In this document: in pieces, positions 1 to 64,000 of the stretch
Position numbering within the stretch: the stretch's first letter is position 1
How the letters are laid out: each line of letters starts with the position of its first letter
Assembly: GCA_965232515.1 (NCBI GenBank)
Contig: CBDDPY010000002.1
Location: 3,136,001-3,200,000 of the forward strand
DNA: 64,000 nucleotides
Reading direction: 5' to 3'
Origin: Alphaproteobacteria bacterium
GTDB lineage: Bacteria; Pseudomonadota; Alphaproteobacteria; GCA-2731375
Notes under the pieces: generated by a model
Seen by the model: only the letters and a program-made list of their open reading frames with translations
What the model was told of the DNA's origin: nothing
The model's database searches: none
Program-made: the position numbers and the translations under genes

Positions 1-84
1 ATCTTGCCCTCCGCGACTGAACGAATATCGCCGGCGCCGCGGCCGCACGGGCGCCCGCCAAACCAGACGGATGGGAGACCCGAT

Positions 85-1041
85 ATGGCACGATTTCGAC
101 ACGCGCTGCCGCAGTTGGGCGGTGAGCTGTTTCTGACCGACGGCGGCATCGAGACGACGCTGATCTTTCACGACGGGCTCGACCTGCCCTACTTCGCCGC
201 CTTCGACCTGTTGAAGGACGATGCCGGGCGCGATGCGCTGCGGCGCTATTTCCGCAGCTATACGGCCATCGCCAAGGACCAGGGCATGGGCATCGTGCTG
301 GAAACGCCGACCTGGCGGGCGAGCGCCGACTGGGCCGGGAAGCTCGGCTATTCCAAGGCGGCGCTGGCGGAGGCCAACCGGCAGTCGGTGGCGCTGTTGG
401 AGGAGATGCGGGACGAACATGCCGCAGCCGCGGGTCCGGTGGTGATCAGCGGCTGCGTCGGGCCGCGCGGCGACGGCTACGATCCGGCCGACGTGATGAC
501 CGCCGACGAGGCCGCGGGCTACCACGCCGAGCAGATCGGCACCTTCGCCGAGACCCGGGCCGACATGGTCACCGCCATCACCATGACCAACGTGCCGGAG
601 GCGACCGGCCTGACCCGGGCGGCACGGGACGCCGGCATGCCGGTGGTGATCTCGTTCACGGTCGAGACCGACGGCCGGCTGCCGACGGGCGAGACGCTGC
701 AACACGCCATCGAGGCGGTGGACGACGCGACCGAGACCGGCCCGGCCTATTACATGATCAACTGCGCGCATCCGACGCATTTCGAGGATGCGCTGGCGGC
801 GGGCGAGACCTGGGTGCAGCGCCTGCGCGGCCTGCGCGCCAACGCCTCGACCTTGAGCCACGCCGAGCTCGACGAGGCCGAGGAGCTGGACGAGGGCAAC
901 CCACAGGAGCTCGGCGCGCAGTACCGGGCGCTGAAGGACCGGCTGCCGCAGATGATTGTGTTCGGCGGCTGTTGCGGCACCGACCACCGGCACATCGACG
1001 CGATCGGCCGCGCCTGCATGGGCCACAGCGCCGCGGCGTAA
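85..1041 (+). CDS. Homocysteine S-methyltransferase family protein
   Basis: LTDGGIET N-terminal motif, INCAHP and GGCCGT zinc-ligand motifs; ATG at 85 preceded by GGGAGA. Confidence 0.9.
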   Translation: MARFRHALPQLGGELFLTDGGIETTLIFHDGLDLPYFAAFDLLKDDAGRDALRRYFRSYTAIAKDQGMGIVLETPTWRASADWAGKLGYSKAALAEANRQSVALLEEMRDEHAAAAGPVVISGCVGPRGDGYDPADVMTADEAAGYHAEQIGTFAETRADMVTAITMTNVPEATGLTRAARDAGMPVVISFTVETDGRLPTGETLQHAIEAVDDATETGPAYYMINCAHPTHFEDALAAGETWVQRLRGLRANASTLSHAELDEAEELDEGNPQELGAQYRALKDRLPQMIVFGGCCGTDHRHIDAIGRACMGHSAAA

Positions 1042-1060
1042 CACCGGCCACCATCTGAAC

Positions 1061-1097
1061 AGGAAAAGGGACGGTCATCCGGCCGTCCCTTTTTCCT
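1061..1097 (+). terminator. Intrinsic terminator (possibly bidirectional)
   Basis: aggaaaagggacgg ... ccgtccctttttcct inverted repeat just after the stop codon. Confidence 0.7.
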
Positions 1098-1141
1098 TCA
1101 CTTTCCTCTCGGCCACACGTTCGACAACGGAGCCTGCTTCC

Positions 1142-1960
1142 ATGACCACGCGCGAAACTTTCCGGATCGAAACACAGACTGGCGTGACGCTCGACGGCGC
1201 CGCGCAGGGCGAGCGCAGGGGCCCGGCCGTGCTCCTTCTGCATGGCTATAGCGATTCCTGGCGGTCCTACGTTCCGCTGTTGGACGCGCTGCCGCCGGCG
1301 TGGCGGGCGATCGCCGTCAGCCTGCGCGGGCACGGCGAGTCGGACCGGCCGGCGCGCGATTACACCATTCGTGACTTTGCCGACGATCTGCCGGCTGTGC
1401 TGACCCATCTCGACATCGACCGCGCCGCGGTGGTCGGTCATTCCATGGGCAGCATGGTCGCGGCCCGGCTCGCGCTGGCGCAGCCGACGCGCGTCGAGGC
1501 GCTGGTCCTGCTCGGTGCGCTGACGACGCTGCAGGGCAATCCGGCGATCGACGACGACTTCTGCGACGCGATCGCGGCGCTCGCCGATCCGGTCGACGCC
1601 GGCTTCGTACGCGAATTCCAGGAAAGCACGCTCGCCCGCCCTGTCCCATCGGATTTCATGGACGGCATCGTCGCCGAGAGCGGCAAACTGCCGGCCCGGA
1701 TCTGGCACGACGCGCTGGACGCCATGCTGGCCGACGACCTCGCGCCAGAGCTGTCGGGGATCGCCGCGCCGACGCTGCTGCTCTGGGGCGATCAGGACGG
1801 CCTTTGCGATCGCGACAGTCAGATCCGGATGGCGAGCGCCCTGCCCGCGGCCGAGTTTTCGGTCGTCGCGAACGCCGGCCACGCCCCGCACTGGGAGGAC
1901 CCGCAAGGCATCGCTGAGGCCATCGCCGCATTTCTCGACGCCAGCCGCGCGACCGCCTGA
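1142..1960 (+). CDS. Alpha/beta fold hydrolase
   Basis: LLHG oxyanion motif, GHSMG nucleophile elbow, WGDQD and AGHAPH catalytic Asp/His. Confidence 0.9.
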   Translation: MTTRETFRIETQTGVTLDGAAQGERRGPAVLLLHGYSDSWRSYVPLLDALPPAWRAIAVSLRGHGESDRPARDYTIRDFADDLPAVLTHLDIDRAAVVGHSMGSMVAARLALAQPTRVEALVLLGALTTLQGNPAIDDDFCDAIAALADPVDAGFVREFQESTLARPVPSDFMDGIVAESGKLPARIWHDALDAMLADDLAPELSGIAAPTLLLWGDQDGLCDRDSQIRMASALPAAEFSVVANAGHAPHWEDPQGIAEAIAAFLDASRATA

Positions 1961-2001
1961 CGCCGTCCCGGACGGGACGCGTTCAAGGCCGACGGCTCGG
2001 G

Positions 2002-3273
2002 TCAGCTGCCGTAGCTGGCATGCGTGGCGCCGCTCGCGAGTTTGCCTGCGCGCGCGCCAGCCGCGGTGTCGGCCAGGTCGGCAGCGAAAGGCTCGATGAT
2101 GGCGCCGTGGTGGCGATTGAGCAGGAGGTTGAGCCCCGGCGGGTCGACAAGGGGACCGAATTGCCAGCCTTTGGCCGCCATGGCGTCGCGGACCGCGGCC
2201 ATGTCAAAGCCGCCGTCGCCGCCGATGGCGACGATGCCGGCGGCGGGGCGGCCCAGGACGTGTACGCCGGCGATGTGGTTGACCTTGACCGCGAGGCGAC
2301 GGCGGATGTCCAGGATCTCGCCGACCCGGTCGAGATAGCCGTCATAGCCGAGATAGTTCATCACCGCCCAGGCCGACGCCACGGCGCCGCCCGGCCGTGA
2401 GCCGGCGACGGTCATGGTGGCGAACGCGCCGGTCGGCCAGTCGTCGAACGTGAAGCCCTGGAACCGCGCCATCGCGGGATCGCGCAACAGCAGCAGCGAG
2501 GCGCCGCGGCTGGTATAGCCGTATTTGTGCAGGTCGACGGACATCGAGGCGACGCCCGGAACCGAGAAATCGAAATCCGGCACCGGTTCGCCGAGGTCGC
2601 GGGCGAAGGGCAGAAAGAAACCGCCGACGCAGGCGTCGACATGCAGCCAGAGTCCGTGCGCGCGCGCCAACGCCCCCAGCGCGGCGACATCGTCGACGCC
2701 GCCGATCGGATATGAGGGGGCCGAGCCGACGATCATGATCGTGTTCGGCGTGATCGCCGCGGCCATGGCCGCCGGATCGGCGCGGAGATCGTCGCCGGTC
2801 GGCACGCGGACGACCCGCAGCCCCAGCATCTCGGCCGCCTTGTTAAAGGCGGGGTGACAGGTTCGGGCGGCGACGATCTCGGGCGATCCGGACCTGGGCC
2901 GCGCCGCGCGAGCTTGGTCCCGGGCCGTCTTCACCGCCAGGATGATGCTTTCCGTTCCGCCGGTTGTGATCGTGCCGCTGGCGGCCTCGGGTGCATTGAG
3001 CAGCTCGAGCGCCATGCCCACGACCTCGTCGGCCATCGCCGGCAGACTGGGATAAAGCAGGTTGCCGTAGAGAAGATTGTCGCCCTGAAACAGCGCATAG
3101 GCCTCCCAGGCGACGCGCGCCACGTCCTCGCCCGCGTCGTAGGCGGCCTTGAGGTTGCGCAGGTCGTTCCAGGCGATATCGCCGTCCCGGCGCCGTTCCA
3201 ATTCCGCCCGCAGCGCCGACCAGGAGCGCCCTGCCCGCGCAAACTTCCGGTTGCTGATCGCGGGCTCGTTCAC
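2002..3273 (-). CDS. PLP-dependent decarboxylase/lyase, sphingosine-1-phosphate lyase-like
   Basis: TTGGTESI, LHVDACVGGF, SVDLHKYG (PLP lysine), GSRPGG; GTG start with GGAGG RBS. Confidence 0.85.
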   Translation of the reverse strand: MNEPAISNRKFARAGRSWSALRAELERRRDGDIAWNDLRNLKAAYDAGEDVARVAWEAYALFQGDNLLYGNLLYPSLPAMADEVVGMALELLNAPEAASGTITTGGTESIILAVKTARDQARAARPRSGSPEIVAARTCHPAFNKAAEMLGLRVVRVPTGDDLRADPAAMAAAITPNTIMIVGSAPSYPIGGVDDVAALGALARAHGLWLHVDACVGGFFLPFARDLGEPVPDFDFSVPGVASMSVDLHKYGYTSRGASLLLLRDPAMARFQGFTFDDWPTGAFATMTVAGSRPGGAVASAWAVMNYLGYDGYLDRVGEILDIRRRLAVKVNHIAGVHVLGRPAAGIVAIGGDGGFDMAAVRDAMAAKGWQFGPLVDPPGLNLLLNRHHGAIIEPFAADLADTAAGARAGKLASGATHASYGS

Positions 3274-3334
3274 GTCGTCACCTCCTGGCTGGCGGATCTC
3301 TGGGGTTTGATGTCATCGAAGGGCGATGATCATT

Positions 3335-3462
3335 TTTGTTATAGCATATAAATTTTTCCGTCAAATCGATTGCGGGTGAATCCAAAAACTCCGCTAAAAA
3401 TCAACATTTTTCAGGAACTCATCCAACGGGCTTTTGATCAGTGATATTTTTGCTATAACAAA
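3335..3462. promoter_or_regulatory. Divergent AT-rich promoter region with two inverted GntR-type operator boxes
   Basis: tttgttatagca (3335-3346) and its exact reverse complement tgctataacaaa (3451-3462). Confidence 0.6.
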
Positions 3463-3570
3463 TATGTTGCAGAAAAATCATGCACCATGCTAACCAGTCG
3501 TGACCGTCGCGGTAGGGCGGGCGCGCAGGCAGGCGACGAACAACGACCAAGCGCCCGGGGCAGGAGAGGT

Positions 3571-4779
3571 ATGGCGAAGCAACAGCCATTGGCGGCGATC
3601 GACACGTCGCAACCGCACGGCGGTCGGGACCTGTCGCGCGACGACCAGCCGTCGGCGGACTTCGGCGCCGATGTCGAGGTGCGCGGCCTGTCGAAGCATT
3701 TCGGCAGCGTCGTCGCGGTCGACGATGTCTCGTTCACGCTCAAGCCCGGCGAGTTCGTGGCCCTGCTCGGCCCGAGCGGGTCGGGCAAGACGACCATCCT
3801 GATGTCGATCGCCGGCTTCGAAACCCCCACCGCCGGCCGGATCCACGTCGCCGGCCGGGACGTGGTGCCGCTGCCGGCGAACAAGCGCAACATCGGCATG
3901 GTGTTCCAGAAATACGCGCTGTTCCCGCATCTGTCGGTCGCGCGGAACATTTCCTTTCCGCTGGAGATGCGCGGCTGGCCGCGCCGCCGCCGCGACGACG
4001 CGGTCCGACGCGCGCTCGCGACGGTGCGGCTCGACGGCTATGCGGCACGGATGCCGTCCCAACTCTCCGGCGGCCAGCAGCAGCGGGTGGCGCTGGCCCG
4101 CGCCATCGTCTTCGAGCCACCGCTGCTGCTGATGGACGAGCCGCTGGGCGCCCTCGACAAGAAGCTGCGCGAGGAGCTGCAGCTCGAGATCAAGCGCCTG
4201 CAGCAGCGGCTCGGCATCACGGTTCTATTCGTGACCCACGACCAGAGCGAGGCGCTGGCCATGGCGGACCGCGTCGCCGTGATGAACCATGGCCGGGTCG
4301 AGCAGATCGGCCGGCCACAGGACCTCTATAACGAACCGGCGTCGCTGTTCGTCGCCGATTTCGTCGGCGACTCCAACTTCATTCCGGGTGCCATGGCCGA
4401 TCCGGGGCAACCCGGCGCCGACGTCGTGGCCCTGCGATCCACCGGCGGTCATCGCATGCTGGGACGGGCGGCGGCCGGCGCGCGGGACCTGACGCCGGGC
4501 AGGCAGGCGACACTGATGGTCCGGCCGGAGAATGTGCGGCTGCGGCCGACGGACCGCCGGGACGTGGCCGACGCGCTGACCGGCCGCGTCCGCGACATCG
4601 TGTTCGGCGGCGCGACCAATATGTACGTCGTGGCGCTGGACACCACGGAAATGCGCGCCCGGCTTCCGGCCGGGACGGGCGAAGGCGGAGATGAGATCGG
4701 CCTTGGGGATCGCGTCGCGATTTCGTGGCATCAACGCGACGCCCTGGTCTACCCGACCGACGGCGCGGCCGGCCCATGA
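3571..4779 (+). CDS. ABC transporter ATP-binding protein, PotA-like
   Basis: Walker A GPSGSGKT, LSGGQQQR signature, LLMDEP, C-terminal TOBE-like region; ATG 3571 after AGGAGAGG. Confidence 0.92.
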   Translation: MAKQQPLAAIDTSQPHGGRDLSRDDQPSADFGADVEVRGLSKHFGSVVAVDDVSFTLKPGEFVALLGPSGSGKTTILMSIAGFETPTAGRIHVAGRDVVPLPANKRNIGMVFQKYALFPHLSVARNISFPLEMRGWPRRRRDDAVRRALATVRLDGYAARMPSQLSGGQQQRVALARAIVFEPPLLLMDEPLGALDKKLREELQLEIKRLQQRLGITVLFVTHDQSEALAMADRVAVMNHGRVEQIGRPQDLYNEPASLFVADFVGDSNFIPGAMADPGQPGADVVALRSTGGHRMLGRAAAGARDLTPGRQATLMVRPENVRLRPTDRRDVADALTGRVRDIVFGGATNMYVVALDTTEMRARLPAGTGEGGDEIGLGDRVAISWHQRDALVYPTDGAAGP

Positions 4780-5687
4780 CCGCGATCACCGCCACCGAAG
4801 CCAGCGGGCCACCGGTCGACGGCCGGCAAGGCGTGGCCGCGTCGGCGCGCGAGCTGTCGCCGGGGCCGTGCTGGCTGTTGCTGCTGCCGACGCTGGCCCT
4901 GTTTCTGCTGGTCTTCGTCGCGCCGGTGCTGGGCCTGGTGAAGACCAGCCTGTTCGATCCGGACTTCACGCTGCGTCACTACCGGCTGCTGTTGTCCGAA
5001 GATCTGTTCCTGCGGATCATCTGGCGCACGCTGTGGGTGAGCGCGCTGGTGGCGCTGCTGACGTTGCTGCTCGGCTATCCCGTGGCGCTGCTGATGGCGC
5101 GCCTCAAGGGCACCGGCGCGCTGATCATCGCCGGCTGCGTGCTGCTGCCGTTGTGGATCAGCGTTCTGGTCCGCAGCTACGCCTGGGTGGTGCTGCTGGC
5201 GCATAACGGCGTGGTCACCAAGAGCCTGCGCGACCTCGGCCTGATCGCCGAGAGCACGCGCTTCATGTACACCGACGGCACAGTGATCGTGGCCATGACG
5301 CATGTGCTGCTGCCGTTCATGATCCTGCCGCTCTATGCCAGCCTGAACGCCATTCCCGACGACCTGTTGCGCGCCGCGAAGGGCCTGGGCGCGGGCGACC
5401 TGCGCGCCTTCCTGCGGGTGACCCTGCCGCTCAGCCTTCCCGGCGTGCTCTCCGGCGCCATCCTGGTGTTCGTGATCGCGCTCGGCTTCTTCGTGACGCC
5501 GGCGCTGGTCGGCGGGCCGAAGTCGATGATGGCCGCGATGCTGATCGGTCAGGAAGCGGCGTACGGCGGCAACTGGGGTCTGGCCGCGGCGCTGTCGGCC
5601 GTCCTGTTCTTCGGCGCGCTGGCGGTCGTGCTGGCCTTCGGCCGCTTCATCCGCCTCGACGGCGACGCGGAGGTCGGCGGCCGATGA
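4776..5687 (+). CDS. ABC transporter permease, PotB-like
   Basis: Multiple TM segments, EAA-like loop AAKGLGA...VTLPLSLPG; overlaps upstream stop (ATGA). Confidence 0.9.
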   Translation: MTAITATEASGPPVDGRQGVAASARELSPGPCWLLLLPTLALFLLVFVAPVLGLVKTSLFDPDFTLRHYRLLLSEDLFLRIIWRTLWVSALVALLTLLLGYPVALLMARLKGTGALIIAGCVLLPLWISVLVRSYAWVVLLAHNGVVTKSLRDLGLIAESTRFMYTDGTVIVAMTHVLLPFMILPLYASLNAIPDDLLRAAKGLGAGDLRAFLRVTLPLSLPGVLSGAILVFVIALGFFVTPALVGGPKSMMAAMLIGQEAAYGGNWGLAAALSAVLFFGALAVVLAFGRFIRLDGDAEVGGR

Positions 5688-6511
5688 CGGCAGTGGCGAC
5701 ATTTCGCGGTCTGCGCCCGGCCGGCGCGTTGACGGCCGCGCTCGCCTACGGCGTGCTCGCCTTCCTGGTTCTGCCGGTCCTGCTGGTCGTGCCGATGAGC
5801 TTCTCGGACGCCAACTATCTGTCGTTTCCACCGCAGGGCTTCTCGCTCAAATGGTACGTCGAGATCTTCACCGAACCGATGTGGACGCGCCCGGCGCTGT
5901 TCAGCTTGCAGATCGCCTTGCTGGTCGCGGCGCTATCGTCGGCGCTCGGCACGGCCGCCGCGCTGGCGCTGGTCCGGGGACGCTTTCGCGGCAAGACGGC
6001 GGTGCGGCTGCTCATCGTCTCGCCGATCATCGCGCCGAACGTCGTGGTCGCCATCGCCATGTTCTTCGCCTTCGTCGAGGTCGGACTGATCGGCAGCGTG
6101 GCGGCCTTCGTCATGGCGCACGCGGTGCTGGCGATCCCGTTCGTGATGTTGACGGTCTCGGCCGCGCTGCATCGCTTCGATCCCGATCTCGAGCTGGCGG
6201 CGATGAACCTGGGCGCCAACCGCTGGACGGCGTTCCGGCGGGTGACCTTGCCGATCATCATGCCGGGCGTGGCGAGCGGCGCGATCTTCGCCTTCATCAT
6301 CTCGTTCGACGAGCCGGTGATCAGCTACTTCGTCTCCAGCGTCCGCCAGGCGACGCTGCCGCGGATCATGTTCCAGAACATCGAAACCAGCGTGCAGCCC
6401 AACGTCGCCGCGATCTCGACCGTGCTGATGCTGCTGTCGCTGCTGCTGCTGTCGCTCACCTGGCTCCTGCGCCGCGGGCAGGCCCGCCGGCTGCCGGACG
6501 CACGCCCATGA
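5684..6511 (+). CDS. ABC transporter permease, PotC-like
   Basis: TM segments, ELAAMNLGA...VTLP, SFDEP motif. Confidence 0.9.
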   Translation: MTAVATFRGLRPAGALTAALAYGVLAFLVLPVLLVVPMSFSDANYLSFPPQGFSLKWYVEIFTEPMWTRPALFSLQIALLVAALSSALGTAAALALVRGRFRGKTAVRLLIVSPIIAPNVVVAIAMFFAFVEVGLIGSVAAFVMAHAVLAIPFVMLTVSAALHRFDPDLELAAMNLGANRWTAFRRVTLPIIMPGVASGAIFAFIISFDEPVISYFVSSVRQATLPRIMFQNIETSVQPNVAAISTVLMLLSLLLLSLTWLLRRGQARRLPDARP

Positions 6512-6573
6512 ACAAGACGGCCGCGAGAGCCGCCGGAGATCCCATTCCGCACTCAACGATAGGGAGGTAGCAG

Positions 6574-7629
6574 ATGACGGAATTACGCAAACTCACCTTG
6601 GCCCTTTGCGCCGCCGGCGTCCTGGCGCTTGGCGGGGGCGCCGGCGCGGCGGCCGAAGAGTTGGTCGTGGTCTCGACCGGCGGCAGCTTCGGCGCGGCGC
6701 TGAAAGAGCACTTCTTCGATCCCTTTACCGCGGAGACGGGAATCGAGATCATCCATGTCCCGGCCACGGTCCAGCAGCAGAACGGCAAGCTGCGGGCGAT
6801 GCTGAAGGCGGGGAACGTCGAATTCGACATCCTGACGACGACGGACGACGCGGTGATCGGCGACGCCGAGGTCTACGAGGAACTCGACTGCGCCCGCGTG
6901 TCGAACGCCGCGAAATACGGCGTCGAGGGAACCTGTCACGGCCGCAGCCTGCTGCGCACGGCCGGCGCCAGCATGCTGGTCTACAAGACCGATGCATTTC
7001 CCGACGGCGGTCCGCGGAGCTGGTCCGATTTCTGGGATGTCGAGAGGTTTCCGGGCGCGCGCTGCCTGATCGGCGGCACGACCGAGAACCACACGCCGAT
7101 GCTGGCGGCGCTGGTAGCCGACGGGGTCTCGCCCGGCGAGCTATTCCCGATCGACATCGACCGGGCGGTCCGGAAACTGGAACAGTTGAAGCCGCACGTC
7201 GCGGCCTATTGGAGCAGCTATTCCCAGAGCCAGCAGCTGATGCGCGACGGCGAGTGCGTCGCATCGATCATGACCAACGGCCGGGCGATGTCGCTCAGAA
7301 ACGAAGGGTTCCCCCTCTCGCTCGTCTGGCAGGGTGCGTTCACAAACTCGGCCGGATGGGGGATCGCGACGCAGGCGCCGAACCGCGAGGCCGCCTACAA
7401 GTTCCTGGACTTCTGGATGAAGCGGCCCGAGGCGCATCTCGCCTTCTACCGGACGTTCTTCTACGGCACGGCGAACCGGGATGTGCTGCAACTGCTCAGC
7501 GTCGAAGAACGGGCCGACTATTATGCGCATCCCGATAACTTTGCCGGTCAGATTCAGTTGGATACGGCGTGGATCGGCGAGAATCTCGACACGATCCGAC
7601 GCCGCTATGCGGACTTCCTGTCGAAGTAG
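6574..7629 (+). CDS. ABC transporter substrate-binding protein, PotD/PotF-like
   Basis: Signal peptide, FTAETGIEI, SWSDFWDVERFPG; GGGAGG RBS. Confidence 0.88.
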   Translation: MTELRKLTLALCAAGVLALGGGAGAAAEELVVVSTGGSFGAALKEHFFDPFTAETGIEIIHVPATVQQQNGKLRAMLKAGNVEFDILTTTDDAVIGDAEVYEELDCARVSNAAKYGVEGTCHGRSLLRTAGASMLVYKTDAFPDGGPRSWSDFWDVERFPGARCLIGGTTENHTPMLAALVADGVSPGELFPIDIDRAVRKLEQLKPHVAAYWSSYSQSQQLMRDGECVASIMTNGRAMSLRNEGFPLSLVWQGAFTNSAGWGIATQAPNREAAYKFLDFWMKRPEAHLAFYRTFFYGTANRDVLQLLSVEERADYYAHPDNFAGQIQLDTAWIGENLDTIRRRYADFLSK

Positions 7630-7655
7630 CGGGACGCCTATCGGACTGGCATTGT

Positions 7656-7694
7656 CGGTTGGGTAAGCCGGCGGTTGACCGGCTTGCCCAACCG
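7656..7694 (+). other. Stem-loop downstream of the binding-protein gene (mRNA stabiliser or terminator)
   Basis: cggttgggtaagccgg / ccggcttgcccaaccg inverted repeat with no U-tract. Confidence 0.5.
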
Positions 7695-7743
7695 GTGCCG
7701 CGGACCGGCGGTGAGATGACCTTTAAACGCTTGGACTCAATCA

Positions 7744-8442
7744 ATGGCCGATGTCTCGACAGTATCCGAACTACAACCGCTGACCGACAAGAACACGCTC
7801 TCGGAACGCGTCTACCGGCAGTTGAAGCGCGCGCTGAAAGCCGGCGCGTTCGAACCCGGTCAGCGGATTACGAACCGCGCCGTGGCCAGCGCCCTCGACG
7901 TCAGCATGACACCGGCCCGCGAGGCGCTGTGGCGCCTGGTAGCGGAAGACGCGCTGGAGGTCGTCGGCCCGAAAACCATCGTCGTGCCGAACTTGTCGCC
8001 GAAACGCTACGACGAGATTTCCGGTATCCGGCAGGCGCTCGAGGGCATGGCGGCGCAGGCGGCGGCGGAGCGGGCCGACGCGGCGTTCGTCGACGACCTG
8101 CAGACCATTCAAATGACGTTCGCCGAGTTGCGGGCAAGGCGGGATTACCGGGCCGCGCTTGAAATGAACGAGGCGTTTCATTTCTCCTTGTACGAACGCG
8201 CCGACCAGCCCCGGCTTCTGACCATGATCGAAAGCCTGTGGGTGTCGATCGGCCCGTCGCTCAGCCTGCTCTATCCCCGGTTCGACAGTCGTGAAGACGG
8301 CGTCCGGCCACACCAGGACGTGATCAGAGGCCTCAGGGCCGGCGATCCCGCGCGCGTCCGGTCGGCGATCGAAGAGGACATCAGGATCGGCCGCGACAAG
8401 ATCATTCCGATGTTGGCGGAGCGTGTCCGAGAAGGCCGGTAA
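7744..8442 (+). CDS. GntR family transcriptional regulator (FCD)
   Basis: N-terminal HTH LDVSMTPAREAL; NEAFHFSLY FCD motif. Confidence 0.92.
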   Translation: MADVSTVSELQPLTDKNTLSERVYRQLKRALKAGAFEPGQRITNRAVASALDVSMTPAREALWRLVAEDALEVVGPKTIVVPNLSPKRYDEISGIRQALEGMAAQAAAERADAAFVDDLQTIQMTFAELRARRDYRAALEMNEAFHFSLYERADQPRLLTMIESLWVSIGPSLSLLYPRFDSREDGVRPHQDVIRGLRAGDPARVRSAIEEDIRIGRDKIIPMLAERVREGR

Positions 8443-8460
8443 CACGAGAAAGGATGTTTC

Positions 8461-9903
8461 ATGTCCGACGACGTGGCGTTGCTCTCCGCGACCGAACTGC
8501 TGCAGCGGTTTCGCCGGAAAACGCTCTCCCCGGTCGAGGCCGCCAAGGCGGCGTTGGACCGTATCGACCGCTTCAACGGCGCGCTCAACGCCTTCCGGTT
8601 CGTCGCCCATGACGAGGCCCTGCAGGCGGCCAAGGACGCGGAGGCGCGATGGATGCGCGGTGAGCCGCGCGGCCTTGTCGACGGCGTGCCGACCACCATC
8701 AAGGACAGCCATCCCGTCAAGGGATGGTCGACGCTGCACGGTTCGCGAACGGTATCCGAGCAGGGTCCCTGGGACGACGACGCGCTGCACGCGGCGCGGC
8801 TGCGCGACCATGGCGCCGTGTTCCTGGGCAAGACCAACTTGTGCGAATTCGGCTGGAAATGCGTCACCGACAGTCCGCTGACCGGCGTCAGCCGCAATCC
8901 CTGGAACCCGGCCAAGACCTGTGGCGGCAGCAGCGGCGGCGCCGCGATCGCCGCGGCGACCGGCATGGGCGCGCTGCATATCGGCGGCGACGGCGGCGGA
9001 TCGATCCGGGCGCCCGCCGCGCTTTGCGGCGTGTTCGGCATCAAGGCGACTTATGGCCGCGTGCCGCGGTATCCGGCGGAATCATTCATTGCCTGCGCCC
9101 ATTTCGGCCCGCTGACCCGAACCGTTAGCGACGCCGCGCTCGCCATGACCGTGATCACCGAACCCAATCACCGCGATGCCTTCGCGCTGGCTTACGACGG
9201 CCGCGACTATCGCATCGGCCTGGACGACGGCGTCAAAGGTCTGCGCATCGCCTATAGCGCGGATCTGGGATACCTGACGGTCGATCCCGAGGTGGCCGAG
9301 ATCGTCGCAGACGCCGCCGGCGTGTTCGAGGAACTGGGCGCCGCCGTCGAAGCGGCCGATCCCGGCCTCGGCGATACCTTCGCGGCCTACAAGGTCATGA
9401 ACTCGGCCTATCAGGTGCCCAAGATCCACGGCAGATCCGACGCGCAGATCGCCATGATGGACCCGGTTCTGGTGGCGAACGCGCGGCGGGGTGAAGCGTT
9501 GTCGGCCTTCGATCTGCTGGAAGCCGGCAAGGTTCGCGCGGATATGGCCGAGAAGATGGCCGCGTTCCATCAGACCTACGATCTGCTGATTACGCCGACG
9601 TTGCCGGTCGCCGCATTCGACGTGGGGCGTAACAACCCGCCCGATTTCGACGCGGCGGCCAGTGCCGAAGACCGGCTCTATTGCCTGTTCAACCACTTCC
9701 TCTATCAGGTCAACTACACCCACCAGCCGGCCGTCAGCATTCCCTGCGGATTCACGCGCGGCGGGCTGCCCGTCGGGTTTCAGATCATCGGCCCGCGTCT
9801 TTCGGACCAGCGGGTCCTGACGGCCAGCCGCGCCTTCGAAGCGCTTCGCCCCTTTCAAATGCCGGGCGCGCAGCAACTGGCTTGCCTGGACGAGGCCGGT
9901 TGA
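8461..9903 (+). CDS. Amidase (amidase signature family)
   Basis: GVPTTIKD, GGSSGG, DGGGSIRAPA (Lys-cisSer-Ser triad), GLPVGFQ. Confidence 0.92.
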   Translation: MSDDVALLSATELLQRFRRKTLSPVEAAKAALDRIDRFNGALNAFRFVAHDEALQAAKDAEARWMRGEPRGLVDGVPTTIKDSHPVKGWSTLHGSRTVSEQGPWDDDALHAARLRDHGAVFLGKTNLCEFGWKCVTDSPLTGVSRNPWNPAKTCGGSSGGAAIAAATGMGALHIGGDGGGSIRAPAALCGVFGIKATYGRVPRYPAESFIACAHFGPLTRTVSDAALAMTVITEPNHRDAFALAYDGRDYRIGLDDGVKGLRIAYSADLGYLTVDPEVAEIVADAAGVFEELGAAVEAADPGLGDTFAAYKVMNSAYQVPKIHGRSDAQIAMMDPVLVANARRGEALSAFDLLEAGKVRADMAEKMAAFHQTYDLLITPTLPVAAFDVGRNNPPDFDAAASAEDRLYCLFNHFLYQVNYTHQPAVSIPCGFTRGGLPVGFQIIGPRLSDQRVLTASRAFEALRPFQMPGAQQLACLDEAG

Positions 9904-9955
9904 CCGAAAAAAGCCGCATCGAGACGACTTCGGGCGATGGCGGGAGCCGGGGCGC

Positions 9956-10534
9956 TCAACCCTGCCCGCGCCCCATGGCATAGAATTCGTCGTTGGGGCG
10001 CATGGACGTGACGTTGGCCATGCGGTTCGAGAGGCCGAACAGGGCCGTGATGGCGGCGATGTCCCAGACGTCCTCGTCGCTGAAACCGTGTCCGCGCAGG
10101 GTGTCGAAGTCGGCATCGCCGATCGACCTGGAATCGTTCGAGACTTTGAGGGCGAAATCCAGCATGGCCACCTGCCGTGGCGTGATGTCCGCCTTGCGGT
10201 AGTTCACCGCCACCTGGTCGGCGATGAGCGCGTTCCTGGCGCGGATGCGCAGAACGGCGCCGTGCGCCACGACGCAGTAGAGGCAGCCGTTGTCGTTTGA
10301 CGTGGCGACGACGATCATTTCCTTCTCGGCGTCGCTGAGGCCGCCGTCTTTATGCATCAGCGCGTCGTGATAGGCGAAGAAGGCGCGCAGCTCGTCAGGC
10401 CGGTGGGCGAGCGCCAGGAACACGTTGGGCACGAAGCCGGCCTTCTCCTGCACCACCAGAACCTTTTCCCGGATGTCCTCGGGCAGGTCGGCGATGTCGG
10501 GCACGGGGTAGCGGCTGATGCGGGCGGCGCTCAT
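9956..10534 (-). CDS. Peroxidase-related AhpD-family enzyme
   Basis: GFVPNVF, EMIVVATS..NGCLYCVVAHG motif. Confidence 0.9.
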   Translation of the reverse strand: MSAARISRYPVPDIADLPEDIREKVLVVQEKAGFVPNVFLALAHRPDELRAFFAYHDALMHKDGGLSDAEKEMIVVATSNDNGCLYCVVAHGAVLRIRARNALIADQVAVNYRKADITPRQVAMLDFALKVSNDSRSIGDADFDTLRGHGFSDEDVWDIAAITALFGLSNRMANVTSMRPNDEFYAMGRGQG

Positions 10535-10668
10535 GGCGTGGTTCCTGCGGCTGAATCATGGTGCGGGTTGGATGGCCGGCCACGATAGCACCGTTCGGCG
10601 CCGATGGCGGCGGCCGGACGGCGCAAGGCGCATGGACTCGCGCACCGGGTTCGGGATAGCGTGGCCAA

Positions 10669-10917
10669 ATGGAACGTTTAAAGAACATTTCTGTCGGCAA
10701 GCTGGATGACGTGCGACTGGACGACCTCGGCGACTGGGACCGGTTCGAGGCCATGTGCGTCCGGTGCCGGCATCGCAGGGTGCTGAATCCCGCCGGATTC
10801 CGCCGCCGATGGCCGGGCGCGACGCGGGTCGCCGATCTGGCAAGAAAGCTGCGCTGCAAGGGCTGCGGCAACCGCGACGGCAACAGCCTCGGCCTCCGCC
10901 GGGTGAAGCGGGATTGA
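10669..10917 (+). CDS. Small hypothetical zinc-ribbon protein (CxxC...CxxC)
   Basis: CVRC and CKGC pairs in an 82-aa basic ORF filling the intergenic gap; start uncertain (GTG 10711 is an alternative). Confidence 0.7.
   Translation: MERLKNISVGKLDDVRLDDLGDWDRFEAMCVRCRHRRVLNPAGFRRRWPGATRVADLARKLRCKGCGNRDGNSLGLRRVKRD
10672..10686 (+). promoter_or_regulatory. Alphaproteobacterial LexA (SOS) box
   Basis: GAAC-gtttaaa-GAAC, an exact GAAC-N7-GAAC match at the 5' end of a small ORF. Confidence 0.65.
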
Positions 10918-10932
10918 CCGGCCTTTCCCCGA

Positions 10933-11346
10933 CTACGTCCGCGACTTCTTGGCATTCGTCGGGCCAGGCTTGGCGGTGAAGCGGTGGCCTTCGACCAGCT
11001 TCAACAGATCGAACGCGCTGATCATGCCGACGACCCGCTTTTCGTGGGTCACGACGAGGTGGTGGATCTTGCGCTTGCGCATGGCGCGCGCCGCGGCGCT
11101 GACGTCGTTGTAGGCCGGCACCGTGGTCACGACGTCGGTCATGATGCGCCGTATCGGCGTCTCGTCCTTGAGGCGCCGGGCGACATCGGCCGAGCTGACG
11201 ATGCCGACGGCCTCGCGGTCGGGGCCGACGACCGGCACGGCGTTGATGCGGTTGCGCTGCAACAGGTTGCGCACATGTGCGACCGTGTGGTGCGGCTGCG
11301 CCACGATGACACGCCTGGCCATCACGTCGGCGATCTTGACATTCAT
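10933..11346 (-). CDS. CBS domain-containing protein
   Basis: Two CBS repeats (IADVM...INAVPVV...GIVSSAD; IM...IHHLVV...GMISAFD); GGGGAG RBS. Confidence 0.9.
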   Translation of the reverse strand: MNVKIADVMARRVIVAQPHHTVAHVRNLLQRNRINAVPVVGPDREAVGIVSSADVARRLKDETPIRRIMTDVVTTVPAYNDVSAAARAMRKRKIHHLVVTHEKRVVGMISAFDLLKLVEGHRFTAKPGPTNAKKSRT

Positions 11347-11539
11347 TCCGTTACTCCCCCAGTGCTTGAGGTTGCCGCCGTCGCCGTGATCGGTACGCCG
11401 GCCGCATCGATGAAAAGCTCTCCCTGTTCGCCACATCAAGCCGCGACCGGGCCGGCGCGGCATTGAGGCCAATCAAGGTGGAAACGATAACGGCCGTTAG
11501 TCGCGAGTCCCGGCAACCGCGCGAACACGCGGGAATTAT

Positions 11540-11614
11540 GGTTACTGTCACCGGAATTGCGTGGAAGAGGCCAGCCCAGTTACGGTTACTGTCACCGGAA
11601 TTGTCACCGGAATT
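11540..11614. repeat. Short direct repeats (ggttac)tgtcaccggaatt x3, REP-like
   Basis: ggttactgtcaccggaatt at 11540-11558 and 11584-11602, plus tgtcaccggaatt at 11602-11614. Confidence 0.75.
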
Positions 11615-12557
11615 ATTGTCGATCCCGGCGGCGGGCGGTTTCGGCGGCGGCGATGGCCTGGATCTGGTCGCGGAGCCAGTGGAGGGCGGCGTCGCGGTCC
11701 GAGCGGGCTTGCCAGATCATGGAGAAGGTGAAGCGGTCGGTGGCGAACGGCGGCGGCCGCGTCGTGATGCCGAAGCCGTCGAGGAAGGGGGCGAGCACCG
11801 TGCGGGGTTCGGTGGCGACCAGGTCGGAAGACGCCAGGACCTGCGGCAAGAGCAGGAAATGACCGATGCCGAGGACGATGTGACGCGTCAAACCCCGGCG
11901 CGCGAGGAACCGATCCGGCAGGCCGGCGGGTTCGCCCGCCAGCGAAACATTGACGTGACGTGCGCCGGCGTAGGCCGCGAGGTCGAAAACGGCGCCATCC
12001 TGAAACAACGGGTGGCCGGCGCGGGCGGCGCAGACGAAATCCTCTTCCAGCAGCACCGCTTCGCGCATGCGCGACGGCGGCGGCGGGAAACTGCCGATCA
12101 CGCATTCGACCTCGCCGCGATCGAGCATCTCGAGGCCGATGGCATGGCTGGTGTGGCGCGCCAGGAACGTCAGGCGGTCGAGATCCCCGGCGGCGCGCGC
12201 CAGCAGCGGCGGCAGGAACAACGACGCCGCATAATCCGACATGCCGAGCACGAAGCGGCGGCGGCTCCGGGCCGGATCGAAGCGGTCGGCCTCGCCCACC
12301 ACGGCGCGGAGCTCGCCCAAGGCCCGGGTCAGGCCGGGCGCCAGCGCCAGCGCGCGCTGGGTCGGCGCCATGCGGCCGGCGCGGCGCACGAACAGCGGGT
12401 CGTGCCAGAGATCGCGCAGACGCTTGAGGGCGTGACTGACGGCCGACTGGGTCAGGCCGAGCCGCTGCGCCGCGCCGGTGACGCTGCCCTCTTCCAGCAG
12501 CGCGTCGAACACCAGCAGCGCCGACATGTCGAGCGACTTCAAGTTCGAATCATTCAT
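11613..12557 (-). CDS. LysR family transcriptional regulator
   Basis: SVTGAAQRLGLTQSAVSHALKRLR HTH; DPLFVR...PT. Confidence 0.93.
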   Translation of the reverse strand: MNDSNLKSLDMSALLVFDALLEEGSVTGAAQRLGLTQSAVSHALKRLRDLWHDPLFVRRAGRMAPTQRALALAPGLTRALGELRAVVGEADRFDPARSRRRFVLGMSDYAASLFLPPLLARAAGDLDRLTFLARHTSHAIGLEMLDRGEVECVIGSFPPPPSRMREAVLLEEDFVCAARAGHPLFQDGAVFDLAAYAGARHVNVSLAGEPAGLPDRFLARRGLTRHIVLGIGHFLLLPQVLASSDLVATEPRTVLAPFLDGFGITTRPPPFATDRFTFSMIWQARSDRDAALHWLRDQIQAIAAAETARRRDRQ

Positions 12558-12645
12558 ATCGGCTATTAAATTTATGAATTAGAAGCATGTCCACTGGCGC
12601 ATTACCTGGGAGTCAGTCCAGCAAGCAGCCAACACGGAGCCCCTC

Positions 12646-13158
12646 ATGTTCATGCCGCGACATCTATTCACGCCGATCTTTTTCGGCCTCGGACTGACCC
12701 TCTTGACCGGAGATCCCGCCATGACCGCCACCCCTGCCAGCATCGAATCCACCGCCACGCCCGCCTGCGACATGCAGCAGGACCGCTATGCCCGGGGCTT
12801 CGAGCGGCTGAACCAGATCACCAAGGGCCAGGGCCAGGCCGTGGCCGAGGCGCTGTCCCGCACCTCGCCCGACCTCGCCCGCTTCGTCATCGAATATCCC
12901 TACGGTGACGTCGCCTGCCGGCCCGGCCTGACGCTGCCGCAGCGGCAATTGGCGACGGTCGCGGCGCTGGCCGCGCTCGGCTTCGCCGCGCCGGAGCTGA
13001 AGGTGCATATCCACGGCGCGCTGAACGTTGGCGTGACGGAGGACGAGATCATCGAGACCATGATCCTGATGTCGGTCTATGCCGGCTTCCCGGCCGCCCT
13101 GCACGGCCTGAGAAGCGCGCAGGAGGTGTTCGACGACCGCGCCGGTGCCGGCCGGTAG
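12646..13158 (+). CDS. Carboxymuconolactone decarboxylase (CMD) family protein
   Basis: RQLATVAALAALG, LKVHIHGALNVG, YAGFPAA motifs; divergent from LysR; start uncertain. Confidence 0.85.
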   Translation: MFMPRHLFTPIFFGLGLTLLTGDPAMTATPASIESTATPACDMQQDRYARGFERLNQITKGQGQAVAEALSRTSPDLARFVIEYPYGDVACRPGLTLPQRQLATVAALAALGFAAPELKVHIHGALNVGVTEDEIIETMILMSVYAGFPAALHGLRSAQEVFDDRAGAGR

Positions 13159-13266
13159 GCCGGGGCCGGCGTCCTCACGACATCTTCACGTCAATTTCAA
13201 CCACGGCACGCTGCACCGAGGCAGAGGGAAACTTGATCGCAACCACGCCATGCACAAATTTTCCCT

Positions 13267-14166
13267 ATGGCAACACCGACCCTGCGACAGCTCAAGTTTC
13301 TGGTCGCGCTGGGGGAAAACGGGTCTTTTTCGCGCGCGGCGGAACTCTGTCATGTGACGCAGCCGACACTGTCGGCGGCGATCAAGGAGCTGGAAGACCT
13401 GTTGGGCGTCCGGCTGGTCGAACGCGAGGCCCGCGGCGCGCGGCTGACGCATGCCGGCGAAACGGCCGTGCGGCAGGCGAACGTGGTGCTGGCCGAGGCC
13501 AACGAATTCGTCGCCTCGGTCAACACCGCCGGCCGCCTGCTGGAGGGCCCGTTCCAACTGGGCGCGATACCGACGATCGCGCCGTTCGTTTTCGCCCAGA
13601 CCGTGACGGCGCTGCGCAACGCCTATCCGCACGCCAGACTCTATCTGCATGAGGACAAGACCGACCGCCTGCTGGAGTGCCTGCGCACGCATCAGCTCGA
13701 CGCCGCGATCATCGCCCTGCCCTGGCGGGCGAGCGGGATCGAAGCGGTCTCGGTCTTCGACGACGAATTTCTGGTCGCCGCCCCGGCGCAGCACCGGCTG
13801 GCGCGGAAGAACGACCTGAGGCCGGACGACCTGGTCGACGAGGACATGCTGCTGCTGGAAGACGGCCATTGCCTGCGCGATCACGCGCTCTCCGTCTGCG
13901 CGCAAAGCGGCGGCTTCCGCAGCGCGCAGGTGGCGGCCACGTCGCTGACCACGCTGGTGAACATGGTGGCCGGCGGCCTCGGCGTGTCGCTGTTGCCCCG
14001 GCTGGCGGTCGAGAACGGTCTGCAGATCGGCGAGGCGGTCGCGGTGCGGCGGTTCGTCGAACCGGTCGTCGGCCGCTCGATTGGCGTCGCCTGGCGTGCC
14101 GGATCGTCGAAAGAAGCCGAAGCCCGCGCGATCGCCGACGTCCTGACCGGGATGTTCGGCGCCTAG
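13267..14166 (+). CDS. oxyR: Hydrogen peroxide-inducible genes activator OxyR
   Basis: LysR HTH, GAIPTIAP, LLEDGHCLRDHALSVC with both redox cysteines. Confidence 0.92.
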   Translation: MATPTLRQLKFLVALGENGSFSRAAELCHVTQPTLSAAIKELEDLLGVRLVEREARGARLTHAGETAVRQANVVLAEANEFVASVNTAGRLLEGPFQLGAIPTIAPFVFAQTVTALRNAYPHARLYLHEDKTDRLLECLRTHQLDAAIIALPWRASGIEAVSVFDDEFLVAAPAQHRLARKNDLRPDDLVDEDMLLLEDGHCLRDHALSVCAQSGGFRSAQVAATSLTTLVNMVAGGLGVSLLPRLAVENGLQIGEAVAVRRFVEPVVGRSIGVAWRAGSSKEAEARAIADVLTGMFGA

Positions 14167-14170
14167 CCCC

Positions 14171-14725
14171 CTATTTCCCGGTCAGCAAAGCGACCATTTC
14201 GTCGTTGCCCTGGATACGGGCCAGCAGCAGCGCGGTGTTGCCCAGGAGGTCGCGCCGGGCGACGTCGGCGCCGGCCGCGCGCAGCATGCGGACCTGGGCC
14301 GTGCGGCCGAACAAAGCCGCCATCATGACCGCGGTCTGGCCGCTGTCGTTTCGGGCGTTCACGTCACAGCCCAGACCGATCAGCTTCGCCGCCATGCGGT
14401 CGTGGCCCTTGAAAGCAACGCCCATCAGCGCCGAGTTGCCGTCGCGGTCGGTCGCGCAGGCATCGGCGCCGCGCGAAACCAGAAAATCGACCGCCGCCGG
14501 CCGGTCGTTGTAGGCGGCGAGAATGAGGGCCGTGTAGCCCTTGGCGTTGCGGGCGTCCACCGGCGCGCCGGCATCGATCAGGCCCCGCAGAATATCGACC
14601 CGGCCCTGGCGCGCGGCGTCGAAATAGATCTCGGCGATCTGTTCAGGTGTGTAGCGCGGTTCCGCCGGCGCCGGGATGGCGTAAACGACGATCAGCAGCG
14701 CGAACAGCCATTTCGACATCGTCAT
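14171..14725 (-). CDS. ankB: Secreted ankyrin repeat protein (AnkB-like)
   Basis: Signal peptide, ankyrin repeats GYTALILAAYN, GNSALMGVAFKG, GQTAVMMAA; directly downstream of the catalase. Confidence 0.82.
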   Translation of the reverse strand: MTMSKWLFALLIVVYAIPAPAEPRYTPEQIAEIYFDAARQGRVDILRGLIDAGAPVDARNAKGYTALILAAYNDRPAAVDFLVSRGADACATDRDGNSALMGVAFKGHDRMAAKLIGLGCDVNARNDSGQTAVMMAALFGRTAQVRMLRAAGADVARRDLLGNTALLLARIQGNDEMVALLTGK

Positions 14726-14801
14726 GTTCCTCCGTGAGGATAAAGACGGCGCGGTGCGCATGGGGGGTTCGCAACGCACCGCGCCGTCCCGGCAACCGTC
14801 G

Positions 14802-16361
14802 TTACAGTGACGCCTGCCTAATCGCGCCGGCCCGCGTCCGCACCGCGTCGAGATTGACGTCGACGGCTTCCGCGATGCGCGCGCCATACTCCTGGTCGGC
14901 GAGATAGAAGTGCGTGACCATGATCTCCTTGATTTCCGCGTTGCGGACCTGACCGAGGTCGCCCGCGAGGTTCGAGATCAGGTTCGCCCGCTGGCCTTCG
15001 TCGAGCGACCGGTAGAAGTCGCCGGCCTGCGCGAAGGGCCGCTTCTTTTCGATCGCCTGCTTCTGGGCAATGCCGCTGACCTCAAAGCGCGGCGCGACGA
15101 CATCGGGGCTGTCGGAGAAGGCGTTGTCGTTCGTCGTGCGCGACGGCTGGAAGTTCACCTCGCCACGCGGCTGACCGAAGTTCAGGCTGCCGTCCTGGTT
15201 GTTGTTGCGGACGGTGACCCGCGGCGCGTTGACCGGCAGCATCTGGTAGTTGGTGCCGACGCGATAGCGCTGGGTGTCGGCATAGCCGAACAGACGGCCT
15301 TGCAGCAGGCGGTCGGGCGAGGCCGCGATGCCCGGCACCAGCACGCCCGGCGCGAAGGCGACCTGTTCGGTCGAGGCGAAGAAGTTCTCCGGCACCTTGT
15401 TGAGCGTCATGGTCCCGATCGGCACTGTCTTGAACAGCGGATTGTCCTCGGGCCAGTCCTTGGTGGCGTCGAACGGGTTGAAGTCGAGCTTGTCGATGTC
15501 GGCCGGATCGAGGATGACGGCGTGCAGGTCCCATTGCGGATGCTTGCCGGCATTGATCTCGGTGTAGAGCGAGTCGGTGGCGAAATTGAACGGCTTGGCG
15601 TTCGCCTCCTCGGCCGTCAGGGTTTTCACGCCCTGGCGCGAGGTCCAGCGGAACTTGGCGAAGACCTGGTTGCCGTCAGCGTCGATCAACCGGAAGGCAT
15701 GCACCGAGTTGCCGTCCATGAACTGGTAGCCGGCCGGTGTGCCGAGATCGGTGTAGACCTGGGTCAACATGTGGGTCGATTCAGGGATGTGCGAGAAGAA
15801 GTCGAAGAACCGGTTCGGGTCCTGGCGGTTGGTCACTGGCGACGGCTTCAGACTGTGCACCATGTCGGGGAACTTGATGGCGTCGCGGATGAAGAACACC
15901 GGCAGGTTGTTGCCGACGAGGTCCCAGTTGCCCTGGTCGGTATAGAACTTGACGGCGAAGCCGCGCGGATCGCGCAGGCCCTCGGGCGAGCCCTTGGGAT
16001 GGATCACGGTCGAGAAGCGCACGAAGACCGGCGTCCGCTTGCCGGTCTCGGCAAAGAGCGATGCGGCCGTGTATTCCGTGATGGCCGTATCCGTGACCAC
16101 GAACGCGCCTTCGGCGCCGGTGCCGCGCGCGTGCACGACGCGCTCGGGAATGCGCTCGCGATTGAAGCGGGCGAGCTTCTCGATCAGGTGGAAGTCTTCC
16201 AGCAGCACGCCGCCGAACGAGCCGGCGGTCTTGGAGTTCTGGTTGTCGACAACCGGCGCGCCGGAATCCTGGGTCAGCGGCGGCTGATCGGCGAAGGCCG
16301 GCGCGGCCAGCGCCGAGACGCCGAGCGCGATCGCCGCCAAATGGTGCGTCTTCATGGACAT
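14802..16361 (-). CDS. katB: Monofunctional heme catalase with signal peptide (KatB-like)
   Basis: FNRERIPERVVHARG, RFSTV, VGNN, RLFGYADTQ proximal Tyr motif; N-terminal signal peptide. Confidence 0.93.
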   Translation of the reverse strand: MSMKTHHLAAIALGVSALAAPAFADQPPLTQDSGAPVVDNQNSKTAGSFGGVLLEDFHLIEKLARFNRERIPERVVHARGTGAEGAFVVTDTAITEYTAASLFAETGKRTPVFVRFSTVIHPKGSPEGLRDPRGFAVKFYTDQGNWDLVGNNLPVFFIRDAIKFPDMVHSLKPSPVTNRQDPNRFFDFFSHIPESTHMLTQVYTDLGTPAGYQFMDGNSVHAFRLIDADGNQVFAKFRWTSRQGVKTLTAEEANAKPFNFATDSLYTEINAGKHPQWDLHAVILDPADIDKLDFNPFDATKDWPEDNPLFKTVPIGTMTLNKVPENFFASTEQVAFAPGVLVPGIAASPDRLLQGRLFGYADTQRYRVGTNYQMLPVNAPRVTVRNNNQDGSLNFGQPRGEVNFQPSRTTNDNAFSDSPDVVAPRFEVSGIAQKQAIEKKRPFAQAGDFYRSLDEGQRANLISNLAGDLGQVRNAEIKEIMVTHFYLADQEYGARIAEAVDVNLDAVRTRAGAIRQASL

Positions 16362-16430
16362 GTTCCTCCGAAATTCGCGATGTCGAATTGCTCAAGCCAC
16401 GACGCGAATAACGTGAGGCGCTCCGGCCAA

Positions 16431-16475
16431 GATTAGAAATTGATTGTCAAGGGAAGAGCTATTGACGCGGCCTAT
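16431..16475 (-). promoter_or_regulatory. Putative OxyR-binding region upstream of the catalase
   Basis: ATAG-N7-CAAT on the minus strand (16461-16475) plus an adjacent AT-rich ACAATCAATTTCTAATC tract. Confidence 0.5.
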
Positions 16476-16763
16476 AGCGCCGTGTTTTCAGGCACATACC
16501 AGCCGTTCAATGGGTATTGGAAGTTCCGGCGGCCGGTATCGGCCACGCATCCCTGCGCCTGCGACACGATGCCATCGGCTTCGTAGCCGGTGATTTCATC
16601 GACGACACCGGCCCCGACGACGAGATCGATTTCCTGGCGCCGACCGTGCAGGACAGGCTCTGACGCTTCGCGCCGAGAAAAGCATCTCTGATCCGCCCAT
16701 AGACATGGCGAGCAACGGACTCGCGCGGCGCTGACCGACGACGCCTGGGAATGGAGACGCACG

Positions 16764-16982
16764 ATGCACCACAAGAGGAAGGGGCCGAAATCGACGCGCG
16801 CCGGCTGCCTGATGTGCAAACCGCATAAGCGGCAGGGCGCGCCCCGCAAGTCACGCATGCGCCATAGCGCGCTGAAGGCGGTGGCCGCATATGCCGCCGA
16901 CGGTCGATCGGAAGCGTCGAGATCCGGCAATGCGAATGACCGCTGGACGTCAGGATTCGATCCCGGCGTCGGCACGGATTAG
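16764..16982 (+). CDS. Small basic hypothetical protein with CxxCxxH motif
   Basis: MHHKRKGPKSTRAGCLMCKPHK; GGAG RBS upstream; lies in otherwise unassigned space. Confidence 0.6.
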   Translation: MHHKRKGPKSTRAGCLMCKPHKRQGAPRKSRMRHSALKAVAAYAADGRSEASRSGNANDRWTSGFDPGVGTD

Positions 16983-17068
16983 CGCATACGTCACCTGGTC
17001 TTTCGGCCGGCCCGCGGCTGGCGGGGCGGCCCGAACCGCGACAGCCGCGACCGGCGCCGCCGTTTGCG

Positions 17069-17821
17069 TCAGCCGACGAGCCGATCGGTCGCCATTGCCG
17101 CCTGATCGGAGACGACGTGGTCGAAGTCGCGCGTCATGGCGATGACGGCGCGGGCCGAGCGGCCGAACTTATCGGCTGCGGCCAGCAGGCAGCGGCAGCG
17201 CGCGGCGCGCATGGCCGCCTTCTTGACGGCGATCTTGCGCATGTCGAAATCCATGACGGCGCCGCCGTCCTCGATGCTCGAGCAGCCGATGAGCGCGTAG
17301 TCGAGCCGCAACTCGGCCAGCGCTGTCACCACCGTCTCGCCGACGAGCGACCCGTCGCCGCCGCCGAGTTGCCCGCCCAGCACGTGCACGTCGTGGGCCT
17401 GGGCGTCGAACATCGCGCCGGCGTTCATGCTGTTCGTGAACACGGTGAGGTTTTCGGTCCGGTTGAGCACGGCCGCGGCCGCCTCGATCGTGGTGCCGAC
17501 ATCGAGGAAGATGCTGGCGCCGGCCGGCACGATGGCGGCGGCCCGGCGGGCGATCGTCCGCTTGGCGTCGGTGGCGATGGTCCGCTTGTGATGATGGCCG
17601 AGCCGCACGGCGGTGTTATCGGCGCCGATGCCGGCGCCACCGTGAAAGCGTTGCAGCAGGCCGGCGGCATCGAGCGCGATGATGTCGCGCCGGACGGTCT
17701 GGGCCGAGACCTGGAAGGATTCGGCCAAACCTTCGATCGTCACGAAGCCCTGCGCCTCGACGGCCGCCAGGATTTTCCGCTGTCGATCGGTGAGAACGGC
17801 CTCGTGGATGCTGGCCGGCAT
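17069..17821 (-). CDS. DeoR/GlpR family transcriptional regulator
   Basis: FQVSAQTVRRD HTH, RFHGGA, FLDVGTT sugar-phosphate binding motif. Confidence 0.93.
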   Translation of the reverse strand: MPASIHEAVLTDRQRKILAAVEAQGFVTIEGLAESFQVSAQTVRRDIIALDAAGLLQRFHGGAGIGADNTAVRLGHHHKRTIATDAKRTIARRAAAIVPAGASIFLDVGTTIEAAAAVLNRTENLTVFTNSMNAGAMFDAQAHDVHVLGGQLGGGDGSLVGETVVTALAELRLDYALIGCSSIEDGGAVMDFDMRKIAVKKAAMRAARCRCLLAAADKFGRSARAVIAMTRDFDHVVSDQAAMATDRLVG

Positions 17822-17841
17822 ATGCGGGACTCTTCTGCCGT

Positions 17842-17859
17842 TTGTAAGAAAACTTACAA
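17842..17859. promoter_or_regulatory. Palindromic operator between the DeoR gene and the divergent operon
   Basis: TTGTAAG-AAAA-CTTACAA with perfect 7-bp arms. Confidence 0.6.
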
Positions 17860-17901
17860 TCCCGTACTATACCGTCTTGGTCGGAAAGTCCAGGAGGTCG
17901 C

Positions 17902-18537
17902 ATGCTGACATACTCGCCCGCCACGGGCCAATTGCGCCACGCGCCCGATCTTGTTCTCGATCCGTGGCATTGGACGTGGCACGCGACGTCGGACCCGGCG
18001 CCTGCGGACGCGGCCGAGATCTCGATGCGCGACGCCGTCGCCCAGGTGCACGCAAATGCGCGCCGGCGGCTGGTGCCGGTGGCGATCATCGGCCCCCGCG
18101 ATCCCGACCCGGCGACCCGCGCGCTGGCCGAACAAATGGGTGAAGCCGTCGGCGCGCTCGGGGTGCCGGTGCTGTGCGGCGGCAAGACCGGCGTGATGGA
18201 GGCCGCGGCCAAGGGCGCCAAACGCGCCGGCGCGCTGACCATCGGCATCGTGCCGGACAACCATTGGGCGGAAGCCAACAACTTCATCGACCTGCCGCTG
18301 GCGACCGGTCTGGGCCCGGCCCGCAACGTATTGGTGGCCCGCATGTCGCTCGCCCTGGTCGCGGTGGGCGGGCAATACGGCACCATTACCGAGGCCGCCT
18401 ACGGCCTGCATTTCCACAAACCCGTGTTCGGACTGGCGGACGCGCCGCGGATCGAGGGGGTGCGCCAGATGGACAGCGTGGACGCGGTCGGGGACGCCCT
18501 GCTGCCGATCCTGCTGCGGTTGCCGGACATGTCATAA
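17902..18537 (+). CDS. LOG/TIGR00725-family Rossmann-fold nucleotide-binding protein
   Basis: CGGKTGVMEAAAKGA, TGLGPARN, VGGQYGTITEA (LOG-like GGxGTxxE). Confidence 0.85.
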   Translation: MLTYSPATGQLRHAPDLVLDPWHWTWHATSDPAPADAAEISMRDAVAQVHANARRRLVPVAIIGPRDPDPATRALAEQMGEAVGALGVPVLCGGKTGVMEAAAKGAKRAGALTIGIVPDNHWAEANNFIDLPLATGLGPARNVLVARMSLALVAVGGQYGTITEAAYGLHFHKPVFGLADAPRIEGVRQMDSVDAVGDALLPILLRLPDMS

Positions 18538-18580
18538 AACTTCCATGGACGCCGTATATCTGTAAGCAAGAAGACAAAGA

Positions 18581-19750
18581 ATGACAGGCGAGATGATTGA
18601 ACTCAGGGACGTCAGCCGGCGCTTCGGCGCCACCTTGGCCCTGGACGGCGTGTCGCTGGAGATCGCCGACGGCAGCTTCACGGCGCTGCTCGGCCCCTCG
18701 GGCTGCGGCAAGTCGACGACGCTCAGGATCATCGCCGGCCTGGACCAGCCATCGTCGGGCGAGATCCGCATCGGCGGCCGCGAGGTCTCACGGCTGTCGG
18801 CGGCCGAGCGCAACATCGCCATGGTCTTTCAGTCCTATGCGCTCTATCCGCACATGTCGGTGCGCGGCAACATCATGCTGCCGCTGGCGATGCGGAACAT
18901 GAACCGCCTGGAGCGCCTGCCGCTGCTCGACCGGCTGATGCCGTCGGCCCGCCGAAAAATCGCCGACCATGCCGGACAGGTGCGCGAGATCGCCGACATG
19001 CTGGATATCGGCGCGCTGTTGGACCGTAAGCCGGGCGAGCTGTCGGGCGGTCAGAAGCAGCGCGCCGCGGTGGCCCGCGCCCTGGTGCGCGACCCCGTCG
19101 CCTTTCTGCTGGACGAGCCGCTGTCCAACCTCGACGCCAAGCTGAGGGTGCAGATGCGCGGCGAGCTGGTCGAGCTGCACCGGCGCACGGGGCGGACCTT
19201 TGTCTACGTCACCCATGACCAGGCCGAGGCCATGAGCATGTCGGACCGGATCGCGGTGATGATGGACGGCCGGCTGGCCCAGGTCGGAGCGCCGCGCGAG
19301 ATCTACGAACGTCCGGCCTCGACCAGGGTGGCGGCCTTCATCGGCGACCATCCGATAAACCTGCTGACATCCGATGTCTCGAACGGCCGGCTGGAACCGC
19401 CGTTCGACGCCTTCGCCGTCGACGGCGCGGCGCCACCGGCCAAGGTCGTCGTTGGCCTGCGGCCTGAATCGCTGCGGCCGGTCGCGACCGGCCCGATCGG
19501 CGGCCAGCTCGTGCGCACCGAATATCTCGGCGCTCAGGCGATCGCCACCGTGCGCCTTTCCGATACCATTGCCATGCAGGCGGTGCTGCCGACCGAGGAG
19601 CCGCTGCAGCAGCCGGCCGACGCCCTGCGGTTCGACATCGATCCGCGCCAGGCGCACCTGTTCGACGCCGACACCGGCCAGCGACTCGACGCCACGCTGG
19701 TCCGGCGCGCGCCGATGGCGACGGCCCGGTCCGAAGGCGCCGGCCGATGA
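18581..19750 (+). CDS. Carbohydrate ABC transporter ATP-binding protein (UgpC/MalK-like)
   Basis: GPSGCGKS, VFQSYALYPHM, LSGGQKQR, LDEPLSNLDAKLR. Confidence 0.93.
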   Translation: MTGEMIELRDVSRRFGATLALDGVSLEIADGSFTALLGPSGCGKSTTLRIIAGLDQPSSGEIRIGGREVSRLSAAERNIAMVFQSYALYPHMSVRGNIMLPLAMRNMNRLERLPLLDRLMPSARRKIADHAGQVREIADMLDIGALLDRKPGELSGGQKQRAAVARALVRDPVAFLLDEPLSNLDAKLRVQMRGELVELHRRTGRTFVYVTHDQAEAMSMSDRIAVMMDGRLAQVGAPREIYERPASTRVAAFIGDHPINLLTSDVSNGRLEPPFDAFAVDGAAPPAKVVVGLRPESLRPVATGPIGGQLVRTEYLGAQAIATVRLSDTIAMQAVLPTEEPLQQPADALRFDIDPRQAHLFDADTGQRLDATLVRRAPMATARSEGAGR

Positions 19751-20652
19751 CGGCGCGTCTGCCGGTCGGCCTGCGGGCGGCGCTGACCGACCTCTGGCTG
19801 GTCGGGCCAGCGACGGTCGCGATGCTGATGCTGATCTTCGTGCCGGTGCTGATCGTCGCGGTGTTGTCGTTCACGGACTACCAGTTCGGCGCGCGCAGCT
19901 TCGTCTGGATCGGGCTCGACAACTACGTGACGCTGTTCACCGACCGGATCGGCCAGCGCGCGGTAATCAACACGCTGGTTTACGTGGCGATCGTGATGCC
20001 GGCCTCGATGATCCTCGCGCTGCTTGTGGCACTCGGCGTTCACGCCGTCGCCGGGTGGAGCGGCATCCTCGCCGGCTTTCTGCGCACGGCCTATTTCCTG
20101 CCGGTGGCGGCGACGCTGGTCGCCATGGCCACGGTCTGGCAGATGCTGCTGCATCCCAATCTGGGCCTCGTCAACCAGTCGCTGGCGCTGGCCGGGCTCA
20201 GCGGTCACGCCTGGCTCTCCGACCGTGGGCTGGTGCTCTACACGCTGGCGGCGATCGGCATCTGGGAGACGGTCGGCTACAACATGGTGCTGTTCCTGGC
20301 GGGGCTGGCGGCAATCCCGCGGCACCTCTACGACGCGGCCGAGGTCGACGGCGCGCGGGCCGGCTGGGAACGGTTCTGGACCGTGACCTGGCCGATGCTG
20401 GGGCCGACAACGCTGTTCGTCGTGGTGATCACGGCGACGCGCGCCTTCCGCGTGTTCGAGACCGTCGCCACCCTGACCAAGGGCGGCCCGGGCTTCGCCA
20501 GCGACACCCTGGTCTACGCCATGTACCGGGAGGGCTTCGTCTATTTCAAGGCGGGTTATTCCAGCGCCATCACCATGGTCTTTTTCGCCTTCGTGCTGGT
20601 GCTGACGCTGACGCAGATCCGCGTGCTGGAACGGCGGGTGCATTACCGATGA
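19747..20652 (+). CDS. Carbohydrate ABC transporter permease (UgpA-like)
   Basis: TM segments, LYDAAEVDGA...VTWP. Confidence 0.92.
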   Translation: MTARLPVGLRAALTDLWLVGPATVAMLMLIFVPVLIVAVLSFTDYQFGARSFVWIGLDNYVTLFTDRIGQRAVINTLVYVAIVMPASMILALLVALGVHAVAGWSGILAGFLRTAYFLPVAATLVAMATVWQMLLHPNLGLVNQSLALAGLSGHAWLSDRGLVLYTLAAIGIWETVGYNMVLFLAGLAAIPRHLYDAAEVDGARAGWERFWTVTWPMLGPTTLFVVVITATRAFRVFETVATLTKGGPGFASDTLVYAMYREGFVYFKAGYSSAITMVFFAFVLVLTLTQIRVLERRVHYR

Positions 20653-21479
20653 GCGCGCGACGCACCGCCGGCCGGACGCTGACCACGGTTCTCCTGCTGC
20701 TGGGCGCCGGCCTGGTGCTGCTGCCGTTCGTCTGGATGATCTCGCTGTCGCTGAAACCGGCGGACGAGATCTTCGCGCCGGGCATCGACCTGCTGCCGAG
20801 CCGCATCGAATGGCGGAACTACGTCAAGGCGTTCGAGGAGGTGACGCTGCTGCAGTTCCTGCTGAACGGCGTGATCGTCTGCGGCGGCATCCTGTTTTTC
20901 CAGATCCTGATCGCCGTGCCCTGCGCCTACGCGCTGGCGCGGCGGCAGTTCTGGGCCAAGGCCCTGATCTTCGGGCTGGTGCTTGCCGGCCTGCTGGTGC
21001 CGTACCACGTGACGGCGATCCCGATCTTTCTCGGCCTCGCCGAATTCAATCTCTTGAATACCTACGCGGCGCTGATCGTTCCCTTCGTGATCTCGGTGTT
21101 CGGCATCTTTCTGTTCCGACAGTTCTTCGCCACCGTGCCGAACGATCTGATCGACGCCGCCCGCGTCGACGGCCTGAGCGAGACCGCGATCGTCTGGCGC
21201 ATCGCCTTTCCGAACGCCTGGCCGGCGGTCAGCGCATTCGCGGTGTTTTCGGTGGTCGCGCACTGGAACGACCTGTTCTGGCCGTTGATCGCGATCAGCG
21301 ATCCGGCGTTGGCGACGCCGCCGCGCGGCATCCTCTATTTCCGCGACGAGGAGGCCGGATCCGACTTCGGGCCGCTGATGGCCGCCGCCACGGTGGTGAC
21401 GGCGCCGCTGGTGCTGGGCTTTCTGCTGGCGCAGCGCCGCTTCATCCAGGGGGTGACGATGAGCGGCCTGAAGGGCTGA
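20649..21479 (+). CDS. Carbohydrate ABC transporter permease (UgpE-like)
   Basis: C-terminal part of the 19374..21479 ORF; ATG 20649 overlaps upstream stop; DAARVDG, HWNDLFWP, SGLKG end. Confidence 0.92.
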   Translation: MSARRTAGRTLTTVLLLLGAGLVLLPFVWMISLSLKPADEIFAPGIDLLPSRIEWRNYVKAFEEVTLLQFLLNGVIVCGGILFFQILIAVPCAYALARRQFWAKALIFGLVLAGLLVPYHVTAIPIFLGLAEFNLLNTYAALIVPFVISVFGIFLFRQFFATVPNDLIDAARVDGLSETAIVWRIAFPNAWPAVSAFAVFSVVAHWNDLFWPLIAISDPALATPPRGILYFRDEEAGSDFGPLMAAATVVTAPLVLGFLLAQRRFIQGVTMSGLKG

Positions 21480-21562
21480 ACCGGCAAATGAGACAAGCAA
21501 AGAGAGCGCGACAAGCGCCGGATCGACGTCAACCCGTTGAGGAGCACAACAGGAGCACAACA

Positions 21563-22825
21563 ATGAAGAAGATCATTCTTGCCGCCACGGCCTTGAGCCT
21601 CCTGGCGTTCGCGCCGGCCAAGGCCGAGGACGTAACACTGACCGTGCACTATTCGATCCCGAACCTGTGGAAGGACGTGCAGGGCAAGATCGCCGACGCC
21701 TTCATGGCCGAGAACCCCAACATCAAGATCGCCTTCGACGCGCCCGCCGAGACCTATGCCGAGGGCGTGCAGCGCCTGTTGCGCGAGTCGGTGGCGAACA
21801 ACCTGCCGGACGTCGCGTATGTCGGGTTGAACCGCTGGCGAATCCTGCAGGATCGTGGCCTCGCGGTCGAGCTGGACCCGATGATCGGTGACGCCGCCGC
21901 GTTCCAGGCCAAGGGCTACACGCCGGCCCTGCGCTCGCTCGGCCAGTACAAGGGCAAGCAATACGCGATCGCCGCCTCGGCCTCGACGCTGGTGATGTAT
22001 GTGAACCCGGATCTGGTGGCCAAGGCCGGCGGCAGCATGGATGCGTTTCCGACCGACTTCGACGGTCTGATCACGCTGGCCGCCAAGATCGACGCGCTGG
22101 GCGACACGACGGACGGCGTCTGGGTCGCGGCGCACGACTGGCGGTTCCAGAGCATGCTGGGCTCCTACGGCGGCCGGCCGATGAACGCGGACGAGACCGC
22201 GATCACCTTCGACGACAAGGCCGGCGTCAGCGCGGCGATGCTCTACTCCCGCTTCGCCAAAGAGGCCGGCATGGAAGGCTATGACGGCAACGCCGCGCGG
22301 CAGGCCTTCGCCGCCGGCACGCTCGGCATCTATATCGACAGCTCGTCGTATCTCACCCGCATGATCGAGGGCGCCGGCGACCGCTTCACGGTGACGCTGC
22401 TGCCGATCATCGTCGCGGCGCAAGACAAGAAATCCGTCTACTTCCCGACCGGCGGCTCGGCCATCGTCATGCTGACCGAAGATGCGAAAAAACAGAAGGC
22501 CGCGTGGGAGTACATCAAGTTCGCGACGGGTCCGAAGGGCGCCAAGATCGTGGTCGAGAACTCCGGCTATGCGCCGACCAACGCCATCGTCCTGGAGGAC
22601 GACCAGTATCTTGGCAAATTCTACGCCGCGAACGAAAACTCACGGCGGGCGCATGCGCAGGTCGCCGCCTATTCCGGCCCCTGGTATTCCTATCCGGGCC
22701 CCGAGGGCGTCGCCGTCACCGACCTGATCGCCGCCGGCCTGGTCGAAATCGTCGAGGGCGCCGAGCCCGAGGCCAAAATCAAGCAGGTCGCCGACGAGGT
22801 GCGGCAGAAGTTGAAGATGAACTGA
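21563..22825 (+). CDS. Carbohydrate ABC transporter substrate-binding protein (UgpB-like)
   Basis: MKKIILAATALSLLAFAPAKA signal peptide; AAWEYIKF; AGGAG RBS. Confidence 0.9.
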   Translation: MKKIILAATALSLLAFAPAKAEDVTLTVHYSIPNLWKDVQGKIADAFMAENPNIKIAFDAPAETYAEGVQRLLRESVANNLPDVAYVGLNRWRILQDRGLAVELDPMIGDAAAFQAKGYTPALRSLGQYKGKQYAIAASASTLVMYVNPDLVAKAGGSMDAFPTDFDGLITLAAKIDALGDTTDGVWVAAHDWRFQSMLGSYGGRPMNADETAITFDDKAGVSAAMLYSRFAKEAGMEGYDGNAARQAFAAGTLGIYIDSSSYLTRMIEGAGDRFTVTLLPIIVAAQDKKSVYFPTGGSAIVMLTEDAKKQKAAWEYIKFATGPKGAKIVVENSGYAPTNAIVLEDDQYLGKFYAANENSRRAHAQVAAYSGPWYSYPGPEGVAVTDLIAAGLVEIVEGAEPEAKIKQVADEVRQKLKMN

Positions 22826-22895
22826 CGGTTATTGGCGCGCGGGGCCGGATCGGCTCCGGCCTCGCGCGCCGCCATCTCTCCTTGCCTGCCGCCGC

Positions 22896-24068
22896 CTATC
22901 CGACCCGCACGACTGGTGGCTTTTTGAACAGCAGATAGTCGCCAATTCCGGTGCCCTGCCGATAAAGCGCCCGGCCGAGCGCGAGCTGGCCAGGCTCCCA
23001 TTGCCGAAGCGCCGTATCGACATCGTCGGGCGACGCGGCGAGCGCGTCCGCGAGCGCCAACGCATTGGCGGCCGCCTTCGAAGTGCTGGCGGCCGTGTGC
23101 GGGCGCGGGATGAAGGCGGCGTCGCCCAGCAGGATCACCCGGCCCTTGACCATGCTATCGACCGTCAAGTCGCGGATGGCCTGTGCAAACGGCTCAGGTG
23201 TCGCCTGGACGATGTCGCGGAACGGCGGCGGCAGCAGGTCGTCGGCTTCCTCGTAGACATTCTGCCGCCAGCGGGGCGCGAGCATGCCTTCGGGCATGGC
23301 GAAGCCGCGGTCTCGACCGTCCATGTCGATCATGATGTCGCGCAGCCGGTCTTCGCCGGCGGTGCGGTACCAGACCCAATTGTAGTAGCGCTTGCCCGCG
23401 CGCGTGTCGTTGCCGTCGCCGGGCACGAGATAGCCGAGAATGTGCGAGCCGGTGTTGTTGGCGAAGCCAAAATCGCCATGTAGACCGTCGCGCGCGGTGT
23501 CCGGCATCGCGGACTCCGGCACCAGGCCGCGCCAGGCGAGATAGCCCGCGTAGCTTGGCGTTGCCTCGGACCAAAGCAGCCGCCGCACGGTCGAGTTGTT
23601 GCCGTCGGCCCCGATCAACAGATCGCCAGTCGCTTCCGAGCCGTCGTCGAATAGGGCCGTTACCGTTCCGGCGGCATCGTCCTGATGCACGTCGACGAGC
23701 GTCCTGCCCTGGTGGTAATGCACGTCGCCGAAGGCCCGCTTCATGGTCGTGTAGATCAGCGACCAGGAGGTCTGGGTCTGCGGCGCGCGCTGTTTGCTCT
23801 CGATTGCGCCGTCGGGGCGAAAGACCGTGCGATGGCGCGAGCGCACGCCGAGGTCCATCTGTGTGGCATCGATGCCGGCGCGGCGGAAGACCTCCACCAC
23901 GTCGGGTTGCAGCACGATGCCGCCGCCCCGGCTGTCGAGGTCATGCGGCGAGCGTTCGTAGATGTCGACGTCCCAGCCGATGGCTTTCAGCATGTTGCCG
24001 GCGAACAGGCCGCCGAGCGAGCCGCCGATCACGATGGCGCGGCTGCGAATGCCGGTTCTGACTGTCAT
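22896..24068 (-). CDS. FAD-dependent monooxygenase (2,6-dihydroxypyridine hydroxylase-like)
   Basis: IGGSLGGL, IGADG..S.VR, YAGYLAWRG, LLGDAAFIPRPHTA. Confidence 0.88.
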   Translation of the reverse strand: MTVRTGIRSRAIVIGGSLGGLFAGNMLKAIGWDVDIYERSPHDLDSRGGGIVLQPDVVEVFRRAGIDATQMDLGVRSRHRTVFRPDGAIESKQRAPQTQTSWSLIYTTMKRAFGDVHYHQGRTLVDVHQDDAAGTVTALFDDGSEATGDLLIGADGNNSTVRRLLWSEATPSYAGYLAWRGLVPESAMPDTARDGLHGDFGFANNTGSHILGYLVPGDGNDTRAGKRYYNWVWYRTAGEDRLRDIMIDMDGRDRGFAMPEGMLAPRWRQNVYEEADDLLPPPFRDIVQATPEPFAQAIRDLTVDSMVKGRVILLGDAAFIPRPHTAASTSKAAANALALADALAASPDDVDTALRQWEPGQLALGRALYRQGTGIGDYLLFKKPPVVRVG

Positions 24069-24092
24069 GACCAAGTCCTCTATGCCGCCGGT

Positions 24093-24686
24093 TCAGACAC
24101 GATCGAGCGTCTGTACGGCGGCGCGTTTGGCGTCGTTGAGAACGGCGGGTGCGGCGCCGGCGCGGGCGAGCACACGGAGTCCGAAATAGACCGACATCAG
24201 ATGCCGGGCCTGACGGCGGACGGCCGATGTCGAACCGTCCCGGTCTTCGGCGATCGCCGCGGCGAGCGCGGCTTCGAGACGGTCGAGGCTGGCTTGCACC
24301 AGCTTTTCGGCCGCGGGATCGACGGGCGCCTGGTCGATGGAGGCATTGCAGACGAAGCAGCCACGGGGATCGCCCCGTCCCAACCGTTCGTCGATCGCCG
24401 ATTGCAGGAAGGCGTCGATGCGGGCGCGCGGGCGCGTGGCGTCCGACAGATCGCAGACCGCCGCATCGATATGGGTGCGGTCGTAGCGCGCGAGCGACTG
24501 GTGGTACATGGCGCGTTTGTCGCCGAAGGCGGCGTAGAGGCTGCCCTTCTTCAGGCCAGTGGCGTCGACCAGGTCGGCCATGGAGGCGCCGTCGTAGCCC
24601 TTGGTCCAGAACACCGACATGATCCGTTCCAGCGCCGCGTCGGTATCGAACTCGCGCGGCCGGCCCATGGGTTTCCGTTCACGCAT
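24093..24686 (-). CDS. TetR family regulator, NemR/ComR-like
   Basis: MGRPREFD...GSLYAAFGDK HTH; GCFVCN Cys motif; AGGAGG RBS. Confidence 0.9.
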   Translation of the reverse strand: MRERKPMGRPREFDTDAALERIMSVFWTKGYDGASMADLVDATGLKKGSLYAAFGDKRAMYHQSLARYDRTHIDAAVCDLSDATRPRARIDAFLQSAIDERLGRGDPRGCFVCNASIDQAPVDPAAEKLVQASLDRLEAALAAAIAEDRDGSTSAVRRQARHLMSVYFGLRVLARAGAAPAVLNDAKRAAVQTLDRV

Positions 24687-24704
24687 GGGTGATCCTCCTA
24701 CTTC

Positions 24705-24792
24705 TTGACCGATTGGTTTAGAATACCCATCTAGTTGCCATCGGCGGCTTCGGCCGCCCTTCATTCGCACTATATAATGACCGATTGATCAA
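24705..24792. promoter_or_regulatory. Two NemR-like operator boxes in the divergent promoter
   Basis: ttgaccgattggttta (24705-24720) and atgaccgattgatcaa (24777-24792), resembling TAGACC-N4-GGTCTA. Confidence 0.65.
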
Positions 24793-24799
24793 GATGTAA

Positions 24800-26050
<1,251 letters not shown>

Positions 26051-26071
26051 ACGACGAAACCGCCGGGCGCG

Positions 26072-27091
26072 TCAGTTCTGAACGGGACTGACGTAGCCCG
26101 GCGGTTTGACGGTGACGACCGAGCAGTCGACGCTGTTGAGCACGTCTTCGGCGGTGTTACCGATGATAAAGCCGGGCACGCCCGTCCGGGCGATGGTGCC
26201 CATGACCAGGATGTCGGCGTTCAGCGCCTGCGTCTGCTCCGGAATGACCGTCGTCGCGGGCCCGCGCACCAGATGCGGGGTCAGCGCCACCCGGGCGAGC
26301 GTCGTCTCGCCGAGCCACGTGCCGGCCGAGGCGATCAGGCGGTCGAGCGCTCGCCAGTGTTGCAGCTCGACGTCGCCGAGATAGCGGCGGACGACGTCGT
26401 CGCTGCGGCCGGTATCGGACCATTGCCGCACCAGCCCCTCGCCCGGCGCTTCCCAGGCATGCAGGACGCGCAGCACCGCGCCCTCGAAGAGCGCGATCCG
26501 CGCCGCCGTCTCGATGATCACGCGGTTGAGCGCGGCCTGCGTTTGCGGCTCGCCGGCGGCGACCTCGTCGACATCGACCGCGGCGAGCACCGTCTTCGCC
26601 GGCCGCCGCGCGTCGGCAAGACGCAGCCAGACCGGGCACGGGCATTTGCGCAGCAGATGCTGGTCAGTGCTGGCGAACAGGAAGCGGTGCAGGCCGTCCG
26701 GCGCCTCGGCGGTCTTGACCACGAGGTCGTGGTCCTCGGCCAGCACCTGGCGGATGATTTCGAGGAACGGCTTGCCGCTGCGGATGACGGTCTCGACCGG
26801 CAGGCCGGACGCGCCGCGGGCGACGTGTTGCAGCAGCCGCTCGCGGTCCTCGCCCAGTAGGCGCCGCTCGACCTCGGCGCGCGAAACGGCCGTGAACTCG
26901 GCGAGTTGCGCCAGATCGGACGCCGGCTGCCGGATGGCCAGCGCCGTCAGGCGCGCGCCGCCCGCCTCGGCCAGGTCCGCGGCCAACCGCATCGCCGCAT
27001 CGTTTTCGTCATCGAGATCGCAGATCGCAAGGATGTGTCGAAAAGAATGGACCTTGCCGGCGCGCCCGGCGGCTTGTGGGCTGTCGGTCAT
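26072..27091 (-). CDS. Universal stress protein, tandem USP domains (UspE-like)
   Basis: LLRKCPCPVW and MGTIARTGVPGFIIGNTAEDVL motifs. Confidence 0.9.
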   Translation of the reverse strand: MTDSPQAAGRAGKVHSFRHILAICDLDDENDAAMRLAADLAEAGGARLTALAIRQPASDLAQLAEFTAVSRAEVERRLLGEDRERLLQHVARGASGLPVETVIRSGKPFLEIIRQVLAEDHDLVVKTAEAPDGLHRFLFASTDQHLLRKCPCPVWLRLADARRPAKTVLAAVDVDEVAAGEPQTQAALNRVIIETAARIALFEGAVLRVLHAWEAPGEGLVRQWSDTGRSDDVVRRYLGDVELQHWRALDRLIASAGTWLGETTLARVALTPHLVRGPATTVIPEQTQALNADILVMGTIARTGVPGFIIGNTAEDVLNSVDCSVVTVKPPGYVSPVQN

Positions 27092-28806
27092 GAGACAAGT
27101 TCCTTCTGACCCTCGGGATCGCCAAGTTCGAGCGGTCGCGGCGCGCGGCCCTCCAGTACCAGCGCCGCGGCTTCCGCGGCGGCGTCGCGGAACGGCAGCA
27201 GGACCAGATCGGCGCCCGCCGCCCGCAATTGCGCCGCCGCGTCCTCGCTGTGGGCCGCGACGGCAGTGCGTCCGCCGAAGCGCAGGTCGCGCAGGCTGAG
27301 GATCAACGACCGCCGCGGGTCGTCGTGCGTCAGACCGGTCTCGTGTTCGGGCACGGCCGAAACCGCCCAGCGCACGCCGCCGAGCGGCAGATGCGCCAGG
27401 AACTCGGGATCGGTAGCATCGCCGAAGATCACATCGATGCCCAACGCCCGGGCGTGACGCACGGCGGTGGGATTGAAATCCACCCCCAGAACGCGGCAGC
27501 CGTCGCCATGCAGCTCCTGCGCGATGGCCGTGCCGTAGCGGCCCAGGCCGAACAGCACGATATCGTAGCCGCCACCGCGCGGCTGCCAGGCGTCTTCTTC
27601 GCCCGACGGCCGGCCGCGCTCGAACGGGCCGAGCAGCGGCTCCAGCCGGTCGTAGAGCTGGTGCGAATAGGTGATCATGTAGGTCGACGCCGCGATGGTG
27701 ATCAGGCCGACGAGCGTGACCAGACCCAGCGCGTCGCCGGCGACATGGCCGATCGACACGGCCATGGCCATGAAAATCAGCGAGAACTCGCTGATCTGGG
27801 CGACCGTCAGGCCAGCGAGGAAGCCGGTGCGCTTGCGGTAGCCCATGGCGCCCATGATCGCCAGCACGATCAGCGGGTTGCCGATCAGCACGAAGGCCGA
27901 GAAGACGATGGCCGGGCCGACGCTGGCGCCCAGCACGCTGAGGTCGAGCGAGGCGCCCAGCGCGATAAAGAAGAACAGCAGCAGGAAGTCGCGCAGCGAG
28001 GCAAGCCGCGCCGCGATTGCCTCGCGGAACGGCGTCGAGGCGAGCGACACGCCGGCGAGCAGGCCGCCCAGTTCCTTGCCGAAGCCGAGATAGTGGCCGA
28101 GCGCCGCGAGCATGGCCGCCCAGCCGATGGCGAACGACACCAGCAGCTCGGGCGACCGCGACAGACGCTCGACCAGCGGGCTCGCGAGGAATCGCACGAA
28201 AAGCGCGATCGCCAATAGCATCAACCCGCCATAGCCGAACACGAGCAGCACGTCGGCAAACGCCGTGTCCGCCGCGGCGCCCACGCCCAGCGCCGAGAGC
28301 ATGATCATCGCCAGCACGACGACCAGATCCTGGACGATCAGAAAGCCGAGCGCGATGCGGCCGTGCAGCGAGTCGATCTCGCGTTTGTCGGACAGCAGCT
28401 TGACGATGATGATCGTCGAGGAAAACGTCAGCGCGACGGCGATGTAGACGCTGGTCAACGCATCGAAGCCGAGCGCGAGGCCGATCAGGAAGCCGAAGAA
28501 GGTGGTGAACGCGACCTGCCCGAGCCCGGTGAGCAGCGCCACGGGGCCGAGCGTGCGCACCAGGTTGAGATCGAGCTTCAGGCCGACCAGGAACAGCAGC
28601 ACGGCGATGCCGAGCTCGGCCAGCAGATCGATCTGCGCGTCGGAGCGGGCGATGTCGAGCACCGAGGGGCCGGCGAGGATGCCGACGGCAATAAAGCTGA
28701 CGATCAGCGGCTGCCGCAGCATCAGGCCGACCGCGCCGACCGTCGCAGCCAGCACCAGCAGCGCCGCGATCTCGTAGAAGAGATAGCCGCTGATCGCCTC
28801 CGTCAT
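27088..28806 (-). CDS. CPA2 cation:proton antiporter with TrkA-N domain (Kef-like)
   Basis: FSSTIII, LIVQD, QISEFS, C-terminal GLGRYG Rossmann motif. Confidence 0.9.
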   Translation of the reverse strand: MTEAISGYLFYEIAALLVLAATVGAVGLMLRQPLIVSFIAVGILAGPSVLDIARSDAQIDLLAELGIAVLLFLVGLKLDLNLVRTLGPVALLTGLGQVAFTTFFGFLIGLALGFDALTSVYIAVALTFSSTIIIVKLLSDKREIDSLHGRIALGFLIVQDLVVVLAMIMLSALGVGAAADTAFADVLLVFGYGGLMLLAIALFVRFLASPLVERLSRSPELLVSFAIGWAAMLAALGHYLGFGKELGGLLAGVSLASTPFREAIAARLASLRDFLLLFFFIALGASLDLSVLGASVGPAIVFSAFVLIGNPLIVLAIMGAMGYRKRTGFLAGLTVAQISEFSLIFMAMAVSIGHVAGDALGLVTLVGLITIAASTYMITYSHQLYDRLEPLLGPFERGRPSGEEDAWQPRGGGYDIVLFGLGRYGTAIAQELHGDGCRVLGVDFNPTAVRHARALGIDVIFGDATDPEFLAHLPLGGVRWAVSAVPEHETGLTHDDPRRSLILSLRDLRFGGRTAVAAHSEDAAAQLRAAGADLVLLPFRDAAAEAAALVLEGRAPRPLELGDPEGQKELVS

Positions 28807-28841
28807 CGCGCGACCGCGCTCATCGACCCCCGGTCATATCG

Positions 28842-29861
28842 TCAGATCTGCATGACGATACGTCCGTCGATGCGGCCCTGCTGCATCCGGTCGAAGATGA
28901 CGTTGATGTTGTCGAGGCTGTCGGTGGCGTAATGCGCCGCGACCTTGCCCTCGGCCGCGAACGACAGCGCCTCGGCCAGATCGTTGCGGGTACCGACGAT
29001 GGAGCCGCGAATGGTCTTGCGCATCAGCACGACCTCGAAGATCGGCAGCTCGAAGCCGCCGGGCGGCAGGCCGATCAGGCTCATGGTGCCGCCGCGGGCC
29101 AGCATGCCGACCGCTTGCGCAAACGAGTCGCGCGAGACCGAGGTCACGAGCACGCCCTCGACGCCGCCGGCGCCGCCGATCTCTGCCGCGGGGTCCGTGG
29201 TGGCGGCGTTGATTACCTGATCGGCGCCCGACGCGGTGGCGAGCTTGAGCTTCTCGTCAGAGATATCGACGGCGATGACGTGCAGACCCATGGCCTTGGC
29301 GTACTGCACGGCGAGATGGCCGAGGCCGCCGACGCCGACGATAGCGACGGTGTCGCCGGGCCTGGTCTCGGTCTCCTTCAGCCCCTTATAGACCGTGACG
29401 CCGGCGCAGAGGATCGGCGCGCCCGGCGCGAAATCGAGCCCCTCCGGCAAATGCCCGACATAGCCCGGATCGGCCAGGACGTATTCGGCGAAACCGCCGT
29501 TGACGCTGTAGCCGGTGTTCGACTGCGTTTCGCACAACGTCTCCCAGCCCCCGACGCAATGCCGGCAATGGCCGCAGGCCGTGTGCAGCCAGGGCACGCC
29601 GACCCGGTCGCCCTCGCGCACCGACGTCACGCCCTTGCCGACGGCGGCGACGGTGCCGACGCCCTCGTGACCCGGGATAAAGGGCGGGGTCGGCTTGACC
29701 GGCCAGTCGCCCTGGGCCGCGTGCAGGTCGGTGTGGCAGACGCCCGAGGCCTCGATCTTGACCACGATCTTACCGTCCGCCGCTTCCGGCTTCTCAACCT
29801 CGCGGATATCCAACGGCTTCCCGAACTCGGTGACGACGGCGGCTTTCATGGTCTCGGTCAT
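28842..29861 (-). CDS. adhP: Zinc-dependent alcohol dehydrogenase AdhP
   Basis: GVCHTDLH, GHEGVG, CGHCRHC...C, GVGGLG; GGAGGGAG RBS. Confidence 0.93.
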   Translation of the reverse strand: MTETMKAAVVTEFGKPLDIREVEKPEAADGKIVVKIEASGVCHTDLHAAQGDWPVKPTPPFIPGHEGVGTVAAVGKGVTSVREGDRVGVPWLHTACGHCRHCVGGWETLCETQSNTGYSVNGGFAEYVLADPGYVGHLPEGLDFAPGAPILCAGVTVYKGLKETETRPGDTVAIVGVGGLGHLAVQYAKAMGLHVIAVDISDEKLKLATASGADQVINAATTDPAAEIGGAGGVEGVLVTSVSRDSFAQAVGMLARGGTMSLIGLPPGGFELPIFEVVLMRKTIRGSIVGTRNDLAEALSFAAEGKVAAHYATDSLDNINVIFDRMQQGRIDGRIVMQI

Positions 29862-30151
29862 CGCTTGCTCCCTCCGTGATGGTCTGGTTTTCAAGCGCGA
29901 AGCGAGCTCATATGACTCTCCGCCGCCTCCCTTCCGGCGCGCCGTGTCGTCGACACAGGCGGCGCCGCAGCTTCTTTCACGTCCCGTATTCGGCGACCTC
30001 GCGGGCGGCTAAGAACGGCTTGCGCGACACGCTCGGGTCCAACACGCCACATATGGATGGCTGCAAAGATTTCCATCGATGATTTGATCGAATTCGACGA
30101 CGACTGACAGGCTTCAATCGAAGAATTTCCCATCAACCGAAAAGTTTCTCG

Positions 30152-30165
30152 CTGATCAGGATCAA
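30152..30165. promoter_or_regulatory. FNR/FixK-type box upstream of adhP-antiporter-USP genes
   Basis: CTGAT-CAGG-ATCAA, one mismatch to TTGAT-N4-ATCAA. Confidence 0.55.
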
Positions 30166-30192
30166 CGCCATCCGACGTTTGGCGCTGTGCGG

Positions 30193-31722
30193 CTAGCCGA
30201 GCCTGGCCAGGAACCGGGCGGCGCTGTCGCGGTAGGCGGTTTGCTTGTCGTCGGTCATGCGGTCCCAGCTGCGGTAGATCTGGGCGAGGCGGGGGTTGCC
30301 ACGCAGGCGGTCGGCGTTGCGGGCGAGGAAGTCCCAGTAGAGCGGGTTGAACGGACAGACGTCGTCGCCGGTCTTCTGCTTCACGTCGTAGCGGCAGGCG
30401 CGGCAATAGTCCGACATCTTGTTGATGTAGTTGCCGCTGGCGGCATAGGGCTTGGAGCCGAGCAGGCCGCCGTCGGCGAACTGGCTCATGCCGAGCGTGT
30501 TGGGCAGCTCGACCCATTCGTAGGCGTCGGCGTAGACGGCGAGATACCATTCATGGACCTGGGCCGGATCGACGCCGGCGAGCATGGCGAAATTGCCGGT
30601 GACCATCAGGCGCTGGATATGGTGGGCATAGGCCTCTTCTTTAGTCTGGGTAATCGCGGCCCGAAGACAGGCCATGTCGGTCTCGCCGGTCCAATAGAAC
30701 TCGGGCAGCGGCCGGTCGGCGGCAAAGAAATTCCGGTCGACGTACGCCGGCATCTTCAGCCAGTAGATGCCGCGCACGTATTCACGCCAGCCGATGATCT
30801 GGCGGATAAAGCCCTCGGCCGCATTCAAGGGCGCGGCGCCGTCGCGATAGGCGGCCTCGACCCGGCGGCACACGGCGAGCGGGTCCAACAGGCCGGCGTT
30901 GATGTAGAGCGACAGCACCGAGTGGTAGAGGAAGCGCTCGCCGGTCAGCATGGCGTCCTGGTAGTCGCCGAACGACGGCAGCGCCGTCTCGATGAAGTTG
31001 TCGAGCGCAGCCTCGGCCTGCCGGGCGGTGACGGCGAACCAGAACGGCGTCAGGTCGCCGAAATGATCGCCGAAGCGGTCGCCGACCAACGCCAGCACCT
31101 CTGACGTGACGGCGTCGGGTTCGACCTGCAGCGGCCGCGGCATCAGCAGGTCGGCCTTCGCCGGCTTGCGATTCTCGGCATCGAAGTTCCAGCGCCCGCC
31201 CTCGGGTTCGTCGCCGTTCATCAGCAGGCCCGACTTGCGCCGCATCTCGCGATAGAAGAACTCCATGCGCAACTGCTTGCGCCCGGCGGCCCAGTCGGCG
31301 AACTCGGCGCGCGAACAGAGAAACCGGTCGTCATCGAGAATGCCGACGGGCAGGCCGAGACGGGCCGGCCAGGTGTCCATGGCGGCGCGCACCCGCCATT
31401 CGCCGGGCTCGGTGACGACGACCCGCGCCGGGCCGAGCCGCCCGACCGCGCGTTCGACCTCGCCGGTGAACGATCCGGTGTTCCCGTCCGCGTCGAGCTT
31501 CACATAATCGACCGTCCAGCCGTCGTCGCGCAGCGCGGCCGCGAAATGGCGCATGGCGGCGAACAGGAAGGCGATCTTCTTCTTATGGTGCCGGATGTAG
31601 GTCGCTTCTTCCTGGACCTCGACCATCAGCACCCGGTCGCGCCGGCGGTCCGCCGACCGCAGCGACGACAGACCGGGCGACAATTGATCGCCCAGAACCA
31701 GAACCAGATTGCGAACCTGCAT
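30193..31722 (-). CDS. Cryptochrome/photolyase family, FeS-BCP (PhrB/CryB-like)
   Basis: LVLGDQL, HKKKI, HHIQRLM, WVELPN, KPYAASG; four Cys (MAC, YCRAC, CPFN) for an FeS cluster. Confidence 0.92.
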   Translation of the reverse strand: MQVRNLVLVLGDQLSPGLSSLRSADRRRDRVLMVEVQEEATYIRHHKKKIAFLFAAMRHFAAALRDDGWTVDYVKLDADGNTGSFTGEVERAVGRLGPARVVVTEPGEWRVRAAMDTWPARLGLPVGILDDDRFLCSRAEFADWAAGRKQLRMEFFYREMRRKSGLLMNGDEPEGGRWNFDAENRKPAKADLLMPRPLQVEPDAVTSEVLALVGDRFGDHFGDLTPFWFAVTARQAEAALDNFIETALPSFGDYQDAMLTGERFLYHSVLSLYINAGLLDPLAVCRRVEAAYRDGAAPLNAAEGFIRQIIGWREYVRGIYWLKMPAYVDRNFFAADRPLPEFYWTGETDMACLRAAITQTKEEAYAHHIQRLMVTGNFAMLAGVDPAQVHEWYLAVYADAYEWVELPNTLGMSQFADGGLLGSKPYAASGNYINKMSDYCRACRYDVKQKTGDDVCPFNPLYWDFLARNADRLRGNPRLAQIYRSWDRMTDDKQTAYRDSAARFLARLG

Positions 31723-31784
31723 CTATCGCGCCGCGCCGAATGTTCCTGCCACCCTTCTGTTTAGGGGCAAACCGGCGAATTGGA

Positions 31785-32693
31785 TCACCCGGCCGGGCGG
31801 TCCTTGATCGGCAGGATCGATTTCGCGCCCGGCGCGGTGCTGAGATGATGCTCGAGCCGGCGGCGCGCCAGTTTGAGATCGCCGGCCACGATGGCATCCA
31901 GGATCTGCAGATGCTCTTTCGAGGACTGCACGATCCGGCGCGGCCGGACGAAGCCGCGATACTGGGCGAGACGCCGCAGCTTGTTGTGCTGGGCGATCGC
32001 GCTCAACAGAAAGCGGTTGCCGGACCAGGCGACCAGCGTCTCGTGAAAGCGGGAGTTGCGCTCGAAGTTGCGCATTGAGCGGTCGGGATTCTCGGCGTCC
32101 TCGATCATGTGCTCCTGCTCGCGGCGGAGCTGGGCCAGCGTGCCGGGATCGACGGCATAGCCCGGCTCGTCGAAGGCGGCCGGCTCGATACGCATGCGGA
32201 AGCGATAGCTGGCCTGGCTTTCCTCCGGTGTCCGGATGATGTGCGTCATCAGCCAGCCCTTGCCCTCGCGCGGCGCGACCAGCCCCTCGCGCATCATGCG
32301 CTGCAACACCCGCAGGATCAGACGGCGGGAGGCGCCGTAGCGCTCCATCAGCGCGGTTTCCGTCATCATGGTCGGCAGGGTGTCGTCGATCCGGTCGTTG
32401 GCCATGCGCCAGTAGATATGGTCTTCGCGCGATTGCAGATCGCCGTCGTCGATTGCCGCCAGCGCGCCGTCGTGGACGGTGAGGAAGAAGCCGCGCTTTT
32501 CCTCGAGACGGACCACGCCTTGCGTTTCGAGAAGCTGCAAGGCGCGCTGCACGGGCGTCCGCGACACGCCGAAGCGCTCGGCAAGCGGCCCGGCCGACAG
32601 GTGCGTGTCCGGTAACAGGCCTTCGCGCCGCGCGTGCTCGACGATCTGTTGGGCGAGGCGATGGTGCAGCGCCGTGAATTCCGATGCCGACAT
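31785..32693 (-). CDS. GntR family regulator with two HTH domains and FCD
   Basis: FGVSRTPVQRAL and YGASRRLILRVL helices, then NSRFHE FCD motif. Confidence 0.88.
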   Translation of the reverse strand: MSASEFTALHHRLAQQIVEHARREGLLPDTHLSAGPLAERFGVSRTPVQRALQLLETQGVVRLEEKRGFFLTVHDGALAAIDDGDLQSREDHIYWRMANDRIDDTLPTMMTETALMERYGASRRLILRVLQRMMREGLVAPREGKGWLMTHIIRTPEESQASYRFRMRIEPAAFDEPGYAVDPGTLAQLRREQEHMIEDAENPDRSMRNFERNSRFHETLVAWSGNRFLLSAIAQHNKLRRLAQYRGFVRPRRIVQSSKEHLQILDAIVAGDLKLARRRLEHHLSTAPGAKSILPIKDRPAG

Positions 32694-32866
32694 GGGTTCC
32701 TTTCCGCGACCCGGCCACGGATAGGCCAAGCGGCGCGAAAGCGCAAATCACCGGTCCGTTGGCGGACGCCGGGCATTCCCGCCGCTCGACGAAGGATTTC
32801 ACTTTTTCGCAAGCCAGTGCAATTGTTTGATTGACTCAAATCGCTAACAAAATCAATCTTAGGCCT

Positions 32867-34042
32867 ATGCAATCAGACGACGTGACCCCATTTCCGCTGA
32901 TCGACATCGAGGGACCGCCGCGCGAGCGGGGCCTGAGCTATGGCCGGCAGGCCGCCGAGCGGATCCACCGCAGCGAGGCGATCTACGTCCGCGCCATGGC
33001 CGCGCGCGGCTTCGCCTGGGACGAGGTAAAGCGACTGGCGCGTGAGTTCGCGCCCGCCATCGGCACGCTGGATGTGCGGTTCAAGGTCGAAATGGAAGGC
33101 ATCGCCGAGGGCGCGAAGGCCGATCTGGAAACAATCATCGTGGTCAATGCCCGCTCGGAGATCTTCAACGGCCGCACGCCGGCGGGGCGCAAGGCCGCGC
33201 AGGCCGCACAGGCGGCGATGCCGGCCGAGGGCTGCACCAGCGCGTTGGCGCTGGGACGGGCGACCGCGTCCGGGAAGCTGATCCACGGCCAGAACTGGGA
33301 CTTCAACGCCGACTGCGTGCATTCGGCCATCGTGCTGCGCATCCGGCCGGAGGAAGGACCAACGATCCTGACCTTCGTCGAGGCCGGCGGCCTGGCGCGA
33401 TCGGGCTTCAACAGCGCCGGCATTTCGGTGACCGCGAACAACCTGGAATGCGATCGGGATTTCGACCGCAGCGGCGTGCCGCTGTCGCTGATCCGCCGCC
33501 GGATCCTGGAGGCGCCGACGCTGGCCGAGGCGATCGGCGCGGTGACGACGGCCGAACGCGCCGTCTCCAACAACATGACCTTGGCGCATACGCCGGGCGA
33601 CGAGGCGATCAACCTGGAAACCACGCCGGGCGAGGTCTTTCCGCTCTGGCCAGGCGACGACGGTCTGTTCGCGCACGCCAACCATTTCCAAAGCCCCGTA
33701 GCGCAGGTCAAGGTACGGGACCGGGTGATGGACGATCCCACGCCGGGCACCTATTACCGGGACCGGCGCGTCATGGGTCATCTGAAGCCGCGCGCCGGCG
33801 CGCTGACAGTCGCCGACTTCAAGACCGCGTTCGCCGACGATTTCGGCAGGCCCTATGCCGTCCGCCGGCCGCCGACGGCCGGGCGAAGCGGCCACGTCTC
33901 GAGCACGGTCGCCACCGTGATCTTCGATCCGGCCGCGGGCGAGATGCACGCCCGGCCGGCGCCCTACCGCGACGACACCGCGTATGCCGTTTACCGGCTC
34001 GATGCCGGCGCGGCCCGGCATTCCACCGAGGCGGCGGAGTGA
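32867..34042 (+). CDS. C45 family peptidase (acyl-CoA:6-APA acyltransferase-like Ntn hydrolase)
   Basis: RERGLSYG, NARSE, EG|CTS autocleavage site, GQNWD, HANHF. Confidence 0.88.
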   Translation: MQSDDVTPFPLIDIEGPPRERGLSYGRQAAERIHRSEAIYVRAMAARGFAWDEVKRLAREFAPAIGTLDVRFKVEMEGIAEGAKADLETIIVVNARSEIFNGRTPAGRKAAQAAQAAMPAEGCTSALALGRATASGKLIHGQNWDFNADCVHSAIVLRIRPEEGPTILTFVEAGGLARSGFNSAGISVTANNLECDRDFDRSGVPLSLIRRRILEAPTLAEAIGAVTTAERAVSNNMTLAHTPGDEAINLETTPGEVFPLWPGDDGLFAHANHFQSPVAQVKVRDRVMDDPTPGTYYRDRRVMGHLKPRAGALTVADFKTAFADDFGRPYAVRRPPTAGRSGHVSSTVATVIFDPAAGEMHARPAPYRDDTAYAVYRLDAGAARHSTEAAE

Positions 34043-34091
34043 CAGCGACAAGAAACCGAGGGCACCTCAAACGACCAGCAGGGAGAAACAA

Positions 34092-35633
34092 ATGCAAAGC
34101 GCGAGGAGATTTCTCGGCGCGGCCGCGATCGGCCTGGCCGCGCTCATGCCCGCGGCCGCCATGGCCGCCGGCGGCACCTTACGGATCGCGACGCAGAGCG
34201 ATATCCGCAGCACCAATCCCGGCGTCGACCGCTCGGGCTTCACCGATGCCCTGCATCTGAACATCGTCGAGGGACTGGTCGGCTACAAGGACGACCTCAG
34301 CGTCGGGCCGGTGTTGGCCGAGAGCATGGACGTCTCGGACGACGGCCTGACCTACACCTTCAAGCTGCGCGGCGGCGTCAAGTTTCATAACGGCGACACA
34401 CTGACATCGACGCACGTCAAGGCGTCCTGGGACCGCTACATGGACGCCGGCACGAAGTGGCGCTGCCGCACCCGTTTCAACGGCGAGGACGGCGTCAACG
34501 TGACGGCGGTCGAGACGCCCGACGACCTGACCGTGGTCTATCGCATCGACCGGCCGTCGCCGCTCTTCCTGAAGGACATGGCGCGCTTCGACTGCGGCGC
34601 GACCGGGGTCGTGCACATGGAAAGCCTGAAGGCGGACGGGTCCTGGGACAAGCCGATCGGCACCGGCCCATTCGTGTTCGTCGAATGGCAGCCGGGCCAG
34701 CGCATCGTCCTGGAAAAGTTCGCCGACTACACGCTGGCCGCCGGTCCGATGGACGGCTATACCGGCAAGCGCGAGGTCTTCGTCGACCGCCTGGTCTTCA
34801 ACGTCGTGCCAGACGCGGCCTCGGGCAAGGCGGCGATGCGCGCCGGCGAAATCGACTTCATGTCGATCTCGACCAGCGACGTGCAGGAGATGCGCGAAGC
34901 CGGCTTCGAGGTCGTGGTGCAGCAGACACCGGCCTGGGGCAGCTTCCTGATCTCGCGGCACGACGCGTTCATGAACAACCGACCGCTGCGCCAGGCCCTG
35001 GCGGCGGCGCTCGACGTCGACGAGCTGGCGTCGTTGATGGGGTACGACTCCCACAACGCCTCGCCGATCCCGCCGATGTCGCAGTACTACACCAAGACCC
35101 AGCGGATGACCTATGGCCACGATCCAGCCCGCGCCAAGGCGCTCTTGAAGGAGGCGGGTTATAACGGCGAGCCGATCAAGCTGATCACCAGCCGCCGGTC
35201 GCCGACGATCTTCAACCAGGCCGTGGTCGCGCAGTCCATGTGGCAGGCGGTTGGTCTGAACGTCGAGATCGAGGTGCTGGACTGGGGCGCGCAGCTCGAC
35301 CTCTACCGCTCGGGCGAATACCAGATCCAGTCCTTCGGCTTCTCGCCGCGCCTCGACCCGGCGTTATCCTGGGACATGTTCTCGGGCACGCAGACCCGCA
35401 AGGTATGGGCCGATGAGGCGGCGCTGGCTAAGATCGGCGAGCTGATGAACGAGACGGACACGGCCAGGCGCGCGGCGATCAGCGATGCCTTGCACGAAAT
35501 GTTCCTGGAACAGGTGCCGGCGATCGGGCTCTACAGCCAGCCGCAGTCGACGGCATTGTCGAGCCGGGTGCGGGGCTTCAAGGCCTGGCCGGGCGGACGG
35601 ACGCGGTTCTGGGGCATCTCGCTCGGCGAGTAA
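34092..35633 (+). CDS. ABC transporter substrate-binding protein, family 5 (DppA-like)
   Basis: Signal peptide, YTFKLRGGVKFHNG, IGTGPF. Confidence 0.92.
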   Translation: MQSARRFLGAAAIGLAALMPAAAMAAGGTLRIATQSDIRSTNPGVDRSGFTDALHLNIVEGLVGYKDDLSVGPVLAESMDVSDDGLTYTFKLRGGVKFHNGDTLTSTHVKASWDRYMDAGTKWRCRTRFNGEDGVNVTAVETPDDLTVVYRIDRPSPLFLKDMARFDCGATGVVHMESLKADGSWDKPIGTGPFVFVEWQPGQRIVLEKFADYTLAAGPMDGYTGKREVFVDRLVFNVVPDAASGKAAMRAGEIDFMSISTSDVQEMREAGFEVVVQQTPAWGSFLISRHDAFMNNRPLRQALAAALDVDELASLMGYDSHNASPIPPMSQYYTKTQRMTYGHDPARAKALLKEAGYNGEPIKLITSRRSPTIFNQAVVAQSMWQAVGLNVEIEVLDWGAQLDLYRSGEYQIQSFGFSPRLDPALSWDMFSGTQTRKVWADEAALAKIGELMNETDTARRAAISDALHEMFLEQVPAIGLYSQPQSTALSSRVRGFKAWPGGRTRFWGISLGE

Positions 35634-35701
35634 CGCGCGTCCGGCAAAGGGGCGGCGTCGGCGCCGCCGCCCGCGCCGGCCGAGCGTAAGGATCCGCGCG
35701 C

Positions 35702-36643
35702 ATGTGGCAATACGCCATCCGGCGTCTGCTGATGACGATCCCGACACTGTTGCTGGTGTCGGTGATCGTGTTCCTGCTGATCCGGCTGATCCCTGGCGAT
35801 CCGGCCGCGATCATGCTGAACGACCTGGACAGCGACATCGCGCTCGAGGACATGCGGCGCGAGCTGGGCCTGGACAAGCCGATTCCGATCCAGTTCATGA
35901 TCTGGCTCGGCAACATGCTGAGCGGCGATCTCGGCGTCTCGATCAATACCGGCGAGCCGGTGCTGCAGGCGATCGCCAGCCGCTTCGAGGTGACCGCGAC
36001 GGTGACGGGACTGGCGATCCTGGCCGCGGTGCTGTTCGCGGTGCCCGCCGGCATCGTCGCAGCCTGGCGACAGAACAGCCTGACGGACTATTCGATCGTC
36101 TTCGTCAGCATCCTGTTCCTGTCGCTGCCGAGCTTCTGGCTCGGCCTGATGATGATCTACCTGTTCGCGATCACGCTCGGCTGGCTGCCGTCGATCGGCT
36201 ATGTCTCGGTGATCGAGGATCTCACCGGCGGCATCGTCTATCTGATCATGCCGGTGGCAACACTGGCGCTGGTCGAGATGGCGATGATCGCGCGCATGCT
36301 GCGCTCGCAGACGCTGGAGGTGTTGCGGCTAGAATACATCACGCACGCCCGCGCCAAGGGCCTGTCTGAAGGCGTGGTGCTGGCGCGACACGTATTCAAG
36401 AACGCCTTCGGGCCGGCGCTGACCGTGATCGGGCTGATCCTGGGCGGCCTGCTGGGCGGCGCCTCGGTGACCGAGACCGTGTTCAGCCTGCCGGGTGTCG
36501 GACGGCTGCTGGTCGACGCCATTTACGCCCGCGACTATCCGGTGCTGCAGGGCTGCCTGCTGTTCATCGCCTTCATCTACGTGATGGTGAACCTGGTGGT
36601 CGACCTGCTGTACATGGTGTTCGATCCGCGGGTCAGGATCTGA
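35702..36643 (+). CDS. ABC transporter permease (DppB-like)
   Basis: PGDPA, GLDKP, YITHARAKGL, ETVFSLPG.GRL, DPRV. Confidence 0.93.
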   Translation: MWQYAIRRLLMTIPTLLLVSVIVFLLIRLIPGDPAAIMLNDLDSDIALEDMRRELGLDKPIPIQFMIWLGNMLSGDLGVSINTGEPVLQAIASRFEVTATVTGLAILAAVLFAVPAGIVAAWRQNSLTDYSIVFVSILFLSLPSFWLGLMMIYLFAITLGWLPSIGYVSVIEDLTGGIVYLIMPVATLALVEMAMIARMLRSQTLEVLRLEYITHARAKGLSEGVVLARHVFKNAFGPALTVIGLILGGLLGGASVTETVFSLPGVGRLLVDAIYARDYPVLQGCLLFIAFIYVMVNLVVDLLYMVFDPRVRI

Positions 36644-36648
36644 CGCGC

Positions 36649-37541
36649 ATGGCCGTCAACGACAAACTCGGCTCCGCGCCCGCGATCGCAGACCGGCCGC
36701 CCGCGCGCCGACCCTGGTTCCTGCGCCGGGCCAACGGCATCGTCGGGTCGGCGCTGTTGTTCCTGGTCATCGGGGCGGCGCTGACCGGCTTCGTCTGGAC
36801 GCCCTACGATCCGGTCGCGCCCGACTTCCGCGACCGCTTCGCGCCGCCGAGCGCGGCGCACTGGATGGGCACCGACGAATGGGGCCGCGACATGCTGTCG
36901 CGCATCATCGCCGGCGCCCGGACGTCGGTGGTCGTGGCCTTGTCGACGGTGGCTCTGGCGGTAACGTTCGGCACGCTGATCGGCGGCCTGTCGGGCTTCT
37001 TCGGCCGCTGGCTGGATCGCGGCGTGATGATGCTGACGGACGCCCTGCTGGCGTTTCCGGGCCTGCTGCTGGCGTTGTCGATCATGGCCATCGCCGGGCC
37101 CAGCGAGTGGGGCGTGATCGTCGCGCTGGCGCTGGCCTATATGCCGTCGGTCATCCGGTTGGTGCGCGGCACGGTGCTGTCGGTGCGCGAGAAGGAATAT
37201 GTCGAGGCCAGCCGCGCCATCGGCAACGGGCCGCTGTTCACGCTGTTCCGCCACGTGCTGCCGAACTGCACGGCGCCGCTGATTGTCATGGGCACGGCGC
37301 TGTTCGGCTCGGCCCTGCTGGCCGAAAGCGCGCTGTCGTTCCTGGGGCTCGGCGTGCCGCCGCCGGCGCCGACCTGGGGCAACATGCTGTCGGAGGCGCG
37401 CGGCTATTTCGTGCAGGCGCCGTGGCTGGCGATCTTTCCCGGCACCTGCATCTCGCTGGCGCTGCTGGGCGTCAACATCTTCGGCGACGCGCTGCGCGAC
37501 CGGCTCGATCCGCGCATGCGCGGCCTGACGGGTCCCGCCTG

Positions 37542-37542
<1 letters not shown>
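36649..37542 (+). CDS. ABC transporter permease (DppC-like)
   Basis: HWMGTDEWGRD, EYVEASRAIG, HVLPN, LSFLGLG, GDALRD. Confidence 0.93.
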
Positions 37543-39304
<1,762 letters not shown>

Positions 39305-39308
<4 letters not shown>

Positions 39309-40183
39309 TCCGCCTGCCGCACTGCCCGCATGGCCTGCGCGGCGAATGCGGCCGGTTCGCGGTAGGGGCCGTCGTGATTGACGTCCGACAGGACGGTAAG
39401 CGCGGCGTTGGGCAATGCGGACACCAGCTTCTCGGCAATGAGTTTGTAGCGCGCATGGGTGCGCGCGCCGTGGACGGCCAGAACCGGCGTCTCGATGGTG
39501 GCGAGATCGGCATCCGCCAGCGCGGGCGGCGACGGGAGTTGGAGGAACGGCGCCAGCGTGCGGGCGTTGTCGCGTACCAGAGCCTGCATCGCCTCGGGTT
39601 CGCGTTCGGCGCCGCCGGGCGGCAGGGAGAACACGGCTTCGAGGAAACGAAGGCCGGCGTCCTCGACGCGCCCGGCCTGCAGCGCCGCGAGCGCCGGCGC
39701 CAGCGTCGCCGCGAAGTCGGCCTGCGCGTCGGGCCCACCGTCGATCCCGGTCAGCAGCGCGCCGAGCGACGGCTCGTAGTGCACCGCGGACCGAAACAGG
39801 TCGGGCCGGCGCTGCATGGCGTATAGACCGACTTCGCCGCCATACGACCAGGTCACGAGATGGACCGGGCCGGCGTCGAGCGCTTGGATGAACGCGATGA
39901 GATCGGCGATATGGGTTTCGCGCGAGAAATGCGAGGCGGCGTCCGGCCAGGCATCGGCACCGAAATAGCGCTGCGTCAGCGCGATAAACCGGTTGTCGAC
40001 GGCGAGCGTCGCGCCCAGCGCCTGCCAGATCCGCAGATCCGAGAGCGCGCCATGCACGGCGACGATGGGCGCGCCCGCGCCCTGGTCAACATAGGCGAGC
40101 CGGGCGCCATTGACGGTCAGGTAACGCACGCCAACGTGAGCCGGCATCGCGACCGCCTTCGCTCGGGCGGCGGGATCAGTCAT
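39305..40183 (-). CDS. Alpha/beta fold hydrolase
   Basis: VHGALSD, WSYGG nucleophile elbow, C-terminal His. Confidence 0.85.
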
Positions 40184-40949
40184 TCGCCGCCTCCCGGCAG
40201 GTCAGTTTCGCGGCGCGCGGCGCCGGCCGGGGAAACGGCAGGAAGGCGGGGACGCGCCTGCGGTAGTCGCGGTACCGGTCGCCCAGCGCCGCGATCAGGT
40301 CGGCTTCCTCGAACGGTGTCGCGATCATGACGTAGACGAAGGTCGCGGTGGCGAAGACAATGTGACCGACCGTCAGTTCCGGCGTCAGCCAGGGCGCCAG
40401 CATCCAGCCGAGGCTGATGGGATGCCGGATCAGCGCGTAGATGTAGCGCACGGTCATCGACGCGTCGCGCCGCGGCGACTGGCGGAAGTGCGCCCAGGCC
40501 TGAGCGAGGCCAAAGAAGCTGAAATGGCCGAAGTGGAATGTCGCCGCTGACATCATCAGCCAGACGGCGAGGTAGCCGGCATAGATCACGGCGACCAACG
40601 GGGCCTTCTCGACCTGCCAAACGACGATTGGAATGGGTTGCCAAAAGGTCACCAGCACAACGGTCATGCCGGCGGTGATGAAGAGGTAGGTCGCGCGCTC
40701 GATGGGCGGCGGGACGATCCGCGTCCACCAGCGTTTGAACGACGTGCGCGCGGCCAGCGAGTGCACGAGGCCGAACAGGCCGACGAGGCCTACATCGATC
40801 AGGATGGCCAACCAGAGCGCCGCCGGCTCGCCGTCGCCGATGCCCTTGGGCACGCCGATATCGGCGAGGAAGCCGGCGATGTAGAGGATGTTGGCCGCGC
40901 CGACGGTATAGGCCGCCAGCGCATAGGCCAGGAACAGGGTCGGTTTCAT
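40176..40949 (-). CDS. mddA: MddA-like membrane methyltransferase (methanethiol S-methyltransferase / ICMT family)
   Basis: FGLVHSLAAR..FKRWWT, IERATY, YALIRHP, FEEADL, YRDYRRRVP. Confidence 0.78.
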   Translation of the reverse strand: MKPTLFLAYALAAYTVGAANILYIAGFLADIGVPKGIGDGEPAALWLAILIDVGLVGLFGLVHSLAARTSFKRWWTRIVPPPIERATYLFITAGMTVVLVTFWQPIPIVVWQVEKAPLVAVIYAGYLAVWLMMSAATFHFGHFSFFGLAQAWAHFRQSPRRDASMTVRYIYALIRHPISLGWMLAPWLTPELTVGHIVFATATFVYVMIATPFEEADLIAALGDRYRDYRRRVPAFLPFPRPAPRAAKLTCREAAND

Positions 40950-41017
40950 TGTCTTGGGACCCGTCGATCCGTTGAAACTGTCGTCGACCTAACTAGGCGG
41001 GATCGCCGGACGCCGCT

Positions 41018-41056
41018 TGAGAAACGGATGAGAATGCCCTGAGAAAGGGATGAGAA
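41018..41056 (-). promoter_or_regulatory. Four phased TGAGAA direct repeats (11-bp period), winged-helix binding array
   Basis: TGAGAA starts at 41018, 41029, 41040 and 41051, upstream of the mddA-like gene. Confidence 0.75.
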
Positions 41057-41067
41057 ATGCGGTTGGG

Positions 41068-42219
41068 TTACTGTTTCGTCCAGCCGGCGAAGCGGTAGCC
41101 GTGGCCGATCACGGTCTCGATGGAGGGCGCATAGGGCCCAAGCTTTCGGCGCAGACCGCGGATCAGCGAGTCGATGCGGTTGGAGCCCTCGAACGGCTGC
41201 TTCCAGACCTTTTCCAGCAGCTGGTCGCGCGTCACGACCTGGTTCTCGGCCGCGGTCAGTTCGGCCAGAACCGCGAACTGCAGGGGCGTAAGATCGATGC
41301 GCTCGCCCTCGGCGATCAGGCAACGGTTGTCGCGGTCGAGGCGGCAGGCATCCGTGACCGCTTCTGGCGCATCGGCAACGTCCGTGTCCAGCCCGCGCAG
41401 GAAACGATTGGCCATGCGGGCGATCTCGTCGCCGTCGACCCAGGCCGGATGGGTTCGTCCCTCAAGCGTGACGAGGCGGGCGCCCTCGATGCCGGCGGCG
41501 AGCGTGCGGGCCGACTCGTAGGGAATGGCCCGGTCGCCGCGGCGGTGCAGGATCAACGTCTCGGCCGCGACCTGCCCAAGGACATCGCGGGCATCCATGG
41601 CGTAGGTCAGCTCGAGCAGCTGGACGGCGACGTCGACCGAGGCCGCGTCGCGCTGATAGCGCGCGAAGATATCGATGAGCTCGCGGCTGGCGTCGGGCAG
41701 GAACACGTCGGCCATGGCCCGGGAGCCGAGACCCCAATGGGCCTTGACCGTGGCGAGGATCGCGTTCTGCACTTCCGCCGCGCAGATCGCCCGGCCCTCG
41801 GCATAGGCGCCGTAGAGGCAGATGCGATCGACGCGGTCGGGATGGCGAGCGGCGTGCGTCAGCGCGACCGGCGCGCCGCAGGACATGGCGAAGAAGCCGT
41901 AGGTGGGGACGCCAAGCTCGGCCACGAGATCGTCGAGCAGCTCGACCTCGTCGGCCTGGCTGCGGGCGGACACCTCGCGGTCGCTCAAGCCGACGCCGGG
42001 CCGGTCGTAGCGGACCAGCGTCAGCCCTTCGCCGAGACGGCTGAAGAAGGATCGGAACGCGTCGTGGGTCCAGTCCTGCTCGACATGGCTGACCCACCAG
42101 GCGGGGCAGATGACCAATGGCCCTGCCCCATGCCGGGCATAGGCGACGTTATGACCCCGGCGGTCGCGGAAGAAGCGGATTTCGGGCGCTGGCACGTTTC
42201 CCTCCGGCGCTGACGGCAT
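41068..42219 (-). CDS. Alpha/beta hydrolase fused to C-terminal OmpR-type winged-helix DNA-binding domain
   Basis: RYDRPGVGLSD, AMSCG, LHRRGD; C-terminal LTPLQF...VTRDQLLEKVW...LRRKL...IETVIGHGYRF. Confidence 0.88.
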   Translation of the reverse strand: MPSAPEGNVPAPEIRFFRDRRGHNVAYARHGAGPLVICPAWWVSHVEQDWTHDAFRSFFSRLGEGLTLVRYDRPGVGLSDREVSARSQADEVELLDDLVAELGVPTYGFFAMSCGAPVALTHAARHPDRVDRICLYGAYAEGRAICAAEVQNAILATVKAHWGLGSRAMADVFLPDASRELIDIFARYQRDAASVDVAVQLLELTYAMDARDVLGQVAAETLILHRRGDRAIPYESARTLAAGIEGARLVTLEGRTHPAWVDGDEIARMANRFLRGLDTDVADAPEAVTDACRLDRDNRCLIAEGERIDLTPLQFAVLAELTAAENQVVTRDQLLEKVWKQPFEGSNRIDSLIRGLRRKLGPYAPSIETVIGHGYRFAGWTKQ

Positions 42220-42368
42220 CCCACTCCTTCTGCCTGTTGTTCCCCGAGCTAGAACATGCCCGAAATGACATCTGACGAAAAGTGCGTATCGTCACCCGAA
42301 GCCGGCTAGCCCGCGGGATCGCGAGACGACCACGCGCGCGCGATCGTCTCGCGTTACAGCCGTCGGCG

Positions 42369-43565
42369 TCAGGCCGCCAGAAGCCCGTGCGGATCGATGA
42401 CGTATTTGGCGGGGCTGCCCATGTCGAAGTTGGCGTAACCCTCGGGCGCTTTGTCGAGGCTGATGACCTCGACGTTCAATGCCTTCGACAGATAGGGCAT
42501 GCGGTCCCAGAGGATCGCCTCAGTGAGATAGCGGTTGTAGTTCTGTACCGGCGCCATGCCGGTCATGACCTGGATCGACTTGGTCCACATCTTGCCCCAG
42601 TCGAGATGCAGCCGCCCCTGCCCGGCATCGGCGTCGACCGGCTTCGGATCGGCGCCGACGTAAATGCCGGGCACGCCGATCCGGCCGCTGGCGCGGACCA
42701 CGTCGAACAGGCTGTTGAGCGCCGCGTGCGGTTGCTCGGCATCCGCGTCGGCGCCGAGGCCGTGGGCTTCGTAGCCGACGGCGTCGACGCCGGCATCCAC
42801 CTCAGGCTCGCCGAGGATTTGGGCGATCTTGTCGCGCAGCGGCGCCGGGTCGCGCAGATCGACCGTCTCGAAGCCGGCATCCTGCAGGATTTTCAAGCGG
42901 TCGGGGTTCTGGTCGCCGACGATGATGCAGGCCGCGCCCAGCAGCCGGGCGCTGGCCGCGGCGCAGCGGCCGACCGGCCCGGCGCCGGCGATATAGACGT
43001 GGCTGCCCGGCCGCACACCGGCGGTGTAGGCGCCGTGGAAGCCGGTGGGCAGGATGTCGGAGATCATCGTGAGGTCGCGGATCTTCGCCATCGCCTTTTC
43101 CTTGTCGCGGAACTTCATCAGCATGTAGTCCGCGTACGGCACCAGGACGTATTCCGCCTGACCGCCGGCCCAGCCCTTGAGGTCGAAGCCGAAGGCGCCG
43201 AGATCGGCATTGGGATTGACGAGGTCGTTTTCGCAGACGTCGCTGCGCGCCTCCTTGCAATTACGGCAGCGGCCGCAGGCGACGTTGAACGGCACGGAAA
43301 CGAGATCGCCGACCTGCAGCAGCTCGACGTCGGCGCCCATCTCGATCACCTCGCCGGTGATCTCGTGCCCGAGCACATGGCCCTGCGGCACGGTGAAACG
43401 GCCGCGATAGATGTGCTGGTCGCTGCCGCAGATGTTTGTCGAGACGACCTTGAGGATGACGGCATGCTCGAGCTTGCGCCCGTCATGCTCCATCTTCGGA
43501 AAATCGAACGACTCGACACGAAGATCCTTGGCGCCGTGATAGACGACGCCGCGATTGCCGGACAT
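42369..43565 (-). CDS. fdhA: Glutathione-independent formaldehyde dehydrogenase
   Basis: MSGNRGVVY, NICGSDQH, GHEITG, CGRCRNC, SDILPTG, KYVIDPH. Confidence 0.9.
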   Translation of the reverse strand: MSGNRGVVYHGAKDLRVESFDFPKMEHDGRKLEHAVILKVVSTNICGSDQHIYRGRFTVPQGHVLGHEITGEVIEMGADVELLQVGDLVSVPFNVACGRCRNCKEARSDVCENDLVNPNADLGAFGFDLKGWAGGQAEYVLVPYADYMLMKFRDKEKAMAKIRDLTMISDILPTGFHGAYTAGVRPGSHVYIAGAGPVGRCAAASARLLGAACIIVGDQNPDRLKILQDAGFETVDLRDPAPLRDKIAQILGEPEVDAGVDAVGYEAHGLGADADAEQPHAALNSLFDVVRASGRIGVPGIYVGADPKPVDADAGQGRLHLDWGKMWTKSIQVMTGMAPVQNYNRYLTEAILWDRMPYLSKALNVEVISLDKAPEGYANFDMGSPAKYVIDPHGLLAA

Positions 43566-43627
43566 GAAACTTCTCCCTCCGCGAGGCTTGCTGATGCGGT
43601 AACGATGCCGCCGCCGGCGGTCGGGGT

Positions 43628-43663
43628 ATTCCAAGATCTGGGAAGCGATTCAGAAATCTTGCG
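43628..43663 (-). promoter_or_regulatory. Putative AraC-type direct repeat upstream of fdhA
   Basis: Imperfect 16-bp direct repeat with 20-bp period (attccaagatctggga / attcagaaatcttgcg). Confidence 0.45.
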
Positions 43664-43683
43664 ATCGGACCGGCCGGCGTCGC

Positions 43684-44589
43684 TCACTGGACCGCGTCGC
43701 GCCGGTAGCGGCCCGGGGTCGTGTCCAGCAGCCGGCGAAACGTGTCGGTCATGTGGGATTGCGACGAAAACCCGACGGCATAAGCGATATCCGCAATCGG
43801 CCGGTCCGTCGTCGCAAGCAGTTCGCGGGCGCGCTCAACGCGCCGTTTAAGCACGTATCGGTGAGGGCTCGTCCCCACAACCGTCTTGAAGCAACGGGAA
43901 AACTCATAGATGCCCATGCCGGCGACGTCGGCCATCTCGGAAAGGCTCAATCGCCTGGCAAGGCCGGCGTCGATGTACTGCACAGCTTCGCGAACCTCCT
44001 TTGCCGCGCGCGGCGGCGGCCCGCCGACATGCCGTTTTGCAGTGCCGCTTGCATGCCTGAGCACGTGGACGCCCAACAAAGCCACCACGGATTCGAGATA
44101 CAAGAGGTTGCCGCCGTCGCTGCCTGAAAACGCGTGTCTGTAGTGTCGGCTCAACGTCGCGAAATCCGGATCGAAGTCGACCGAGACCGGCACCAGGGCA
44201 TCAACCGCGTTTGATCCGCCGTCGCCCGCCAGCCGCGTCAGAAATTCGGGCTTGAACAAAACCACGCCAAACCATCCGACTTCGGCGATCGCGCGATAGC
44301 CGCAGTCGGCCGGCACGATGTCGGATGCGCCGGCCGCTGCACTGACGCGCGTCAACCGGTCGCTGTCCAACGCCCGCGCGCCGTGGCCGTGAGTCGCGAC
44401 GAATTTGACCGCCGGCCAGGGCAGAACCACGTTGACTTCGTAGCTGCCCGGCGGGTTCCACTCGGCGATGAAGTTTTCCGTCGTGATGCGGGTACCCCAA
44501 TCGGGCAGCCGCCGAACGGGATCGCCGTCCACCGGAATACGCCGCTTCGGCGGCGGTTGGAAACGTTCCAGCACAAAGGTCTCTGTCAT
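43684..44589 (-). CDS. AraC family transcriptional regulator
   Basis: C-terminal double HTH: LSEMADVAGM...FK...GTSPHRY...IADIAYAVGFSSQSH...TPGRYR; start uncertain. Confidence 0.88.
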   Translation of the reverse strand: MTETFVLERFQPPPKRRIPVDGDPVRRLPDWGTRITTENFIAEWNPPGSYEVNVVLPWPAVKFVATHGHGARALDSDRLTRVSAAAGASDIVPADCGYRAIAEVGWFGVVLFKPEFLTRLAGDGGSNAVDALVPVSVDFDPDFATLSRHYRHAFSGSDGGNLLYLESVVALLGVHVLRHASGTAKRHVGGPPPRAAKEVREAVQYIDAGLARRLSLSEMADVAGMGIYEFSRCFKTVVGTSPHRYVLKRRVERARELLATTDRPIADIAYAVGFSSQSHMTDTFRRLLDTTPGRYRRDAVQ

Positions 44590-45015
44590 CGATCGCCCTG
44601 CCGTCCGGGTTGCCGAAAATCGCCGACCTCTGCCAGCCCGCCATGCCGCGTTCCCGATACGTAGTTCTGTTCGATCTATTTGCATCCGGACGACCGGCGT
44701 TTGGCACAGCGCTCGCGCCTGGGACGACAGGCCGACCGAGCGGATCGTCGGCCGCGGTTTCCAAGCATTCCCGTCGACTTGCCATTGTGCGTTGGCGGCG
44801 ACGGCGGCGCCCCCGACGATAGATGTTTCCGATGGCCGGCGCGGCCGAAAGCAATCGACGAACACGGCCGTTTCGGCGCAACGGCATGAAGGCGCCGATC
44901 AGTAGATGCTGACAACGTGGTGGCAGCAGTCCGCAAACTGACACGATTGTGAAATTGTCGCGCTGTGTCACCGCGCCTAGACTGACGTCCTTGCACACAT
45001 TTCGGAGGGACACCG

Positions 45016-45396
45016 ATGTCAGCTGAGGCAACACGGGCGACGGCCGAGAAGCTGGTGGGCTATTGTCGCGAGAACAACGACGAGGCCTGTCTGAACGAGC
45101 TCTATCATCCCGACGCCGTCTCGGTCGAAGCGATGGCGATGCCGGGCGCCGACAGCGCCGAGGCCGTCGGCGTCGCGGCGATCAAGGGCAAGCACGACTG
45201 GTGGAATTCGTCGTTCGAGGTGCATTCGGCCAATGTCGACGGGCCGTATCTGCACGGCGACGACCGGTTCGGCGTGATCTTCGAAATCGACGCCACCGAG
45301 AAGGCTTCGGGCGAGCGCAACGCCATGAAGGAAATGGCGATCTATACCGTCAAAGACGGCAAGATCGTGCGCGAAGAGTTCTATTACAACATGTGA
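45016..45396 (+). CDS. SnoaL-like / NTF2-fold protein
   Basis: 126 aa, LY.PDAVSVE, YTVKDGKIVREEFYY; GGAGG RBS. Confidence 0.85.
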   Translation: MSAEATRATAEKLVGYCRENNDEACLNELYHPDAVSVEAMAMPGADSAEAVGVAAIKGKHDWWNSSFEVHSANVDGPYLHGDDRFGVIFEIDATEKASGERNAMKEMAIYTVKDGKIVREEFYYNM

Positions 45397-45402
45397 TCGG
45401 GA

Positions 45403-45444
45403 CGATGGCCCGTCGGTGCCGTGCCCGGCGCCGACGGGCCATCG
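45403..45444 (+). terminator. GC-rich stem-loop after the SnoaL-like gene
   Basis: cgatggcccgtcggtgccg / cggcgccgacgggccatcg 19-bp arms. Confidence 0.5.
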
Positions 45445-45452
45445 CATCGAAT

Positions 45453-45721
45453 TGTCGGAATTCTTTACAGCTGATACGCCATCAGCATCGCCAAATCGGC
45501 ATTAACTTATTGAATTAAAAGAAGTTTTCAGGTGATTTCTCGTCCACGCGGTTGTCGTCGCCACGGCGCGGAAGTTTTTGCGTAACCCACTGAAATATAA
45601 GCGATTTTTCACACTCATTTCCGGGACAATCCAAGGTGTCGGTAGCGTTAACACACGTCATCGGCGCATTTCGCATAAATCATTGGTTTTGCTAAGAAAA
45701 ACTCTATGGCACGCAATTTGC
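45453..45721 (+). promoter_or_regulatory. Sigma54 promoter with upstream enhancer-like TGT-N11-ACA sites
   Basis: TGGCAC-N5-TTGC at 45707-45721; TGTCGGAATTCTTTACA (45453-45469) and TGTCGGTAGCGTTAACA (45637-45653); IHF-like TAACTTATTGAA between them. Confidence 0.8.
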
Positions 45722-45764
45722 TTTAACCATAGCAGGGGTGGGATCTCCTGTTGGGGTAACAACA

Positions 45765-46484
45765 ATGAAAACGTCTCAAACCCTCGGCATGGCCTTAGCG
45801 GGCCTGCTGGGGCTGTCGGGCCATGCGGCCACGGCGGCCGTTATTCTGGTCGACGCCGATCCGGCGACGATCGGAGTCCAAAACACGCGCACCGTCAATC
45901 AGGGCGCCAATTTCAGCGTCGACGTGGTGCTGGACACCACCGGCGTCGGCGCGGATACGGTCTTTGACACGACCAGCCTGGGCATCTCGTTCAACGACGC
46001 CGGCGCAATTCTGAGTTCGCTCGGCGCCAGCGCCGGGGCCGTCGCCGGCGCGCCGTTCATTTCGGGCTTCCCGGGCCTGCCGGCCGATCTCTTCGGCATT
46101 GCGACGGTTGCGCCCGGCGCCGCGTTGACAATGTCCGTCATCCCGCCGGGCGTACCCGCCGCCGGCTTTGCCAGTACGAGCGGGTTGTTCGGCCTGTTCG
46201 ACTCACCGTTCACGGTTCCGGCCGACACGGTCACGACCTTGTTCAGCTTTGCATTCAGCGCGGATGCGGCCGGGACCAGCACGCTGTTGGCGTCGAACAC
46301 CGACGCTGTCCTGTCAGAGCTCGAACTGTTCGGCAGTCCGATCGATGTCGATCTGGTATCGGCGTCGGTCACGGTGATGGCATCGAACGGCGATCCGAAC
46401 GCCGTGCCGGTGCCCGGCAGCATGCTGCTGTTCGGCAGCGCGTTGCTCGGCTTCGCCTGGTCGAGGCGCCGGCAACGGGCCTAA
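45765..46484 (+). CDS. PEP-CTERM/VPLPA-type sorting-domain surface protein
   Basis: Signal peptide; C-terminal VPVPGSMLLFGSALLGFAW-SRRRQRA (motif, TM helix, basic tail). Confidence 0.85.
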   Translation: MKTSQTLGMALAGLLGLSGHAATAAVILVDADPATIGVQNTRTVNQGANFSVDVVLDTTGVGADTVFDTTSLGISFNDAGAILSSLGASAGAVAGAPFISGFPGLPADLFGIATVAPGAALTMSVIPPGVPAAGFASTSGLFGLFDSPFTVPADTVTTLFSFAFSADAAGTSTLLASNTDAVLSELELFGSPIDVDLVSASVTVMASNGDPNAVPVPGSMLLFGSALLGFAWSRRRQRA

Positions 46485-46509
46485 ATCTCCCCGGCAATCG
46501 CCGGAACGG

Positions 46510-46548
46510 AAAAGCCCGGATGCGGTTACCGCACCCGGGCTTTTTTCT
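46510..46548 (+). terminator. Intrinsic terminator of the PEP-CTERM gene
   Basis: gcccggatgcgg-tta-ccgcacccgggc followed by TTTTTTCTT. Confidence 0.8.
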
Positions 46549-46596
46549 TGGCTAAGACGGTCGCGCAATCCGTCTGCCCTGGCCAATGACCGCTGG

Positions 46597-46635
46597 AAAA
46601 AGAAAACGCCCGGACGCGGCGACCGCGTCCGGGCG
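46597..46635 (-). terminator. Intrinsic terminator of the RTX gene
   Basis: Perfect 13-bp stem cgcccggacgcgg/ccgcgtccgggcg with an A-tract on the + strand (U-tract on the - strand). Confidence 0.8.
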
Positions 46636-46658
46636 AGTTGACTAGGGAGGTACGAGGG

Positions 46659-49600
46659 TTACGCGAACAGGATGTCGTCCACGAGATCGTTGAGGTCGCG
46701 GCCGCTGAAGTCCTCCAGGATCCACTGGTCCTGGAAGCCGTGGCCATTGCCGGCGCCGTCGGCGTCGAACTGGATCTTCGTGTTCTTGCCGTCGTCAACC
46801 AACCGAACAAAGCTATCGGCGTTCTGCCGCATGAAGCCGGCCTCGGTCCGCGCCATCATGGCCTGGTCGAAGCCGGCGACGATGATCTTGTCCTCGCCGG
46901 GATTGAAGTTGGCGAAGGTGTCGACGCCATGCAGCTTGGCGTCGTAGCGGACCGTTACCTCGCCGCGCAGGAACGCCGACAAACTGAACTCGGCCGGCGC
47001 CGCCGAAGCGAGGCTCACGTTTTCGACGTTGATCACGGTTTCACCGTTGATGGCCGAGTCAAAGCCGGCGCCGCCGTCGATAAAGTCCGTGCCGGCACCG
47101 CCGTTGATGACGTCATTGCCGTCACCCGCCAGCAGGATGTCGTTACCGTTACCGCCCGACAGCACATCGTTGCCGTCGCCGCCGAGAACGACGTCGTTGC
47201 CGTTGCCGGAGATCAGGATGTCGTTGCCTTCACCGCCGGAGACGAAGTCGTTGCCGTCGTTGGCGATGATGATGTCACGCCCGTCTTCGCCGATCATGAC
47301 GTCGTTGCCGTCGCCGCCGAACATGATGTCGTTGCCGTCTCCGCCACGGGCGATGAGCGCAATGCCCGCCTGCAGGTCGGTGGCGTTGACGATGTCGTCG
47401 CCTTCCTCGCCGTCGATGATGACGGTCTCGAGGTCCGGCACGCCGCTGAGGTCGTTGACCGTCACCTCGTCGTCGCCGTCGCCCGTTCGGATGTCGATGA
47501 CCTCCGTCGAGCCGACGGTCTGCACAGACGGCGTCTGATTGACCTGCTCGATGCGCAGGAAGTTGCCGCTGGCGCTGAGGTCGATCTCGTCATCGAGGTT
47601 GCTGAACGTCATCTGGAAGGTGTCCCGGCCGGCGCCGCCGAAGGTCAGGTCGTTGCCGTCGCCGAAGTTCCAGACCATCAGGTCGTTGCCGTTCTCGCCG
47701 AAAACGAAATCGTTGCCGGTACCGCCGATCAGCGTGTCGTTGCCGTCGCGGCCGCGTAGCAGGTCGTTGTCGCCGCCGCCCTTGATCGTGTCGCCGCCGT
47801 CACCGCCGGTGACGATGTCGTTGCCGAGACCGCCGTCGATGTCGAGCGAGATCAGGCCCGCGAGGCCGTTGCTGCCGGTAAACCGATCGTTGCCGGCGAG
47901 CAGGTTGACGTCGAGCGTTTCGATCGTACCGATATCGAGGGTGAACTGGTTCGGGTAGGTCCCCTGCACCTGCACGCGGTTGCCGTTCGGCGTCACCATG
48001 ACCATGTCGCCGCTGGTGTTCGAGCCGTTGACCTGCAGCGTGTCGTTGTCGTCGCCGCCTTCGACGAAGTCGGAGCCGTCGCCGTTGTTGTGGATGATCA
48101 GGTCGTTGCCGTCCTCGCCCAGGATGATGTCGTTGCCGGTTCGGCCAAGCAGCGTGTCGTTGCCGGCGCCGCCACGGATCACGTCGGCGCCGTCGCCGCC
48201 GATGATCAGGTCGTTGCCCTCGCCGCCGTCAAGGTCGAGCTGGATCAAACCGGCGAGGCCGTTGCTGGCGATGATGACATCGCTGCCGCCCTGGCCGTTC
48301 ACGTCCAGGTTCTCGGTGGTGCCGATGTCGAGCGTGAACAGGCCGAGGTTGGTGCGCCGGAAACGGACGCGCTCGCCGTTCGGATCGATCTGGAAGCTGT
48401 CGCCGGCGCCGTTGGCGCCGTTCACCTGAACCGTATCCAGGCCATCGCCGCCTTCCATGAAGTCGGAGCCGTCGTCGTTGTTCCAGATCAAGAGGTCATT
48501 GCCGTCCTGACCGAGCATGATGTCGTTGCCGCGACCGCCGAGCAGGGTGTCGTTGCCGGCGCCGCCGCGCAGCACGTCGGCCCCGTCGCCGCCGATAAGC
48601 AAGTCGTTGCCTTCGCCGCCGTCGAGATCGAGGCTGATCAGGCCGTTCAGGCCGACACTGCCGATGATGATGTCGTTACCGCCCTGGCCGTTGATGTCCA
48701 GGTTTTCGGTCGTGCCGATATCGAGCACGAACTGTTCGAGATTGTTGCGCCGCACGCGGACGCGCTCGCCGTTCGGATCGATGCGGATGTCGTCGCCGGC
48801 GTCGTTGGCGCCGTTGATCTGGACGGTGTCGATGTCCTCGCCGCCTTCCAGGAAGTCGGAGCCGTCGCCGTTGTTCCAGATCAGCAGGTCGTTGCCGTCC
48901 TGGCCGAGCACGATGTCGTTGCCACGATTGCCGAGCAGCGTGTCGTTGCCGGCGCCACCGCGCAGCACGTCGGCCCCGTCGCCGCCGATCAACAGGTCGT
49001 TGCCCTCGCCGCCGTCGAGATCGAGGCTGATCAGGCCGGCAAGGCCGACGCTGCCGACGATGATGTCATTGCCGCCGCCGCCGTTGACGTCGAGATTTTC
49101 AACGGTGCCGATGTCGAGGGTGAACAGACCGAGATTGTTGCGCTGAAAGCGTACCCGGTTGCCATTCGGCGAGATCGAAAAATCGTCCCCGGCGCCATCG
49201 GCGCCGTTGACTTGAACGGTGTCGGTACCAGAGCCGCCTTCCAGAAAATCGGAACCATCGCCGTTGTTGACGATCAGCAGGTCGCTGCCGTCCTCGCCGA
49301 GGACAACGTCGTTGCCCTGGCGACCGAGCAGCGTGTCGTTGCCGGCACCGCCGCGCAGCACGTCGATGCCGTCGCCGCCAATCAGCAGATCGTTGCCCTC
49401 GCCGCCATCGAGATCGAGACTGATCAAGCCGTTCAGACCGACACTGCCGACGATGACGTCGTTGCCGCCCTGGCCGTTAATGTCCAAGTTCTCGACGGTG
49501 CCGATGTCGAGCGTGAACAGCCCGAGATTGTTGCGCTGAACGCGGATGCGATCGCCGTTCGGGTCGATCGAAATGTCATCGCCCGCGCCGTTGGCGCCAT

Positions 49601-50102
49601 TGAGCTGGACAAAATCGTTGCCGTCCCCGCCCTCCATGGTGTCGGAGCCGTCGCCGTTGTTCCAGATCAGCAGATCATTGCCAGCACCGCCGTTGACGTT
49701 GTCGTTGCCGCGGTCGCCCAATAAAACGTCGTTGCCGCTGCCACCGAAGATCTGGTCGGCATTGTCGCCGCCGCGGATCGTGTCGTTGCCGCTGCCGCCA
49801 AGGACGGTGTCCTGGCCGCTGCCACCGATCAGCAAATCGTTGCCGCTGCTGCCCAACAGAAAGGCGCGGGGCAGGGCGCCGTTGAACTCGTTCAAAGTGA
49901 TCTGATCGTTGCCGTCGAGTCCCAAGCCAAGGATCGTCGTGGTGTTGTTGACGGTCGCCGGTCCGCCGACGATGGCGACCTCGCCGTTGTTGATCAGAAT
50001 GGTGCCGTCGGCGGCCCGAGAAATGTTGATCACGTTATCGGCGTTGTCGCCGACAATCGAAAGCACGCCCGTTTGCGCTGAAAATGAGGCGGTTACTGCC
50101 AT
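46659..50102 (-). CDS. Large RTX-type calcium-binding protein, T1SS substrate
   Basis: Dozens of GGxGxDxLx nonapeptides; C-terminal IQFDADGAG T1SS-target-like tail; AGGAGA RBS before ATG 50102. Confidence 0.92.
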   Translation of the reverse strand: MAVTASFSAQTGVLSIVGDNADNVINISRAADGTILINNGEVAIVGGPATVNNTTTILGLGLDGNDQITLNEFNGALPRAFLLGSSGNDLLIGGSGQDTVLGGSGNDTIRGGDNADQIFGGSGNDVLLGDRGNDNVNGGAGNDLLIWNNGDGSDTMEGGDGNDFVQLNGANGAGDDISIDPNGDRIRVQRNNLGLFTLDIGTVENLDINGQGGNDVIVGSVGLNGLISLDLDGGEGNDLLIGGDGIDVLRGGAGNDTLLGRQGNDVVLGEDGSDLLIVNNGDGSDFLEGGSGTDTVQVNGADGAGDDFSISPNGNRVRFQRNNLGLFTLDIGTVENLDVNGGGGNDIIVGSVGLAGLISLDLDGGEGNDLLIGGDGADVLRGGAGNDTLLGNRGNDIVLGQDGNDLLIWNNGDGSDFLEGGEDIDTVQINGANDAGDDIRIDPNGERVRVRRNNLEQFVLDIGTTENLDINGQGGNDIIIGSVGLNGLISLDLDGGEGNDLLIGGDGADVLRGGAGNDTLLGGRGNDIMLGQDGNDLLIWNNDDGSDFMEGGDGLDTVQVNGANGAGDSFQIDPNGERVRFRRTNLGLFTLDIGTTENLDVNGQGGSDVIIASNGLAGLIQLDLDGGEGNDLIIGGDGADVIRGGAGNDTLLGRTGNDIILGEDGNDLIIHNNGDGSDFVEGGDDNDTLQVNGSNTSGDMVMVTPNGNRVQVQGTYPNQFTLDIGTIETLDVNLLAGNDRFTGSNGLAGLISLDIDGGLGNDIVTGGDGGDTIKGGGDNDLLRGRDGNDTLIGGTGNDFVFGENGNDLMVWNFGDGNDLTFGGAGRDTFQMTFSNLDDEIDLSASGNFLRIEQVNQTPSVQTVGSTEVIDIRTGDGDDEVTVNDLSGVPDLETVIIDGEEGDDIVNATDLQAGIALIARGGDGNDIMFGGDGNDVMIGEDGRDIIIANDGNDFVSGGEGNDILISGNGNDVVLGGDGNDVLSGGNGNDILLAGDGNDVINGGAGTDFIDGGAGFDSAINGETVINVENVSLASAAPAEFSLSAFLRGEVTVRYDAKLHGVDTFANFNPGEDKIIVAGFDQAMMARTEAGFMRQNADSFVRLVDDGKNTKIQFDADGAGNGHGFQDQWILEDFSGRDLNDLVDDILFA
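47649..49680 (-). repeat. Tandem 393-bp (131-aa) intragenic repeats
   Basis: NNGDGSD codons recur at 49641, 49248, 48855, 48462 and 48069 (393-bp period), with a degenerate copy at 47649. Confidence 0.85.
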
Positions 50103-50222
50103 TGTTCTTCTCCTGAAATTTCCGTGTTCGCCGCGCGGCCAACAGGACGCACTGACCCCCAAAAGGCGCGGCGGACATTGACGGCACAACGTTTCCTGGA
50201 AATTTCACGTGCCGGATTTGTT

Positions 50223-50283
50223 GTTTCTTTTGTTTCGATACGACATGACCGCAACCTCGCGTCGGGCACGAAACAAATGAAAC
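50223..50283. promoter_or_regulatory. Inverted pair of CGAAACAAnnGAAAC boxes in the RTX/T1SS divergent promoter
   Basis: gtttcttttgtttcg (50223-50237) and cgaaacaaatgaaac (50269-50283), 14/15 complementary. Confidence 0.65.
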
Positions 50284-50367
50284 ACGACAACCGTTTCGAG
50301 ACATCCTGGCGAAACGTCGTCCTGCAACTGTCCGCCGCGTCAAAACCAAGAAACGTGGGGGGCCGAC

Positions 50368-52131
50368 ATGCAGGCTGTCTCAACACGCGCAGAGAACAAT
50401 CCGATCAAGGAAGCGCTTACGCACTGCCGGACGGCGCTGCCCGCACTGATCCTTTTCAGTTGTTTGATCAATATTCTGATTCTGGCGTCGCCGATCTACA
50501 TGATGCAGGTCTTCGACCGGGTGCTGTCGAGCGGCCGGACAGAGACGCTGTTGTATCTGACGTTGATCGCCGGCGTTGCGGTGCTGGTGATGGGTGCGAT
50601 CCATATGGCGCGCAGTCAGATCCTGGCACGCATCGCGCGTTGGCTGGGACGCCGGCTGGCGCCGGATTTGATTGCGTCGTGCACGCGGGCGGCGCTCAAC
50701 GGCTTTTCGGCCGGCGCCCAGCCGCTGCGCGACCTCTCGACGATCCGCGGCTTCGTCTCAGGCTCGGGCATCAACGCCGTGTTCGACGCGCCCTGGGTGC
50801 CGTTGTTCGTCGCCGTGATCTGGCTGCTGCATCCCTGGCTCGGCATGGTCGCGCTCGGCGCCGCCGTCATGATCTTCGTCGTGGCGCTGCTGAACGAATA
50901 CCTGTCGCGCAAGCCGCTACGCGCATCGAACGTCGTGTCGCTGAGCGGTTATCGGGACGCCGACGCCGCCGTGCGCAACGCCGATGTCTTTCAGGCCATG
51001 GGCATGCTGCCGAACTTCCTCGCCAGCTGGACCCGGCGACAGGACGAGGGTCTGGACCAGCAATTGAAGGCCGGCGACCGCAGCGCCGCGCTGCTCGGCT
51101 TTTCACGCTTCTTCCGGGTGTTCGCCCAGGTCGCGATCCTGGGCGTCGGCGCCTATCTGGTATTGGAGTCCCAGTTGAGCTCCGGCGGCATGATCGCCGC
51201 GTCGATCCTCCTGGGCAGGGCGCTGGCGCCGGTCGAGCAGGCCATGGGCGCCTGGAAGGGCCTGGTCGCGGCGCGCGACGCGCATGGCCGCCTGAAGCGA
51301 CTGTTCGAACAGGCCCCGGTGACAGAAACCGCCATGGCGCTGCCGGCGCCGGAAGGGCGGCTGGCTTGTGAGCAGGTAATGTGGGTGCCGAACGGGCGCG
51401 AGGAACCGGTGCTGAACGGCGTCAGCTTCGCGCTCGAGCCGGGCGAGGCCTTGGGCATGATCGGCCCGTCGGCGGCGGGCAAGTCGTCGCTCTGCCGCAT
51501 GCTGGTCGGCACGGCAGCGCCGACGCGCGGCCATGTGCGGCTGGACGGCGCCGATCTGTTCGCCTGGCCGGCCGACGATCTGGGCCCGGCTATCGGCTAC
51601 CTGCCGCAGGACGTTGAGCTGTTCAGCGGCACGGTGAAGGCGAACATCGCCCGGCTCTGGGCCGACGCCGAGCCGGCCGAGATCGTCGCGGCCGCGAAGC
51701 TCGCCGGTGTGCATGACATGATCCTGCGGCTGTCGGACGGCTACGACACCGAGATCGGCGACGACGGCTCGCTGCTGTCGGGCGGTCAGCGTCAGCGAAT
51801 CGGCCTCGCCCGGGCGCTGTTCGGCCGGCCGAAGTTGATCGTGCTGGACGAACCCAACGCCAATCTGGACCAGGACGGCGAGCTCGCCCTGATGACGGCC
51901 ATCGAGGCCGCCAAGGGCTGGGGCGCGACTATCGTGCTGGTCGCCCACCATCCGCGCATTCTGGGTCAGATGGATAAGCTGATGGTGCTGCGCGACGGCC
52001 AGGTCGCCGTCTTCGGGCCGCGCGACGACATCCTGGCGCAGATCATGCCGCGACCGAAGACGGTCGCCACCACGCAACGGTCGGCGACGCCGGTCGGCGA
52101 GAATGCCGCCGTGCAGGCTGGGAGGACATGA
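50368..52131 (+). CDS. Type I secretion system permease/ATPase (PrtD-like)
   Basis: YMMQVFDRV, FDAPW, GPSAAGKS, GYLPQDVELF, LSGGQRQR, LDEPNANLD. Confidence 0.93.
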   Translation: MQAVSTRAENNPIKEALTHCRTALPALILFSCLINILILASPIYMMQVFDRVLSSGRTETLLYLTLIAGVAVLVMGAIHMARSQILARIARWLGRRLAPDLIASCTRAALNGFSAGAQPLRDLSTIRGFVSGSGINAVFDAPWVPLFVAVIWLLHPWLGMVALGAAVMIFVVALLNEYLSRKPLRASNVVSLSGYRDADAAVRNADVFQAMGMLPNFLASWTRRQDEGLDQQLKAGDRSAALLGFSRFFRVFAQVAILGVGAYLVLESQLSSGGMIAASILLGRALAPVEQAMGAWKGLVAARDAHGRLKRLFEQAPVTETAMALPAPEGRLACEQVMWVPNGREEPVLNGVSFALEPGEALGMIGPSAAGKSSLCRMLVGTAAPTRGHVRLDGADLFAWPADDLGPAIGYLPQDVELFSGTVKANIARLWADAEPAEIVAAAKLAGVHDMILRLSDGYDTEIGDDGSLLSGGQRQRIGLARALFGRPKLIVLDEPNANLDQDGELALMTAIEAAKGWGATIVLVAHHPRILGQMDKLMVLRDGQVAVFGPRDDILAQIMPRPKTVATTQRSATPVGENAAVQAGRT

Positions 52132-53501
52132 TGAGCAAGCAGAAGAACCCGATGCCCGAGGCCGCCAACGATCACGTCAAGTCGGCCAGCGCCATCGGCA
52201 CGCCGGGCCCGCTTCGCAAGGAACTGCGTTCCGTCACTTGGTTCGGCATTCTCGCCGGCGCGCTATTCTTCGCCATCGGCGGCGGCTGGGCGGCGACGGC
52301 GCAATTGTCTGCGGCCGCGATCGCCGCCGGTATCGTCAGTCCGGAAGGCCGGCGCCAGACCGTGCAGCACCTGGAAGGCGGCATCATCCGCGAGATCCGC
52401 GTCGCCGAAGGCGACAAGGTGGCCGAGGGCGACGTCCTGATGGTGCTGGGCGACGTCAGCGCCCGGGCCGAGGTGGGCGCGTTCATGACCCGACTGCGCA
52501 CGCTGGCGGCGACCGAAGCCCGACTGAGGGCGGAGGCCGAGGGCCGCGAGGACGTCGCCTTTACGCATGACACGCTCGCGGATCGGGACGATTCCGACGT
52601 GCGCGCCGTGATTACGCAGCAAAGCAGCCTGTTCGCGACCCGACGGGACAATTTCGACAGCCAGCAGTCGATCCTCGGCCAGCGCCTGGCGCAGCTCGAG
52701 CAGCAGATCGGCGGCATCAAGAAGCAGTTGCGCGGCACCCGCCGGCAGAACGAGCTGATCGGCGAAGAGATCGAGACCGTGGCCGAGCTGATGGCGAAGG
52801 GTCATGCCCGCAAGCCGCGGCTGCTGGCGCTGAAGCGCGCCGAGGCCTCGCTGCAAGGCCAGGAAGGCGAGCTGCAGGCGGCGCTGGCCCGCACGCGCGA
52901 GGCCATCGGCGAAACCGAGTTGCGGCGGGCGACATTGAAGCTGCAACGCATGGAGGACGTCGCCGAAAACCTGGCGCTGGTTCAGGAGCAGCGCATCGAG
53001 GTCGAGAAGCAGATCACGGCGAGCCTCGACCGCCTGAAGCGCACCGAGATCCTGGCACCCGTCGCCGGTACCGTGCACAAGCTGGCGTTCCACAGCGTCG
53101 GTGGCGTGATCCGCACCGGCCAGCCGATCCTCGATATCGTCCCCGCCGAGGACGACCTGATCATCGAGGCCCGCGTCTCGCCGACCGACATCGACGACGT
53201 GCATGCCGGCCTGTCGGCTTACGTCACCTTCCCGTCCTACGCCCAGCGCCACATGCTGCGCATCGCCGGCGAGGTGACGCACGTCTCGGCCGACGCGCTG
53301 GAGGACGAGCGGTCGGGCGAATACTTCTTCCTGGCCAAGATCAAAGTCGACCGCGACCACCTGCAGACGGCCGCGCCGGAGATCGAACTGACGCCCGGTC
53401 TGCCGGCCGAGTCCTATATCGCCACCGGCGACCGGACCATGCTGGAATATTTGGGCCAGCCGTTCATGCAGTCGCTGGAGCGCGCGTTTCGGGAACACTG
53501 A
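52128..53501 (+). CDS. HlyD-family type I secretion membrane fusion protein (PrtE-like)
   Basis: Single TM, VQHLEGGII, long coiled coil, APVAG, LTPGLPAE, RTMLEYL. Confidence 0.93.
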   Translation: MMSKQKNPMPEAANDHVKSASAIGTPGPLRKELRSVTWFGILAGALFFAIGGGWAATAQLSAAAIAAGIVSPEGRRQTVQHLEGGIIREIRVAEGDKVAEGDVLMVLGDVSARAEVGAFMTRLRTLAATEARLRAEAEGREDVAFTHDTLADRDDSDVRAVITQQSSLFATRRDNFDSQQSILGQRLAQLEQQIGGIKKQLRGTRRQNELIGEEIETVAELMAKGHARKPRLLALKRAEASLQGQEGELQAALARTREAIGETELRRATLKLQRMEDVAENLALVQEQRIEVEKQITASLDRLKRTEILAPVAGTVHKLAFHSVGGVIRTGQPILDIVPAEDDLIIEARVSPTDIDDVHAGLSAYVTFPSYAQRHMLRIAGEVTHVSADALEDERSGEYFFLAKIKVDRDHLQTAAPEIELTPGLPAESYIATGDRTMLEYLGQPFMQSLERAFREH

Positions 53502-53617
53502 GACCCGAACGACCTGTTCCAACCGCAGCCGCGCTGCCAAAACGCCATCGCGCGTTCGGCGGCGCGGCGGCATAATGGCCGGAACGACCAACAGACCGGC
53601 ATGGGACGGGAAGCGGG

Positions 53618-54682
53618 ATGGGCGAGGCGCAGGCTGGCGTGCAGACCATGGCGGTGCGCGCGGCGCACCGGTTCGACGAGGCGGCGCTGCAACGATATCT
53701 GGCCCGGCATCTCGACGGCTTCGACGCGCCGCTGACGGTGCACCAATTCGGCGGCGGCCAGTCGAACCCCACGTTTCTGATTGCTGGCGCCGGCGGCCGC
53801 GAGGCCGTGCTGCGCAAGAAGCCACCGGGCGATCTGCTGCCGTCCGCGCATGCGGTCGACCGTGAGTATCGGGTAATCACGGCGCTGGCGGAGACCGGCG
53901 TGCCGGTGCCACGCACCTATCACCTGTGTGAAGACGATACGGTCATCGGCACCAGCTTCTTCGTGATGGAGCGGGTGCATGGCCGGGTGCTGCGGGATCC
54001 GCTGCTGCCCGAGTTCACGCCTGAGGAACGCCGGGCGCTCTACGACCATCTGGCCGAGGTGCTGGGCACGCTGCACAGCGTCGACGTCGCGGCTGTCGGC
54101 CTGTCGGACTACGGCCGGCCGGGCAACTACTTCGAGCGCCAGTTCCGCCGCTGGTCGAAACAGTATCGCGCGGCCCAGACCGACGACATTCCGGCGATGG
54201 AAAAGCTGATCGAATGGCTGCCCGAACACATGCCGGGCGCCGACGAGCCCGACATGGCCGCTGTTGTGCACGGCGACTATCGCATCGAGAACACCATCGT
54301 GCACCCGGACGAGCCGCGCATCGTCGCCGTGCTGGACTGGGAGCTGTCGACTCTGGGCCACCCATTCGCCGACCTCGCCGCCTGCTGCACCGGGCACCAT
54401 GCCGATGTGCACGGTCACGGCAGCTTCCGTGGCCTGGATTTGAAGGCGATGGGCCTGCCGGGCGAGCGGCAGTTTCTCGAACGCTATTGCCGCGCCGCCG
54501 GCCGCAGCGAAATCCCCGATCTGACCAACGCTATCGTCTTCGCCCTGTTCCGCTCGGCCGCCATCGTCCAAGGCGTCTACAAGCGCGGGCTCGACGGCAA
54601 CGCCAGCTCGGCCGATGCCGTCAAGTTCGGTGATTACGCCCGGTCGCTTGCCGAGCAGGGTTGGGCCTTGGTGGCGCGTTAG
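53618..54682 (+). CDS. Phosphotransferase family protein (ACAD10/11 kinase-domain-like)
   Basis: GGQSNPT, LRKKP, SAHAVDREY, VHGDYRIEN, LDWELS. Confidence 0.9.
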   Translation: MGEAQAGVQTMAVRAAHRFDEAALQRYLARHLDGFDAPLTVHQFGGGQSNPTFLIAGAGGREAVLRKKPPGDLLPSAHAVDREYRVITALAETGVPVPRTYHLCEDDTVIGTSFFVMERVHGRVLRDPLLPEFTPEERRALYDHLAEVLGTLHSVDVAAVGLSDYGRPGNYFERQFRRWSKQYRAAQTDDIPAMEKLIEWLPEHMPGADEPDMAAVVHGDYRIENTIVHPDEPRIVAVLDWELSTLGHPFADLAACCTGHHADVHGHGSFRGLDLKAMGLPGERQFLERYCRAAGRSEIPDLTNAIVFALFRSAAIVQGVYKRGLDGNASSADAVKFGDYARSLAEQGWALVAR

Positions 54683-54686
54683 CGCG

Positions 54687-55301
54687 TCAGGCCGACTCCT
54701 TCACCTCGTCGACGCGGACGATCTGTTCGGCGACTTCGTCCAGCACGTTGGTCTGATCGAGCGTTCGGGCGATGATCATGGCGCCTTCGAGCGCCGACAG
54801 GATGCTGAGCGCGCGCTGGTGGCGCCTGCCAGAATCGGTGAGATCGGGATCCGTGGTGCGGCCCAGCACGGTCTCGAGCCAGTCGACGTTGCGCTGGAAG
54901 AACTGCTTGGCCTCGTCGGCGACGGAGAGCGGCAGGCTGGAGACCTCGGCCCCGAGAATGCCGCACAGGCACATCTGGCCGTCCTGCACCAGCGCATGGC
55001 GGAAGGCGTCGACATAGCGCGACAGCAACGTGGCCGGCGGCAGCGACGGATCGTCAGCGCCACCGATAGCGGTCAGAAACCGCTCGGTATAGCGTCGGGC
55101 GAGCGCCGCGCCGATGTCGGCCTTGGAGGCGAAATGCGCCAGCACGCCGGCGCTGTCCGTGCCGACCGATGCGGCGATGTCGTCGATGCTGAAACCGTTA
55201 TAGCCATCGCGACGGACGAAACGTTCCGTGGCGTCGAGAATTGCGTCGGCCGTGGCGGTGGCGGCGGTCACGGTTCGGTCCCCTGAGTCGACCGATTCCA
55301 A
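54687..55301 (-). CDS. TetR family transcriptional regulator
   Basis: GYNGFSIDDIA...HFASKADI HTH; GQMCLCG; start uncertain (TTG 55301 or GTG 55271). Confidence 0.85.
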   Translation of the reverse strand: MESVDSGDRTVTAATATADAILDATERFVRRDGYNGFSIDDIAASVGTDSAGVLAHFASKADIGAALARRYTERFLTAIGGADDPSLPPATLLSRYVDAFRHALVQDGQMCLCGILGAEVSSLPLSVADEAKQFFQRNVDWLETVLGRTTDPDLTDSGRRHQRALSILSALEGAMIIARTLDQTNVLDEVAEQIVRVDEVKESA

Positions 55302-55381
55302 TGCGTCATTGATAGCAGGTATCGCCTTGCGGCGCGATACCTGCCGTCAAATTCAGGAGCACGCCACCCGCGCGGGTATCA

Positions 55382-55396
55382 CGAAACAACTGAAAC
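55382..55396 (+). promoter_or_regulatory. Third CGAAACAAnnGAAAC box, upstream of the di-heme gene
   Basis: cacgaaacaactgaaac matches cacgaaacaaatgaaac (50267-50283) at 16/17. Confidence 0.6.
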
Positions 55397-55516
55397 CATA
55401 TTCCGGCGGGCCGGACACAAGACAGAAAAGCCGCCGCACCAGATTAGCCTCGGGAGAACACGTGCATCGCAAGGCTGGCGCGTTGCCGTTGCGATCGACG
55501 AACCAGAGGTGGACTC

Positions 55517-56989
55517 ATGAACATCCGTCTGATCACCGCAACCGCGCTGGCGTTGCTGGGGCTGGCGGCCCTGGCCCAGGGCGGGACCGATCCGGCCGCC
55601 GGCATCGAGCCAGTGCGCGAAAGCGACTTCTACGACAACGGCCCGAACGCGAAGGCCAAGGTCGCGCTCGGCCGCATGCTGTTCTTCGACAAGATCCTGA
55701 GCGGCAACAAGAACATTTCCTGCGCCACGTGCCACCATCCGAACCTCGGCACGGCCGACGGCGTGGCGCTCTCCTTCGGCGAAGGCGCCACGGGGCTGGG
55801 CAAGGACCGCCACGTCACGGCGGCGACGCCGGTGCTGGGCCGCGTGCCGCGCAACGCGCAGGCGCTCTATTTCCTGGGCGCCATGGAATACACCAGCCTG
55901 TTCCACGACGGCCGCGTCGAGCGCGACGCCAACAACAACTGGCCGAGCGGCTTCTGGTCGCCCGCGCGCGAGCAGCTGCCGGCGGGCCTCGACAATGTGC
56001 TGGCCGTGCAGGCCATGTTCCCGGTGGTTTCCGATATCGAGATGGCCGGCCATAAGGGCGAGAACCCGATCGCCACGGCCTCGGCGCTCGACGAACTGGA
56101 CGGCCCCGACGGTCTCTGGGCGCTGCTGGCGCGGCGGCTGCAGGCGATCCCGGAATATGTCGAGATGTTCATGGCGGCCTATCCGGACCAGGTGAAAACC
56201 GCCAACGACGTCACCTTCGTACACGCGGCGAACGCGATCGCGGCGTTCGAGAACGCCGCCTTCCGGCCCGACCATAGTCCGTTCGACCGCTATCTGCGGA
56301 CGCGAAACGCCAACCTGCTGAGCCGGCCGGCACGGCGGGGCATGGAACTGTTCTACGGCGAGGCCGGTTGCGGCGACTGCCACAGCGGCAAGTTCCAGAC
56401 CGACCAGCAGTTCCACGCCGTCGCCATGCCGCAGATCGGACCCGGCAAGAACGACGGTTTCGACCGCTCCTATTGGCGGGCGACGGGCTTCATGGGCCGA
56501 CTGGAAGATGCCGGCCGCTACCGGGTGACGTTTCGGCCGGAAGACAAGTACCGTTTCCGCACGCCGTCCCTGCGCAATGTCGAGCTGACCGGCCCGTGGG
56601 GCCATGCCGGGACCTATGACAGCCTGGAAGACGTGGTGCGGCACCATCTGGACCCGGCGTCGGCGCTCGCCGCTTATGACGCGCGCCAGGCCCGTTTGCC
56701 GGAACTCGCGCATGTCGTCGAGCGGACAGCCATCGGTTCGCAACTGCTCTACCGGCCGGTCAATCCGGCGCGGCTCGACGACTATCTGCGCCGCGACAAT
56801 TGGGTGCAGCAGACGCCGGTCCTGCGCCAGGCCATCGCACGGGCGAACGAGCTGCCGCCACGCCGGCTGAACGACGCCCAGGTCGACGACATCGTCGCCT
56901 TCCTGAAGGCGCTGACAGATCCCCGTAGTCGCGACCGCAGCGACCTGGTGCCCGAGCGGGTACCGAGCGGTCTGCCGGTCGCGGATTGA
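55517..56989 (+). CDS. Di-heme cytochrome c peroxidase/MauG superfamily protein
   Basis: Signal peptide, LGRMLFFD..LSG..NISCATCH, CGDCH, FRTPSLRNV..TGPWGHAG, AFLKALTD. Confidence 0.9.
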   Translation: MNIRLITATALALLGLAALAQGGTDPAAGIEPVRESDFYDNGPNAKAKVALGRMLFFDKILSGNKNISCATCHHPNLGTADGVALSFGEGATGLGKDRHVTAATPVLGRVPRNAQALYFLGAMEYTSLFHDGRVERDANNNWPSGFWSPAREQLPAGLDNVLAVQAMFPVVSDIEMAGHKGENPIATASALDELDGPDGLWALLARRLQAIPEYVEMFMAAYPDQVKTANDVTFVHAANAIAAFENAAFRPDHSPFDRYLRTRNANLLSRPARRGMELFYGEAGCGDCHSGKFQTDQQFHAVAMPQIGPGKNDGFDRSYWRATGFMGRLEDAGRYRVTFRPEDKYRFRTPSLRNVELTGPWGHAGTYDSLEDVVRHHLDPASALAAYDARQARLPELAHVVERTAIGSQLLYRPVNPARLDDYLRRDNWVQQTPVLRQAIARANELPPRRLNDAQVDDIVAFLKALTDPRSRDRSDLVPERVPSGLPVAD

Positions 56990-57023
56990 CACGACGTTTG
57001 ATCAGGAGAAGGAGGAACGTCTG

Positions 57024-57800
57024 ATGACAACGAAACGAACATTGCTGATCGCGGCCGCGACCTCGGCCCTCGGCTTTGCGCTGGTCGGTTATGCGCTGGC
57101 GAACGCCGGCGGCATCGCCGCCACGGCCGGCGGCGCGACAGCCGCGGCGGCGGCCGCCAAGACCTATGACGCGCCGGTCAGCATCGATCTGAGCTTTCTG
57201 TTCCATATCGACGAGGAACTGCCGGAGCAGGACGTCTTCGTCGAGCGCGTGCCGGGCTCGGGCCTGGTCTACCGGCCGACGGCGGCGACCCGGGACATGA
57301 ACCTGCCGCTCTACGCCACGGCCGAGCCGGTCGAGCACACGCCGTTCGAGCCGGACAATCTGGGTCCGTGGAAGAAGGGCAAGGCGCTGGGCGTGACGCT
57401 GGGTCAGTGGTTCGCCGCCAAGGGCAAGGGCAAATACACCTGCACCAATGGTCAAGGCCATCTGCGCGTCGACTTCACCGACCTGGTGCCGAACGGGACC
57501 TACACCATGTGGCACGACTTCTTCGCCTGGCCGCCGACCGAGCCATTCACCGGTACCTACGATCTGCCGCTGGGCGCGCGCGACGGTTCGGAGTCGGTGT
57601 TCAAGACCGACGCCAAGGGCCATGCCGTTGTCGAACGCAGCTTCAAACCGTGCCTGCAACTGACGGGCGAGCATCTGATGGCGGAACTGGCCATCGCCTG
57701 GCACAGCGACGGCAAAACCTACGGCCACCTGCCCGGGCCGTTCGCCTCGAACACGCACGTGCATATGTATACCGGTCTGCCGAAGCGCGCCGGTATCTGA
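57024..57800 (+). CDS. Hypothetical secreted protein (His/Trp-rich), partner of the di-heme enzyme
   Basis: Signal peptide, AAGGAGG RBS, 34 bp downstream of the di-heme gene; YTMWH, AWHSDG, HVH motifs; two Cys. Confidence 0.85.
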   Translation: MTTKRTLLIAAATSALGFALVGYALANAGGIAATAGGATAAAAAAKTYDAPVSIDLSFLFHIDEELPEQDVFVERVPGSGLVYRPTAATRDMNLPLYATAEPVEHTPFEPDNLGPWKKGKALGVTLGQWFAAKGKGKYTCTNGQGHLRVDFTDLVPNGTYTMWHDFFAWPPTEPFTGTYDLPLGARDGSESVFKTDAKGHAVVERSFKPCLQLTGEHLMAELAIAWHSDGKTYGHLPGPFASNTHVHMYTGLPKRAGI

Positions 57801-57823
57801 GGTCAATTGTTCGCTTTTAACGC

Positions 57824-58546
57824 TTAACCGGTATCGGCCGGGCCGCGTTCGCGCGGCTCGGCCGTCGGCCGTTCGCCGGCCACTTCCAGGAGCAGCTTCT
57901 TCAGGATCGCCGCCTCGAAGTCGTCGAAGTCGTCGGCCTCGATGACGAAGCCGTTCGACGTGCGCACGTTCTGACGGTAGAAGTCGCCGACATCGGGATC
58001 GTATTTCAGGATCGCCAGCGCGTTGATGGTGATGCCGAGCTGCTCGGCCAGCGCCACCGCCTGCTTCGGTCCCGGCCCGTCATTGTTCTCGCCGTCGCCC
58101 GACACGTCGATCACCTGCCGGTGCGCGGGGATGCCGCTGGTCTCGAGCAGGTTCATGGCGAAATCGAGCGCGGCGCCGACCGCCGTAAGCCCGGTCAGGC
58201 GCGTTTTCGCCGATCCTTCCAGCCGCCGCGCCGCAGCTTCTGCATCGCGCGCGTTCAGCAGCCGGGTCCAGGGCAGGATCACGGTCTGCTTCTTCGACGC
58301 GGAAAACAGGAACGCGGTGACGGCGATGCCGCCCGGCTGATTCTCCAGCCAATCGACGAAGCGGTCGGATGTCAGCGCCCGGCGGATGCCCCGCATCTGC
58401 AGCTCGTAGTCCGGTTGCTTGATGCTGCTGGAATCGTCGATCGCCAGGACCAGGCTGATCGAGACCGTGTCTTCCGCCCGCGCCGGGCCGACGGCCAGGC
58501 ACAGCAGCAGAAACGCGAACCGCAACAGCGAGCGACATCTAATCAT
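57824..58546 (-). CDS. DUF1194 (VWA-like) secreted protein
   Basis: LVLAIDDSSSI (MIDAS DxSxS), RQVIDVSGDG, GITINALAI, KKLLLEVA. Confidence 0.85.
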   Translation of the reverse strand: MIRCRSLLRFAFLLLCLAVGPARAEDTVSISLVLAIDDSSSIKQPDYELQMRGIRRALTSDRFVDWLENQPGGIAVTAFLFSASKKQTVILPWTRLLNARDAEAAARRLEGSAKTRLTGLTAVGAALDFAMNLLETSGIPAHRQVIDVSGDGENNDGPGPKQAVALAEQLGITINALAILKYDPDVGDFYRQNVRTSNGFVIEADDFDDFEAAILKKLLLEVAGERPTAEPRERGPADTG

Positions 58547-58651
58547 GCGACGTGCCTTTCGAATCGGCCGCCTCGCGCGAGACGGTACCCCGCAACGCAT
58601 CGGCACGGTAGAGTCCAATTCATTAACGATATCTCAACGGGGAGGGAAACG

Positions 58652-59170
58652 TTGACGCGACAACAGACTGCGTGGCCTGAAAGGGACGCCGCCGGACGGC
58701 GTTCAAGTTGGGGGTTGGCAGGCCTGTTGATCATTTTTCACAGCGTGCTGGCGGCAGCGCCGTCAGACGCGAACGACCGGGGCAAGGCGGTTTACAAGAA
58801 GGCGAACTGCGTCGGCTGCCATAAATGGCACGGCGCGGGCGGCGGCGGATATGGCGGCGCCGCGCTGTCCTTGCGCGAAATGGAACTGACGCGCGAGCAG
58901 TTTCTAGAAGTGGTGCGCTGCGGCCGGCCGGCGACGCGCATGCCGTACCACGACCGACGCGCCTGGAAGAAACAGATGCCGTGCTTCGAGATGACCCGGC
59001 AGGAGATCGGCAGCGACGCACCGCCGAAGGCCGCGAAGCTGCTGCGGCCGGAAGAGATCGAGGCCGTCGCCGACTATGTCTACGCGGCTGTCGTGGGCAA
59101 AGGCGATCCGACGAAGGCCGAGTGCGTGGCCTTTTGGGGTGAAGACGCCCGCGAGTGCAAACGCTTCTGA
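58652..59170 (+). CDS. Monoheme c-type cytochrome
   Basis: TTG start after GGAGG, signal-like segment, CVGCH, RMP distal Met, extra Cys pairs. Confidence 0.85.
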   Translation: MTRQQTAWPERDAAGRRSSWGLAGLLIIFHSVLAAAPSDANDRGKAVYKKANCVGCHKWHGAGGGGYGGAALSLREMELTREQFLEVVRCGRPATRMPYHDRRAWKKQMPCFEMTRQEIGSDAPPKAAKLLRPEEIEAVADYVYAAVVGKGDPTKAECVAFWGEDARECKRF

Positions 59171-59196
59171 CGGCGACCGCCACGGTGCGTGAACCG

Positions 59197-59233
59197 AAAA
59201 AGAAAAGGCGGGCCTTTCGGCCCGCCCTTTTTT
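59197..59233. terminator. Bidirectional intrinsic terminator
   Basis: A-tract, ggcgggcc-tttc-ggcccgcc, T-tract between convergent genes. Confidence 0.85.
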
Positions 59234-59240
59234 CAGGTGA

Positions 59241-61019
59241 TTACAGGGAGAACACGAACAGCATGGAGCTCGGCTCCATCTTCTCGAGTCCCTTGGTGCT
59301 GTCGACGAACCATTTCGGCCAGGCGCCGCCCAGACCGACCAGGATCGCGACGTACTGCTTGCCGTTGATGCTGTAGGTCATCGGCGGCGCGTTGACACCG
59401 GCATTGGTCTCGAAGCGCCAGAGCTCGGTGAGGTTCTCGGCGTCGAGCGCCAGGATCTCGCCCGAGGGATGCGCGGTGAACACGAGGCCGCCGGCTGTCG
59501 CCAGCGTGCCGCCCAGCATCGGATACTTGGTGCGGTACTTGGCCTTGACGTCGCCGGTGTTGACGTCGATGGCGGCGATGCTGCCGTAGATCGGCTCATG
59601 CTGCCGCGGCCCGCCGCCGGTGAAGAATTCCCGCGGCTTGTAGGACTCGCCGGGGATCATCTCTTCGTTGGTCATCTCGTTACAGCTCTCGATGACCGGG
59701 ATGTAGTAGAGATTGAGCTCCGGGTTGTAGGACGTCGGCGGCCAGTTCTTGCCGCCCATGTTGCCGGGGCAGGACACGCCGACCTTGTTCGAGCGGCTGG
59801 GCGCGGTGCCCGGCGCGTAGCTCTGGATCTTCGAGTCCGGGTCGTAGTTCACCGGAATGCCCGTCTTCGGATCGAGCGATGGCGTCCAGGTGATGCGGTC
59901 GACGAACGGCTTGCCCCAGAGGAACTCGCCGGTGGCGCGGTCGAGCGCATAGGCAAAGCCGTTGCGATCGGCATGCAGCACGACCTTGCGCTGCTGGCCA
60001 TTGACCATGGCGTCGGCAAACACCTGCTCGTTCACGCCGTCATAGTCGTAGGGGTCGTTCGGCGTGTACTGGAAGTGCCACTTCAGCTCGCCGGTATCGG
60101 CGTCGAGCGCGACGGCACTGTTGGTGTAGAGGTTGTCGCCGGGCCGGTATTCGGCGTCCCAATCCGGTCCCGGATTGCCGACGCCCCAGATGATCAGATC
60201 GGTGTCGGGATCGTAGGAGCCGGTGACCCAGGTCGAGCCGCCGCCGTTCTTCCAGGCGTCGTGCGTGGTCGGCCAGGTGTCGTGACCGGGCTCGCCGGGT
60301 CCCGGAATGGTATGAAAGCGCCACTTCTCCTCGCCGTTGTTGAGGTCGGTGGCGGCGATCCAGCCGCGGATGCCGTATTCGGCGCCGGCCGTGCCGGTGA
60401 TCGCCATGTCCTTCACGATCAGCGGCGCGCCGGTGATGGTCTCGGCGATTTCCGGGTTGGCGACCTTGCGCTCCCAGTCGACCTCGCCGGTGGCCTTGTC
60501 GGTCATAATCAGCCGGCCGTCGAGCGTGTGGCTCAACACCTTGTCGCGCCACAGGCCGACGCCGCGGTTGTTGACGCCGCAACAGGCGACGTTGCCGGCC
60601 CAGTCCTTGTCGGTGTCTGGATCCATTTTCCAGACCAGCCGGCCGATGCCGTTGCGAATGTCGAGCTTGTAGACCGAGCCCCAGCCGTCGGTGACGTACA
60701 TGAAGCCGTCCTCGACGATGGGCGTGCCCTCGAGGCCGCCGTGCGGCCAGATGCCGCCGCCCTCGATGCCGCCCATGGCGTATGTCCAGGCGAGCCTCAG
60801 CTCGCCGACGGTCTCGCGGTTGATCTCGTCCAACGTGGAATAACGCTGCGACGCGAAGCTGCCGTGGTGGGTGAGCCAGTTCTGCGGTTCTTTCGCCGCG
60901 TCGAGCAGGCGTTGCATCGTGGTATCGCCATCGGCCGAGGCCGGCGCGGCGAGCGCGCAAAGCAGGAACGTTGCGGAAGCGCCCAGCACGGCACGCTTCC
61001 AACCTTTGTTGGCATACAT
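59241..61019 (-). CDS. PQQ-dependent alcohol dehydrogenase (methanol/ethanol family) with lanthanide-type D-x-D motif
   Basis: Signal peptide, ACCG.NNRG vicinal disulfide, GAEYG, GGSTW, GNPGP, PYDYDGVNE, DRNGF, GGKNW. Confidence 0.92.
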   Translation of the reverse strand: MYANKGWKRAVLGASATFLLCALAAPASADGDTTMQRLLDAAKEPQNWLTHHGSFASQRYSTLDEINRETVGELRLAWTYAMGGIEGGGIWPHGGLEGTPIVEDGFMYVTDGWGSVYKLDIRNGIGRLVWKMDPDTDKDWAGNVACCGVNNRGVGLWRDKVLSHTLDGRLIMTDKATGEVDWERKVANPEIAETITGAPLIVKDMAITGTAGAEYGIRGWIAATDLNNGEEKWRFHTIPGPGEPGHDTWPTTHDAWKNGGGSTWVTGSYDPDTDLIIWGVGNPGPDWDAEYRPGDNLYTNSAVALDADTGELKWHFQYTPNDPYDYDGVNEQVFADAMVNGQQRKVVLHADRNGFAYALDRATGEFLWGKPFVDRITWTPSLDPKTGIPVNYDPDSKIQSYAPGTAPSRSNKVGVSCPGNMGGKNWPPTSYNPELNLYYIPVIESCNEMTNEEMIPGESYKPREFFTGGGPRQHEPIYGSIAAIDVNTGDVKAKYRTKYPMLGGTLATAGGLVFTAHPSGEILALDAENLTELWRFETNAGVNAPPMTYSINGKQYVAILVGLGGAWPKWFVDSTKGLEKMEPSSMLFVFSL

Positions 61020-61120
61020 GGCAAAATTTCCTCACGCTTGACGGCGGGGCGCCGGCCCCGTCGATATGTCCCGGATATGGAGGAGGCCGCGACGCGCGCG
61101 GCCTCAGGACTGTTTAAGCG

Positions 61121-61198
61121 CTACAGGACCGCGCAGGCGTAGCAGTTGATCTCCATGCCAACGCTGATCTCGCGGATTTTCGGTTTGCACCAACGCAT
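61121..61198 (-). CDS. pqqA: Pyrroloquinoline quinone precursor peptide PqqA
   Basis: Hand translation MRWCKPKIREISVGMEINCYACAVL* (25 aa) with W..P start and G.E-x-x-x-Y core; GGGAGGG RBS; upstream of the PQQ dehydrogenase; absent from the ORF track. Confidence 0.93.
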   Translation of the reverse strand: MRWCKPKIREISVGMEINCYACAVL

Positions 61199-61407
61199 AG
61201 TTCCCTCCCTCATTCAGGTTCATTTGGGAACGGCGGGGCGTGGCCCTCTTACCCTCAACCCGGCACACGCCTCGGCGTCGCGGACAAGCTTAGGGACATC
61301 GGCGGCGCGCTGCAACGACATCGAACGGCCGGCCGTTGACGCATTGCGCCGGCCTCATGTTACGGTCGGCATCTTCGCGAACGGCATCGATCGACCGGAG
61401 GCGCGAC

Positions 61408-61800
61408 ATGGCCGACATCCGATGTGGCTTGCGTATCGCCGTCCTGCTGCTGGCAACGTCGTTCTGCCTGACCGCCAGCGCCCACAACAATCCCAGCTTC
61501 CGCAAGGAGTTCCTGCTGACCGTGACCGTACCGCCGACGCCGAACGGCGATGGCGTGCACCTTGAGGTCGGACCACTCGAGGTCCCGAAGAAGGCGATCG
61601 AATTGCTGTTCACGGTGCTGTCGGCACAGAAGGCCGCGATCCGTTTCGACGTCGTCGGCGCCGACCGGGTGCTGGGCGAGAAGGTCCAGGACGGCGGCAA
61701 GGCGCGGCTGGTGCTGCCAGCGACGTTCACGATCCAAAACGTCAGCGGCGCGACGGCGCCGTTCGAGCTGGAGATCTACGCCAACGTGATTGATCGCTGA
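61408..61800 (+). CDS. Hypothetical secreted protein
   Basis: GGAGG RBS, signal peptide ending ASA, beta-rich mature part. Confidence 0.7.
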   Translation: MADIRCGLRIAVLLLATSFCLTASAHNNPSFRKEFLLTVTVPPTPNGDGVHLEVGPLEVPKKAIELLFTVLSAQKAAIRFDVVGADRVLGEKVQDGGKARLVLPATFTIQNVSGATAPFELEIYANVIDR

Positions 61801-61845
61801 GCGGCGCGAACCTGAGGCTCTTTGTTTCGAGTCCAGTGCGGGTTG

Positions 61846-61939
61846 CCCTGGATTGCCGGGTCGGAGCCCGGCAATGACGATAGTTGTGTCAACCCGTCCC
61901 ATCCTTCGTCATGCCCGTGCTCGACACGGGTATCCAGGG
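61846..61939. repeat. Inverted pair of alphaproteobacterial REP-like palindromes
   Basis: tggattgccgggtcggagcccggcaatgacga (61849-61880) and tcgtcatgcccgtgctcgacacgggtatcca (61906-61936) in opposite orientations. Confidence 0.75.
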
Positions 61940-61973
61940 GCCGACCGAACGGACAGCAGCCACAACCGGATCG

Positions 61974-62657
61974 TCAGTCGGCGATGCCTTTCTGGTAGAT
62001 GGCGACGCGGGTTTCGTTGACGAAGTCTTCCAAGTCCTGGCCTGGCTCGCGGTAGAGCTTGGTCGTCATGAAAATCGTGCGGTCGGTCAGCTCCTGCCGG
62101 CACTCTTCATTGATGTAGACGCCGCCGACGGGGCTGAGCTTGTCTGCGCCGGCGACCTTTTGGCATTGCCAGGGCATGTCGCCGTATTGCCGCTTGACCC
62201 GCTGGCCGAGCAGATAGGCTTTCTTCTTGAAGAATTCGCTGGCCGTCGGATCGGTGCGGTACTTGATGCCGGCGACGGCGCCGGCCTCGTCGATCAACAG
62301 CGACAGCCAGACCCGGTGGCCGGCGACCTTGGTGCCGAGCCATTTGCGGGAGTAGGCCGTCACTTCATGGTCGGGTCGTTTGTAGTCGAAGCGCACCTCG
62401 TGCAGGCCGCGGTCGTTGGGCGGACAGGCCGCGAAGTCAACCCAGGACGTCAGCTTGATATCCGTCCGGGCGCCGTCGGCGGCGCAGGCGAAGGCGTAAT
62501 AGTCGTCGGTCGAGAGCGATCGGACGTCCTGGCCGATCCGGAACTCGCGAACATCGCCGCCGTTTTCCGCGCTGGCGCCTGTGATGCCCATCAGGACGGC
62601 CGCGCCGGTGAAAAGCGCAATCAATGTCGATCGGCGCCGTGGTTGTGCTGCCTGCAT
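61974..62657 (-). CDS. Hypothetical periplasmic protein near the PQQ dehydrogenase
   Basis: GGGAGGG RBS, signal peptide, four Cys, GC-rich codon pattern. Confidence 0.8.
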   Translation of the reverse strand: MQAAQPRRRSTLIALFTGAAVLMGITGASAENGGDVREFRIGQDVRSLSTDDYYAFACAADGARTDIKLTSWVDFAACPPNDRGLHEVRFDYKRPDHEVTAYSRKWLGTKVAGHRVWLSLLIDEAGAVAGIKYRTDPTASEFFKKKAYLLGQRVKRQYGDMPWQCQKVAGADKLSPVGGVYINEECRQELTDRTIFMTTKLYREPGQDLEDFVNETRVAIYQKGIAD

Positions 62658-62862
62658 GACGGTGTCCCTCCCATCGTCTGCCGCACTCGAAACGCAACCA
62701 CACAGGAACGCGATATCAACGCGCCGGCCAACGTCGCAACGCCGGACGGCCAAGTCGATGTTAGCGCAAGACCGGCCGCCGCCGCATCCCCGGCGACCGT
62801 TTCATCCGCAATTCACTCTCGGCGTCGGTTATGCGCAGAAGGAACTGGGCGATACCGCCGCG

Positions 62863-63432
62863 TCAGTGCGTGATCGGCAGGATCGGCTCGATGCCGGAGA
62901 AGACCGGCTCGAGCGCGACGCCCAGCGCATCGCCGAACTTGCTGACGGCGATGTAGATCGTGATGGTGAACACGGCCTCGACGATCTGCGGCTCGGTGAA
63001 GTGCTTGTGCAGCCGTTCCCAGAGCTCGGCCGGGACGTTGTTTGCGTCGATGCCGATCTGCACCGTCAGGTCCATCAGCGCCTTTTCGGCCTCGGTGAAG
63101 TGCGGGCTGTCCTTGTAACGGTCGCCGCCGATGTCGGCGATCTTCTCCTCCGAGATGCCGAGCCGCTTCGACAGCGTCTCGTGCTGGACGACGCAATACT
63201 GGCAGTCGTTGCGATGGGTCGCCTTCAGGATGATCAGCTCCTTGGTGACCCAGTCGATCTCGCCGTCCTTCAGGATCGCCATGATCATGTCGGTGAAGAC
63301 GGTGCCGAGTTCGGGCGTGTGGCCGAACACCTTGAAGATGTTCAGAAGCATCTGAAAACGCTCTTCGGCCTTGTCGTAGAACTCGTTTGTCGCGGCATTG
63401 GCCTCGGCGCGTTCGACATAGGATACGGTCAT
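62863..63432 (-). CDS. AhpD/CMD family peroxidase-like protein
   Basis: KELIILKA...NDCQYCVVQH, GISEEKI, HFTEPQIVE. Confidence 0.88.
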   Translation of the reverse strand: MTVSYVERAEANAATNEFYDKAEERFQMLLNIFKVFGHTPELGTVFTDMIMAILKDGEIDWVTKELIILKATHRNDCQYCVVQHETLSKRLGISEEKIADIGGDRYKDSPHFTEAEKALMDLTVQIGIDANNVPAELWERLHKHFTEPQIVEAVFTITIYIAVSKFGDALGVALEPVFSGIEPILPITH

Positions 63433-63454
63433 GCTGTCCTCCCGTGATTTATGA

Positions 63455-63472
63455 TTGGAATGATCATTCCAA
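63455..63472. promoter_or_regulatory. Perfect 18-bp palindrome, likely TetR operator
   Basis: TTGGAATGATCATTCCAA between the TetR gene and the AhpD-like gene. Confidence 0.75.
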
Positions 63473-63488
63473 ACGCGACAAAAGTTTT

Positions 63489-64000
63489 TTATTCCAGCAA
63501 TTTCGCAGCCTGATGCGCCACCGATCGCAGCAGCATGGCCTCCGGCCGGCTGCGCGACAGCACCCGCAGGCCGATGAACAGGCTCAGGAGGGCACGCGCG
63601 GTCTCGGTCGGGTCGACATGGGCCGGGATTTCGCCGGTCCGGCGACCCTTTTCGATCATGCGGCGGAAGAAGTCCTCCATTTCGCTCAAACCCTGGGCGA
63701 CGATGGCGGAAACCTCTGAATCGTGCGGTGAGAGCTCGAGCGCGGTGTTGACCAGCAGGCAGCCGTCCCGCGCGCCGTCATAGAGCACGGCGTCGACGAC
63801 GCTGTCGAACGCCGCGACGATGGCCGATTTCGCGCCGCTTGATGCCTCAAGCGCGGCGATCCAGTCGGCGCGGTGGCGTTCGTCGTAGCGGCGCAGCGCC
63901 TGCAAAAAGAGACTGCGTTTGTCGCCGAAGGTGGCGTAGAGGCTGCCGCGGTTGATCTGCATGCAGTCGACCAGGTCCTGCATGGACGTGGCCTCGTAGC
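63489..64000 (-). CDS. TetR family regulator, NemR/ComR-like (5' end outside window)
   Basis: YEATSMQDLV...GSLYATFGDK, GCLLVN; the reading frame runs off the window edge. Confidence 0.88.
   Translation of the reverse strand, partial: YEATSMQDLVDCMQINRGSLYATFGDKRSLFLQALRRYDERHRADWIAALEASSGAKSAIVAAFDSVVDAVLYDGARDGCLLVNTALELSPHDSEVSAIVAQGLSEMEDFFRRMIEKGRRTGEIPAHVDPTETARALLSLFIGLRVLSRSRPEAMLLRSVAHQAAKLLE

Follow-up and report, generated by a model that had tools for sequence, protein, structure and literature searches.

A rare co-inherited pair of a secreted di-heme protein and a partner with a predicted SOD-like fold: a candidate periplasmic redox module

Two co-oriented open reading frames, one for a di-heme protein and the other for a protein that matches no family model, raise the question of whether their adjacency reflects a joint function and, if so, what the first protein does to or with the second. 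A preliminary description of this locus, which lies in a window of 64,000 nucleotides (the whole stretch of DNA that was analysed), took them for an enzyme and its dedicated protein substrate. Both reading frames were found as it had described them, with the motifs that it had named (CATCH, CGDCH, LFHDGR and PWGH in the di-heme protein; YTMWH, FAWPP, AWHSDG and THVHM in the partner), and the gap of 34 bp between the genes is exact, counted from TGA to ATG. Judged by sequence, the N-termini of both proteins look like Sec signal peptides.

55517..56989, + strand: di-heme gene, encoding a predicted secreted protein of the CCP/MauG superfamily (490 aa; ORF, PF03150)
56990..57023, + strand: spacer of 34 nt with a ribosome-binding stretch and without a terminator; one RNA-library contig spans it
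57024..57800, + strand: partner gene, encoding a predicted secreted protein of 258 aa modelled as a SOD-like beta-barrel (ORF; no Pfam or NCBIfam match)

The ribosome-binding stretch in the spacer is a strong AGGAGAAGGAGG; no terminator-like site was seen within the 34 nt, and a promoter scan found no sigma-70-like site. An RNA-library contig of 2,250 nt (∼95% alike) covers positions 55581-57830, taking in both genes and ending 30 nt past the partner, but is no proof of a single transcript, as DNA can occur in RNA libraries. None of the raw reads of run X14 fell on the stretch, which says nothing about its expression. A published description of the pair was not found in a search that missed most subscription journals, and the pair may still be published.

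Chance, or mere synteny of unrelated genes, might account for the adjacency, and each of the two families does have members without the other. This explanation is nonetheless effectively refuted by the distribution of the pair. In loci selected by the partner, the di-heme gene adjoins it in 70 of 76, and the linked loci cover Alphaproteobacteria, Polyangia, Krumholzibacteriota, Thermoanaerobaculia, Phycisphaerales and others; linkage survives inverted gene order (di-heme upstream in 64 linked loci, downstream in 6), while every other neighbour varies and none of the five other neighbours in the window recurs in partner-selected loci. The two trees are congruent, with pairwise distances of di-heme and partner strongly correlated (r = 0.841 across 66 pairs; maximum of 0.15 over 500 shuffles). 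Selection by the di-heme protein in metagenomes gave the same picture: in clades A and B all six loci open to the test have the partner, and in their sister clade C it is present in 0 of 28. On the di-heme tree, linkage changes state once, with clades A and B carrying the partner and the 70-row clade C lacking it. The two genes are thus supported as a dedicated, co-inherited unit, and the neighbourhood analysis bears out the earlier claim that the pair is dedicated: partner homologues do co-occur with this di-heme subfamily. Either protein also occurs alone: ten sampled genomes of one family hold di-heme relatives and lack the partner genome-wide, and intact partner homologues are found in genomes without the di-heme family, including an intact partner of the WH type in one genome (G353). 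The genome studied here encodes a single di-heme protein of the family and three partner paralogues. A conserved third gene of the module was sought by clustering the ORFs of the 76 loci and 80 metagenome loci, and the candidates were rejected as lineage-limited neighbours; copper or other metal-handling genes did not recur near the pair.

The di-heme protein belongs to the CCP_MauG superfamily (PF03150; 121 bits, cut-off 25.6), with two CxxCH heme c motifs, and stands apart from its named families. Its closest NCBIfam model is TIGR03981 (247.1 bits, below the cut-off of 340), and scores against the MauG equivalog TIGR03791 (110.4 bits, cut-off 443.85) and the MbnH family TIGR04039 (159.8 bits, cut-off 362.85) fall well short. 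Searched with Foldseek, its AF2 model (pLDDT 81.5, pTM 0.84) is matched about equally by bCcP, MbnH and MauG. The motifs on which its chemistry would depend are as follows.

55721..55735, + strand: heme motif 1, C69-A-T-C-H73, of the peroxidatic heme (C69, C72 and H73 invariant in 27 homologues)
55898..55915, + strand: LFHDGR (from residue 128), counterpart of the FWDGR inter-heme Trp, with His130 (MAFFT against MauG-like sequences)
56009..56044, + strand: distal pocket, Q165-A-M-F-P169...E175-M176, in the alignment columns of the peroxide-activating Gln, Pro and Glu
56369..56383, + strand: heme motif 2, C285-G-D-C-H289, of the E heme (motif position; conservation in di-heme homologues)
56594..56605, + strand: PWGH (from residue 360), counterpart of the PY(F/M)H "MauG motif" (P360, G362 and H363 invariant)
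56639..56647, + strand: R375-H376-H377 (DHY aligned with RHH; H376 and H377 invariant)

The peroxide pocket appears orthodox. Q165, P169, E175 and M176 are invariant in the 27 di-heme sequences and line up with EQAxGP...EM in MacA and in MauG-like sequences; in MauG, the Gln, Pro and Glu of this pocket have peroxide-activating roles. The role of the Glu is stated in PMC6405878. The preliminary description had read the inter-heme Trp as replaced by His, and MAFFT L-INS-i upholds this, pairing FFWDGRA of the MauG-like sequences with LFHDGRV (followed by an insertion of ∼25 aa), at a residue, H130, that is at least 90% conserved in the 27 homologues. The mapping is probable and not certain, because a competing, weak local HMMER alignment (5.6 bits) pairs the WDGR of bCcP with P155-x-G-L. 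The MauG-like sequences (257 to 380 bits, sub-threshold) served only to place the Tyr and Trp columns; no true MauG, scoring above the TIGR03791 cut-off, was found in 301 genomes of the class. At the second heme, R375-H376-H377 falls opposite DHY in seven MauG-like sequences, and the column of H377 is Tyr in these and Met in MacA. His377, within the invariant H376-H377, had been overlooked in the preliminary description. Ligation of the E heme is His/Met in canonical bCcP and His/Tyr by definition in the MauG type (PMC11892367), and by alignment both the Met and the Tyr are His377 here, which predicts a His/His-ligated E heme. Since canonical bCcP also has the inter-heme Trp of FWDGR where LFHDGR offers His130, the protein would be neither a canonical bCcP nor an enzyme of the MauG type. 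These features are not peculiar to the linked enzymes: FHDGR is found in most rows of every clade (A, 62 of 66; B, 10 of 11; C, 54 of 70), and the HH motif is likewise common to the partnerless clade.

The partner is harder to place. It has no Pfam or NCBIfam match, Pfam at E up to 5 turned up nothing but stray FixH and MORN matches for the whole set of 26 homologues, a profile built from the partner alignment retrieved no PDB sequence (best E 0.33), and the ESM Atlas returned only "hypothetical protein" clusters. Searches for its family gave 442 homologues and 743 cluster representatives, and the family extends to fusions with OsmC (peroxiredoxin-like; three representatives), cupin, WD40/STAND and Ig-like domains. 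Described earlier as rich in His, Trp and Met, the mature protein holds 4.3% His and 2.2% Trp, in keeping with that claim, and is not rich in Met (1.7%). YTMWH starts at residue 160, FAWPP at 167, AWHSDG at 225 and THVHM at 244, and the conserved features are these.

57204..57233, + strand: acidic/His stretch H61-I-D63...E68-Q69-D70 (invariant in the A1 alignment)
57441..57443, + strand: Cys140 (invariant in the A1 alignment)
57501..57515, + strand: core motif Y160-T-M-W163-H164 (Y160 in 75/75, W163 in 71/75)
57651-57653, + strand: Cys210 (invariant in the A1 alignment)
57699..57710, + strand: core motif W226-H227-S228-D229 (H227 in 71/75, S228 in 67/75, D229 in 68/75)
57756..57758, + strand: His245, near-universal in the partner family (73/75; invariant in the A1 alignment)

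Across the 75 wider-family representatives, conservation of E68, Q69 and D70 is 87% or higher, H61 persists in 49, and Cys at 140 and at 210, a probable disulfide pair, is found in 19 each. At position 226, 69 representatives carry Y and 5 carry W. The residue at position 164 is most often C (51), then Y (10) and H (4); close relatives vary there between H, N and Y, with N in three near-identical MAGs that have the linked pair. Invariant in the linked subfamily are four His, the Cys pair and some Arg residues.

From its AF2 model (pLDDT 76.6), the partner is predicted to have a Greek-key beta-barrel like that of Cu,Zn-SOD. The best 15 VIA matches are all SODs, domain 2 of CCS or SOD-like proteins, Cu,Zn or Cu-only (Z 10.7 to 7.5; 6flh: Z 10.7, rmsd 2.5 over 108 residues; 8aca: Z 9.4), and the top Foldseek matches are SODs (E from 5.7e-4); MbnP, MopE and CorA are absent among the matches listed by either program. 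The partner further resembles SODs in its predicted secretion, its Cys pair and several invariant His. In contrast, the partner profile has no similarity to 13 SodC sequences (hhalign probability 0.1%), the 26 partner members give no match to PF00080 at E up to 5, and the protein carries about 90 residues more than SOD. FHID and AWHSDG were considered as mirrors of the SOD motifs HVH and VHxxxDD and dropped, as no alignment supports this. A metal in the partner is a guess, because the protein has no sequence or profile likeness to SOD or to any other family.

This fold bears on one account in which the two proteins need not bind: the partner would act as a metalloenzyme, SOD-like or making H2O2 in some other way, the di-heme protein would remove its product, and the genes would be linked through joint use of both activities. 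The structural matches, the invariant His, Cys pair and Arg of the linked subfamily, the OsmC fusions and the conserved peroxide pocket are all consistent with it, and the occurrence of either protein without the other fits two self-sufficient activities. We nevertheless consider it improbable. A common fold proves no function, the SOD ligand pattern is not mappable onto the partner, Cys occupies position 164 in the bulk of the wider family, the genome already encodes a canonical SodC as well as another CCP, and two clade-specific insertions in the E-heme domain of the di-heme protein would be left unexplained.

56465..56497, + strand: insertion 1, R317-G327, 11 aa, in partner-linked clades only (GPG-to-FRTP distance; alignment)
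56702..56770, + strand: insertion 2, E396-A418, 23 aa, a predicted beta-hairpin, in partner-linked clades only (HH-to-AFLxxLTD distance; model)

The median distance from GPG to FRTP is 39 aa in clades A and B against 28 aa in clade C, and that from HH to AFLxxLTD is 82 aa against 59 aa, a correlation of insertions with partner that rests on one phylogenetic event. The model places strands of insertion 2 at residues 400-406 and 409-414. Together, the two insertions are a candidate docking site for the partner, and insertion 2 is by itself a candidate docking element.

The reading that we prefer, at a probability of roughly 0.3, is that of a dedicated periplasmic redox pair in which the partner docks on the E-heme domain and electrons pass to H2O2. 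Peroxide would be activated at the first heme, through its CxxCH motif and the Gln/Pro/Glu pocket. The partner, a putative secreted beta-sandwich with a conserved centre of Y160, W163, H164, W226, H227, D229, H245 and H61, would dock via the two insertions, and its electrons would run through the E heme, with its predicted His/His ligation and the His in place of the inter-heme Trp, to H2O2 at the first heme. We lean towards repeated electron transfer from a redox centre of the partner, probably a metal bound by His; the pair would then be a two-component peroxidase with the partner as its oxidised or substrate-handling subunit. In favour of this reading we count the linkage and the gene spacing, the invariant peroxide pocket, the alignment of H377, the turnover that Y463H BthA retains (PMC6405878), the two insertions and, in the partner, the conserved core, the SOD-like fold and the OsmC fusions of the wider family. 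As counterpoints, position 164 is no fixed ligand (N in three linked MAGs, mostly C elsewhere), and a redox-cycling partner would itself require a reductant or substrate.

One-off covalent maturation seems to us somewhat less likely than repeated electron transfer. Here the di-heme protein would be a maturase like MauG or MbnH, carrying out one H2O2-driven oxidation per partner molecule to give a protein-derived cofactor or a metal site (e.g., a kynurenine-type ligand), with W163 beside H164, or W226 beside H227, as candidate targets. Precedent speaks for this: MauG with preMADH and MbnH with MbnP are characterised pairs of a di-heme enzyme and a secreted partner, and each such tight pair characterised in the account given in PMC11951088 is a maturation system; MopE/CorA and methanethiol oxidase are further proposed cases (PMC11951088; PMC5739008). 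The close adjacency in two gene orders, the co-divergence, the invariant partner Trp and Tyr immediately beside invariant His, and the annotation of the nearest named family, TIGR03981, within a peptide-modification system point the same way, and the single di-heme protein of the genome could serve the three partner paralogues in trans. For bis-Fe(IV), moreover, the inter-heme Trp is dispensable, as BthA shows (PMC6405878).

The E heme is a difficulty for maturation. With His in the ligand column, the protein departs from the His/Tyr pair that defines the MauG type (PMC11892367), and in the variants described in PMC6405878, MauG Y294H and BthA Y463H, the near-infrared signature of bis-Fe(IV) is lost, while Y463H BthA retains peroxidase turnover. 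The conservation of W163, H227 and H245 appears independent of the di-heme protein, because all three are equally kept in fusions to WD40/STAND or OsmC and in genomes without the di-heme family; an intact WH-type partner persists in G353, and clade C shows the same heme motifs without a partner. Thus, of the maturation of MauG/MbnH type proposed earlier, the dedicated pair stands, and the His ligand column, the motifs of partnerless clade C (28 of 28 testable loci) and the partners in di-heme-less genomes weigh against the rest.

Comparison with the known systems gives a similar mixture. Like MauG and pre-methylamine dehydrogenase, the pair joins a periplasmic di-heme protein of the PF03150 superfamily, with a conserved peroxide pocket and a MauG-like fold (Foldseek E of about 5e-12, TMt about 0.6), to a secreted protein. 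It differs from MauG in the His at the E-heme Tyr column, the His at the inter-heme Trp and five insertions that make it about 120 aa longer; no mau genes lie near the pair, and the partner is unrelated to the MADH subunits, in agreement with the earlier remark that it does not resemble a TTQ subunit. The likeness to MbnH/MbnP lies in a two-gene module with a Trp/His-rich secreted partner, and searches by sequence and by fold place MbnH (6e1c) with the best matches of the di-heme protein. However, MbnH forms bis-Fe(IV) (PMC11892367) whereas His/His ligation is predicted here, no copper-handling or TonB genes lie near the pair, and the WxW motif that holds the Trp converted to kynurenine in MbnP (PMC11951088) is found in 0 of 26 partner homologues, which also lack a match to any family model and so confirm the preliminary description on this point. 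BthA of Burkholderia, with its phosphatase neighbour, is likewise an atypical member of the superfamily, lacking the inter-heme Trp and conserved beside a secreted protein of unknown relation (PMC6405878); bis-Fe(IV) does form in BthA, its E heme is His/Tyr (PMC6405878), its neighbour is different, and its sequence likeness is limited to the first heme motif. TIGR03981 (His-Xaa-Ser system-associated, MauG-like) is the best-scoring named family, and the one true member examined (541 bits) shares PWGH, the HH pair and an insertion after xWDGR, but keeps FWDGR where the di-heme protein has LFHDGR. Another nine sequences from clades A to C scored 236 to 271 bits, all below 340, and an identification of clade C with TIGR03981 was rejected on its scores below the cut-off. 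A Pfam scan of neighbouring genes, covering the window plus 24 other loci, showed no radical-SAM His-Xaa-Ser genes.

To our knowledge, MauG and MbnH are the only mechanistically understood systems of a di-heme enzyme with a protein partner, and both work through bis-Fe(IV) and a His/Tyr-ligated heme. The redox pair preferred here is of interest as a natural test of a His/His, Trp-less relative with a dedicated protein partner, and it looks like a new periplasmic redox module. Tentatively, it may represent a third mechanistic class, in which a CCP-superfamily enzyme with a naturally His/His-ligated E heme, an inter-heme His and clade-specific docking insertions would oxidise a SOD-fold protein of an unmodelled family; the outcome would be either a new Trp- or Tyr-derived cofactor or metal site made without bis-Fe(IV), or a two-protein peroxidase with a non-heme beta-sandwich as obligate electron-donating subunit. 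Should the partner turn out modified or metal-loaded, periplasmic biochemistry would gain a new protein-derived cofactor or redox module; were the pair just an ordinary peroxidase and its accessory protein, the interest would be modest. The pair, which occurs mainly in marine Alphaproteobacteria, provides a first functional handle on a sizeable Pfam-less domain family with the core Y-x-x-W-C/H...Y/W-H-S-D...H.

The substrate need not be a protein. The di-heme protein could be an oxygenase or peroxygenase in a small-molecule pathway, with the partner as a substrate-binding or second catalytic protein in the same periplasmic step. Its model would be the rubber oxygenase RoxA, a CCP-related di-heme protein that owes its larger size to loop insertions and has a second heme of the His/His type, a non-protein substrate and no peroxidase activity (PMC6311187). 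RoxA is unlike the present protein in its size (about 70 kDa), in keeping the inter-heme Trp (W302) and in acting on polyisoprene without a dedicated protein partner, and it is absent among the sequence and fold matches listed for the di-heme protein. The neighbourhoods are variable and often hold small-molecule enzymes and regulators: Rv2258c-like SAM methyltransferases, homocysteine S-methyltransferase-family proteins (30 loci), FMO-like flavoproteins (29 loci), a BBE-type FAD oxidase and AraC or SARP-like regulators. This pathway seems unlikely to us, as beyond the pair no neighbour is kept across lineages. The recurrent neighbours may reflect inherited synteny, because they are mainly found in related Rhodobacterales and Stappiaceae genomes, and, read from their sequences, they have no signal peptides and would therefore act in another compartment. 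On the other hand, the enzymes of clade C, being partnerless, must act on some other substrate, and the two extra partner copies in the genome studied here follow an Rv2258c-like SAM methyltransferase.

The di-heme protein and its secreted partner form a co-inherited two-gene module, in which a di-heme enzyme of the CCP/MauG superfamily is accompanied by a dedicated secreted partner, a known type of arrangement. Both open reading frames (ORFs) were found where the preliminary description had placed them, separated by the 34-nt intergenic spacer it reported; the spacer includes AGGAGAAGGAGG and holds no terminator-like hairpin. A divergent TetR regulator and an APH-family kinase flank the pair, and the genes from the di-heme onward are as follows.

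Di-heme and partner genes with their downstream neighbors
55517..56989, plus strand: di-heme, 490 aa; Pfam CCP_MauG (PF03150), 121 bits; CATCH at residue 69, LFHDGR at 128, CGDCH at 285, PWGH at 360, RHH at 375
57024..57800, plus strand: partner, 258 aa; no Pfam or NCBIfam match; YTMWH at residue 160, FAWPP at 167, AWHSDG at 225, THVHM at 244
57824..58618, minus strand: secreted DUF1194/vWA protein
about 58700..59170, plus strand: small mono-heme cytochrome c
59241..61019, minus strand: PQQ-dependent alcohol dehydrogenase, methanol/ethanol family (TIGR03075, 558 bits)

Both N termini read as basic, hydrophobic leaders of the AxA type. His (4.3%) and Trp (2.2%) are abundant in the mature partner, as had been said of it; Met (1.7%), to which the same claim extended, is not. 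None of 26 partner homologues (alignment A1) matched a Pfam family at E values up to 5. In an RNA-seq run (X2), a single contig of 2,250 nt, about 95% alike, spans positions 55581 to 57830, covering both genes and the spacer, and ends 30 nt past the partner stop, with the flanks on other contigs; as assembled contigs of a relative, these fit a bicistronic transcript of di-heme and partner and do not prove it. The three downstream genes (57824..61019), on mixed strands, are not conserved with the pair. Judging from ORF translations, positions 50368 to 53501 of the window appear to encode a type I secretion pair (a 587-aa ABC transporter/ATPase and a 457-aa HlyD-like adaptor).

Partner homologues numbered 442 at E ≤ 1e-3, and the 120 listed among them were all unnamed or “hypothetical.” Scanning one genome per species with a profile from A1 yielded 76 loci, in 70 of which a di-heme homologue (54 to 74% identical to that of the window; tblastn) directly adjoins the partner, upstream in 64 and downstream in 6. 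The inverted order occurs in Krumholzibacteriota, Thermoanaerobaculia, Phycisphaerales and other non-proteobacterial MAGs (loci L061, L066, L067, L070, L071 and L072). In four loci (L032, L052, L069 and L073) the sequence flanking the partner contains no di-heme; in L075, which also lacks an adjacent di-heme, the partner is a pseudogene interrupted by stops; and L076 (847 nt) was too short for an adjacent di-heme to be tested. Five other window neighbors were absent from all 76 loci, and ORF clustering found that beyond the pair itself recurrent neighbors are lineage limited, mostly to Rhodobacterales and Stappiaceae: a homocysteine-S-methyltransferase-family protein (30 loci), an FMO-like flavoprotein (29 loci), GlxA/AraC regulators (23 loci) and an Rv2258c-like SAM methyltransferase (12 loci).

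Since these loci had been selected by the partner, a second sample was drawn through the di-heme by scanning metagenomes with an alignment of 27 di-hemes (A2). The partner was present in only 6 of the 80 loci obtained, a low share explained by the clade structure of a 147-row di-heme tree (FastTree, SH-like support). Clade A (support 97) has the order di-heme then partner; of its 66 rows, 65 carry the partner and 1 is untestable. Clade B (support 99) has the order partner then di-heme, and of its 11 rows, 9 carry the partner and 2 are untestable. In the sister clade C (support 99; 70 rows), the partner is absent from all 28 rows that have 1 kb or more of sequence on each side, the other 42 being untestable. 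Partner linkage is a single state change on this tree. Nine metagenome rows fall within clades A and B. The partner is present in all six that are testable, the other three having no sequence on the side where it would lie; the co-occurrence of partner and di-heme subfamily, on which the earlier proposal of a dedicated pair depended, holds in both samples. A partner tree (FastTree, 81 rows) contains four independent unlinkings, and pairwise distances of di-heme and partner are correlated over 66 pairs (r = 0.841; maximum of 0.15 in 500 shuffles). Linkage, its survival through an inversion of gene order and co-divergence together make direct functional coupling very likely; chance adjacency of the two genes is excluded for practical purposes. 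The module is rare: in a phylum sample of 401 genomes, the partner occurred only in the window's own genome, plus one weak match.

Each protein is evidently able to work without the other. The window's genome carries a single di-heme of the pair's family and three partner genes, one in the window and a tandem pair elsewhere. A di-heme profile search covered five genomes whose partner has no adjacent di-heme, some of them MAGs, for which absence is not proven: three (G349, G350 and G354) gave no match at E ≤ 1e-10, G353 has an intact WH-type partner and only generic CCP matches (≤102 bits), and G355 has a partner pseudogene and two family di-hemes elsewhere. In one sampled family of the phylum sample (f8), di-hemes resembling TIGR03981 (the His-Xaa-Ser system-associated MauG-like family) were found in 10 of 19 genomes and the partner in 0 of 19. 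This independence argues, for the two families as a whole and with the linked subclades exempt, against an obligate maturase-substrate relation. The tandem partner paralogues (G000:C2:5381548-5383227; L081 8504..10231) are of the WH type and keep the Cys pair. They lie behind two genes, one for an Rv2258c-like wHTH-SAM methyltransferase and one for a divergent Cupin_6/AraC regulator, and have no di-heme in their vicinity; the same methyltransferase family also lies beside the pair in other lineages (L003, L042, L056 and L007). The pseudogene at L075 (4788..5192), with in-frame stops, belongs to a Ruegeria genome that has two family di-hemes elsewhere.

The di-heme scored 247 bits on TIGR03981 (cut-off 340), 160 on MbnH (363) and 110 on MauG (444), and nine more members of clades A to C scored 236 to 271 bits on TIGR03981; it is a superfamily member that, by these scores, fits none of the named families. 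Structural matches of its AF2 model (pLDDT 81.5, pTM 0.84) to bCcPs, MbnH and MauG were about equal. Seven MauG-like genome sequences, themselves sub-threshold on TIGR03791 (257 to 380 bits), were aligned with it using MAFFT L-INS-i. Their FFWDGRA aligns with LFHDGRV, which probably places His130 where the Trp stands, PYMHDGS aligns with PWGHAGT, and DHY aligns with RHH, so that the Tyr column holds His377, with which the Met ligand of MacA also aligns; five insertions are present in the di-heme. The loss of the inter-heme Trp, PWGH in place of PY(F/M)H and long insertions had all been described beforehand and were recovered here. In A2, H376 and H377 are invariant, as are the peroxide-pocket residues Q165, P169 and E175, and H130 is kept in at least 90%. 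The single true TIGR03981 member examined carries FWDGR and SHH, along with PWGH.

The E heme (the second heme) is His/Met ligated in canonical bCcPs and His/Tyr ligated in MauG-type enzymes (PMC11892367, in excerpt). By alignment the di-heme would be neither, and its E heme is predicted to be His/His ligated. Excerpts of PMC6405878 report that Y463H BthA, like Y294H MauG, loses the bis-Fe(IV) near-IR band, that peroxidase turnover is retained in Y463H BthA, and that bis-Fe(IV) still forms with the natural Ser that BthA has for the inter-heme Trp. A predicted His/His heme favors an electron flow of the peroxidase type over bis-Fe(IV) hole-hopping as in MauG, and the conserved peroxide pocket says that the di-heme would react with H2O2, or possibly O2. 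The preliminary description had read the pair as an enzyme that matures its partner in a one-off modification. Precedent is the strong point of that reading (PMC11951088 and PMC5739008, both in excerpt), and the dedicated, co-inherited pair that it assumed is upheld by linkage and co-divergence; its MauG-type chemistry fares worse, given the His at the Tyr column. We rank it second and regard it as doubtful. RoxA sets a precedent for a di-heme related to CCPs whose second heme is His/His ligated and whose chemistry is not that of a peroxidase (PMC6311187, in excerpt). A small-molecule pathway in the RoxA manner seems improbable here.

Clade C also has FHDGR and HH, so neither motif sets the partner-linked clades apart. 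Two insertions in the E-heme domain are confined to clades A and B: R317-G327 (11 aa), where GPG to FRTP spans 39 aa versus 28 aa in clade C, and E396-A418 (23 aa; a beta-hairpin in the AF2 model), where HH to AFLxxLTD spans 82 aa versus 59 aa. In bCcPs and MauG, a protein donor or substrate docks on the E-heme domain; the two insertions are therefore taken as a candidate docking surface for the partner. Their correlation with the partner comes from one evolutionary event.

The AF2 model of the partner (pLDDT 76.6, pTM 0.70) is a beta-sandwich. In a structure search independent of Foldseek, each of the best 15 rows was a Cu,Zn or Cu-only SOD, a CCS domain 2 or a SOD-like protein. They begin with 6flh (Z 10.7, rmsd 2.5 across 108 aligned residues) and end at Z 7.5, and unrelated Ig-like folds come next, from Z 7.1; Foldseek agreed weakly with the SOD-like fold, and no relation to SODs was found at the sequence level. 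A SOD-like partner and a peroxidase acting as a ROS couple without binding each other would draw on this fold, and we consider that arrangement unlikely. A full-library profile search with the partner returned 743 cluster representatives (124 at E ≤ 1e-30), among them proteins with the domain duplicated in tandem and others in which it is fused to OsmC (3), WD40/nSTAND/kinase (7), cupin, DUF1264 or PKD/Ig; the family has a conserved Y-x-x-W-C ... Y-H-S-D ... H core, which the fusion proteins retain. In 75 full-length representatives of this wider family, Y160 is kept in 75, W129 in 74, H245 in 73, W163 and H227 in 71 each, D229 in 68, S228 in 67, and E68, Q69 and D70 in at least 87%, and position 164 is occupied by Cys in 51, by Tyr in 10 and by His in 4. 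The di-heme-linked subfamily has His at 164 (Asn in three near-identical linked MAGs), Trp at 226 and an invariant Cys140/Cys210 pair. In the linked partners, the Cys/His-to-His substitution next to two invariant His hints at a possible metal site; the conserved Cys/His/His/Asp set of the wider family may bind a metal or be catalytic. The domain family (P0121-P0269) has no Pfam model, and its WD40/nSTAND/protein-kinase fusions are without obvious signal peptide.

The reading we prefer, at a probability of roughly 30%, is a two-component peroxidase-like module with the partner as its oxidized, probably metal-bearing, subunit. The partner would dock on the E-heme domain of the di-heme, as suggested by insertions there that track it, and electrons would flow in the peroxidase manner, the partner being oxidized, probably at a bound metal. 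Within literature coverage that leaves most subscription journals outside, no account turned up of the pair, the partner family or any natural di-heme clade that combines His/His and His-for-Trp with a partner.

The stand-alone di-hemes of clade C (metagenome loci L101-L173, also L190-L200) carry FHDGR (some FYDGR or FWDGR), P(W/Y)GH and HH and have no conserved neighbor within 3 kb. Metagenomes from marine and sediment sources commonly contain them, and so does one alphaproteobacterial family, whose genomes carry up to three copies. Unrelated flavoprotein types keep turning up beside the di-heme/partner pair. In two clade B loci, an ORF of ∼500 aa immediately follows the di-heme (L071 8195..9709; L072 8321..9796), the one in L072 with a weak FAD-oxidoreductase (DAO) match, and in L054 a BBE-type FAD oxidase immediately precedes the di-heme, as an FMO-like gene does in many Rhodobacterales.
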